DNA of 64,000 bases, taken from NCBI RefSeq assembly GCF_006345805.1, contig NC_043009.1, forward strand, positions 48,608,001-48,672,000. The letters run 5' to 3'. Below are positions 1-64,000 of this stretch, in pieces (the stretch's first letter is position 1; the number at the start of each line of letters is the position of its first letter). The position numbers were made by a program, and so were the translations under genes. The stretch is from Octopus sinensis (Eukaryota). The notes beneath the pieces were generated by a model. That model saw nothing but the letters and a program-made list of their open reading frames with translations. It was not told the origin of the DNA and did not search any database.

Positions 1-561
1 TTTGTCGTGTCAGCATTAAATTTATTTGGGAAAGTGAATAAAGTTTTAGAAAATTAAGCTATCAAGAAAACAATTCGTTGAAACATGAATTTTTTTAGCA
101 GCCTCTTTTAGCAGCCAGTACGAGTGAGAGGAGGAGAGAGGATGAAGTGGAAAGGAGCCACAAGGTCGGGCGGGAAATTGAAAAAAGAACTGGTTTTAAT
201 ACGAAGATGTTGCATAACAATTATTGTAGCAATAAATCTTCTGCTTCGGGTTTGTCTTAATCAATACCTTAAGAAATTTCAGACAGAAGCGGATTGTTTG
301 AGAAAGGAACGGAAAAGGAAAAATCGTGTCAGTAAATTAAATGTCTGTGTGTATCCATGTGTAAGTATGCATGTATGTATGTATGTATGTATGTATGTAT
401 GTATGTATGTATGTGTGTATGTATGTATGTATGTATGGATGGACGGATGGATGCATTAATGTACATACATATATATATATATATATAGAATATATATATA
501 TATATATATTATGTATGTATGTATATATGCGTATATATGTATAAATATATGCATATATGTA

Positions 562-1898
562 GAGGGATGGCCATAATGATGGGAAACATTTTAAGTGCTT
601 GTATCATGGATTATAAAAGTAACATCGCGTATCAAATATATTTATTGTATAACTGATATACAGCAGTTCGATACAATATCTGAGATTACATCCTGGAGAT
701 GGTCACCACCCCGAAAAGAATATTCACGAGCTTGCTTTCTCATATCAAGCACACTGCGGTGCAGCATATCGATCGGAATGGCTGAAATCGCTCTACAGAT
801 GCTTTGTTTTAGTTCCTATGGAATATTCTTGTATGTACTCTTTGAGGTAACTCCACAGAAAATAGTCCACGGGGGTTAGATCCGGTAATCTGGAAGGCCA
901 ACGGATATCACCAAATCTCGAAATGAGATGTCCAGGGAATTTTTCTCGATGTGTTGTCATTGAGAGTTGCGCTGTGTGACCAGTGGCACCAACTTTTTGC
1001 GTTCTCATCTGTGTCAGGGCAAGCCTTTGTATCTCGGAGAAAAGGTCTTCAGCATACGGTTACCGTTACAGTTGGCGTTGCCGTTACTGTTTTACAGCTG
1101 CACCATGTTGTCCTCAAAAAATTTAAAATAAATCTCACATGCAAATGTCACTGCACACCACACTGTAACGCTATCACTGTGTAAAAAGCCTTTCATGCCC
1201 GACTTGAGGACTTTCACAACCCCAAGACCCACAGGTTTCTTTATTAACGTAACCAGAAAGGTTAACTGGAGCTTCATCTGATGTGATCAAGCCATGAACA
1301 TATTTACAAAACAAACACTAAAAGTCTTTCGTTGCACCTTGTCTTGTAGAAGCAATTGATGCACAAGCTGTACCTTACACGGATACAAGTGTAGGTCTTG
1401 TTTTAAAAGTATTCTGACACTGGTTCAAGAAATATCCAACCGTTGAGCCAATCGACGCGTGAACTTCGAGGGACTTTGTACAATAGCGTTCCCCCACACT
1501 TTGGCACTTCCCTGCACCACCAGACGTTCGATGCCGACCTGGAGTCTTTTTCTTCTCGGTGTCGCTTCTCTCAAGGAAGTTTGTAACAGCACGCAAGAGC
1601 AACTTTCGGGCTGGTGTATTTCAATTTATAAAATGCTGTCAAAATTTTCTTTGGGTTGCAACGATGGATCTTTGGTCTCGTGAAGTATGCTTCGACCACG
1701 TATGTAAATTTTCTTTTTGAATTCACGACATTATGAGGGTCACCAACACCAATTACCTGTAAAAAAATATATAATCTTACATAATATATTGAACTCCTGT
1801 ATATCATTTATATAATAAATATATTTGGTACACTGTGCCATTTATATAATCCAAGATACTAGCATTTAAAATGTGTCCCATAATTAAGGCCCACCCTG
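562..1898 (-). mobile_element. Tc1/mariner-superfamily DNA transposon, full length but decayed (rosa/maT-like)
   Basis: Imperfect ~55-bp TIRs: left GAGGGATGGCCATAATGATGGGAAACATTTTAAGTGC vs reverse complement of right CAGGGTGGGCCTTAATTATGGGACACATTTTAAATGC. TA on both sides (560-561, 1899-1900); length ~1.34 kb. Minus-strand peptide WPSRLPDLTPVDYFLWSYLK matches the WPPRSPDLTPxDFFLWGYLK motif. Confidence 0.88.
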
Positions 1899-2812
1899 TA
1901 TGTGTACCACACAATCCCCTCAAATCTAGACACGGATATCTTAGCGTTAACTAACATTCATAAGATTATCTTTGAAGAAAAACAACCAACATCATTATAA
2001 TTTGGCTCCACAGACCTTAAATTAACAAACACTTTTCACTATACTAGAATGAAGGACAACTCAGAATATGGATATTAGGACATAAAAATTCACAAACAAG
2101 CATAACAATAATGTATTCCCATCATCTGTTGCCAAACGGGTATCACTATGATTTCGACACCTAGACAGTACCATTCTATCTGATGGTGTCAACAACCTTA
2201 AAACATAAACGCTGCCTGAGAACGAGACATTAGCATGGTATGTTCAAAGATTTGTTGTTACTATAAGTAACAACATCAAAGAAAATAATATAAAATTATA
2301 GTTACATAGCAGTACCAATACAACAAAGAACTTGTTTCGATAAAAGATAAGGTTATCTTAAAATTTATAATCCAAATGGACAAGTAAACTAAACAAGGTA
2401 TAAAAAAAAACCTACGCAATTTCCGATACTCGACATGATAACAGCAAGCCAAGGAACAGCAAACGAAAGAATTTAAAATATGATATATAGTCTACACAGT
2501 GGACATTGACCAGTAGATACGCCGTTTATCAATCTATATCACATGACAATCACTTACTCTGGCCCAAAAAGAACTTAATAAAAATGTAGTGAAACAGTAT
2601 ATCTCATAACTAAAGTCCTCGAATAATGTATAAAGAAAAAGACAAGCATAGATCGATATCCATAAAATATGTTCAATATTATATCATAAAATAAGTGAAT
2701 AAATTACAACTACAAGTATATAAATGTAATATATTATATGTAATATATATATATATATATAATATATTATATATATATCTATATATATATATCTATATTA
2801 TATATATAATAT

Positions 2813-2904
2813 TATAAAAGGGCTTAGTAAAATAAATTACTTTGCCGCATACTGAACTCATTAGAAATAGTAGCTAAAAAAACTTTTTAAAAACTATTTC
2901 TAAT
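2813..2904. repeat. Short interspersed repeat; inverted second copy at 6125-6216
   Basis: AAAAGGGCTTAGTAAAATAAATTACTTTGCCGCATACTGAACTCATTAGAAATAG... recurs as its reverse complement at 6125-6216. Both copies abut (TA)n. Confidence 0.8.
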
Positions 2905-2917
2905 ACTTAAAGAAAAC

Positions 2918-2961
<44 letters not shown>

Positions 2962-3059
2962 TGTACGTATGTATATTATAAATATATATAAATATAAGTA
3001 GTATATATGTATGAATGTATGTATACATACGTATATATATATATATATATATTATATAT

Positions 3060-3092
<33 letters not shown>

Positions 3093-3253
3093 CAATATTA
3101 ACAATTAAAAATAAGGGCAAAGAAAATTTCTATGCCAATATGTGAAAAACAGACCTTAAGTCGTCAATCACCACATACAATATACATAATTATAAATACA
3201 CATCTTGTTGAAATCGAGGAAAGCAAGTTAAGATATTTTTTTTCAGATGCATT

Positions 3254-3314
3254 ATCTCTGTATCGAACGATTTCGGGATTAATTCAACGGATTGTTCCAC
3301 TCATCGGTAGAGAA
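3254..3314 (-). ncRNA. Type I hammerhead ribozyme motif, variant core
   Basis: Minus strand reads TCTCTA-CCGATGA-G...CCC-GAAA-TCGTTCGA-TA-CAGAGA. Helix III is ATCG/CGAT, cleavage triplet AUA, helix I TCTCT/AGAGA with a closing mismatch. Confidence 0.55.
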
Positions 3315-3559
3315 TACGATAATATATAAATGAAATACTTACAAGCACCCATGGAAAAAAACAGAAGCAAAAGTCATGTGTATACATAAGTACTCCAAAT
3401 ATATCTAAATATAAATTCCGTAGCGAGCCTCAATACACGTTAATTATAATTGTTTATAATTTTCACCTTAAAAGGTACTTTAATATGCTGGCCACTTGAT
3501 GAAATATTTTGAAAAAATGTTATCCTATATTAGAAGCATATTTAGATGTATATAGTTCA

Positions 3560-3720
3560 AATTTACAGAAAACAAAAGACGAAGGCAGTTTAAGGAGCAA
3601 CAAGCAGGTGTATTAGTTTAATGCTCGGGAAGAATGGAAATATCTTTGATGTTTGAAGTCTACGCTCCTCGACAGAAAGGATTAAGAAGTAAAAAAGAAC
3701 GGAGAGATAATGAAAATGCG
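3560..3720 (-). mobile_element. Short hammerhead-bearing repeat (Penelope pLTR-like), decayed copy
   Basis: Homologous to 24600-24760 and 50095-50225; hammerhead remnant at 3642-3680. Confidence 0.55.
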
Positions 3721-4048
3721 TAGGGATTAACAGTTCAACATAATGGCATATATATATCTTGTGTGTACAGTTAGATGTTCGACTTCTACTCTATGATTTA
3801 GAGCTCCACGTAGTTCATTATCATCCGATCTACTTCCAGTATAGTAGTTAGACTACCACCGTGCTTTTTAATGTTACTGGTTATGATATACAGCGCATAT
3901 ATAAATTAAAATAAATCGGAATATAAATGATTAGTTCCTTTGCAATTTTCGCCATACCAGTTATTTAGAATTCAGCAATGGATGTTCTAAATGCGAGTGG
4001 GTATCTAGCTTCAACGGATCATTGAGCAGAATGCGCTAAATTGTTCTC

Positions 4049-4172
4049 CTGCTCGGGGAAAGGGAACGTGAAACTCTGAGTAATAATTTTTGAAGATTGT
4101 TGCCGCTTTAACACAAGCACACTACTCTACCTTCAGTTGTTAGTGTACTATTTTCCCCTCCTTGTTTTGCAT
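4049..4172 (+). mobile_element. Short hammerhead-bearing repeat, same family as the 50830-51049 fold-back
   Basis: GGGAACGTGAAACTCTGAGTA plus the downstream AAGCACACTACTCTACC...CCTTGTTT match the reverse complement of 50830-50953. Confidence 0.6.
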
Positions 4173-4405
4173 ATACCGCTAAACATTTTGTCCAGTGTGC
4201 TATCAGACGGGCAGGCATGATGGGTATACTGAATTCCGTATATTTTCTATAATATAAAAAGTATTGAGGTAACAATCCTTGAAATTTAAATTTTAAACCA
4301 GTTGAAGACGCACAAGATGATGAAATATCGTTCACTAGATAACGTAGGCACTCTTCTTTTAATTTTGACTCTATACTATTATTACAATATAATCCTTTAT
4401 TATTA

Positions 4406-4448
<43 letters not shown>

Positions 4449-4452
<4 letters not shown>

Positions 4453-5032
4453 TAGTTTTATTTTTATAGCGTGCTTTCACTTCACTACCGAGCGCAGCTC
4501 TGTGTGCCTTAGGTATGTGCTGTGATTTGTTGTGATTCTCTGATGTTTATTGTATGGAAAGTGTTCTGCGTAGGATGTGTGCAGTGCCTAGTAGTGCAAT
4601 TTTCTGTATGTTATATGTGTTTGTAAGTCTGGTGTTTTTGTTATTATTTGTCTGAATATTTTTTTATCATGCCTAATGCACCTACTATGATAGGAATTGT
4701 TTCTGTTTTCAGATTCCACATTCTAGTTACCTCTATTCCAGATCTTTGTATTTGAGAGTTTCCCATTTCTTTTAGAGACACGTTGTCATCTGCCGGTATT
4801 GATACATCAATTAGAAAGCATTTTTTTTTCTTCATGATCTCTGACAACTATATCTGGTCTGTTGGCCTTAATTTCTCTATCTGTGTGTATCAGCATATCC
4901 CAGAGTATGATTGCTTTCTCGTTTTCTGTGACCTTTTCTGGTGTGTGCCTATACCATCTTTTTTCTGTTGTTATTCCATAATGTTGGCATAGCTTCCAAT
5001 GCATGTAGGTTCCAACTCTGTCATGTCTGTGA
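4449..5032 (-). mobile_element. R4/Dong-clade (RLE-type) non-LTR retrotransposon, 3' fragment
   Basis: HRHDRV...LWD..IHTDREIKANRPDIVV...LIDVSIP.D.NV..KE...IIVGALG and LLGTAHILRR: the RHD motif and PD..D restriction-like endonuclease. Flanked by (TAA/ATT)n on both sides. Confidence 0.88.
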
Positions 5033-5033
5033 A

Positions 5034-5079
<46 letters not shown>

Positions 5080-5159
5080 GTTGTTGTTGTTATTGATGTT
5101 GTTGTTGTTGCTGTTGTTGTTGTTGTTGTTGTTGTTGCAGTTGTTTTTGCAAGTCAACG

Positions 5160-5379
5160 CGCCATGGCACTATCATTAGCACATCGGGCAAAATTGTTAG
5201 CGGTGTTTCGTCTGTCTTTATGTTCTAAATTCAAATTCTGCCGAGGTCGACCTTACCTTTCGTCATTTCGAGGTCGATAAAGTAGGTACCAGTTGAGCAC
5301 GGGGGTCGATGTAGTCGGCTTACTTCTCCTTCCCACCCCAACTCCCAAACATGCAGGCCTTGAACCAAGATACGAAAGC

Positions 5380-5380
<1 letters not shown>
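5160..5380 (+). mobile_element. SINE family 1, tail type A
   Basis: tRNA-like head, central CCGAGGTCGAC...TTTCGAGGTCGATAAA..GTACCAGT domain, GGCCTTG tail ending in (ATT)n. Confidence 0.75.
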
Positions 5381-5410
<30 letters not shown>

Positions 5411-5458
5411 TATTATTATTCTCATATTTATTATTATTTATTATCATTATTATTATTA

Positions 5459-5502
<44 letters not shown>

Positions 5503-5504
5503 AT

Positions 5505-5750
5505 TACTATCATTTTGTGTTTAACTTTTGTACAGGTTGTTTCCAAAGTTCACCCAGAGACCTCAAGAGACAACAAGTTGGAAGTTCATGTTGGCGTTAT
5601 GCCTAGGGTGCCATATATTTGGTTTAGTACATAGTCTTGTTCTAGAGAATGTTTAAGAAACCACAAGAAAATTGCTTGTTTTAAAATTTAAGATTACATA
5701 GAAAGTATTTTGTTTTGGATATGGGCAGTTCCCATGAGCACTATCATTTG
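5505..5750 (-). mobile_element. Second R4/Dong-like 3' end with a different 3' UTR
   Basis: Minus strand encodes IVLMGTAHIQNKILSM*, homologous to the C-terminus at ~4560. Embedded in (ATT)n. Confidence 0.6.
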
Positions 5751-5771
5751 AATTTATTATTATTGTTGTTG

Positions 5772-5802
<31 letters not shown>

Positions 5803-6879
5803 ATATTATTATTATTTATTTTTTATTATTTTATCATCATCAATATTATTATTCTATTATCATTATTATTATTATTATTAGTATATTATATTATATTATT
5901 ATTATTATTATACTAATTCGTAAATATAACAGCGAAAAATATTATAAATACGGGTCGTAATAGAAAGACAGGATACGATCCGAGAGCAAGGGAAGTAACT
6001 AAATTAAGCTTAAAGGAAACACAACACATCCAACACGAAGTTTTTTACAATGATGGAACTAAGTTATATAAAGATGCTAACGTTAATGCAAGAATATGAA
6101 AATATTGACGTATATATATATATATATTAGAAATAGCCTTAAAAAAGTTTTTTAGCTGCTATTTCTAATGAGTTCAGTATGCGGCAAAGTAATTTATTTT
6201 ACTAAGCCCTTTTATATAATGTAATAATTTGAATTCGCCTTGAATGGTCCCTTTGCATACTGAACACTTGGTGAAATTGATTAATAATTAATTAATTTTG
6301 CCCTCAATTGTTGAAATTATATATATATATACAGAATCAGGTTGAACGGAAATACTGTCAGAGGAAAAATAAGTCACAACACACAGTTTACAATGTTGTT
6401 TATGAAGAAAAAAAAAGAAAAATAGTAACAGGGAAAAATGTTACATTTAATTTGAACACCATAAATAGTAGTTTAAGCAATTTAAGATTAAATATCTTAA
6501 GTCGCTTATTTCCTGACAATACAAGACTTGTACACAATGACAACACAATCTCTATAATAGCATTTACACGTGTATACAAAAAAATGAGGTTTTATTCACA
6601 TTTTAAATATAACAATGTTTCTTTGAGATATTTAAGCATGCTAAGTGTGTATGATTTAGTTTTGATTTTTAAAAATTTTTTCTTCTTTTTCAACTGACGT
6701 ATTTCCTTATTTTTTTCATTTTTATTCTTCACTTCTACTTTTTTTTCTTTGTTCAGTGAACTTTTTATTTTTTCCTTGATTCGTTATTAGAATTCCCGAT
6801 GATTCTGTTAAATTGGAATGCCGGATATGCAATAGAAGAATGAGCTAATGTAAGGATACAAATATATACATATATAAAA

Positions 6880-7146
6880 GCATATATATATATATATATA
6901 TATACATATATGTGTGTATATATATATAGATAAGTGTATATATATATATATTATATATATATATATAGATATATATATATATATATATAATATATATATA
7001 TATATATTATATATATATATGCATACATATATACATATACATACTTATATGTATATGTATATATATATATATACATATATGTGTGTATATATATATAGAT
7101 ATATATATATATATACATATATGTGTGTATATATATATATATATGT

Positions 7147-7202
<56 letters not shown>

Positions 7203-7851
7203 ATAGATATATATATATTATATATATATATATATATTATATTTATAACATTCACTGTGTAAGTTCTGTATGTAAAATGAAAGTTTTAAGGATAGTAATA
7301 TGTGAGTCATAATAGTCTTTTTGAAAAAAGAAGAATGTTAAGCTAAATACAGGCGTGAACTGATGGAAATGTTGATGAAAACGGAGTGGAATGTGAAGTC
7401 AGTACAAAAGGATTAAGTGTTATATATTATGTGCAATATATAGAGGGAAGAGGAATACGGCAGTAGAAGAATTTTTAATGCTATCGTTAAAAAAAATTAT
7501 TTTGACAGAAATATGAATGATTGGTGTTTAACACCTTATACAATGGAAGATCACTCTAAAAGATACGGTTGACATTTTTGTTTTAAATAATGAGCGTTAT
7601 TGACTGGCTTTTATTTCATTACAGATATAAAAAAAACTATTTATTAGCAGAAATTTGAAGTTCCGAGATATTTGTTCTTGAAGACATCTAATTAAGTTGG
7701 TATATGGTGCGTGGTGGTCCACCGGCTTCCAAAGTTAAGACCTATGTTTGGAATATAAATATCTGAAGATTTTTTCTCTGACAAAGCATTACACCTACAG
7801 CAGTTCCATGTTTCTATACACACCTATATAACGTATCTATCTATCTTTCTT

Positions 7852-7947
<96 letters not shown>

Positions 7948-7962
7948 CTTTCTTTCTTTCTT

Positions 7963-8005
<43 letters not shown>

Positions 8006-8035
8006 GTCTGTCTATCTATCTATCTACATATATAT

Positions 8036-8069
<34 letters not shown>

Positions 8070-8293
8070 GATATATATATATATATATCTATATATATAT
8101 ATATATATATGCATATATACATACGTATATGCACAAACTTACATCTATACGTATATATATATATATATATACACACATACATATATATATAATATATAAA
8201 TACATACACCTATATATGCACATATATACATGTATGCATATATATACATAATTCTAGCACACTCATATATGTATATATATATATATATATGCC

Positions 8294-8336
<43 letters not shown>

Positions 8337-8340
8337 CATC
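6880..8340. repeat. (TA)n and (TATC)n microsatellite blocks, representative of dozens across the window
   Basis: Directly visible. These blocks generate the YIYI/LSIY/VCVC ORFs. Confidence 0.95.
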
Positions 8341-9030
8341 TGGACCTATGATAGTTATAGTTCACCTCACGTAGACGAGTTACATTGTCATCAAAATCAC
8401 TTACAATTCTCTACCCAGGAGGGAGTATTCTCTCGATCGCACAAAAGGCGGACAAGAACCAGAAGTGTCTACGAGAACTGCTTAGTTGAACATTCAAGTA
8501 AAAAAATTTTAAAGAACCGATGCACACACAAAACACCTGATTTTTTATATGGGACACGGAATAGCAAAAAAAAAAAAAATCCTGATCTGTTGTAGAGGTC
8601 ATCTGTCAAAAATATTTCCTCCAATACTGTTGAAAAAAGATAATATGATAAGTGAATCAGAGCAGAACTTTCATCTCTTATTTTTTCACTACATTGTTTC
8701 CTATTGCCGAACGTGCAGTGGACACTTGCTTCAAAGCATGTAACTGACGGAAGTTTAAAAAAGAATGCAAAAGATAATATGAAGCATGTTGTATCGCATG
8801 AACAGAATTTAATTTGCTTTTGGTTCAATGAAGATTTGTGAAACATTCTTAAGATTCTCAATTTGAGTTTTCTGTAATGAACAGATACACTTCAACACAT
8901 CTGCATGACATGGCATACACACAAACAAATGAGTAACACCATCATTCACATACTAAAGAGACACTTCCAGATAGTTTCTGAAAGCAAATACATTCATACG
9001 TACATCGTCATTATACGTATGCATTGACGG

Positions 9031-9257
9031 TGTCGAGCTGGCAGAATAGTTAGCACGCCGGCCGATATGCTTAGCAGCATTTCGTCTGCCGTTACGTTCC
9101 GAGTTCATATTTTGCCGACGTGGACTTTGCCTTTCATCCTTTCAGGGTCGATTAAATAAGTACCACATACGCACTGGTGTTGATGTAATCGACTTAATCC
9201 CTATGCCTGTCCTTGTTTTCCCCCTCTGTGTTTAGCTCCCTGTTGGAAATAAACAAA
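9031..9257 (+). mobile_element. SINE family 1 monomer, Tx1-type tail (B)
   Basis: Full head GAGCTGGCAGAA..TTAGCACGCCGG, central domain and tail TGTGTTTAGCTCCCTGTTGGAAATAAACAAA. Diverged TSD ATTATACGTA(T/C)G. Confidence 0.85.
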
Positions 9258-9600
9258 TTATACGTACGAATAGCTTATATTAAAAATTCTCAAACCACGG
9301 GAGATCTTTTCACATAAAAGCCTTGTAGGTACCTCATTTGAATTTTATCCATAGATATATAGTCACTGTTTTATAACATATTATAGAGACAGAGTATTCC
9401 ACACATTGCACTCATAAAGTAATCCCGAGTGACTTACGTGCGAAAACTCACAAACACAGATGTGTGGACAGAAAATTACGTGACATGAAACAAAAAAAAA
9501 ACGGAAAAAAGCATTCTGTTGTAAAAATTGCCGGCAACGATAGGCTACTCAGATAGTGTGCTTGTGTTTCTGTGTGTGTATGTGGTATGTGTGTGTGCAT

Positions 9601-9641
<41 letters not shown>

Positions 9642-9740
9642 GGGTTCAGCAAAAAATTTGCTTCACCACATACCGAAATTGAGCAACCCACGAAGGCAAA
9701 ATAACGAAGAAAAAATAACGAATTCACTCGGATTAGATTA

Positions 9741-9825
9741 ACTGTAGACGCGTTTCGGAATTAGATAGATGTGAAAAATGCAAAAACCACATTTTCATTC
9801 TATCATTCTCGCTCTTCAGTACAGT
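9741..9825 (-). ncRNA. Type I hammerhead ribozyme with canonical core
   Basis: Minus strand reads ACTGTA-CTGAAGA-[long helix II]-GAAA-CGCG-TC-TACAGT: 6-bp helix I, palindromic helix III ACGCGT, GUC cleavage triplet. Confidence 0.8.
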
Positions 9826-10026
9826 ATTTCAAGATTTTAAATTTGAGGGCACTGTAAAAAATTGAACATACCTTATCTGACCAAGCGACATTATATATAA
9901 ACTTGTTAGCAGTTCGAACGTGTTAGAGACGTACTGGAAACCGCATCATTGCCATTCAATCTATTTTTCTGTTATGAAGAAAACGTCTCGGTTTCGACAG
10001 ATAAGTGTAAATACAATAAGTCAGGT

Positions 10027-10321
10027 GGAGGCGCAATGGCCCAGTGGTTAGGGCAGTGGACTCGCGGTCGTAGGATCGCGGCTTCGATTCCCAGACCGAG
10101 CGTTGTGTGTGTTTATTGAGTGAAAACACCTAAAAGCTCCACGAACTCCGGCAGTGGGTAGTGATCGCTACTGTACTCTTTCACCACTCTTTCTCTCACT
10201 CTTCTGTTGGCCTGCTCGCTTAGCCAGCGGAGTGGCGTCATTCGAAGGCTAAAACAATGCGAACGCATTGTTACCAGCGATGTGTAGCAACATTTAAAGG
10301 TCTGGCCGGTCATGTGATCAC
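10027..10321 (+). mobile_element. SINE family 3 (tRNA-derived)
   Basis: A box TGGCCCAGTGG and B-box-like TTCGATTCC. 13-bp TSD CAATAAGTCAGGT / CAATAAGTTAGAT. Further copies at 39757 and 43060. Confidence 0.88.
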
Positions 10322-11197
10322 AATAAGTTAGATCGCGGTGCTCCCTAACCAGGCTGTGGAATCCATGCATTTCGGAGAGGTTGTCAAATACGTTCCCTCC
10401 TTGGTTTTGAACTTATAACTGCAGCCTTTTTAAGATGCTTCGACAGTGTACATGTAAGGCATCTACTAATCAAATTCCAAGAGTACAAGACACTGAAACT
10501 TGGTGATACACACTGAGATCGAACCTGGGTCACTACGATTCCTAATCTAACTTCTTAACCATTTCCCCATGACTGCGTATACAACACACATACATACGAT
10601 TGCAATCCGCTACAATTTCACTAACACATAAATATACCATACGATAATAGTGAAAAACACATGCATGTGTCTATAATTATACACACTGGCACACGCATAC
10701 TCACACACACTCACACACACACATTCACACACACATATATATATATATATACACTGAACATGTACAGATACTCACACATTCACAAAATACACACTGTGTA
10801 TACAAGCACACATATACAAGATATAGGGATATTGATACGCACATGGAAATACCCGCCCATACGTATATACACGCACGAAAATATACGATTCAAGACATAA
10901 TTACAAACTAGATTGATCTTTCTCATATTATTTTTCGTTCGACCGCTCTCTCTCTCTCTCTCTTTTTCTCTCCCTCTCTCTCTTTCTCAGTATATCTGTG
11001 TGCATGTGGATGTGTCAGTCACTTTGTTGCTGAAGCATGCTCGCATATGCATATACATACGCTTAATCGTACACGTGGTCAAACAGAGAGATGAACACAT
11101 AGTCACACAAGTATAACAACGCATTGGTGCAAAAAATTAAAACCTGTCAACGCTCTGAACTCCCAAACATAGCCACACGCGTGTGAAACCTATATAC

Positions 11198-11228
<31 letters not shown>

Positions 11229-11232
11229 AGTG

Positions 11233-11268
<36 letters not shown>

Positions 11269-11844
11269 TGTATGTATGTATGTTATGTATATGTATGTAT
11301 GTATGTATGTTGTATGTATGTATGTATGTATGTATGCATGTATGTATGTGGGTGTTTGGGTGTAATGAGGGGCGTGGCTTATTGGTTTGAATGTGGTACT
11401 CACGATCGTAAGAATCTGATTTCGATTCCTCGATGGGGTAGTGCGATATGTTCTTGAGTATAACACCTCATTTTACGTGGGTCTAGTCCGCTCCAAAAAA
11501 TGGGTAATGCTCTGTGAAACCCATATATTTTTTGACGAAACTATGTCCTTAGTTGTAGTGTCTACGGTGGCTTTATAAATGATGGCCTCGGTCATACAAG
11601 CTCCATGTTGCGGGCACAAATTTTTAACCCTGCAGGAACAACCGGCTTCATTTATTTGTTTTTGTTTGTTGTGTGCAATTATATTTTTAAAGTTAGTAGT
11701 AGAACTTAAACTAAGTTATGCCTATTAAAGAGCTTTCTATTCTTATGATTGATTGGCAAATACCTATCTATAAGGGATAAGAAGTATCTACCTATGGAAC
11801 CACCGTAGACTCTTCAACAACTAAGGACATTACTTTCTTCAAAG

Positions 11845-12170
11845 AAATATGTGGGTCCCACAGAGGGAAATTTTAAAGCCAGGTTCAACAATCACACCTT
11901 AAGCTGCCGACACTGGGATAAAAGGAAAACAACCAAATTATCCAGTTATATATGGTCCTTAAAAGAAAAAGATGTCAAATATAAGATACACTGGAAGATC
12001 TTGAACAAATGTAAGCCTTGCACCAATGGCAGTGGAAAGTGCAGTCTTTGCGATATGGAAAGATGGGTTATCTGGAAAAGAGTTCTTTAGACCACTCTAC
12101 GTGTCTAAATCCAAGAACTGAACTTTTTAGGTCATGTCCACATACGGCAAAACATTTGCTATGTTTTTGA
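11845..12170 (+). mobile_element. Penelope-like element, GIY-YIG endonuclease C-terminal fragment
   Basis: YVGPTEGNFKARFNNH...LSSYIWSLK...WKIL...CSLC..E, then LNPRTELFRSCPH. This is the typical C-terminus of marine-invertebrate PLEs. Confidence 0.85.
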
Positions 12171-12757
12171 ACCCCCAAGATCACAGACAGAACCTGCTTT
12201 TTATATTATATAATGTCCACGTATAAGCCTTTTACATGTCTTAACATCCCTCATAATTTTATATACTTTTTATATATATTTTATTACTTTATATATTTTT
12301 TCTGTATATTATGTAACTTATACGCGTGTGCTATATACCTAAAGTATAAGTACGTGCATATATACATTGTATATGAATGATTATATATATAGGAGTGCAA
12401 GACTCTACCTGTTTTACTTGTCTCTTTCCTTCATGCACTCATATATGTTTGTATATCTGTTATATGTCTGCAGTTATAGATGTGTTTGTCAGACAGGGGC
12501 AGGTATATTTGTGTATATACATATATAACTCATTTGTATATTCAAGTTTTGCGGCGAGGGTGAATGTTTTACGGTTTATTATTTTTTTGCGTATGAAAAC
12601 ACGTATATAAAAATACACCCGCTACATGCAAAGACAGTAGGACGCATATACTTTAGTCTATTCACATATCTACCCCATATAAACACTCGCAGACACGCAT
12701 ACGTACCCTTAAACATTTGTAACATAAACACAGTCAGGCTCACGCGCACATGAACAT

Positions 12758-12967
12758 CGTATCAGGAGAATTACCCCCGAGTACAATAACCACCCCCATA
12801 GGACCATTCACCCCGACGACAACTACCCTCTAGGACAATTACCGCACCTGGTTAATTAACTCCTCTACAATATATTAAAAAGTTTTTAATCATCGTCTAT
12901 TCTCCTCAGGGTTAATTGTTCTTGGGGTGGGGCTTATTGTCCATGGTGGACGTATGTCCTAGATTCC
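12758..12967. mobile_element. MITE with subterminal repeats (MULE-like)
   Basis: Left GGACAATTACC-like repeats are mirrored by right GGTTAATTGT(T/C)C repeats. Flanking 8-9 bp TSD CATGAACAT / CATGAATAT. Confidence 0.55.
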
Positions 12968-13619
12968 ATGAATATACGCAAATACGAAAATATAATAAGG
13001 CATGTAAGAAAATATAAACGTACAAAAATACACGTGTACAAAATTATAATTATATAGTTTATCAACAGTCAAATGTATACTCACGAGCATTCCATACACA
13101 CGTGTACACCCACGCACACAGATTCACAGACACGCGCGCGCACATACACATAGAATATAAACGTGCACCTGCACAAATAGAGACGTGTGGATACGTAAAC
13201 AAATATTTATGAAAGTGTGTTTGCATCTTTTAGCACACAATCACGCAGACACTTATGCACACATAGTGAGACACACCTAAACATATTAATATATACACAG
13301 ACACACACGCACATACACACAAGCACATGCATGTATACACGCGCAATCTCTCACACACGTACATTTGAACATGACGTCGTGTACCCATACATTTGAACAT
13401 GACGTCGTGTACTCCTCTCACTAAAACCACATATATACACACATGCATACTTATACACATATGCGATCATATACTCTTGCATACACACAAACACACACCC
13501 ACGATCACATACATATATAAACACGTGGACTGTACATAGGGGCGCCGCATACATGTACACAGCTAAAATCCTGCCTTGTTCTTTGTGGTACACAAACAAC
13601 CCTTTAAGGATGGATTGCA

Positions 13620-14760
13620 AAATCAACAGCATCGCCACCATCAACACCATCACCACCACCACCCACCACCACCACCACCATCACCACCGCTACAATTACG
13701 ACGACCGCCACTACAACCAATACTGCCACCATTACAACCATCACCATCATCACCACTACAATCACCACCACCACTAACAACACCATCACCACAAGCACCA
13801 CCGCTACCATCACCTTCATCACCACTACAAACACCACCAACAATACCACCACTACAACCATCACCACACCACCACTACAATCACCATCGCCACCACCTCT
13901 GCCAACAACAGCAACAACGATAACAACAATAATACCATTTTTACCACCTACACCGCCATTACAAACACCACCACCACCAGTCTCACCACCGCCATTACAA
14001 ACACCACCACCACCAGTCTCACCACCGCCATTACAAACACCACCGCCATTACAAACACCACCACCCAGTCTCACCACCGCCATTACAAACACCACCACCA
14101 CCGCCATTATCGCTATCAAAACGAACAACAATAAACCCTATATCCTTTCTAATAGTGCTTCTATCGCCATCACCACCACCAACAGCTATGAGACTGCTTC
14201 CACCAACAACAACAACATCATCAGCAATAACAACATCATCATCATCATCAACAACAGCATCAACAATCTCACTATCAGCACGGCTATCATCATCACCACT
14301 ACCAGCAATTGCAACATCAGCAACAACGACATCATCAACAACCACAACATCAACAACCTCACAACCAGCACGGCCATCATCATCATCACCACTACCGCCA
14401 ACAAGAGCAACCACAAGAACAAGAACAATTACAACAGCCTCACCACCACCACCACCACTACCACCACCACAGACACCACGACATTATTTCCACCACCCTC
14501 ATTATATCCCCACCACAACCATTATCCCCACTACCTCTACTATTCCCACCATCACCACCACCACCTGCAAGAACAACAACAACGTCACCACAATTAATTA
14601 TTACCATGTTTACTGAGTAAACCCATCAATACAGACTTTAATATGTTTTGCTTCACCACACACATCTCTCCCTCCTCGAAGCACCACCACCACCACCATC
14701 ATCTTCACCACCACCACAACCATTACCAATAGCAACAACAGCAACACTACATCTTCCGCT
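13620..14760. repeat. (CAC/CAA)-rich low complexity with a 36/18-bp minisatellite at 13951-14110
   Basis: Repeated unit CACCGCCATTACAAACACCACCACCACCAGTCTCAC and its 18-bp half unit. Confidence 0.85.
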
Positions 14761-15649
14761 ACCACATACACTTTCTCTTATACTTCATTAATGGAACCTT
14801 ACTTTTTTATTTTTATTTTTTTCTTCATCTTCACTTTCTCATCATCTTCCGACATCTTCTTCTCATCATCATTATCATCATCTTTCTTGTTGTTAATGTT
14901 GTTGTTGTTAGCTTACATTTGTTTCTGCTACAGGATGAAATGCACCCATAGTTGAGTACCTGTGTATCACGCTATAACTTCATCGGAGCTTCAAAATTGA
15001 AGTGTATTGCATCTTATATTAGAAACAGTTATAAGCTAATAACGTTCATTCATACCCTTATCGTTTTAATATCTCATACATATACATATATGTGTGTGTA
15101 TACGTCAGTGAGGGAGGTGGATGGATGTACGAATGAGGTAAATACATGTAGGTACCTACATGCATATATACATACACATTCACACACACACACACATTGC
15201 TGACGTCATAAGAAATTATAAACTTTCTCGAGTAAGTTAAATATTTAATTTTTGGAACAGCGTGACTCGAAGCATAAAGCTATATATGATGGCATATAAA
15301 TATTCGGTATCATGCCTTGGCAATACAACAGTCGGACGAGCTTGTATAGTGTTCCGTATAATTTCAGGCAATCTCTAATAAATTACACCATCACGACTTC
15401 TATCATCACTATTATCATCAACAATAACAGCTACCATGCGATGGTCATGGTTGGAATATATTTCAATCATAAGTCAACTTTCTCAGTACTGACATGTGGC
15501 TAAAAATTCCCACCACTCTCATCACTACCACAAACAACAACAATAACAACTGCTACAACAACTCACTGTAGATTTTTAGAGGTGATGGCCACGTCTAGAA
15601 TATATCCTAATCATAGATCAGCCTGGGTAATGACTTGAGGTTAAATAAT

Positions 15650-16400
15650 ACTATTATCACCACTACCACCACTACCATCACTACCACCATCACCATCACC
15701 ATCACCACCAGCATCAGCACCACCACTACCACCACCATCTCCACCACCTCCATCATCCAACACAATAATCTCTACTACCTGTACCATCACGAACAAGGAC
15801 AACAATTGCAAATCCTAGAAGATTTATAGACGTGATGGCCACGGCTTGAATATATTCTAATCATGCTCGTACGTGAACTTGTTCAGAACTGTTCTGAGGT
15901 TAAATATCACACCGCAAGTACCACCACCACCACCACCACCAGTACCATAACCATCGCCAACACCAGTATCACAACCACCACCACCAACAACAACAACATC
16001 ACCAGCACCGACACCGCCGTTGCCATTACCAGCACCCGCACCTGCACCAGCAGCAACACCACCACCACCACCACCACCACTACCACCACCACCACCATCA
16101 CCACTACCACCACCCGCACCAGCCCTACCGCTACCACTACCACCACAACCACCGCCTCGACCGACGCCGCCACCTCCATCACCACCTCCACCAATATCAG
16201 TACCACAACCACCGTCAACTCCAGTATCACAACCACCACAGCCATCACTACCACCATAATCACCACCACCACCACCATAATCACCAGCAACAACATCACC
16301 AGCACCAGCACCAGCACCACCGCTACCACCACCACTATCATTAACACCACTACCACTACAATCACCGCCTCCACCACCACCACGTACGTCAATGACCGCC
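15650..16400. repeat. (ACC)n-derived low-complexity tract
   Basis: Directly visible; gives poly-T/P/V ORFs in several frames. Confidence 0.85.
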
Positions 16401-17134
16401 AGTAGTTATGTATGAGTCTATTTAGTTATAATGGTACCGGCTCTAAGTCGAAACTTGTTGATTTAATAATATGCTGAAGCTTTCATTGGACGTCGGACTG
16501 TGGAAATGAAGATATACAAAGGATAATTCGCAACCCCGCCACCACCACCTTCACCACCACCACCACCACCACCACCACCGCCTACACTAACCACAACAGC
16601 ACCGCCAACACCGCCTTCGTCACCAAACTCAAACTCATTTCTTAACGGGCTTCCTACTGATTGATATATGAGGTTAATATAGTTAATATACACTTTGAAC
16701 ATAGAAGACCAAATCTAATATCCGAAATGAACAACAACTACAACAACTACAACAACACTAGCAGGCAGCAGCAGTAACACCAACAACAACAGCAACAACA
16801 ACAATAGTAACAACAACAAAACAACAACAACAACAACGAGACATTATAAACCGTGTATATTAAATAATATTAAAGAAATGATATCGTCTTCGTTTTGGTC
16901 AAGACAAGATTTCCGTTTGAGCTAATTGTAGAATAATTACCCAGCCACGCCGCATATTTAACCGTTAAATGGTAAATAACAATGAGGAACCGACATCGCC
17001 GTCGTCGTTGCCGTGTTCTTCTTCTTCTTCTTTTCTTCTTCTTCTTCTTCTTCTTCTTCTTCTTCTTCTTCTTCTTCTTCTTCTTCTTCTTCTTCTTCTT
17101 CTTCTTCTTCTTCTTCTCCTCGTGTAGTCGGGTG

Positions 17135-17412
17135 GCTTGGTGGTTAGTGGTATTGTTTCAAGAGCATGTGTTCGATACCTGGTGTTGCGTCCATCCGCAA
17201 GACACTATTCTTTTTTATTCCCGTTGCTCCAGTCGACCCAACTGGCAAAAAGTGAGTTGGTACCTGTTGTTCACAGGGCTAGCCTTTTTCACTTCCTGTG
17301 TTACACTGAATCTCCCTGAAAGCTACAGTAAGGGTATGCGTGTCTAGGAAGTGCTCTGCTAGACACGCATACCCTTAATGCGGGGCTGTTCGTCGCAACC
17401 GATGGAGTACCA
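17135..17412 (+). mobile_element. SINE family 4, between (CTT)n tracts
   Basis: tRNA-like head (GTTCGATACC). The 3' part matches the reverse complement of 42856-43020. Confidence 0.65.
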
Positions 17413-20339
17413 GTTCTTCTTCTTCTTCTTCTTCTTCTTCTTCTTCTTCTTCTTCTTCTTCTTTTCGTCTTCTTCTTCTTCTTTTTCTTCTCTCCTCCTC
17501 CTCCTCCTCCTCCTCCTCCTTCTTCTTCTTCTTCGTCTTCTCCTCCTTCTCCTCCTTCATCTTCTTCTTCTTCTTCTTCTTCTTCTTCTTCTTCTTCTCC
17601 TCCTCCTACTCCCTCGTCTTCTTCTTCTTCTTCTTCCTCTCTATTTCCTACTTCATCACATACAAAGCCGATTCGCTTATGGTGGTGGGCAAGAATCTCT
17701 TACAGATATATTTAGTTTTATCATTTAACGTTCAGTGTTCGAATCCCACCAAATGTATTCTCGTCCCCTTTCATTCTTCGCAAATCGATAAAATAAAGCA
17801 AGCCCCTTAAACACTACCATACCTAGTCAAAATACAGTCAGCTTCTATGCACCTGTCCACAAAAAGTACACCGAATGACGTCAGAGATCCAACAAATCGT
17901 AGTGTAACATAAATTTAATTATTAAAAAATATTTTGTTTCTTTCTTTTTGAAGATGAAGATAAAAGATGAAAAATCGATAATCTTATTAGCAATAATTCA
18001 TCTCAGACATTTATTTCTTTCATCAAAAATAATGATATAATTTTGTCTATTTATCATATTATATAGTGGCTCAGCGAGTGTTGATGTGCAAACTATTATG
18101 GCAGCATAGAGCTAAACTTGAAGGTCGTTGGTCTGTATCTTGTCATCATCGCTTAAATATAAAATAAGTTAAGAAACGGCTCTTGGGGTAAGAAATTACC
18201 TCGTTTGCAATTATATAGATTTTAAGATCAATACCCCTGAGCAGCGTCAGTGTATCTTCAGGTACAGCTTCAGTTCGGTCAAAGACTTGTGAATGAATTA
18301 AAGTAGGTAGAAACTGTGAAACACAACTGGAATAATTTTTCAGTTACTGAGTAAGGGAATTATCTGTCGTCCATTTTAACACCATTATCGGGGCTCGGCT
18401 ACCTTTTTTTAAATTTCATTCTATTACAAACAATCATTCTAGATCTTGAGTTCGGTAGTATTTTGTTCTCTTACTTCCATGAGTCTTGAACTAACTAAAA
18501 ATGATCTTCAGTATTACCATTCTTCTTTTGGCTGCGTCAAATTAAGAATAGCGGTACACAGCACTTGGGAATATGTAACGGAAGGTAGTATCATTCTCAA
18601 GTAATCATAAGCAGCACAGGAACAAATATTGTCACCGGTTTCCTTAGATTTGATGAACGTGGTCAATTCCTACTAAAAATCTAAACTATATTTCAGTAGC
18701 TTTATTCCATGACTATATCAGTCATATCAAACATCCTTATTGTTGGATCAATATCCTGGTTCTAATTATGTGCTATATGTTACAGGTGGTGTGCTACTGG
18801 GTATCCCATGAAAATCTTTCTAAGCATTGACGTCTACCGCTAGGAAGATGTTTCTCCTGGCTAAGAGACTCAGAGAGCATTAGACATCTACAACACAATA
18901 GGGTACCAGATCAATATAGATTGACGGCAACTGGTATATTATCTTTCGGTACTACACACTGGGTCCTTAGACAAGACATATTTTCATGGCCCAGCTTGCC
19001 AAACTGTAAATACACAACTACTGTATGCAACGAAAGTAACATAAACTTGCATATATAATTTAGTTCGGTGTCTCTTGTAAGTACTACAATGGTTCCGTGT
19101 ACATGTGTGCTTACTTGAATTCTGTTTCAAATAGTAAAAGATCTTTCCCGGAAACTTTTTAATGCTCCAGAAAGATATATGATTCCTCCTCCTCCTCCTT
19201 CTCTCTCTCTCTCCCTCTCTCTCACACTCTCTCTCTCCCGCTGCTTCATTTTTATTTCATCCCCACTGACCTTCCTGCTCTTTTTCTCTTTTTCTCTCAT
19301 TCTTTCCCCTCTCGCAGTCACCCACCACCACTCCTCCTCGCCCTCTCTCTCACCAGTTTTCTCTCTTCCCTTTCTCTGTTCATCTCCTCAGCGGTGCCAG
19401 TTTTTTTATAAATGGGGCAGAACATCTACTGAAGGTAAATTTAAATCTAGAGTCTTTCCACAACAGACATAGTTCGACTCTCGGTGAAGGCAAGCGTCAG
19501 TAAAATTCGTCCCGAAAGAAAAATTAAAGGGGCCACAAACTTAATGCTTTGTCCGCTGACAAATGAACTAGAAGAGAACCGATCGACTTACAGACAATCA
19601 ACAGCTGTCTGTCTGTTCTGATGTTGATGAAAACTATCCAAATTAATTGTCAGGACGTGGGTGTGTTTATGGCTACGGCACCGAAATTAAAATGTACTTA
19701 TTTTTGGTGATTTCCACCATCACCACCACCGCGACTGTAAATGAATGTAAGAATCCATTAAATGTCTGTACGACTGCGAAAGACCTTTTTGATCAGAGAA
19801 AGGTGATTCATCGCATATTTGTTATACGTGGTCAGACGAACAACAATGAGTTTAAGCATGATGTTCTGAGGTAATATGTCGGGTGGGTTCCCAAGGTAAT
19901 ATGTAGGGTGAGATCTCAAGCACGAGCATTCAAAACCTGAATTCTGCAGCACGACACCACACTTCTCCCTCATCACACCTTAACTGCGACCTTATGTCAA
20001 AGCATGACGCAGATTTTGCCCCCTTGCCAACACACTGTACATATATTTAGGACCTCGTTTTGAAAAATCGCTATTTTCAAATAATAGAAGAATTCGAACG
20101 ATATTCTCTATGATAACCATGCACTTATTACTGACAAACCTGTTCGAGGACGCATTCCTGATGGAAATAAATAAATAAAAATAATGTCGGATCGACGAAT
20201 TAACAGTGTGGGTGATATTTTGAAGACGACAAACGTAATAAAATATCTATATAGGCATTCTTATATATTTATCTGTGGATGAGTGTATATGTGTGTATGA
20301 AACGCTATTATGTTTCTGCTCGCATGTAGTATTGTGCTT

Positions 20340-20450
20340 GTGTTCAGTCCCGCTGCGTGGCACCTTGGCAAGTGTCTTCTACTAAAGCCTCGGGGCCGGC
20401 CAAATCTGTGTGAATGGATTTGGTAGACAGAGTCTGAAAGAAGCCCATCG

Positions 20451-20523
<73 letters not shown>

Positions 20524-20742
20524 GCGTGCGTGCGTGCGTATGTGTGTGTGTATCTTTGTGTTTGTGTTTGGTCCCCTCCACGATCGCTTCACAAGCGATG
20601 TTGAGGTGTTTACGACCCGATAACTTAACGGTTCGATAAAATTAGTATTAGGTTTACAAAGTCCTGGAGTGGATTTCTTTGACTAAAATCCCTTTAAGGC
20701 GTTGCTCCAAGCATGGTCGGAGTCAGATGACTGAAACAAGTA
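20340..20742 (+). mobile_element. SINE family 2 (tRNA head, CORE-like CTTGGGCAAGT, internal TA/TG microsatellite), 5'-clipped
   Basis: Homologous to 35332-35758. Confidence 0.85.
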
Positions 20743-21466
20743 ATATATATATATATATATATATATAATACACATGTATATAATATTTATATATACTCAC
20801 ATGAATATATTCATGTTGCACACGCATATATATTATATATATATATATATAATGTATATAAGATATTATATATACATATATATATATATATATTTGTGTG
20901 TATGGATATATATATATATATACATATCTATATATATATGTATGTGTATAAGTACACGTACCCAAGTACACTCACACACACATATTTAAGTATCAACATT
21001 TCTGTAATATTTAAATCAGTTAATCAAATAATTGTTTTCGATATTTGGTTTCACTTTCCAGTTCCAGTTACTTAACAACTCTCTCTCTCTCTCTCTCTCT
21101 CTCTCGAATATGTTACCGATAGCGAACTGTTGATATACACACCAACTAGTACCTACCACAGTCTGGCATCTCTTGGCTGTTACCGATACTAATCTCCTGT
21201 TATATACACCAACCGTTACTCAAAACTGTATAAATGCCTAACTAAACAACTATCTCCACCTTCAGGTCTGATTTCAGCTGACCCATATTGATTGATTATT
21301 ATTGATCTAAAGAGTGTTGATTAATTACATCGAACATGAGATTGAAACTATTTGATCCGTAACTCATTATCTTCCGATATTGCTCTAATTTAACAATACC
21401 TTGTACTAGATTTGCAACTCTTCACATAAAAAGGTTTTGCTGTAGCTTTATATATAAATATATATA

Positions 21467-22044
21467 TTCCTTTCTACTCTAGGCGCAAGGCAAGAAATAT
21501 TTGGGGAGGTGGTTAGTCGATTAGATCGCCCCCCAGTACGCATCTGGTACTTAATTTATCGATCTCGAAAGGATGGAAAGCAAAGTCGACCTCGGCGGAA
21601 TTTAAACTCAGAACGTACAGACTGACGATATACCTATTTCATTACTGCCCACGATGGGCTACACACACAGGAAACAAACAAGGACAGACATAGGTATTAA
21701 GTCGATTACATCGACCCCAGAGCGTAAATGGTACTTAACTTATCGACCCCAAAAGGATGAAAGGCAAAGTCGACCTCGACGGAATTTGAACTCAGAGCGT
21801 AGCGGCAGACGATATACCTATTTCTTTACTACCCACAAGGGGCTAAACACAGAGGGGGCAAACAAGGACAGACAAACGGATTAAGTCGATTATATCGAGC
21901 CCAGTGCGTAACTGGTACTTATTTAATCGACCCCGAAAGGATGAAAAGCAAAGTCGACCTCGGCGGAATTTGAACTCAGAACGTAGCGGCAGACGAAATA
22001 CGGCTAAGCATTTCGCCCGGGGTGCTAACGATTCTGCCAGCTCG
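21467..22044 (-). mobile_element. SINE family 1 head-to-tail trimer
   Basis: One head (22002-22044), two 184-bp tail-B units (21818-22001, 21634-21817) and a terminal tail-A unit. Both internal junctions read GACGATATAC|CTATTTC. Confidence 0.92.
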
Positions 22045-23034
22045 GTGCTTCTTATATAAGCGGACTAAATTAAGACGTAGACGAAAAAAATCGACATAGT
22101 AGAACTGACTGGAAAATGGAGTAGAAATAACGAGTATATTTATATTATGTAAACTCATAGGTTCTTTTCTACCATTACGCGAAATAATCTTAATAAGAAT
22201 GTTACAATACATAAATTTAAGTAGTAATCATAATGTTTTAGATACTAAATGTTTTTAACAACGAATAAGGCAGGCAGCATAAATTTTATGCATAATATAA
22301 ACTTCCTATTTTATATTCTAATGAGAGGATGGTTTTGGTTCTGCTTTGCTTGGGACTCATGAGGTGACAACTTTAAAATGGTTCGCGAAATATTATGCAC
22401 AGATCTGGATGTGTGTGATTACTTAAATTTAATTTTGAGAAATAACTTTCGCATTGGTAAGTGATAAGAAACCGCGATGCAATTTTCAATGCATGTATTC
22501 CCAGAGGTATATATATTTTTCAACTTCTAAATATGGCTCGTATAATTCCAAAATAAATAACCTATTAAAATTTCATAACAAAGCGTCATTATCCTATTAT
22601 AAATAAATTAAATCAACTTGCAAAGAATCAGGCGCATCCATTTGACATGAGATCAAAGAAGCTTTATCTGGCATCACATCATAAGAACCTTCATTTGGCG
22701 TCACATCAAAAGAAGCTTCATGTAGCAGCTAGATGCTAGCATCACATCAAAACGAGTTGCACATTTGTATAATTCGATCTCGTGATTTCGCAAATCACGA
22801 AACCTATTTTGAAATCGAACCGAAATATTGAACAGTCGATAATATACTCCGCTATTAATTCTCGCTTTATGGTTTTCCTTTTGATTTCGAAAATGTAACA
22901 TGTAACGTATTTTTTTTCTTTCAGTTGTGTAACGGGACTGTTGCAGGAATGGTTCAACGTTTTGACATAAGCTGAATAAACCATTGTCAACTCAGACATT
23001 CGGTCACTTAAGAGACAAGATACATTGAACAAAT

Positions 23035-23416
23035 ATTCTTTTATTCTTTTATTTGACTCAGTCATATGGTTGCGGCCATGCTGGAGCACTGCCCCTAGTC
23101 GAGCAAATCGACCCCACCAAGACCTATTCTTTCTAAGTCCAGTACCCACTCCATCGGTCTCTCTTGCCAAACCGCCAAGTGACGGGGACGCAAACACACC
23201 AGCATTGATGCTAGGGGGACAAACACAGACACAAACACACACACACACACACATATAGGACGGTCTTCTATCAGTTTCCATCTACCAAATCGACCCATAA
23301 GGCCCTGGTCGGCCCGAGGCTACAGTAGAAGACACTTGCCCAAGGTGTCATGCAGTGGCACCGAACCCGGAACCATGTGGTTGGCAAGCAAGCCACTTAC
23401 CACACAACCACTCCTG
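23035..23416 (-). mobile_element. SINE family 2
   Basis: Reverse complement of the family-2 sequence. Confidence 0.88.
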
Positions 23417-23906
23417 CTAAATAACAAAACATTACGAACCTCTAATACTAAAATATGAATTGCTTTAATATCTACGATAAGTTTCATTTGATCTTGCAGC
23501 ACATGGAAACCGCTGGTCATGCACTTAATACTCAACTAGCGAATCTCACATTCGTAAGATATATCAGTATATTGTGTTTCGAACTCCTTCAAAGTTCCTT
23601 AAAATGTTATGCTGTTAAATCCATTTCTTTTTTATTATTAAGAAGTGTGTATATATTCCCGCTGTGAAGGTTTTCAAAACCTTGTAGACATTTCTCCATG
23701 TCAACCTTGTTTGAAAGAGCATTTCTCCCCACAAACGAAAAGGCAGCTGTAACAGGTAACCAGTTTGAGTGGAACTGGTAAACCGGAGATAATTTTGAAA
23801 ACGATTTTACCAAGCTTAGAAGGGTTCCCTTCCATACTCCTCCCCTGTATTTCCTATTCTCAATTTTTCTTTCTCTCACTTCGACTCACCCATTCCTCCT
23901 CCTCCT

Positions 23907-23941
<35 letters not shown>

Positions 23942-24502
23942 TCTGCTTCATTTTTATTTCATCCCCACTGACCTTCCCGCTCTTTTTCGCTCATCCTTTC
24001 CTCTCTCGTAATCTCCCACCACCACTCTTAAGGCCACTCCTCCTCGCCTTCTCCCTCACCAGTTTTCCCTCTTCCCTTTCTCAGTTCATCTCCTCAGAGA
24101 TATATACACGAAACATCTGAATCAGTGGAAGTGTGTTTACACATGACATACTGCTACTGCTGTTGTTGCTGCTGATGCTGTTGTTACTGCAGCAGCTTCC
24201 GTTGCTGTTGCATGACATGATGTAGTGTCCTAAGGGTGTAATTTCGATAGTCAACCAGCAATATTTAGCTAACAACATTGTCCCCTCCGCCACCAAGACC
24301 TTTTATTTTACCATGCATAAATGGAACTTAAATGGAACTTATACTGAAATGATGTGCTTCATGGTCAGAGATCGACCGACCGACCTACCCACCTACGTAC
24401 CCACCTACCTACCTACTTACCGATTTATACACATACACGCATACATACATACACACATAGGTATATTCAACCATACATCCATTCATAGTTGCATATATAT
24501 AT

Positions 24503-24534
<32 letters not shown>

Positions 24535-24599
24535 AATACACACGCATACACACACACACACACACAGACGCCATGATAGATCGTTAGCTCCTACATGCA

Positions 24600-24759
24600 T
24601 TTTTCTCCCCTTGTTTTTTTCTGTGTATCTTTCTGTCGAAGAGCGTAGGCTCGAAACCTAAAAGACTTTTTCTATTTCTACTCCTGAGCGCTATACTAAT
24701 ACATTTGTTTGTTTGTACTCCACCTGCCTTCGTCTTTTGTTTATTTTCATAAACTTTCC

Positions 24760-24760
<1 letters not shown>
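24600..24760 (+). mobile_element. Short hammerhead-bearing repeat (Penelope pLTR-like)
   Basis: TCTTT-CTGTCGA-A-GAGC-GTAG-GCTC-GAAA-CCT-A-AAAGA at 24628-24665. Three copies in the window. Confidence 0.65.
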
Positions 24761-24798
<38 letters not shown>

Positions 24799-24799
24799 G

Positions 24800-24842
<43 letters not shown>

Positions 24843-24910
24843 AGTTGTGTGTTCGTGAGCGTGTTATATACTGACATACTTATATCCAAGAATTTCAGAG
24901 CAGTACTCAC

Positions 24911-25169
24911 CAATGCACGTACGTGTGTTGGTATAAGAAATTGTGATTCTCTCCATAGCAACTCAGTCTTTGGTAGCATGCAACTATTGTGTCGACAACA
25001 TTGCATTTTTGTCACTTGAATGATCATATTCAACGGGAATGCTACGTAGTGAGGAAGTGAGAAAATCACACAAACTTTTCTTGACTGATCATACAGCGAT
25101 GGGGTTTTGTACTGCGCACTGAGGAGATCCATTAATATCGAAACTTGTTCGTTAGTGTCAGTGTCCTCG
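24911..25169 (-). CDS. Candidate internal coding exon of an unidentified host gene (259 nt)
   Basis: Acceptor CTAATCTCTTTCAG| and donor TTG|GTGAGT. Exactly one open frame: EDTDTNEQVSILMDLLSAQYKTPSLYDQSRKVCVIFSLPHYVAFPLNMIIQVTKMQCCRHNSCMLPKTELLWRESQFLIPTHVRAL. The sequence is non-repetitive; protein family not recognised. Confidence 0.62.
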
Positions 25170-26521
25170 CTGAAAGAGATTAGATTTTCTCTTTAGTATG
25201 TAAATTAGTTTATTTTAAAATCAATTCTTAATTTCTTGAAATTAATTCGTCATTTATTTGTTTCTAACAAATGCTTCCAGATTTTTTGTTTTCTTTCTCC
25301 CATTAATGGGAAATTTTAATTCATCAAAATGATTTTTTGCATACGTCAGTCACTACACCAACACCTACTTGATTTATGTATGTACGTACATACATAAACA
25401 TGCACACACACACACACATATATATATATTATATATACATATATAATTATTTATATGGATGCATATATATATAAATATATATATATATATAATATAATAT
25501 ATTATATATATATATGTGTGTGTATTTACATATATGAATATATATATATGTACGTCAGTATCTCTCTCTCTCTCTCTCTCTTCTTTCTCGTTCTCTTCCT
25601 CCCGTTCTCTCTTCCCCCCTCTCTCTCTCTCTTCATATATATATATGCGTTTAAAGATATATATATATATATGTGTGAATGAGTTTTATGTAGAAACAGA
25701 GAAAGAAAAACGAGACACGAATGAGATAAAGACAGAATGATTGTTTGATTGACTGATTTATCGATCGATCGAATCGATCGATTGATTAATTGAATGACTC
25801 AGAGGTAATTGGGTAATTTATTTGATTGACGAAGATCTCACATTACAAAAATTAAACTTTACAATAATGGATTCTCCCTACCCCGCCCGCCACCCCACTT
25901 TCTCTCTCCCACTTTCTCTCTCTGTCTCCAGACAGAAGCCTGTATATTTTACTGCGATGTTGAATTCATTAAAGACACAAGAGAAAACAGTTAAAGGTAA
26001 AAGTTAGACAAACTGTTTGTGCAGAGGTACTGGAGTATTGAAATTAGCCAGACAATCAAAATGGTAATGATCTTAGCCGAAAATGTCTTCGAATAATATT
26101 CGGATATAATAGAAATAATTGAAAGGACAGACAGAAGTAAAAATAAAACTAAAATACGTTATTGATTCCTCTCAAATAAAAGGAAGCTTGGTGATAAAGA
26201 CGAAAAAATGTAAAATAAAATGAGACTAAACATAAATGATGAGATTGGTTGCCTAGTTTCGTTAATACACCAACGTCCTCCATTCTTTGCTGCTCTTCTG
26301 ACTGTAATGTATGTATGTATGTATGTATGTATGTATGTATGTATGTATGTATGTATGTATGTATGTATGTATGTATAGATGTATTATATGTATGTAGGCA
26401 TGTATGTATGTATGTATGTATGTATGCACGTATGTATGTATGCATGTATGTATTATATGTATGTATTTAATATATTTTTTGTGTATGTACGTATGTATGT
26501 ACATATATATGTATGTATATG

Positions 26522-26577
<56 letters not shown>

Positions 26578-26696
26578 ATGTATGTATGTTAGATAGAGAG
26601 ACAGATAGATACGTACATATATTAACGTATACAAAAATATATGTACACTTATACTGACATGTATGTACATATATTACATATCTATATATGCACACA

Positions 26697-26730
<34 letters not shown>

Positions 26731-27659
26731 TGTGTTTGTGGGTGTATGCAAATATTCATACACGTATATATGCATATATCATTCACGTATGAGTATATAT
26801 TTCTGCTAGTATGTTTGTTTGTACGTATTAATATATATGTATATGTGTACATATATATAGCTATTTATTTATGTATATATATATATTATACACACACATG
26901 TATGTATATATAGATACATATAACATATATATGTATATGTATATATATGAATATATATATGTGTACATATATATATATATAATATATATATATATATAAT
27001 ATATATATATTACATTATATATATATATACCAGTGGTATACTAGTTCAATCAGTCGTTTATATCATTTCCTCAGTAAAATATGGCTTTGTGCTCGGTCAA
27101 AAGAAAAACAATATTTTTCACACTTCAAATGGATGTTAATTTATTTATACAGGAAAGACACAAATTACACCATTATTTTAATATTCTATTCTTCCATTAT
27201 TCCATAGGATTTCGTGTTATCTAATGATCAAATATTTTAGTGCTAGCTACGCAGTTTTAAAGAAGAAATTGATGTTGTAGTTACTGTTGTTGTTGTTACA
27301 GCTTCGCTATTGTTGTTGTTGTTATTGTTGCTACTAATGATGATGATCTTGGTGATGATGATGATGATAGTGGTGATGGTGGTGGTGGTTGTGGTGGTGG
27401 TGGTAGTGATGAAGATGATGATGATGATGATGATTATGATGATTAGGAGGATTTTATATTTTTTACGTTTTGTTATTTAACAAAAAGCGACCTCTGATCG
27501 ATCAGACACATGATTCAAATAATTCCAGTCAGCTATTGTAATTATGTGACCATCTCGTCTTTTTTTTATGAGTCTATTGACTACATTATCTAAGATGCTA
27601 TTTCCATATAATTTAAGGCTGTACTTTGAAAGGCTGGTATGAAGGAGTCTGAAAGTCTT

Positions 27660-28180
27660 AGTTTTAGTTCCTCTAGTACAGTCGGACTACTCACTGGGTA
27701 ACAAAACTTCTCCAATAATCCGAGTTTTGAATATAGTCGCCTGCATCATCCTACGTGAAGCTATGTTCTTTCAGAATTCATTTGATGCATGTGCACCATG
27801 TCGTCTCGGTCTCACACTTTTTATTCGTCAATTTAGTGGTGTTCTTCGTACAGCTGTCTTGGGTATTCTTCCCTGTGAAAGTCTGAAAACATGGTCTGCG
27901 CGTCTCACTTTTCTTTATCCCACAATCTCCCGTTGGCTGCCCAAATTATTTCTTCTCGGGGCTTAGGAAGATTGCGATTCTATCCTTGTACGTGATTTTG
28001 CGTATTCTGTGTAAAGACCTACGGTGGTGGAAAACACGCAATCTCTGAGTGATCTTGGCATTCATTTTCTGGTGTTTATTTCTGGAAGGCCTGCACACCA
28101 CTTTTGTAGAATGCCCTTCGTTTAGCTCCTAGATACTGAAAAGGTATTTGTAAGCCGTAACTTAAGAACAAGGGAAATAT
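27660..28180 (-). mobile_element. Highly decayed RTE-like LINE 3' fragment
   Basis: Minus strand gives DHVFRLSQGRIPKTA...RP..TW remnants resembling the GHV.R....RIPK....GRP..TW C-terminus. Confidence 0.4.
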
Positions 28181-28389
28181 AAACATTTATCTTAATATAG
28201 TTGTAGTTAGTGTTGTTTTTGTTGTTGCCTGTAATGAAAGAAATTCCAACCGTGACTACCCAATGTCTTTTCATATTTAAGAACAATATCACAATTTCAT
28301 TCACCTTAAAACGGCCTGAAGTAATCAGTGAATGTTGTTGTTTGTAGCAGACTAAACGATCCGTCAGTGGTTTCCCCGTTGCTTAGGGC

Positions 28390-29140
28390 AAGTAAATATG
28401 AGGTGTACGGTAGAGTGCTATAATGTATAGTTGAATTGTAGAGTAGTGTTCAAATATGGTGTATTGCTGAGTTTTATAAAATAGTGTAATGTTGTAGATT
28501 TCTGTAGAGTGAACTGATATATTAGTGTAATGTAGACATATGGTGTAGGTTGTGTTGCACCGTATTTTAATGTAGAATGGATTGGAAATGTAATATATAT
28601 ATATGATGTATATTAGAGGCGTGTTGTAGATCGTTATAACGTGTGGTCGAATAGTATAGAATAGACTGATATATTAATGTGATATTAAGATGTGAAGTAA
28701 TGTAGAATTGTCCGAAATATATTAGTGTATTGTAGACATGTGGAACCATGTATAATGTTATAATGTAACCTTGAGTAATGCAGATTGGTGTAGGGTAGAA
28801 TGTTATAACCCATTGTAGACTAATGTAGAGTGCTACAGAATGAACTAATATATTAGTGTCATGTAGAGAGTATAGTAATTTATTGTAGAGTTGTGAGCAC
28901 TGTAGTGAGTATTGTAGTGTTAAGATGTGGATGAGGCTAAAGTACTATTATGTATAATATAGTTTTAGAGTAGCATGAAGTGGACTGATATAATAGTGTT
29001 CAAATGTGGTGTAGTATACAGGTGTGGAATTAAGTGGTATAAAGTATTGTAGAATAGTGCAGAGGAGACTGGTGTATTAGTGGCCTATTGAGATGTGATG
29101 TAGAGTATATTGTATTGCAGACTTGTAGAGCTGGTTGAAA
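28390..29140. repeat. Degenerate TGTAG-rich satellite with a recurring GACTGATATATTAGTGT motif
   Basis: Motif variants near 28510, 28661, 28712, 28841, 28981 and 29064. Confidence 0.5.
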
Positions 29141-29144
29141 TATT

Positions 29145-29376
29145 ACTCTTTTACTCTTTTACTCTTTTGATTGTTTCAGTCATTTGACTCTGGCCATGCT
29201 GGAGCACCGCCTTTAGTCGAGCAAATCGACCCCAGGACTTATTCTTTGTAAGCCTAGTACTTCTTCTCTCGGTCTCTTTTGCCGAACCGCTAAGTTACGG
29301 GGACGTAAACACACCAGCATTGGTTGTCAAATGATGTTGGGGATAGGGACACAATCACAGACTCACAAGCACACAG

Positions 29377-29418
<42 letters not shown>

Positions 29419-29632
29419 TATATATTATATATATATATATCTATATATATAATATATATTATATATAATATGCATATATACGACGGGCTTTTTCAGTTGC
29501 TGTCTACCAAAATCCACTCACAAGGCTTTGGTCGGCCTGAATACATTTGCCCAAGGTGCAATGTAGTGGGACTGAACCAAAGCCATGTGGTTCGTAAGCG
29601 AGCTACTTACAGACCAGCCACTCCTGCGCCTA
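29145..29632 (-). mobile_element. SINE family 2
   Basis: Full head-to-tail match with (TACTCTTT)n tail. Confidence 0.88.
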
Positions 29633-29668
29633 TTAGTATAATGTAGTTATATAGCGTTGGGTTGAAGA

Positions 29669-29870
29669 GAACTCAGAACATAAAGACAGACGAAATACCT
29701 ATTTCTTTACTACCCACAAGGGGCTAAACACAGAGAAGACAATCAAGGACAGACAAACGGATTAAGTCGATTATATCGACCCCAGTGCGTAACTTTCGAC
29801 CCCGAAAGGATGAAAAGCAAAGTCGACCTCGGCGGAATTTGAACTCAGAACGTAACGGCAGACGAAATAC
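29669..29870 (-). mobile_element. SINE family 1 body (tail B) plus a remnant of an earlier host unit; its head lies at 35218-35278
   Basis: Junction GACGAAATAC|CTATTTC at 29698/29699. The SINE is interrupted at 29870 by the LINE. Confidence 0.9.
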
Positions 29871-30115
29871 CAATTTCTTTATTGCCCACCGGGGGCCAAA
29901 CATAGATATGGACAGTACAACTGATGGGATCAGTGAATCGATATGATTTTACATAAATGTGACATCAAAAATAAAATACAATACATAAAAATCGAATGGA
30001 ATACACAGTACAAAAACAATACAAATGAAGCGATGATCAAGTTACGCTCCGATCCCACAAGCCCCGATTCTACCGCTGATACCTTTTTATTTTTTTTTTT
30101 TTTTTCCTCATCTAT

Positions 30116-33100
30116 TCACACGGTTCCTTGCACGCACAACACTCGTGCAACATACTTCCATCTCTTTTGGAACGTACACTCTGACAGACACCTCTTCTCC
30201 AGCCACAGTTTCCTTTTCAAATGAAAAGAAAAAAAGGATCGTAAATTGTCACCAGAGATAAAGTTGCCTGTCTTAATTCCTTTTATCCTAGTATTCCATA
30301 CAGCCTCTTTTGCTATTGCTACAACCGTGAGAAAACAATTCTTACCTTCGTTCGTTAGAACTCCCGGTGGTCAATTTTTATAATTGACTCAGTCGACAGC
30401 CGTACTCTTCCTTCGCCGGACAACAGATGTTCAGCATAAGCCCACATTTCAGTTATCTCCGGACACTGAACAATAGCGTGAGGGACGGTTTCCCTGTCCC
30501 CACCGCATCTTGGACAGGTCGGCGACTGACGTTTACCATGTCTTGCGAGCTTATCCCAAACGGGCAAGGCACCTCTGTAGCATTGCCAGGTTAAGGACTT
30601 TTGGAAGTTGTCCAACGTTCTCAACCCGAATGTACGATGAAACAAGCTGTCCAGTTGAATAATCCGAGACCTAGAGTCGACCCCAGGCCATCGTCGCATT
30701 CAGACTCTACCAAACCAACTATATAAAAATCCGTGTGGAACCCCACCGCTGGCGTTGCCCGAGCGCCGGAACAGCAAGAGGGCCTTACGGCACTCTTTAT
30801 GCCACTCACTCGACCTCGGTCTACGAGAACACACCAGGCTTCCTGTTCGCAAAAACTCTTGAACTCAGGGAACATTTGTCTGGCCAGCGGAGACCACACC
30901 CGTTCACTATCCAGGAGAATTCAGAGGTGCCTCAACCTCAACGCATGTCTGCGCATCATTAACCAAGGCATCCCTAAACCTCCATTTAAAGGCTTTTGAC
31001 AGCAGACAGAGCGTTTCACAAGTGGCGACCTGCCCTTCCACAAAAAGCGAAAGAGCTGTCTCTCCAACCTGATCAACCACGAATCCGGACAGGGCACGAC
31101 AGTCAGGCGGTAGGTAATGACCGATGCGATAAACACATCGGCCACTTCCGCCTCCCTTTCAGGGATAGCCACCGCCAAGACCAAGTCTTGACTACTGCAG
31201 CCACCCTGCTCAATACCTCCGTCCAGTTCTTCTCTATCTGGAGGCCTGGTCCAAACCAGACTCCCAGCAACTTAACCGGTCCCTCCGTCCAGCGCCTAAC
31301 AACACTGTCTGAAGGCATCGACTTGCCAACCAGGTGCCGAGCTGCAAGCCGACCGACTTTTCCCGGTTAATCTTTGCTCTGCTACCTCCTCGTAAGCCTC
31401 AATAGTCTTACCTACTTCACGTAGCGTACCACTGTGGTTACACTGAGAGTGATATCATCCGCGAAAGCCGTAACAAACTCCTCTAGTCCTGGTTCTCTCG
31501 GGATGCCACTCAACCTTTGCAGTAATGGCTCGAGAGCCATCACAACAAAAGTGGTGTGAAAGCGGACATCCTTGACGAACCGAGCGTCTGATGCAGAACG
31601 GCTTCGAAAGGAAACCGTTCACCCGAACTATCGAGTCAATGTTGTGGTACAAAGCGATAAATCACCTGAGGAAGCCAAGGCCCAGGCCAAACCGCGCAAG
31701 TACAGTCGCTAGGTATCGATGGTCAACCCTATCAAAAGCTTTAGACTGGTCCAAATGCACCAATGCCCCACCTTTGCCAGATTTATTACCAAACCTCTCT
31801 ATGGTATAGCGAATAAGATGGAGGGTATCCTGAATGGTTCTGCCTGGATGGCACATGTCTGTGCCTCCCCGACTATACCATTCGCGACACGCGCCAACCT
31901 TTTTGCTAGAACCTTGGCCAAAATCTTCACTTCTGCGTTTAACAGAGTGATGGGCCTGAAATTCTCTAGAACGTCCCCTTGCGGGTCCTTTCTGACCAAC
32001 GTCACTACTCCCCGGCGCACAGATCTGGGGATAAACCCATTCTGTTTCCAGTTCGCGTACACGTCAGTCAGTAGTTGCCCGAACAAGTCTGGCATACATT
32101 TATACAGCTCGTACGGAAGACCATCAAGTCCCGGTGACTTACCCGCTTTACAATCGGCCAAAGCCTCCATCACCTCCTCAAGTGTGATTGGCCCTTCGCA
32201 AGACTCCGCATCCGACCCCGAGAGGCACGGCAGCCCAGTAAGAAAGTCCTCGAGGGCTCTCCCACCACCAGGACCGCCGTCACCCCCGAACAGCTGGGCG
32301 AAGTAGTACTCCCGAAAGACCTCACACATTTTCTCGGGTTCGTTTATCAAGACACCATTTTGATTCGTCAAAGACCGAATAGAGGAACTATTCCTTGCCG
32401 AGCTTCCACCACTCGGGCCCATCCAGCGGCTTTGATTCCTTCACTTCCCATTGCACGTAACTTAGCTCTGGTAATACTTCCCATGTGGTGGGCTTCAAGA
32501 TGATGGTTTAACTCCAGTCTTTTCACCCTCGCTTGGTCTGTATTACCAGTCCTCCAGGGCTTCTTCTAGTTCCTTAACTAGACCATCTCCTATTTTACGT
32601 CCCTTCTTAGCTAAACTTATGCTAAACCTAATAGACTCATATTTGATGGCTCTTTTTAGGGCGTACCACCATTTGTTATTAATGATGGTACCTGTTAATG
32701 CCCTCTGTATTAACATCTTGATCCGCTTTCTGTACTCCTCAATCGCCAAAAGGGACGTATTGAGTTTCCAGTAGCCAGATCCCTGTCTATGCAACTTATC
32801 TACCGTCAGTTTACAGGTAACCATCTTGTGGTCACTGTAGCTGACTAGAAAAAACTGTGGACACTCAACTATGGACTTATCTTTTTCTCTAATTAAAATC
32901 CTATCTAGATATGTTCTGGTAGACCCGTCACTATTTGACCACGTCCACTGTGGAGTGTTCGGGTGCTCCAACCTATATGGATCTGCTAGCTGAAATTGAC
33001 TTAGCAGATCCCGAAAGCCTGTGTGTTACTTTCTGTTCATGTTCGAGTTTGAGCCAACACAATCTGTGTGTGCTGCACATATTGTATAGAGTCTCCTAAC

Positions 33101-33513
33101 ACTACTAGTGAATGCGACGTGGCTAGGAACTTTCCTAGGCCACGAAAATATTCAGTTTGCGGGCCAATAATGTTTGGTGCATAAATAGCGACCAGCCTGA
33201 TTGTCTTGCCACAACTGAATGTCAAGTCGAGAACGACCAGCCTGCCTTCTGGGTCAGAAAAAACCAACTTTTTCTCGGCTACCCGGTTTCTTTTTAGTAG
33301 GACCAACACCCCACCCCCACCTCCCGCCGACTCGGAGAAACGTATTTCTCGTAGCCGTTCAGGAGGGGGAGCAGATCTCTTGGCCCCTCACCCGGGTTTC
33401 CGTTGTGCAACAATTACATCCAAATTTCTCGACCTGATGTCATTCAGAAAGCGTCCTTGCTTCCAGCTTGACAACAGGCCATGAACATTTAAACAACCAA
33501 TGTGAATAGCCAT
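30116..33513 (-). pseudogene. Tx1 ORF2: AP endonuclease, reverse transcriptase and zf-RVT (frameshifted in this sequence)
   Basis: MAIHIGCLNVHGL, IYAPN, LDRIL, SDH, YWKLN; KSPGLDGLP, FRPITLLN, LDQSKAFDRVDH, QGCPLS, FADD; GGLGMP; CPRC..ETVPHAIVQC. Confidence 0.93.
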
Positions 33514-33524
33514 CACTTACCTGT

Positions 33525-34980
33525 TTAATTAGGATTGTCCGGTGGAGGGGGACCCTCCACCTTTTTTTTATCCAGGGTCGGAGGTGGACGGTCTTGGGAA
33601 ATAGATTTGTCAAAATCCCGTCTCACCACCGACACAGAATTATCAGGTGGAGGGGGAATCTCCACCTTTTCCTTTTCTCGCGGGATCGGAGCTGGTAATC
33701 CATGAAATATCGACTTGTTAAAATCTAATCTCAATGAAGATACAGTCTTTCTGTACTTATTTTGTAGAATTCTATAAGTCTTATTTGAGACTTCATATAT
33801 GTCGTAATTGATAAATTCCTCTGAAAGGTTATCAATTTTTTTTACAGTCTTTATGAGTTGAATGTCTCTCATGAGCTCAGTATCTTTAGTGTATACGGCT
33901 ATTATGCCTTTTTCTCTTTTCTCTTCTGGCAGTCTTTTTTGGTCGTTGTTCTGTAGTAGTCGCCGCTCTCGGCTGGGTTGCTGGTTGTATTTTTCTTTTG
34001 TTTGTTGTTTTTTTCTCATCTGTTTCTTCTTATCTTCTTCCTCTTTGTCTTTTTTCTCCTCTTCCTCTCTCTTCTTCATTTTCCTTGCAGTTCCTTCGAA
34101 TGTGGCCTAATTGACCACATAAAAAACATCGAGGTTTTCGGCCCTCAACAAACACCACGAGGTTCTCCTCCCCTACCTCAATTGTCTCAGGAATTGTTGA
34201 ATTATTTTAGGGTCCGCTTGAATGAGAAGATTAATTGTTTTACCATCCCAGCGTGGGTTTTCCGTAGCGGTAGCCTGGAGGAGAGTAATTTTTTCTACCT
34301 CTTTGATTAGGACTGCCGCCAACAACCACATAGGTTCGACCTCTGGCGGGACCCTTGTAATTTTTATTCGCGACGTCCTCATCCCCATATAATAGGGTAT
34401 TAACTCCACGTCGTTCGTTTTCAACGTTTCCACTGAGTTCTTGTGTGCTATTTCTTTATTGGTGAACCTTACTTCCACCGTTCCGAATTTTTTTCCTCTT
34501 CTCAGAAATACTACGTCGCCCAATATTGGCTTTAAGCACTTTTCTATTTTCTCTTCTGACATTCTTTCAATTTTTCTATTTTGTAGACAATATGTTTTGA
34601 AAATTATTGTTTTTTGCTTTTCTTCCTGTAATAACTTTTGCGGAGGTTCAATTTTCACATGTGTCATTTATTTCCATCATTTTGCTGTATTTCATAATTT
34701 CGCTTTTATTCGTCGACAGTATCTGGGTTCCACCCCCAGCAGCCAACGCAAAACTTTTTTTTCCATTTTTTGGTTCTATCTGGATGCTAGGCACATCAAT
34801 TATTCTCTTCGACACAATGCCTTTGTTCTCTGGCAAAGTCGGAAACTCTTCTGGTGAAAGTTCTGACGAGCTCTCAGACACATCTCCAAAAATATCAAAT
34901 ATATTATCCTCTCTGCTATTCCTTCTTGTAGCGGGGGAAACCCCTATTTCCTTGTCTGTAGTTGGCTCCTCGCCGGACAT
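33525..34980 (-). pseudogene. Tx1 ORF1 (gag-like, frameshifted)
   Basis: CCHC knuckle CFLCGQLGHIRRNC at 34087-34128, an RRM-like region, a charged tail and a duplicated PPPPDN motif. Confidence 0.85.
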
Positions 34981-35331
34981 GTATTTCCTCCTCTCAACAA
35001 GAGAGAAGAAACAAGTATTTCTGCTCCAACGGTAGGCTCCATGCTAGACGACATTCTTCCCCCCAAAGGGGGAATGAACAACGCGTGCTACCACAAGCAC
35101 TAAGTGTTTTCAATTGAAAACTCCAACAGTTAAGTATTCAACAGTTTAACAAGAAACAACAGTTGTTAACAATATTAACACCACGAAACAGCAATTCTTA
35201 CTTCACGAACACATGCGCGGCAGACGAAATACGGCTACGAATTTCGCCCGGCGTGCTTAACGTTTCTGCCAGCTCGCCACTTTACATGAATGAATATTGT
35301 TATAGTTATTGTTGTTCGTATTGTTGTTCGT

Positions 35332-35758
35332 AGGCGCAGGAGTGGCTGTATGGTAAGTAGCTTGCTAACCAACCACATGGTTCCGGGTTCAGTCCCACTT
35401 CGGGCAATTTGGGCAAGTGTCTTTTGCTATAGCCCCGGGCCGACCAATGCCTTGTGAGTGAATTTGGTAGACGGAAACTGAAAGAAGTTTGTCGTATATA
35501 TATATCTATATATATATAATATATATATATATATATGTGGGGCTGTGTGTGTTTGTGGTTGTGTTTGTCCTCTAGCATTGCTGACAACCGATGCTGGTGT
35601 GTTTACGTCCCCGTCACTTAGCGGTTCGGCAAAAGAGACCGATAGAATAAGTACTGGGCTTACAAAGAATAAGTCCCGGGGTCGATTTGCTCGACTAAAG
35701 GTGGTGCTCCAGCATGGCCGCAGTCAAATGACTGAAACAAGTAAAAGAGTAAAAGAGT
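35332..35758 (+). mobile_element. SINE family 2, full length
   Basis: AGGCGCAGGAGTGGCTG head, B box GGTTCAGTCCC, internal microsatellite and GTAAAAGA tail. Confidence 0.9.
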
Positions 35759-36476
35759 AGTGTGGTGCTTTGCCCCAGGTCAGCACTGAATTTGTAGGCA
35801 TGAGTTCAAAGGGTAATTCAGCCATGATCATCCTATTACATTTTCAACTATGGTAAAGAACGTCAACCAACATTACCCTTCGTCTTTTGTTAAGGTAGGC
35901 TATCATTCGAAGGAGCTATGGCTACTATTTTAAGCATATCGAGCAACCAAATAATACATTCCATATTGGCTCTTAGTATAAATTTAGTATTTAGGAGTGG
36001 TGTATACTGATATAGTATATACAAGCCATGTAGATTACAACATACGTTATTGTAGTTGTTTAGTGCTGGGTCGATCCGGATTGAGAAGACCATCCTGACA
36101 TTTTCTTGAGCGATACATTTCTGGTACTGCATTATTTTCTAATGCACTCATTCACTTTAAATCGGTAGAGTATTATATGAGAGGATTTAGCTGCTATTTC
36201 TAACATGTTGAGACAGTATTTCTCGCTGGCTCGTGATAGTAATTGTTTCCCAGGGAAGCACAGGGTCAAAATTATGCGGGAAGAGGTTATCGTTCAATCG
36301 AACGCACTTGTTTATTTCATCCATCCCCAGGAGGATCAATGGTAAAGTTGACCTTAGTTGGGTTGAACCAAGAACATAGAAACTTGAATTAATACCACTG
36401 TTCTACTGAGGATGTCAGTTTACCACTTTATGTTTATGTATGTATGTATGTATGTATGTATAGATAGATAGTTAGA

Positions 36477-36513
<37 letters not shown>

Positions 36514-36569
36514 CATAGATATGAATGAATTTATATGTGTATATGTAAGTGTAGTTACAATTGTGCATA

Positions 36570-36623
<54 letters not shown>

Positions 36624-37710
36624 CATATATATACACACACATGCATAAATTCAGATAGATAGATTGTTGATAGATAGATAGATAGATAGAGAGAGAGAAG
36701 AGAGGAGAGAGAGAAAGAGGGGAGAAGAGAGAGAGAGAGAGAGAGAGTTAGAGAGAGATTGATATGCACTTCGAAACAAGCATGTATGTATATATACATG
36801 TGTAGAAGCACACACACATGAACATGTGACACATACAAATATATACGTGAATGTGTTTGTATATAACATATATACATACATAGATATATATATAACATAT
36901 AAATTATATATATATATTATATATATATATATATATATGTGTGTGTTGTGTGTGTGTGTGTGTGGTGTGTGTTGTGTATACACACATACACCACACACAG
37001 TGAAGCTTCTGCAGGTGTTTACTGTATCGACATAGGAACAATTGAAAATCAAAAACACTTCTCCTGTTCCTCTGCCGGGTTTGAGCCTACATAGTAAAGA
37101 GCCGCAACTACTAAAACACCACGTGACATTTTTCTCCAGCACTTCACCATTATTACAAAACCGCCATTACTCCCGCCCCAGTCCTAAATTTTCTTCTACA
37201 TATTGTATTTCTTCATAAATACAATTTCTATTCATTTAAGTCTTCATATTTGTTTATATTAACGTTATACAAATGTGTTTTATATATCTCTGTTTATTAA
37301 ATATATCTATTCTCTTGTATATAATTCCTTCTCCCTGTTATATCCGTTTATTAATCCGTCAATTTAAACCCAGTCGATTAAACCCTAATCTCTATGCTGA
37401 CATCACGTTGTCCAAATATGGTTGCTTCCCCACAGTTGCCATAAACCCCCAATTCCAGAACTTTACAACTCCCTGGTGACTTCATTGAATAAATAATTCG
37501 ATGATGGACTCTTCCATGATTTAATCCTTAAAATGCATCAAGTGTCTGGATTCGAGTTTGCTGTTTTCTTTTATATGTATATATTTGATTCTTTTCTTGT
37601 TGTTTATGTTCGTATTTGTGTTTGTTATCGTTGGTTTTGTCTTTGTTAACTGTTGCTGTTCTTATCTGACTCGCTCACTCTCTATCAATCTGTCTATTTG
37701 TATGTCTGTG

Positions 37711-37759
<49 letters not shown>

Positions 37760-37766
37760 ATCTATA

Positions 37767-37815
<49 letters not shown>

Positions 37816-38022
37816 CTTTCTCTCACTGGCTTGTATACAAACACACATACACATATATACACATGGGTGTATATACATATATACATACATAATATATATG
37901 TTAGTACATTTCCAGAAATATATATATGTACAGACATATATACATTCACATATGTATATATATTTATATATACATATGTATATATGAATATAATGTATAT
38001 ACACACACACACAGATATACTC

Positions 38023-38432
38023 TTTACTCTTACTCTTTTACTCTTTTACTCTTTTACTTGTTTCAGTCATTTGACTGCGGCCATGCTGGAGCACCGCCTT
38101 TAGTCGAACAAATCGACCCCGGGACTTCCTTTGTAAGCCCAGTACTTATTCTATCGTCTCTTTTGCCGAACCGCTAAGTGACAGGGACGTAAACACACCA
38201 GCATCGGTTGTCAAGCAATGCTAGGGGACAACACAACACACAGACATATACACACACACATATATATACGACAGGCTTCTTTCAGTTTCCGTCTACCAAA
38301 TCCACTCACAAGGCTTGGTCGGCCCGGGGCTATAGCAGAAGACACTTGCCCAAGATGCCACGCAGTGGGACTGAACCCGGAACCATGTGGTTGGTTAGCA
38401 AGCTACTTACCACACAGCCACTCCTGCGCCTA
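38023..38432 (-). mobile_element. SINE family 2, full length
   Basis: Near-identical reverse complement of 35332-35758 and 53683-54102. Confidence 0.9.
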
Positions 38433-38439
38433 TATATAT

Positions 38440-38471
<32 letters not shown>

Positions 38472-38601
38472 ATATATATATATAGTTGTGTGTGTGTGTG
38501 TGCATACATGCGTATATATGTGCATAGTGTCTGTTGAACACTGTTATGCTGTGTAAAATACACAAACACATATATAGCTCGTTTCACATCCTTCTCTTGC
38601 G

Positions 38602-38638
<37 letters not shown>

Positions 38639-38664
38639 ACTATCTATCTATCTACCTATCTATG

Positions 38665-38699
<35 letters not shown>

Positions 38700-38848
38700 A
38701 CATAGTCTCTCTCTGCTACTCTCTCTCTCTCTCTCTCTCTCTTTGCATGTCTTTCTTTCTATCTATTTTATCGCTATATCTGTCTCTACCTTGTTTTTCT
38801 GTATATATGCATAACTTCATTTATGCATATATGCCTGTGTGGTTGTGT

Positions 38849-38880
<32 letters not shown>

Positions 38881-39721
38881 CTGTGTGTGTTTGCACGTGT
38901 GTATAAATATGTGTGCAGGCCTGTTTGTGTAGATGTATGCGGGTGGATGGTCGGTGGTGGTGGGGACTTATAAGTTCTGCACACATTTGTGAGTATGTGA
39001 GTGTTGAAGCATGCCGGAATTAATATATCCGTTTCTGTTTTCAATAAAGCTCCCTCATTGGTATTCATACAACAACGAGGTAGAATCACGTGATGGACAT
39101 TTAAGGCGCCCGCAGGTCATACAGTTCCGTACATATATATATCAGATAAATAGATATAGATCTAGTTATATCTTCATTATGGGTACACTACTCATCCACA
39201 AATGGCAAGAAATATTTCGTATATATCACTAAATAGAGGAGTACCAGTGGTGTTCCAGCATGGCTGCAGTCATGATTGAAGCAAGCAAAAGATAAAAGAT
39301 AATATATGATGTGGGGATAGGAAAACCTAAACTGCTATAATAAGGGTGTATATAGTTTAAGTTGATTTCATTTATATGGTTCCCGCTAAAGAAAGGTTTT
39401 GCCTGTTTCTGAAATACACCATGTTTGCAGAAATATAAATGTGTCCCGGTATACGATTCATTTATTTAAACATATTCTAATGTATTTTAGCATATGTTAG
39501 TATATCTAAATACTTAAATATCTATCAATCTATGTATCTAGCTATCGATCGATCAATTTATTAATCTATCTCCCTATACGTTTGTGCATGTGTGAATGTG
39601 TGTTTTATGCATGTATACATTTACACATGTACACACTTATGCATATATGCATGCGTGTATATATACGTATCCACATATTTTTGCATACACGTATATATAT
39701 ATATTTTTAGTATATATATAT

Positions 39722-39756
<35 letters not shown>

Positions 39757-39760
<4 letters not shown>

Positions 39761-40038
39761 CAGTGGTTAGGGCAGCGGACTCGCGGTTTCGATTCCATTC
39801 CGACGGCGTTGTGAGTGTTTATTGAGCGAAAACACCTAAAGCTCCACGAGGCTCCGGCAGGGGATGGTGGCGATCCCTGCTGTAGTCTTTCGCCACAACT
39901 TTCTCTCACTCTTTCTTCTGTTGGCCTGCTCGCTTAGCCAGCGGGGTGGCATCATTTGAGGGCTAAAACAATGCAAAGCGCATTGTGACCAGCGATGTGT
40001 AGCAACATCTGGTAGCCTGGTCGGTCACGGTGATCACG

Positions 40039-40043
<5 letters not shown>
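39757..40043 (+). mobile_element. SINE family 3 within (TA)n
   Basis: Homologous to 10027-10321. Confidence 0.85.
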
Positions 40044-40081
<38 letters not shown>

Positions 40082-40360
40082 TTACATGTGTATGCATATA
40101 TGTTTGAATGTATTTGTGTGAATATATATATCTGTGTCTGTGTGCATGCCTGTGAATGTGTAAATGGAGAATGTGAGATAGAAACAGGCAGAAAAACAAG
40201 CAGAAGTACAAAGAGGCAGAGTTAAAGTCGTTCAATACGACTAAAAACAAGGAAGATTTATTTTATTTGAGAATGACTCAAAATAAGTGTAAATTGAAAT
40301 ATTTTTTCTACGTCTCTCGAGAGTGACACTCTAGTTTCGGTTAGTACGAGGCTTATTGAA

Positions 40361-40396
<36 letters not shown>

Positions 40397-40587
40397 CAAA
40401 CATATACGCATAAATATATATGGTGTAAAAGCAATAACCATTCTTAGGAACAACACCCAAAGAACACACTTAAACCAATTTTATATTAATTTAAAACCAC
40501 TTTAAATTTTGGGATGTAAATTCTTCATCAGACACAAATAAGTGCAGGGAGAGTGTGAGAGAAAGAGAGAGGAGAAAAGAGGGAGAG

Positions 40588-40634
<47 letters not shown>

Positions 40635-40762
40635 CTAATTATATTTTAAGAGAACGGTGAAGTATTCAGTTGAAATTTTAAGGGTTACGAATGAGACGAA
40701 ATGTTATTCAAGATTGATGGCCTTGTGTCAAAATTTGAAAGAATTAATAATTTTTGGGGGTT

Positions 40763-40915
40763 TACGTTCTGAATCAGATACCACCGAGGTCAACGTTGGT
40801 TTTCATCCTTTCAGGATAGATAAATGAAGTACCAGTTGCGTATTGGGGTCGATCTAATCGACTGCCCCGCCTCGCCAAAAATTTCGGGCCTTGTGCCTAG
40901 AGTAGAAAATAATAT
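40763..40915 (+). mobile_element. SINE family 1, 3' part, tail A
   Basis: TTTCATCCTTTCAGG..GATAAAT.AAGTACCAGT followed by GGCCTTGTGCCTAGAGTAGAAA. Confidence 0.75.
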
Positions 40916-40926
40916 TATTTTTATTT

Positions 40927-40966
<40 letters not shown>

Positions 40967-42194
40967 TATAGAAGGAGGAGAAGAAGTAGGTGATGGTGAA
41001 AGATGGTTAGTGGAAGTTGCAGATGGTAGAATAAGTGGGCCAGGAGATAAAGTACATTGTGTTATTTAATTATGTATCTGTATGCTCTGAGTTCAAATCC
41101 TTCTTTGGACAATCACGTTCGTTACATCAAAACTTATCATAATTCTAAAATTTCTAAAAAAAAAGAAAAAAATGAAAAAGAAGAAAAAAGATTTTAGTTA
41201 GCAATCAAAACGTCTGAGGGGTTTGGGGTTCATAATTCGAACCTAGGACTCTTGGTTCAGGTGTAGACAACTACATGAAGACATTCACTCAACAACCAAT
41301 CTCTATAGAGTAGAAATGATGTTATAATATAAACAAGTGGCTTCGTGGCTCGGATCTGCTCGTTAATCAAATAAAGTGTTTAAATGAAACTTAATCCAAA
41401 TTCTGATCCTTTAAGGGAAAAATAAAACTTGTCGATTTGAGTGAAGTATGCTTAGAGGAAGAAAGATGGCGTATAATTATAATGTTGGTCTTCCTCTTGA
41501 GAGTCACTGAGTCATCACTTTTCCAAGCTCTATAATTTCAATTCGTTTTGTGTTTTCCAGTTTTATTTTTCATCAGTTTTTAAATGTTTCAGATATGCAT
41601 GCACATGCTCACACACGCTTGCACATGCGCAGATTCATGCGCACAAACCGACACACATTTACAAAAAATTACGGAAAGATATACGAAGATTCACGCACAC
41701 ATGCACACACAAAAAGTATACACGTGTGGATTTATAAACACGCATTTAACACAAGCGTGTGTAAATGTATACATCAGGCCTATAAATGCAGGCGTAAATG
41801 GCCTCGTTTTTAAACGTGTAAACATACACATGATGATGCGTATACGTATATAAACACGTAGATACATAAATACACATGCTTAGGCATACATATATATACA
41901 CAACAGTAGTAGAAGCAAACAAATTTGCTTACACACATATAAACATGCACGTCCTCACGTACATCTTCACAAATATAGATACGTCCACACACATTTGCAA
42001 ATAAATACAAACGTATATAAAGAAGCACACGTACACACACACACAGGCATACACACACACAGACATACACACACACAGACGAGGATACAAATAAGCGCAC
42101 ATATATACACTTATCTACTCGTATTTAATACAAGTATATATACACATACAAAACAGACGTATAAACCCAAATGTAGATATCTTATAGAGACAAG

Positions 42195-42321
42195 CTTTGT
42201 GAGTGAATTTGGTAGACGGAAACATAAAGAAGCTCGTCGTATATATGTATATATATGTATATATGTATATATATGTATATATGTATATATATGTATATAT
42301 ATATATATATGTATATATATG

Positions 42322-42356
<35 letters not shown>

Positions 42357-42557
42357 TTGTGTGTCTGTGTTTGTCCCCCCAACATCGCTTGACAACCGAT
42401 GCTGGTGTGTTTACATCTCCGTAACTTAGCGGTTTGGCCAAAGAGACCGATAAAATAAGTACTAGGCTTACAAAGAATAAGTCCTGGGGTCGATTTTCTC
42501 GACTAAATGTGGTGCACCAGCATGGCCACAGTCAAATGACTGAAACAACTAAAAGAG
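42195..42557 (+). mobile_element. SINE family 2, 5'-truncated
   Basis: Matches the family from TTGTGAGTGAATTTGGTAGACGG onward. Confidence 0.85.
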
Positions 42558-42855
42558 ACATACAGAGACTTATAAAGACAAATATACACATAAAGACACA
42601 CACATATATACATACATACGTATACACACGTACATGTATATAGAACGATAGAAATACAGAAATTTTCGTACAAACATATAAACTTGCATATATATGTCCA
42701 CACACATTTACAATTACACGCAAACACAAACACAAACTTATAATATTTAATAAAAGCGTGTAGAAATACACAGCAGGTGAAGAAATACAAAGATAAGCAG
42801 CCACGTGTATAAACATATAAACGTATACATAAACGCACACGTATATAAACACATC

Positions 42856-43174
42856 GTGGCACTCTGTCGTTTGCGACGACGAGGGTTCCAGTTGATCAGA
42901 TCAACGGAACAGCCTGCTCATGAAATTTACGTGCAAGTGGGTGAGTACTCCACAGAAACGTGTAGTTCTCGGGGAGAATCAGCGTGACACAAGGCTGGCC
43001 CTTTGGAATACCGGTACCACAGAAAACAGGAAGAAATAGGGAGAGAAAGTTGCAGTGAGCCTCGTATGAGCTTTAGGTGTTTTCGCTCAATAATTACTCA
43101 CAACTCCCGGTCTGGGAATCGAAACGGCGATCCCTACTATCGCTAGTTCGCTGCCATGACCACTGGGCCATTGC
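42856..43174 (-). mobile_element. SINE family 4 3' part joined to a family 3 head
   Basis: 42856-43020 matches 17260-17412; 43060-43174 matches the head at 10027. Confidence 0.65.
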
Positions 43175-43190
43175 AGTCCCACGAATTTAA

Positions 43191-43223
<33 letters not shown>

Positions 43224-43479
43224 AATATATAAATAAATATATATATATATAAATAAATATATGTATATAAATAAATACATATATATCAATAGATATATAT
43301 ATGAATATGTATATATATATATATATAATAATAAATATTAGGGAATAAATCCAAATTACAGGGAAAAAATCAGATTTAGGATAAATCGATTTATAGTAAA
43401 ATATTATAAATATATTAGAGACAAAACCACTATTTTGCAAAACAAACAAGGAAAGACTTAATCAATACATAAAATTTTA

Positions 43480-43534
<55 letters not shown>

Positions 43535-43826
43535 TACATGGGCTTATAAGCACATACATACATCAGAGTGAAAACAACAAAGATTTTCTTCCGCACGTAT
43601 ACACATGCATTTCAGTGTCTACTTCACCATTTTACGTTCTGAGTTCAATTCTTCTGTGTTCTCTTTCTATTCTTCTGAGGATGATATAATTTTCTCGGTG
43701 TAATACAACAAGAACCAGTAGTCAAGATAGTAGAGTAAATAGGAAATTAATTATAACAGGTTAGAAACAAATATGAAGTGATAAAAGGAACGAAAATAAA
43801 ATCACATTATCAGTTAAATACTAATA

Positions 43827-44336
43827 CATTAATCTCTCGACTATCGCGGGTGTTACGTTCAAAAAGCCTCTGCGATAGGGGAAAATCTGCGAAGAAGAAT
43901 CAGTACTCTACTGTATGTGTTTAATTTTTTTAAATTATTTTTATAATTTGTATAAATTTATTTTATTATACATGCAACCCCATAAACAACCCCATAAACT
44001 TGCCTCCCGAGTTTCGTTTTCCATACAGTATGTGCGATTCTTTGTTTATTCATCGTCGGTACACTTGTATTTTCTTTTAATATATTTTGATTAATGTGTT
44101 ATATAGAGCAGTACTGTACTGTATTTTTAATTATGAATTTATTAATTATTAGGCGTGGAAACGCTTATTTTTACCACAGAAATAATTAAAATGTAAAAAA
44201 ATATAAATACTTATCGGCCGCAGAAATACGCGATATACTGAGGAGTCCGCCATATAAATTTGCATATAGTAGCTAGAAAAATCCGTGAGGTACTGAAGGC
44301 GCGATAGGTGAACCGCGATATGGCGAGTGATTACTG
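43827..44336. mobile_element. pogo/Tigger-type MITE (510 bp)
   Basis: TIRs CATTAATCTCTCGACTATCGCGG and (reverse complement) CAGTAATCACTCGCCATATCGCGG, with TA on both sides. Confidence 0.82.
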
Positions 44337-45269
44337 TACTGTTTTTGAATTCCTTCAAATAAGGGAGATAACTTCGGACCTGTTTAGGCATTATCAAATC
44401 TTTCCAGTAATGCATGTGTTTACTGTAATTGTCTTGGTAGCTACAGGAGAACTTCCGTCACAATATTGTTCGCAAGCTGGTGTAGAATATCAGAATATTG
44501 CGTGGACTAAATTTACTAGAAGACGCTATCCACTCGAATTAACTGTACTTAAGTTAGTGTTAACATATTCAGTGTAATGAGCCTCAGAAAACTAATTAGA
44601 AATAATTATGCAGTGAATATCAGACAATTTTAATCATTCATCTCTTCTGAGATCGATAAATTATGAACTAATAATACACTGAAGTTTGATATCATCAACT
44701 GTAGAACTCTCCTCTATAAGTTTGAAGTCATATGATCAATATAAGGAATTACAATACGAAAGACGGTTATAATGAACACCTCTTAATTATTAAAATATTA
44801 ATTCTACTATGAACTTGACACATTTCTCCATCATTTCCATGCGTTAGGTTTTTTTCATAAGATGCTACTATGCTACTCAGAGGAAAACAGTCAATGTAAA
44901 ACCCATGATATTTTATTCCTGAAACCTCTCGTTGTAGTTACACCAACCCAGTTGATTGCCAGTATCATTGTCCACCAAAACAAACCAGGCGTTTATTTTG
45001 CTTCCTTTTTGCTTAATCACTTATATCTAAACGAATTTCTCTCTTCGGAGAGATGGGTAAACATCTGCCTAATTTTTTCAGTGGGAGTAAGGGCTATTTC
45101 TCACTTAATATTACATATGTAATTAAATATACAAATAAAACACGCACCAAGGAAGAGATGAGTAAGGCTAGAAATAGCAGAAACATTTTCCAACAAATAC
45201 GTATACGCATCATCATCATGTGTATGTCTACACGTTTAAAAACGAGGCTATTTACGCCTGCATTTATAG

Positions 45270-45900
45270 GCCCGTGCTGCCAACAAAGCACGCGGAATTC
45301 TGTTCTTTATTCGACGGTCATTCGGAATGCTCACAGCAGCCATATTCCTACCACTCTATGTCACGCTGGTGAGACCCATATTGGAGTACGGGATTCAAGC
45401 CTCTTCTCCTTATCTCCTCAAAGACATACAGCATCTCGAAAGAGTCCAGAAGCTGGCTACCCGCATGGTTCATGGTCTCAAAAATTTGTCTTATGAAGAA
45501 AGGCTGAGGACGCTCGACCTTTATTCTCTAGAAAAACGCCACCGCCGTGGTGATCTCATCTCGCTCACAACATCATAAGCAGAAAGTGTAACCTCTCGAA
45601 AGAACTGTTCTTCACTCCTGCTCCAGAGCGTCGGCTGCGGGGTCATTCCGAAAAGCTCTATCTGCGACGATTTCATCTGAATCGAAGGAAAGGAGCTTTC
45701 TCCGTCCGGGTTGCGGATCCGTGGAACAAGATGCCAGACGAGATGGTGAAGATGCCGACGACCGCTTTGTTCAAAGTCTCCCTTGACCTCAAGTGGCCTG
45801 AACTCTTTACATGAACACCACCCTGTACTTAACTTCATGTCCCCCTACATGGCCTTGCTTTTTGCTTTTTGAGCCAAAAATTAACTAACTAACTAACTAA
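45270..45900 (+). mobile_element. CR1-clade LINE, 5'-truncated
   Basis: LYVTLVRPILEYG..ASSPY...I..LERVQ..ATR...LSYEERL...L.SLEKR..RGDLI, then RGH..KL and FS.RV..PWN. Short 3' UTR and (AACT)n tail. Confidence 0.92.
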
Positions 45901-45942
45901 CATTTACACAAGCAATTGATTTTGAATAACAAAGACAATAAT

Positions 45943-46141
45943 AATTCTTTTTAATTTTGGCGCAAAATCAGCAATTTTAGGATCGGTTACATTGACTCGA
46001 GTACTAAACTGGTAATAATTTCATGGACATCGATGTGACGAAAGACAAAGTTGACCACAGCGGGATTTGAACTCAGAAAGTAAAGACAGACGAGATACCG
46101 TTCAGAATTTTACCCGGTGTGCTAACGATTCTTCCAGCTCA
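45943..46141 (-). mobile_element. Old SINE family 1 monomer, tail A-like
   Basis: ATTTGAACTCAGAA..AAAGACAGACGAGATACCG...GTGCTAACGATTCTTCCAGCTC. Confidence 0.7.
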
Positions 46142-46252
46142 TCACCTTGCGATCAGACTTAATATAAATCATAATTCTTTCCAGTTTTGACATAAGGCTA
46201 GCAACTTTAGAAAGGAGAGAGACGATTACATCAAGAAGAAGAAGAACAACAA

Positions 46253-46285
<33 letters not shown>

Positions 46286-47204
46286 GAAATGGGAAAGGAC
46301 ACCTTTTGTAAAAGGTAGTCCTAAAACTATACAATGAATAAAATCATAGGAGGGTTACGACTAAATTAGACAGGGTCGTAGATCAACTTGATCAGAGCTG
46401 ACCTACGCTAAGCAACAGCAGCCGCAACAATAGCAACAACAATTACACTCACTACTAGTAGACTACTGCTGCTGTTGCTGCTACTACTACTACTAGTAGT
46501 AGTAGTAGCAGTAGTAGCAGCAGCTGTAGTAGTAGTAGTAGTAGTAGTAGTAGTTGTAGTAGTAGTAGCAGCAGCTGTAGTAGTAGTAGTAGTTAGTAGT
46601 AGTAGTAGTAGTAGTAGTTGTAGTAGTAGTAGTAGCAGTAGCAGCAGCAACAGCACAGTAGTAGTAGTAGTAGTAGTAGTAGTTTATGGCAGTTTACAAT
46701 GAAATCTCATCGTAGTCGGTTGACATACTAGAAATAATAGCCAAATCAGCAAATCGTTGAAAGCTCTCTTCAAAACGAGAAGGATACATTTCAAAACATA
46801 GGTAACGTTACAGTATAGTAGGATATAAATACGGATGGTCACTAGTGGATTACATTAGACCATAAGTCACAGGACTATACTGCAACAACAACAATGAAGG
46901 AATTTCGCCATGATCTTCTGTGCCGTTGGAATTAACAATCTGATCTTCCTTAAATTACACTGTCCTTCACAAGAAAATGTGAAGGACGTGTTAAATAGTC
47001 TGGCCACAGATATTTCGGAGACGTACTTGTTAGGCAAGTGATTTGATCAACGTTGAAGACAGCGATTCAAGACATGCAAAGTCTTGATTTTATGTTTAAA
47101 CATTTATTGTTTGGTGTCAAAATTTTCCTCGCACCAATTGTAACCTGGTTAGGGACACACTTCACTACATCCGGTTTGGGACGAGGTTGTTGATCAGCAT
47201 ATAT

Positions 47205-47722
47205 TAGAGGGGACAGACAAAGGGACTAGGTTGATTACATCGATTCCAGTGCGTAACTGGTACTTATTTAATCGACCCCGAGAGTATAAAAGGCAAAGTC
47301 GACCTCGGCGGAATTTGAACTCAGAACGTAACGGCAGACGAAATACCTATTTCTATTTCTTTACTACCAACAAGGGGCTAAATATAGAGAGGACAAACAA
47401 GGACAGACAAACGGATTAAGACGATTATATCGACCCCAGTGCTTAACTGGTACTTATTTAATCGACCCCCAAAGGATGAAAGGCAAAGTCGACCTCGGCG
47501 GAATTTGAACTCAGAACGTAACGGCAGACGAAATACGGCTACACCGGTGTTTCGTTCTGAGTTCAAATTCCACCGAGGTCGATTTTGCCTTTCATCCCTT
47601 CGGGGTCAATTAAATAAGTACCGGTTATGCACTGGGATCGTTTTAATCGGCTTTATCCCTTTGTAAGTCTTTGTTTCTCCACTCTATGTTTAGCTAGCCC
47701 CATGTGGGCAGTAAAGAAATAA
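47205..47722. mobile_element. SINE family 1 dimer (minus) fused head-to-head with an inverted copy (plus)
   Basis: Junction GACGAAATAC|CTATTTC at 47346/47347. Inverted unit at 47553-47722. Confidence 0.88.
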
Positions 47723-48505
47723 ATATCAATACCATTAATCTCTTAGAAACGCCTTGAATAGAAATCGAAACCCGCTGGAAAGCTCCGTTCGCAATCCATG
47801 TAACGATGCTACATTACACATACTACTAGAAACATTTCATAATGATCTTGATATGGCCGACACAACAGTAAATTTCTATTCAGCGTTTGAACTGTAAGGT
47901 CAAAGTGGCACATTCGTCTTATCCCTTTCTTTCATTCCTTGTATATATTCCAGCCTTTCTCTTTTCGCTGTTCCTTTATACATTCTTCTCATGCTCAGGA
48001 ATTTTTGTACACTTTTCTAATCTAGTCTACTCATTTTTTTTTTTTTTTTGAGCTTTGCTTCTTTCTTCGCTTTCTGCAAATGCACCAATTTGCAGATATG
48101 ATATATTTTAGAACAAAACATGCATGCCAGATAATTAATGTGACTATAGAAGAAACATCCGAAACAGTGTGTGCGTGTTTACATACATACATACATTTGT
48201 ATATGCACATATACATATAATTATGTATGTATGTATATATATATATATATGTATGTATATATATGCACTTTTGCTTATATATATATATATATGTATAATA
48301 CATTATACATGACTAGAAGCGTATTCTTAAACATATACCTACATATATGTGTCTACACTGAAACACGGATCTGTAAAGCATATATACATACATGACATAT
48401 ATACGAGTGTGAGTTTAGTGTGTGTGCATGTTTGTATGTATGTGCATATGTGCGTGTTTGTGTATATATATTCATGTATGTATAAGTGCGTGTACATGCA
48501 TATAT

Positions 48506-48540
<35 letters not shown>

Positions 48541-49291
48541 GTATGCTATCGCGTATAACAAGCATATGAGTGTTTAACGGAAGATGCATGTATACGTGTT
48601 ACATATAGATACACATATTTATATTTGTGTATATATATGTATGGGTATGTGTGTGTGTGTGTACATGTGTGTGTGTATGTGTGTATGTATATGTACGTAT
48701 GTGTGAGCTTATATATACACTCGTATACCATGCAGATACATGCATACGGGCATGTATACGCATACATGCACGTACGCGCCCAGCCATACATGCACATATA
48801 CACAAACATACAGTCTTCTGCTTGTTTGTTATATATTGTCTTTTATTAATAATTTTGCGTGAATTTAAGCCAAACAAAAATGGCTAGAAGAAACAGGAAG
48901 AACACTAGATAAAAGAAAGAGTAAACGCCAATAACATAAAACAATAAAACAACAATTCAAAAGAAAGAAGAGGGGGAGAGAGAGGGGGAAAAGAGACAGA
49001 GACGGAGAGGTAGAAAAAGAGAGGGACAGAGAATAAGAGAAAGAAAGAAAGAATGAAAGAAAGAAAGAAAGGAAAATCGATAGTAATTTCATTGTTGGAT
49101 CGTTATTTTCACAATTCTTAAGATGGCTGCCAACAAAATTTGGTTGACGTGAACCAATCATCCCGTAGGGTAGATTGATATCGGTCTTCAGAATTATTGA
49201 TTATTAAAATTAATTTACAGTCAAACATGTAGACACATGCAGACATATGCACATACAAACACACGCGCGCACACAACCTCATATATGTATG

Positions 49292-49336
<45 letters not shown>

Positions 49337-49404
49337 ATGGATGGATGTATGTGGTTTATATATATATATAATATATATAATATATCTGTGTGTTATAGAT
49401 AGAT

Positions 49405-49447
<43 letters not shown>

Positions 49448-50094
49448 TGTATATGCATTTTCGTATCTTTGGAGATGAGATTTTTCACGATATAACCCAG
49501 TTAGAGGGAAGTCGGCTCAATCCAAATACCCCAAAACGTAAGACAATATGTGCAGTGGAGAGGAAGATAAACTACTGTAACAAATCCATGGATATTCTTA
49601 TCTTCTCTACATTCTGAGACTGCATCAAGCATTACCTGTATATATACGCATGCGTGTGGGGATGTATGTGTAAGTGTGTTTGTATATATATGTATGTAGA
49701 TGTGTGTGGGTGTATATAATTATATATATATATATATATGTGCGTGTATGTATGTGTATGCATGTATGTAAGTTTATAAGTGTGTGTGTGTGCGTGGCTT
49801 AGTGGATGGGGTGTTGAAGTCAATATCGTAAGTTTGTGGCTTCGATTCCTGAACAGAGCGATGCGTTGAGTTCTTCAGAAAAACACTTCATTTTACTCTC
49901 AGTCCACTACAGTCCAGTCAGCTACCAAGAAAACGGAATAATCCTACGATAGATAGGCGTCCCGTCCAGGGTAATACATACATCACTGGAACCATAAAAC
50001 CGGCCCTATGAATCTATATGACTCGTGGAGGATTTATATATACGATAGTGGTACAAAAATGCACCAATATTTACTGGTGCTTTGTTTCATTTAG

Positions 50095-50225
50095 GTAGAC
50101 AAAAAACAGACGTATTAATATAACGCTCGGGAAGTGAAAAAGTCTTTAACGTTTCGAGCCTACGCTCTTCCACAGAAAGGAACACAGAAAGAAACAAGGA
50201 GAGAAAATAAAGAAAAGGAAATAAA
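50095..50225 (-). mobile_element. Short hammerhead-bearing repeat, same family as 24600
   Basis: Minus strand 50143-50180 reads CCTTT-CTGTGGA-A-GAGC-GTAG-GCTC-GAAA-CGT-T-AAAGA. Confidence 0.65.
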
Positions 50226-50260
50226 TAAGCCTATATATATATGTGTGTGTGCATATATAT

Positions 50261-50331
<71 letters not shown>

Positions 50332-50333
<2 letters not shown>

Positions 50334-50500
50334 GGCTTAGGAGTGGCTGTGTGGTAAGTAGCTTGCGTACCAACCACATAGTCCTGATTTCAGTCTCACT
50401 GCCTGGTACCTTGGTCAAGTGTCTTCTACTATAGCCTCGGGCCGACCAAGCTTTGAGAGTGGCTTTTGGTAGATGGAAAACTGGAAGAAGCCCGTTGTAT
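50332..50500 (+). mobile_element. SINE family 2, 5' half
   Basis: Head through AAGAAGCCCGT; ends in (TA)n. Confidence 0.8.
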
Positions 50501-50555
50501 ATGTATATGTGTATATGTATATATATATATATTAATATATATATATTATATATAT

Positions 50556-50587
<32 letters not shown>

Positions 50588-50829
50588 GCACGCGAGAGAG
50601 AGAGAGAGAGAGAGAGAAATACAAAGGCAATTCTAATTACCAGTAAATTTCTGCAACGTAAATTTAAATCAATACCTACCCACCTTCCCTCCTTCCTTCC
50701 TACCTACCTATCTATCTACCTACAAACTTACCTACATATACATATATATATATATGCGCACACACAAGCGCACACTTATGCGCGCACACGCACGTATATA
50801 TATGCTCATACCGGAGTAAGTACATAATT

Positions 50830-51049
50830 GTGAAACAAGGTGGAAAAAAGAGTACTCCAATACCAGAAGTAGAGTAATGTGCTTTATTTAAAAGCAGCAG
50901 AAAATATAACAAAAGCTGTTACTCAGAGTTGCACGTTCCTGTTCATCGGACAGTTTTGTTAACAAAGCTGTCCAATGAATGGGAACGGGAAACTCTGAGT
51001 AACAGCTTTTGTTATATGTTGTTATATTTTCTGCTGCTTTAAAATAAAG
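50830..51049. mobile_element. Fold-back element carrying two inverted hammerhead motifs
   Basis: Palindrome 50882-51049 centred on GTT|AAC (50960/50961). Motifs at 50916-50953 (minus) and 50968-51005 (plus). Confidence 0.8.
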
Positions 51050-51075
51050 TATATATACTCATATACATATATATG

Positions 51076-51343
51076 AAGGCTCAGGCGTGGTTGTGTGGTA
51101 AGAAGCTTTCTTCACAACCACATGGTTCCGAGTTCACTCCCACTGCGTTGCATTTTGCCCAACTGTCTTCTACTATAGCTTTTTGGGCCGACCAAAGCCT
51201 TGTGAGTGGATTTGGTAGACGGAAACTGAAAGACCGATAGAATAAGTACTAGGCTTACAAAGAATAAGCCATCGGGTCGATTTCTTCGATTAAAGGTGGT
51301 GCTCCAGCTCGGCCGCATTCAAAAGACTGACACAAATAAAAGA
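51076..51343 (+). mobile_element. SINE family 2 with internal deletion
   Basis: GGAAACTGAAAGA is joined directly to CCGATAGAATAAG; the microsatellite segment is absent. Confidence 0.82.
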
Positions 51344-51561
51344 ATTTATGCATATATGTAAATGCGATTCTATAATTCTTTATAAGTCACAAGGAATTTT
51401 ATAATATATCGTTTAGTAGTAGGTTGTTTTTTTTATCAGTAAATGCTTTGTTGTTCTTAAACTGACTTTTGAATAATAAACTTTACCTTAAATTAACACA
51501 TACACACACAAATATATCTTTATGTATGTATATATATATATTATATATATTATATATATAT

Positions 51562-51606
<45 letters not shown>

Positions 51607-51626
51607 GATTATATATAATATATATG

Positions 51627-51679
<53 letters not shown>

Positions 51680-52079
51680 GTACGCGCACATAAATCCTCA
51701 CATATCTGTACATTCATACATACGTAGATATACACATACATATCTGTATATACGTATACACACACACATATACACACACATACAGCGTAAGGGAGGGAGA
51801 GAGTAAGCGACAAAGAAAGAGAAATGTGTGAAATAAAAACAAAAACAATGGCCGCTCGGTTTCTTTTCGCTTCATTTTGACATTTACGGCATAATACTGA
51901 ACTGAAAGCGCGCCGCTGTTTTAAACATCTCAAAATCAGTGGCAAATCGGTAAAATTTCGAAATCGTATAATGGAAAATTCATGTAAAGGATATGATTGA
52001 AAAATACGTTTCTGTTCTATATTTTTTCTATGTCACGCGTAAATCTGCATTGCATTGTACAGCGGTGCTGTATGCGTAC

Positions 52080-52136
<57 letters not shown>

Positions 52137-52391
52137 TGATGTATCATGTATTTTGTATGTGAGTATTTATGTATGGGGATTGGTGCCTGTTGTCATTATA
52201 CTGGAAAGAGAAGAATGTAACGAGAGAGAAAAGAAGAAGGCTAATAAGAGAAACAACCGTGGAATTGAGAGACAGAAAAAGAAAGAGTGTGAGAGAGTGT
52301 AAGAGAGAAGAGGGACTGGGAAAAAAGAGAGAGAGAGAAACGTGAACGAGCCAAAAAGCTAAGAAACGTGTAGAAGATATGAAGAGAATAT

Positions 52392-52450
<59 letters not shown>

Positions 52451-52840
52451 CGATAGAGAGAGGGGGAGAAAGAAACAGAGTATGACAAATAGGGGGAAAG
52501 AGAGAAAGAAGTTGGATAAAAAGGGAGAAAGATTGAGAAGAGCTGTGGAGGGGATTTTTGCGAATAAGTTTATAGTCTGGTATCAAGCGCGATGATAATG
52601 GTGACCACGTTGTTGTTGATATTTGCTAAGCACTAAACGACATCGCGGAATATGCAACAAGATAAAGGAGGACAAGACGACATAAAAGAAATACTTTAAC
52701 AGATGGGATGCGTTTTATATATCAAAATATACGCGTGGTGTCGGCTCAGCGCTGTCGAGTGGTTAAAAAGTTCGTATCGAAACCTGTGAGATCCCGGGTT
52801 CCAATCCATGGACTGATAGATTTTTTTTTATTCTTTTAGA

Positions 52841-53170
52841 CGTTTCAGTCATTTGACTGCGGCCATGCTGGAGCACCGCTTTAACTGGTTTTAGTCGAAG
52901 AAATCGACCCCAAGACTTATAATTTGTAAGCCTAATACTTATTTAATAGGCCGATTTTGCCGAACCGGACATAAACACGCCAGCATCGGTTGTCAAGCGA
53001 TGGTGGGGGAAAACAAAGACAGAAAGACACACATACGCATACACACATACATTCTGTGCACCAAATCCACTCACAAGGTTTTGGTCGACCCGAAGCTATA
53101 GCAGAAGACACTTACCCAAGGTGCCATGCAGTGGGACTGAACCCAGAACCCAGAATGTGGTTGGGAAGCA
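52841..53170 (-). mobile_element. SINE family 2
   Basis: Family match. Confidence 0.82.
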
Positions 53171-53189
53171 TCTAATACAAATTTTATTT

Positions 53190-54314
53190 TCTATTGTTTC
53201 AGGACGGCCCATACCTTGTAAATGCAATTGAGTAAACTGAATCTGTGTAGAATCATGTCAGGCTGATTGTACCAGTAATTCAAGCGGTACAGTATTTGAA
53301 ACAAACTGCATGATGCTGATCTTGCCTGAGAGATTTGTCAGTGTTACATTACACATATCCGTGGAATTCACAAGAACTTAATCGTTAATACAAGGGCAGA
53401 TAATTCGCTCGATCGAACAAGTGAATCATCATCGACAAACGATGGAGATCCACAACTGTGATAACACGTGCAATAAAACTCCATGCGTGCGATACGGTCA
53501 TTGGAAAACTTTCATGGATAAAAATTATGCATCCAATGAGTAAACAAGCATATCCTTTACCGTACGGGAAAATTGAAGCGAGGCAAATAACTTCAATGAA
53601 ATCATCTGAGAAAATACTTTTGAGACTATAGACCACACAGATATTGATAGCTCTTCATTTTAATGGCAGTTGATGAAAGTAAGGGCGAGTGGCTATGTGG
53701 TAAGTAGCTTGCGAACCAACCACATGGTTCCGGGTTCAGTCCCACTGCGTGGCATCTTGGGCAAGTGTCTTCTGCTATAGCCCCGGGCCGACCAATGCTT
53801 GTGAGTGGATTTGGTAGACGGAAACTGAAAGAAGCCTGTCGTATATATGTATATATATATGTATGTATGTGTGTGTGTTTGTGTGTCTGTGTTTGTCCCC
53901 CTAGCATTGCTTGACAACCAATGCTGGTGTGGTTACGTCCCTGTCACTTAGCGGTTCGGCAAAAGAGACCGATAGAATAAGTACTGGGCTTACAAAGAAT
54001 AAGTCCCGGGGTCGATTTGCTCGACTAAAGGCGCTGCTCCAGCATGGCCGCAGTCAAATGACTGAAACAAGTAAAAGAGTAAAAGAGTACAAGAGTAAAG
54101 AGTATATAGCTGATCCGAATTCACCACAATACACATGAGATGGTGAACTGAAGATGGTGATCTCAGAACGCTTTTGTCATAAAGCTTAATTAGTTCTAGA
54201 ATGGTCCTTTTGGAAGTTGCTACGATGGTATCATGTGATCTTCGTAATTTTTGAAAATCCTCGTAAGTCCATAAACTTTTTCCCTTCCAGTAACGATTGT
54301 CGCAAAGGTAACGA
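53190..54314 (-). pseudogene. Decayed IS630/Tc1-type transposase split by a SINE
   Basis: Motifs in the expected order: HTH-like TILELIKL....RSPSSVHHL; IIFIHES (cf. FIDES); ICVM* (cf. IVMDN); FSLLNCIYKVWAVLKQ (cf. SP.LNPIE.VW..LK). Confidence 0.5.
53683..54102 (+). mobile_element. SINE family 2, young full-length copy
   Basis: High identity to 35332 and 38023. Confidence 0.9.
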
Positions 54315-54344
54315 CTGAAGCACACACACACACACACCCACACA

Positions 54345-54394
<50 letters not shown>

Positions 54395-54395
54395 A

Positions 54396-54546
54396 AGGCG
54401 TAAAAGTGGCTGTGTGGTAAGGAGCTTACTTCCCAACCACATGGTTCCGGGGTTTCAGTCCCATTGTTTGGCACCTTGGTTAAGCATCTTCTGCTATAGC
54501 CTCGGGCCGACCAAGTTCTTGTGAGTGGATTATGTAGACGGAAACT

Positions 54547-54579
<33 letters not shown>

Positions 54580-55140
54580 TAATTGTTATCGCCATATTAA
54601 TATGGTAGTCTTATAGATATAAGACTAAAAGCTGTCGCTGATTAGCTCCATGAGGCCATCGCCTTAAGATAGCTATTTGACACACAAACTGTGTCCTTAT
54701 AACATTCGAACAAGGAGGTCAGCCGCTTCACACTGCCATCAGACAGCTACAGACGCGTTTTCAGGGTATTTGCCCTTGTCAATGTAGAGTAGGCGACCCA
54801 GCAGGTGTCGCCACTGATCGTCTCTGTTCGAAGGTTTATTTACCTAGTTTCGGTGGAATCCCTCCACTTGCTTTTATCAATAATATAGGAACTATATATA
54901 TATATATATATAGATATATATATATATTATATATAGGTATATATTTGTGGTGTGTTCCTGTTTTGTGTCCCTCCCCCGCCATTGCTTGACAACCGATGCT
55001 GGTGTGTTTACATCCCCGAAACATAGCTGTTCGGCAATAGAGACCGATAGGATAAGTACTTGGCTTACAAAGAACAACTGGAGTCGATTTGTTCGAAAGC
55101 AGTTCTCCGGCATGGTCGCAGTCAAATGACTGAAACAAGT
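54396..55140 (+). mobile_element. SINE family 2 split by a ~300-bp insert (about 54580-54890) in its internal (TA)n
   Basis: 5' half at 54396-54545; 3' half at 54950-55140. Confidence 0.78.
54747..54787 (-). ncRNA. Decayed type I hammerhead motif
   Basis: Minus strand reads CTACA-TTGACAA-GGG-CAAATA-CCC-T-GAAAA-CGCG-TC-TGTAG. Helices I-III pair; the core is mutated. Confidence 0.5.
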
Positions 55141-55631
55141 ATATATATATATATAAGGAATAAGGACATTTTTGAGACAACGACAATCCAGTTTTGCAAT
55201 CTGAGCCTTGATTATCTCAAGCGAAATCAGATAACGCAAAGAAAACACTTCAGTAGATCTGTGCAAACGTTAGAAATTCGATGTAGACACATTGCGTTAT
55301 GTGTTAAATCTTTTTCATTTGAATGTATTATTTTGTCTTGCTACGTGTTCGAAGGCGTATCGCGTCCCTGTCGTTTCGCTGAAACAATCTCAATGTCAGA
55401 GAGAAACATTTTTACTTGATTGCAAAGAGAAATAAATCGTCTAACTTACACACAAATTGAACAGGAAATTTCGGGGAGCAAACTCCCGGTCTTAGAAGAA
55501 ATTGAGGTACACAGACCACTAACACACACAGCGCGTGTGTACATATATACGACTCACAGATATTAATACACACACACACGTAATATATATATATATATCT
55601 ATATAATATTATAATATATATATATATATAT

Positions 55632-55690
<59 letters not shown>

Positions 55691-55826
55691 GTATATATAT
55701 ATGTATATTGTATATATATATATGTGTATAATATATTTAATCTATCTGTATATATAGATATAATCTATCTATATAATCTATCTATCTATTTATCTATTTA
55801 TCTATCTATCTACCTATCTATCTATC

Positions 55827-55872
<46 letters not shown>

Positions 55873-56469
55873 TTATCTATCTGTCTGTCTGTCATCTATC
55901 TATCTATCTATCTATTTGTATACTTATTTATCTATCCTCTGTTTATTCTCCCCCCTCCCTCTCTGTATATATGGTTATGTTTGTATATATGTATGTATAT
56001 AAAATTGTTCTCAACTGAAGAACGTGTAGGATGAGAGATATAGATATAACGTACAACACACCAGTAACCCTCCCCCCCACACACACACAGCGCATGCCCC
56101 TCCCACATCACATGAAACAAACCGCCTCCCCCACCTAAACGTTCTTTTATTTCATCCTACGTTTCATAAGAATTGAATTTTATTAATACTCCTGGTCACT
56201 AGGCCGTGGAGAAATCATAAGGCTGCGTGTTTATGTGTGTGTGTGTGTGCGTGTTTGTGTGTATGTGTGCGTGGCTGTGTGTGTGTGTGTGTGTATGCGT
56301 TTGTGCATCGGTGTGTCCGTGGAAGTGTGTCTATTGTTGTGTATATATATATATCAATGTGTGTATACGTGTGGACGTATGTGGGTTTGCGTGAGTATGT
56401 GTGTTCCAGGTTCATGGTCCATTAACGTTTTGCAATTTAAACAGAGATTTATTATTGTAATTGTTGTGA

Positions 56470-56514
<45 letters not shown>

Positions 56515-56533
56515 CAGCAGCAGAAGCAGCAGG

Positions 56534-56568
<35 letters not shown>

Positions 56569-57025
56569 CTGAGGAAGTGGTTTTCGTGGTGGTTGTGGTG
56601 GTGGTGGTAGTGTTGGTATTGGAGAGGGTGGTGCTGTAGTTCTAGGTGTTGGTGCTGGTATTGCGCGTGGTGGGGTTGGTGTTGGCGTTGGTAGTGGCTG
56701 AGGAAGTTTTCTTATACGTAGTTATCGTAGTTCCTAGAGGGATGTTCTCTTCTTAGTAGTTCTGTCTGTTGTTCTTTTTCTTGCCGCCAATTTTGTTGCT
56801 GTTGTTGAGCCACAGATCAACAATAATCCATCAAGCCTATGGTCAGATGTATAAATCCAGTGATAATCTCGTATTTTATTAAGCTCTTTGAATCATGAAC
56901 AACATTAACCAACGATTCCTTTTCAAAGACTGCGGGGTGTGATTTAAGAGAACTCTGCTGCAATTTCTAGCCTGCACTTGGTCCCTCATTACGTCATGCT
57001 CTATAAATGTATAGAGGAAGTGCTC

Positions 57026-57056
<31 letters not shown>

Positions 57057-57410
57057 TTCTCTCTCCCTCTGTATTTGTGTACCATTTCTCCGTTTTTATC
57101 CCGTCCTTGTTTTCGTATACATCCGCTGGTTTCTTCCAAGGAATCTAATGCTCTTAGCTTAGTTTTCCCTTGGGGATGGCCATATTGGAGCAATCTCGAG
57201 TATAACCAGCCGAAATTGCAAAGATAATCTGGAATTCGCCTGAGGAAAGAAAACTTCTAATGACCGCCACCACCCGTGTTTTTTCTTGTCCCCCCTTTAT
57301 ATCATCTGTCTGGACATTTTGTTGTCCCTTTTTGGTATCACCTAGCTGTCTGGATGTTTTGCGTTCTTGTCCCACTTTTTCTATTCCTATATATATATAT
57401 ATATATATAT

Positions 57411-57626
57411 ATTTCTTTACTACCCACAAGGGGCTAAACACAGAGGGGACAAACAAGGACAGACAAAGGGATTAAGTCGACTACATCGACCCCAGTGCGT
57501 AACTGGTACTTAATTTATCGACCCCGAAAGGATGAAAGGCAAAGTCGACCTCGGCGGAATTTGAACTCGGAACGTAACGACAGACGATTTCGCCCGGCGT
57601 GCTAACGTTTCTACCAGCTCGCCGCC
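57411..57626 (-). mobile_element. SINE family 1 monomer, tail B, within (TA)n
   Basis: Family match, with a 14-bp deletion after 57587. Confidence 0.9.
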
Positions 57627-57627
57627 G

Positions 57628-57664
<37 letters not shown>

Positions 57665-57672
57665 ATATATAT

Positions 57673-57719
<47 letters not shown>

Positions 57720-57739
57720 AATATATATATATATAGTAT

Positions 57740-57770
<31 letters not shown>

Positions 57771-58499
57771 ATAAATATAGATATATATATATATATATAT
57801 ATCTTCACACATACACATACGGCATATAGTGTATATGTATACGTGTGCCTGAACGTGTATATATTTATCGTTAAAGGCGTGAAATTGTAATGATTTTTGA
57901 GACAATAACTGACAAGGAATGTGCACGTCCTTACCTTGTGTGTGTATTTTCTGTTTTTGTCGTGATTCTGTTGAACTTTTTAAACTGGATAAGTTTATAT
58001 ATGAGTACACACATACACACACATACACAGACACACACATATACTCACACATATGAATAAACAAGCGAAAGCAAGTAGCTCTCAGCACATTTTGTGGGAT
58101 CACCATGCATTTAATAACAATTTGACTCATACCGTGTTCAAGGGATCAAAACACATCCGCATTGTCAGATATTCGGCCACAGAACAGTAGAGTTTGAAAT
58201 AACTTCAAATTGCTTCGAGGTATGGGTATTGAAACCTCTGTTGTACTATTCGGTTCGCGTTGGATATCTTACTGTGATAGCAAATTATTTTCTACATGTT
58301 TTCGGCATACCAAATTTAGGCGTATTTACTTGTCATACAGTAGGATGTGGTATTCCAGCGATAAAGTTAAAACGTGAGGAAGTGAACAATTTATTGCTGT
58401 CAAGTAAAATTTTGAGTTTGAACAAACGACATGTGTAATAATAAACTGCGATCTCTAAGGGCAATAGGAATTTATATATCTTGCCATTGATCATAGGTG

Positions 58500-59110
58500 T
58501 TTCAGCTAGGCCTGTGTTGGTATATCATATCATTACTAAGATTTATGACATGTGCTTACACTGCATATATTTTAGTAATGATAAACATGGGATACATTTC
58601 TTATTGACAGATAATGCAGGATATTGGAATATGTACAGTTTTCCAACGATGCTAATTTTGGAAAATTCGTTTTCAAGAAAGAAAGGAGGGGTTCCGTAGG
58701 ATGGTATATATAATCTCTGGTGAATCGTTTCGAAGAATCCATAGGCTCCTATCAAAAGAGAGAGGTGGAAAATTTCCCTTCAGCAATACATGAAGGAGTG
58801 CATGTGTTGCCTATACCTGCCTTTAAAGAAAGTAGCTGTCAGGCCTATGTACTGTCATGTGATGCCATAGGATGGTGCAAGGCTAGCTTTATAGGCAATA
58901 GCCGTTGAGAGGCAGCATCTGCCTAATGGGCAATGAGGAGGATTTAGAATATTTTTACGATTGCTGTAGACGTTGGAAGTGATATTAATCTAAGATATAT
59001 TAATCTAAGTATGTACAGCTAACCGATGTCGCTATGATGGCAAAATTAGCTTTTTCTGAACTTACGAATGGATGTCTAAATAGTCTCACCTTGAAACCCT
59101 TTAAAATTCT
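58500..59110 (-). mobile_element. Penelope-like element, decayed GIY-YIG region
   Basis: Minus strand gives CPLGRCCLSTAIAYKA...QYIGLTATFFKGRYRQHMHSF and later CIIC..E. Confidence 0.8.
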
Positions 59111-59853
59111 AAAGCGTGATTCCATTTTGTCTCCGAAAAAATCAGGATATCAATATGTTCTATGGCCATAAAACATTAAGTAGTTATGAGCAGAGTCCAT
59201 CTATTAGGCATACATGCATTCATATATTTATATATATATATATATATATATACACATCAACGCAGAGACCATATATGTACGTGAACACACACACACACAC
59301 AGACATACATATACATAGTATATACACACGAAGACACACATAAATAGAAATGGATGGATGGATAGATAGATCGATAGATAGTTAGATTAACAGACATGTA
59401 GATAGATAGATAGATAGATAATTAGAGAATTAGATATAGATAAGGAAACAGAAATTACCTAACAAGGGGGCAAGAAATTATGTAATACATAGTTATTTAT
59501 ATAGATAAGTGAAAGAGAAAGAGAAGGAAAGACACAAGAAAGAGGGAGAGATGGGGAGAAATATAGAGACTGAAAAAGGGAGTGAGAACTAGCAAGAAAG
59601 CTCAAGAGGTGGATACAAACGCAGAGAGCTGCATGCATGTATACACGCATATATAACCCCAGTAAAATAGGAGATGCCATATTTCTAATTGTATTACAAA
59701 GTTTTTATATCCCTCGTTGATTTGATGGAATGGTGCGAATAGATGTCTACATCTATCACTCGCTATCATTTTCCCATCTATGTGCTTGTAAACTTCTGAA
59801 ATAACGCGCACACACGAGCGCATGTGTGCGCACGAGCGTGTCTATATGTATGA

Positions 59854-59906
<53 letters not shown>

Positions 59907-60201
59907 GTGTGTGTGTGTGTGAGTATGAGTGCGTGAGTGTGCGTGTGGATGTCTGTATATATCTAACGGTAATTTATTATAATTTCTACGTATATATTTC
60001 ATATAATTCATAAAATTGCGAAAGGTTATATGATATTATATATATATATATATGGTGTGTGTGTGTGTGTGTGTGTGTGAGCGAGTGTGTGTACATGCAC
60101 ACACACACACACAATACACCCATGTGTGTTATTGTTGATGATGTTGTTTCAATTGTTGTTATTTTATCTATGTATACATGTATGTATGTATGTATCTATC
60201 A

Positions 60202-60272
<71 letters not shown>

Positions 60273-60273
60273 A

Positions 60274-60330
<57 letters not shown>

Positions 60331-60656
60331 ATATCCTTAGCTGTTTATTCAATATATTACATGACATATTGCTTATGTATTTATGCATATATATATGTGT
60401 GTGTATGTATCTATACTTATATACATACACATGTATATAATATACACATACAAAAGTACGCATATTTCCGTTAAATATGCGATTTTGGGCATGTGCGCGT
60501 ATGTCTGTACATATGTGCATATTAGTGTGAGTGCAAATATGTGTGCTTACATCTCTGCCTGTGGACATGTAAGTGTGAGTGCCTGCGGGTACACACTTTT
60601 TAAGCATGACGTGAAGATAAATAGATAGATAGATACGTATATAGACAGATAGATAA

Positions 60657-60733
<77 letters not shown>

Positions 60734-60952
60734 CAAGATAGATAATGCGACAGAGATAGAGAAATTGAGAGTGCGAATGAATTTTTGAAAACAATAAATT
60801 TGTACGGTGGCGTTTTAGGTGATTGCACACTGAGAGGAAATAATGTAATGTGTGTGTGTGTTGTATGTGTGTGTGTGCATGAGTGTGCGTATGTGCATGC
60901 GTGTATGACAATGTTTGTGTTTGTGTGTATGTGTGGTATCCATACATACATA

Positions 60953-61007
<55 letters not shown>

Positions 61008-61217
61008 TATATTGTATGTGTGTGTGTGTGTGTGTGTGTTATATATATATGTGTGTGTTTGTGTGTACGTTCTACATGGAGGCATTCACAAATATATACA
61101 AACACGCATATATATGCATATATATATACACACATATATGTACACACACTCATATATATATGTATATATATCTATATATATATTCATTCATACATATATA
61201 CATGCCTATAATGTTAT

Positions 61218-61258
<41 letters not shown>

Positions 61259-61641
61259 ATATACTATATATATATATATATATTATACACATACATGTTA
61301 CATGCTTTCATTATTTATTTTCCAACTTGCTAATACGAGTATACCTCAGTGGTTCTGTATATTGCCTGTGCGGTTATACGGGTGTCTAATTGTATATAAG
61401 ATTGTATAAATCTGTGAATACCTCGACGTATATTAAAAACAAGAAGTCAAATTATACGGGTAAAGGTATGAGCGTTTTTCATGAATGGGTGCACAATATT
61501 CAAAATTTATGGTTAATATCTGAAAGAATATTGTGGAATCCATCTAATATTAAGGTGAGCATAAATACCCACGTACGTATGTATACATATGTGAGTGTTT
61601 CTGCATGTATGTATGCATGTATATATGTATATTTTATATAC

Positions 61642-61687
<46 letters not shown>

Positions 61688-61793
61688 ATATATAGACATA
61701 GTCATATGTGTATGTGTTGTATGATGTACACACATATGTATGAATGTATATATGAATACACACATATACAGATACAAACACACATACATACAC

Positions 61794-61829
<36 letters not shown>

Positions 61830-62733
61830 CATGCATAGAAATATTTGCATATATATGTACGTATCTATCTATAGCCATATATGCATATATATATGTATAT
61901 ACATACACACATGTAAAATGCTATATAGATATGTATGCTTCTACATATAAAAAGAAACATACATACATACTTTGTAGGGAATTATCTTGCTACCCACCAA
62001 TTTAACTGATGAGGATTCTAGCTGGTTATTTAACATAAATTGCTATTCATTGTATAATATGTACAACTAAATTTCATACATTGCTGTAACTTTTGCATAA
62101 TTTGAATCAGTATGTTACAAACCCGGTTCTCTGATTAAAATTAAAGACCTCCCAACAAGTTTTCTTGTAGATCTTGTGTCACTCAGTGCATTATTCGAAT
62201 TAAGTCTATTCGAAAAGTTTCTGCTCAATGCTCCCTGCACTGGGATTGAACTCGGGGGTCATTGATTGCTAAGTAACCTTTTTTTAACCAAGGGATTATT
62301 GCATATTTTGACCTGAAACACCAACTCAGACAGTTACTGAGATTTTCAAAATCACGCACCTCAACAGCAGATTACTTTTTAAAATCCGTATTCGCTGTAT
62401 TCGCGAAGCACAGAGAGAGAGAGAAGGGTTCAAAATATACTGATCTGATAGAAATATATCGAAACAACGGGTAATGGTGCGATCATTAATGTTCGATGCA
62501 GAGAGTTCGCAGTATAGTCACGCTTAATACACTGCAGAATCTACATGATGCTGGGCATCACCAAGACCAGTATTATAACGACACTCAAACTGGATTCCGA
62601 AGCATCAAACGTAGTTTCAGGATTTTCTGAAATTTACAACATGAGGTTGTAGAAATAACTATGGGTTGAGCAACTTCGCTTTTCTCATCGAGTAAGGGTA
62701 TCATTCATTGACTAAGGTTTACCTCATTTTATC

Positions 62734-62803
<70 letters not shown>

Positions 62804-62846
62804 TATATATAATATATATATATATATACACATGTATAAATAAATA

Positions 62847-62877
<31 letters not shown>

Positions 62878-62881
62878 AACA

Positions 62882-62912
<31 letters not shown>

Positions 62913-63140
62913 TTACATACATGCATGTGCTCACGCTTATATATGAGTGTTAACTCGTATATGAATTTCATCTCTATATGCTTTGTGTATTCATTCTCAT
63001 GTGATGAATGCTTCCATAAAGGCTTTCGAAATCTTTGTCAACATAGATATCCACTCAAACTTAAGCATAAACTTAAGGCATGTACCAACATACCATGCCT
63101 GTGCATTGTGAGCTCCGTATCATTGTTGGATTTGAAGTCA

Positions 63141-63530
63141 TCTTTATATATATAAGTAAGGTTGTGTGTCTGTCTACTCCGATTTAGATTCCTAATTACT
63201 CCCACATTTTGCGGTGCAGTTTAACCAAAACCGGGTATCTTATAGTCGTGATTCATATCAGGCCCTTCTGGGTATTAGCGCGCGTCTACGATGAGTCTAC
63301 GATTTTAAAAATAATTTACCATCATTTTTTCCATTTTAATGCATATTTTTAAATATATGGGAAGTAACTCTCTAAAATGTCTACGATGAGTCAACGATTT
63401 AAAAAAAAATTACCATAATTTTTTTTTCCATTTTTAATGCATTTTTTGCTATTTTTTGGCTATAACTCTCTAAAAATGCTTTATAGTTATTTCTCTTACA
63501 AACCCGAGCAACGCCGGGCGATACTGCTTG
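63141..63530 (+). mobile_element. Non-autonomous Helitron
   Basis: Inserted between A and T. 5' TCTTTATATATATAA; 3' hairpin CCCG-AGCAACGC-CGGG then CTTG (cf. CTRR); no TSD. Internal ~60-bp duplication at 63286 and 63380. Confidence 0.75.
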
Positions 63531-64000
63531 TATGATATAAAAAGTTCCATCTTTAAAATTTTTTATCAGTGAAAACCGATGTATCTCGAACTAGAACATC
63601 TTAATATTTCTCATGCTTTTAGAGTTTTATTTCAGAGAAATTTTATCTCTGTTTCTATCAGACCTAGCGAAATATAAAATATCAATGAATTGGCAAGTGA
63701 AATCATGGCAAACATAGACAAATCCCTAATACAACAATTTTAGAATTTCGCCAATTGAAACTGTAGCCATAGACAGAAGAATGAACTGATTTCTCTTATG
63801 TATCTAAATCTAAACTAAGTACCGTAAGATGTTATTCTCGCTTGAAGATCGTAATGGTGTGAAGTACCAATCAAACGAAAAAGAATTTAGTTTTATTAAG
63901 GAATATACATTACTTAACGCACATTCTTTCTGCTTTGTTGTAGCCTTTTCAAATGATTGTGATCCAATACGATCAAAAACAGTTTAGGCATCGTGATACA

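What the first reader, a model, noticed from the sequence alone, without database searches (positions are those of the whole stretch)
21467..22044. SINE trimer records a homing-like tail replacement
The array has one head, then two exact 184-bp tail-B bodies, then a body with a different tail (type A, also seen at 5330-5380 and 40880-40915). No second head is present, and the tail-B unit next to the head looks closest to the other young copies. Inferred: tail-B cDNA is primed at the target site and joins by homology to the resident head. This restores A-box/B-box spacing and converts a tail-A locus into a tail-B transcription unit, so one subfamily drives through the other.
Basis: partly seen in the sequence, partly recalled or inferred. 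Interest (0 to 1): 0.75.

Follow-up and report, generated by a model that had tools for sequence, protein, structure and literature searches.

The report
Self-targeting SINE overwrites older copies
This three-unit repeat is one of tens of thousands in a likely octopus genome in which a young jumping repeat sits at one exact base inside older copies of its own family, the same base where a related full-length retrotransposon inserts, and it likely takes over the older copy's promoter by joining to it through shared sequence.

Summary
Real, but on the minus strand and not special to this locus. It reads head, core+tail B, core+tail B, core+tail A2 (period 184; B units 87% identical). The headless joint occurs 31,591 times as an exact 20-mer. 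In 1.66 Mb of tiles the unit upstream of such a joint is tail B in 45 of 47 cases. Tail B ends like a 5.3-kb L1/Tx1-type LINE that sits at the same base of another SINE in this window, with a 15-bp duplication; 103 of 142 copies of that LINE end abut a SINE core. Nested insertions keeping two heads exist but are rare (3 of 137 arrays). Arrays ending in old A1/A3 units have chimeric heads (5' resident, 3' B) and older flanking duplications, as homologous joining predicts. Arrays ending in A2, like this one, have fully B-like heads, so read-through re-copying remains possible here. 'Drive' is untested. Earlier unreviewed notes of this scan reported the self-targeting LINE on other windows; the listings I saw did not mention head chimerism.

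The parts
22002..22053 (-). Single SINE head with A-box-like motif (22039-22029); carries T21 (A-type-enriched) and C50 (B-type)
   Evidence: head plus core start folds as a weak tRNA-like cloverleaf only at a relaxed ARAGORN threshold
21884..22001 (-). Core of unit 1 (young B type); B box at 21975-21965, 64 nt from the A box; T4 run at 21947
   Evidence: (1.9% from consensus with subfamily sites masked)
21818..21883 (-). Tail B of unit 1; its last ~35 nt resemble the 3' end of the L1/Tx1-type LINE; ends at junction J1
21700..21817 (-). Headless core of unit 2 (diverged B type, different haplotype from unit 1); T4 run at 21754
21634..21699 (-). Tail B of unit 2, ending at the second J1 junction
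21516..21633 (-). Headless core of unit 3 with A2-subfamily diagnostics (inferred resident)
   Evidence: 7.6% from its consensus
21465..21515 (-). Tail A, subtype A2
29871..35217 (-). Broken, near full-length L1/Tx1-type LINE (5' ORF remnants, endonuclease, RT, zinc knuckle) inserted at the J1 site of another SINE; candidate partner of tail B
   Evidence: (zf-RVT 4e-9; RVT_1 weak)
35218..35283 (-). Head of the SINE split by the LINE plus left copy of the 15-bp TSD (35232-35218)
29669..29870 (-). Rest of the split SINE: right TSD copy (29870-29856), core, tail B, a further J1 joint and a truncated core

Best explanation
The array is a nested stack in which young tail-B SINE copies sit at one fixed base of an older SINE, likely inserted one after another by a sequence-preferring L1/Tx1-type LINE whose 3' end tail B shares, with the incoming copy likely joined to the resident head by homology so that only one head remains. 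Steps: (1) shown: tail B resembles the LINE 3' end, and LINE and B copies lie at the same head/core boundary; (2) shown: B insertions there can leave an ordinary TSD and two heads; (3) inferred: the B RNA's 5' end equals the DNA upstream of the cut, so the cDNA usually anneals inside the resident head, giving one often chimeric head and keeping the resident's outer TSD; (4) inferred: the site is regenerated, so stacks grow at the head side and A tails stay last; (5) shown for some arrays, not this one: later local duplication of internal units.
For: Window LINE flanked by SINE head and core with a 15-bp TSD. 103 of 142 LINE-end 32-mers are followed by a SINE B box at J1 distance, with varied B- and A-type cores; only 1.8% of GGTAT sites in tiles are headed core starts (45 of 2,485). 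Upstream unit is B at 45 of 47 joints. At least 10 two-headed nested insertions with TSD, yet only 3 of 137 unselected headed arrays have two heads. In 31 B-to-A1/A3 arrays the resident share falls along the head: 0.67 (0.36-0.96) at position 21, 0.24 (0-0.49) at 38, 0.04 at core 15. T21 in 19 of 31 against 14 of 69 B monomers, p=0.00015; 16 of 28 after dropping a duplicate and two J2-containing loci, p=0.0006. Phase is 5'A/3'B in 13, reverse in 2. Their TSDs are older than those of B monomers: 0.175 against 0.10 mismatch, p=0.04. 63 terminal A2 units share no more rare variants than chance (12 pairs, null 14). At this locus the head is 7% diverged and the adjacent core 1.9%.
Against: In 66 B-to-A2 arrays (the focal class) heads are no more diverged than in B monomers (103 of 1,501 against 114 of 1,586 sites, p=0.73) and keep B diagnostics (G45 18 of 62 against 18 of 66). 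Their TSD age (0.13, 0.095-0.175) does not differ from B monomers (p=0.29). TSDs of A1/A3 arrays are also younger than those of A1/A3 monomers (0.285, p=0.03), so that class is mixed. Most B copies are not nested (58 headed monomers against 33 B-led arrays), so the preference is loose for the SINE. LINE sequence upstream of the 32-mer was seen for only 2 of the 142 matches (window, L221). No outer TSD and no ortholog spanning the array at this locus. Endonuclease specificity is untested.
Confidence: 0.55

Rival explanations
1. Read-through re-copying: B nests in a resident, Pol III reads from the B head through the resident core and tail, and the composite RNA is retroposed to a new site with a fresh TSD. 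Single-head arrays, especially those ending in A2, are then new insertions, not converted residents.
For: No T4 terminator in any consensus module. Arrays are flanked as a whole by TSDs. B-to-A2 heads are B-like and their TSDs as intact as in B monomers. A B-B-B block sits inside one TSD at L209. A2 is over-represented as last unit (12 after a joint, 11 headed).
Against: No clonal sharing among 63 terminal A2 units, so very many source loci would be needed while two-headed loci are about 2% of arrays. It does not predict the 5'-resident/3'-B heads or older TSDs of A1/A3 arrays.
Confidence: 0.23
2. Ordinary nested insertion leaves two heads, and the ~65-nt head-plus-TSD direct repeat later collapses by slippage or recombination. 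Same end product as the best explanation, different timing.
For: Head-plus-TSD units have expanded into tandem runs at several loci, so the repeat is unstable. The resident-share gradient fits a uniform crossover over 65 nt.
Against: B cores in 12 two-headed loci are not clearly younger than in 127 single-headed arrays (0.030 against 0.033 non-CpG divergence), whereas gradual collapse predicts an age gap. The sample is small.
Confidence: 0.12
3. Template jump in one event: reverse transcription starts on an A-type RNA and switches onto the 3' end of a B RNA at the J1 microhomology.
For: Template jumping is documented for R2 (passage in PMC2718515) and invoked for SINE module exchange (passages in PMC4758252). 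It gives B-type heads and fresh TSDs, as in the A2 class.
Against: It does not explain the LINE itself sitting at this base with a TSD, the chimeric heads, or the polarity within B-only arrays (last older in 21 of 31, younger in 9, p=0.04).
Confidence: 0.06
4. Local tandem duplication of one unit after insertion.
For: It operates in the family: adjacent B units share 0.83 rare variants against 0.10 between arrays, and 41 of 179 units have their nearest neighbour in the same array.
Against: 51 of 107 adjacent pairs share none. The focal pair is 13% apart with different haplotypes. It cannot place a B tail before an A core.
Confidence: 0.04

Closest known systems
SINEU families with Tx1-Mar LINEs of crocodilians (Kojima 2015, PMC4494074; part 1 of 5 and passages read)
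   Same: A Tx1-type LINE and the SINEs it is thought to mobilise share a preferred site inside another repeat; sequential tandem SINE insertions occur.
   Different: There the target is a Mariner element and tandem copies sandwich a TSD. Here the target is the SINE's own head/core boundary, the SINE shares the LINE's 3' end, and the second head is usually missing.
Melanogaster-type R1A elements (Stage and Eickbush 2009, PMC2718515; passages read)
   Same: Upstream target sequence at the RNA 5' end lets the cDNA anneal to the target and gives precise 5' junctions; otherwise a TSD plus a duplicated upstream piece is left, like the two-headed loci here.
   Different: Autonomous element in 28S rDNA with 7-28 nt of homology; here a non-autonomous SINE with about 65 nt of homology that includes its own promoter.
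Alu self-insertion hotspot at position 133 (Levy et al., PMC2836564; abstract and passages read)
   Same: A SINE inserts in sense at one position of its own family.
   Different: As described in the passages read, these are complete nested insertions at an L1 site; no head loss and no dedicated SINE-targeting LINE.
Tandem SINE multimers of Scapharca broughtonii (PMC11481361, section 15 and passages) and squamate SINE-derived satellites (PMC10702118, part 1 of 5 and passages)
   Same: One complete head, internal head-truncated units, a last unit with complete tail, one outer TSD.
   Different: Attributed there to unequal recombination. Here many neighbours come from different lineages and tail types.
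Octopus OR1/OR2/OK tRNA-derived SINEs (Ohshima and Okada 1994; paper not held; known only from citing passages)
   Same: Abundant tRNA-type SINEs of octopus; this family may be one of them (recalled lead).
   Different: No sequence was available to compare, so identity is untested.

Membership tests
tRNA-derived SINE (SINE2) | Short, interspersed, high copy, non-coding | tested here: met
   406 cores in 1.664 Mb; 27,469 exact head/core 20-mers; monomer about 220-235 nt
tRNA-derived SINE (SINE2) | tRNA-related head with A and B boxes | tested here: inconclusive
   Box-like motifs read from the sequence; default ARAGORN and Rfam find nothing; cloverleaf only at relaxed thresholds that also call AT microsatellites; parent tRNA not identified
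tRNA-derived SINE (SINE2) | TSDs of target-primed insertion | tested here: met
   39 of 56 B monomers exceed the 95th percentile of shuffled flank pairs, mean 16 bp; not found at the focal locus
tRNA-derived SINE (SINE2) | 3' tail shared with a partner LINE | tested here: met
   Tail B aligns with the window LINE end and at 36 of 42 nt with a second LINE in L079; which is the true donor is open
tRNA-derived SINE (SINE2) | Pol III transcription | not testable with these tools
Target-specific Tx1-clade LINE | APE endonuclease, RT and C-terminal zinc knuckle, L1 group | tested here: met
   zf-RVT and weak RVT_1; endonuclease-side piece matches P0009, which carries PF03372; closest homolog hits human L1 ORF2p at about 1e-50, R2 at 1e-24
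Target-specific Tx1-clade LINE | Placement in the Tx1 rather than L1 clade by RT phylogeny | not tested
   No labelled reference set at hand; 'Tx1-type' rests on recall and earlier scan notes
Target-specific Tx1-clade LINE | More than 20% of copies flanked by one sequence type (criterion in PMC4494074) | tested here: met
   103 of 142 3' ends; 5' flank seen for one copy only
Homing element (true drive) | Occupied alleles convert empty cognate sites and become new sources | tested here: inconclusive
   Cognate-site insertion shown; promoter capture inferred for the A1/A3 class; source activity untested; focal cores carry T4 runs
SINE-derived satellite (sSat) | Four or more homogeneous internal units from local amplification | tested here: not met
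   Three heterogeneous units here; some other arrays do show homogenised internal units

The most novel reading that the evidence does not exclude
A SINE subfamily captured the tail of a LINE that targets the SINE itself and now homes into older family members, splicing its body behind their promoter by cDNA-to-head annealing. Tens of thousands of old SINE loci were rewritten into tail-B units, so one subfamily spread through the others like a retro-homing drive.
Probability: 0.35. Interest if true: 0.72.

Novelty: new variant of a known kind. Interest (0 to 1): 0.5.

Why it matters
If right, it shows a closed loop in which a SINE is both passenger and landing pad of one LINE, and in which insertion rewrites old copies instead of only adding new ones. 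It offers thousands of natural junctions for a long-open question, how the 5' end of a non-LTR insertion is joined and how much homology steers it. It also warns that head sequences and copy ages in octopus repeat annotations can be chimeric. The locus itself is ordinary within its genome.

Tried and rejected
(1) Simple annealing of the duplicated target alone: rejected for headed units, since the resident's core-start variants are not inherited (T15 3 of 41 against 5 of 66; 0 of 17 in A1/A3 dimers). (2) One master B-A2 gene: disfavoured, the A2 part is more diverged than the B part in 51 of 66 arrays, less in 9. (3) The rare A5 variant shared by focal units 2 and 3 as a TSD relic: ambiguous, it occurs after 9 of 107 J1 joints and 0 of 238 heads, so it may belong to the joint. 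(4) Ortholog test: contigs of organisms B and E carry a head beside the right flank, C (two studies) and F carry other sequence there, and no contig spans the array, so unit number could not be read. (5) A conserved tail hairpin: small stems can be drawn but none of four folds beats shuffles (z from -1.19 to 0.34). (6) Rfam and default ARAGORN: nothing. (7) repeat finder was swamped by microsatellites. (8) Literature: ten searches listed no paper on this structure in cephalopods; Ohshima and Okada 1994, Albertin 2015 and two mechanistic papers were not held, and Repbase/Dfam entries and supplements were not seen, so prior description cannot be excluded.

Full report
Anatomy. The finding is a SINE array on the minus strand: one head (about 22053-22002), two 184-nt units of core plus tail B, and a last core with another tail. 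The genome has 2.72 Gb, and the best named homologs of a LINE in the window are cephalopod, so it is likely an octopus; I did not try to identify the record. From 160 evenly spaced 10-kb tiles plus the window (1.664 Mb) I built modules: a 50-nt head, a 118-nt core, tail B and three A tails, A1-A3. The focal last tail is A2. B is young (median core divergence about 6-7%), A2 intermediate (9-12%), headed A1 and A3 old (18%).

How common and how ordered. Among 406 cores away from tile edges there are 42 joints where a tail runs straight into a headless core (J1) and 5 where it runs into head position 17 (J2). The upstream tail is B in 45 of 47. Of 35 arrays, A tails are last 20 times and internal twice, both in L055. 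Stacks of complete headed A elements also occur but are a different class. The exact J1 20-mer occurs 31,591 times and the head/core 20-mer 27,469 times. In 128 arrays from tiles and targeted sets the last core is more diverged than the first in 101 and less in 19. Several sets were picked by exact motifs in the last unit, which works against this result. Local duplication exists (adjacent B units share 0.83 rare variants against 0.10), but 51 of 107 adjacent pairs share none, including the focal pair, 13% apart.

Targeting. B monomers carry TSDs (39 of 56 above the null), and the four bases after the tail are TATA, GGTA or AGAA in 33 of 56; GGTA and AGAA are the starts of J1 and J2. A pattern for head, TSD, second head gives 63 exact hits. 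The 30 loci fetched are 21 distinct places. At least 10 show resident head, 11-18-nt TSD, B element, the same TSD and the resident core; at L209 three B units lie inside one TSD; three places are tandem runs of the head-plus-TSD unit. The likely cause is in the window. A broken 5.3-kb LINE (35217-29871, minus) splits a SINE at exactly J1 with a 15-bp TSD, and its last ~35 nt resemble the end of tail B. It is L1-group by domains and homologs; 'Tx1' was not tested by a tree. Its terminal 32-mer occurs 142 times, and 103 of these are followed by a SINE B box at J1 distance, with varied B- and A-type cores. That points to independent targets rather than one transduced flank, although I saw LINE body upstream for only two of them. 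A second LINE lineage shares 36 of 42 nt with tail B but mostly ends before CATATC, often running into ATCT repeats, so the true donor of the tail is not settled.

Fate of the head. Only 3 of 137 headed arrays not selected for it have two heads, so the second head is normally absent. The resident's core start is not inherited by the first unit, which rules out annealing through the TSD alone. For arrays ending in old units I used 31 cases: 8 from earlier sets and 23 of 30 loci fetched as the first 20 of 420 A3 and first 10 of 413 A1 pattern hits; six lacked a head in range and one was two-headed. Their heads are chimeric. The A-type T21 is present in 19 of 31 (B monomers 14 of 69, A1/A3 monomers 99 of 122), A38 in 8 of 31, and the core-15 variant in 1 of 30. 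Estimated resident shares are 0.67, 0.24 and 0.04, close to a uniform crossover over 65 nt (0.68, 0.42, 0.02); intervals at positions 45 and 50 are uninformative. The 5' half of these heads is more diverged than in B monomers (p=0.004), and their TSDs are older (0.175 against 0.10, p=0.04) though younger than in A1/A3 monomers (0.285, p=0.03). A cruder TSD score did not reach significance (p=0.12). Against this, the 66 arrays ending in A2 have heads indistinguishable from B monomers and TSDs of undecided age, while their 63 terminal units show no clonal sharing. Either the head is wholly replaced when the resident is similar, or many of these arrays are re-copied read-through transcripts; no consensus module has a T4 run.

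This locus. Head 7% diverged with T21 and the B-type C50, first core 1.9%, second unit about 10%, last core 7.6%. This fits two successive insertions behind an older head but does not prove them. No outer TSD is evident. Related organisms B and E have a head beside the right flank, C and F do not, and no contig spans the array. T4 runs in both B cores make it an unlikely source gene, from general knowledge of Pol III termination.

Comparison. It works like SINEU with Tx1-Mar (shared target in a repeat), like melanogaster-type R1A (cDNA annealing to upstream target) and like the Alu self-insertion hotspot. Its layout matches bivalve SINE multimers ascribed to unequal recombination. It differs in that target, passenger and promoter are the same family. 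Also seen: PMC13282606 part 1 of 3, passages of PMC3531059, PMC4824008, PMC4758252 and PMC8967140; none of what I read describes this structure. Ten searches listed no such paper, but key papers and repeat databases were not available. After finding the LINE I saw several unreviewed notes of this scan reporting the same system elsewhere in this genome; one prefers read-through. They are not independent support.

Verdict. Observation confirmed; interpretation partly supported. Self-targeting is well supported. Homologous head joining is supported for old residents and open for the A2 class. Drive is untested. New variant of a known kind, interest 0.5.

Noticed in passing
L079:3323-5900 (minus); also L185, L263, L026, L113, L278: A second L1/Tx1-type LINE lineage shares 36 of 42 nt with tail B but mostly ends before CATATC, often running into ATCT repeats.
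   Followed up: partly
L193-L199, L214-L218; G000:C3430:1366-2212: The 65-67-nt head-plus-TSD unit is expanded into tandem runs, up to 11 pattern hits at one place.
   Followed up: partly
L067:5268-5844, L076, L145 and other tiles: Complete headed A1/A3 SINEs stack head-to-tail with short spacers, suggesting insertion into each other's AT-rich tails.
   Followed up: no
L059:4103, L075, L179, L032: A second precise joint (J2) at head position 17, period 217; the upstream B tail has C at tail position 53 in 8 of 9 cases, possibly a second target site.
   Followed up: partly
window 47211-47721: Two B-family elements in inverted orientation, arms 26 nt apart.
   Followed up: no
window 29143-29399, 35582-35759, 42301-42557, 53842-54098: Copies of a second abundant interspersed repeat family.
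   Followed up: no
window 22046-22084, orthologs: Organisms C and F have at least 400-550 nt of other sequence where this genome has the SINE head; an ancestral segment may have been lost here, which could explain the missing TSD.
   Followed up: partly
L146 (minus, 5767) and L164 (minus, 5877): The 3' part of tail B is joined to bodies other than this core, hinting at module exchange.
   Followed up: no
L079:8793-10000 (minus): Broken reverse-transcriptase and integrase-like frames of what looks like an LTR retrotransposon; observed only.
   Followed up: no
window 13635-16837: Long degenerate CCA/CAA trinucleotide tracts with strong C-over-G skew.
   Followed up: no
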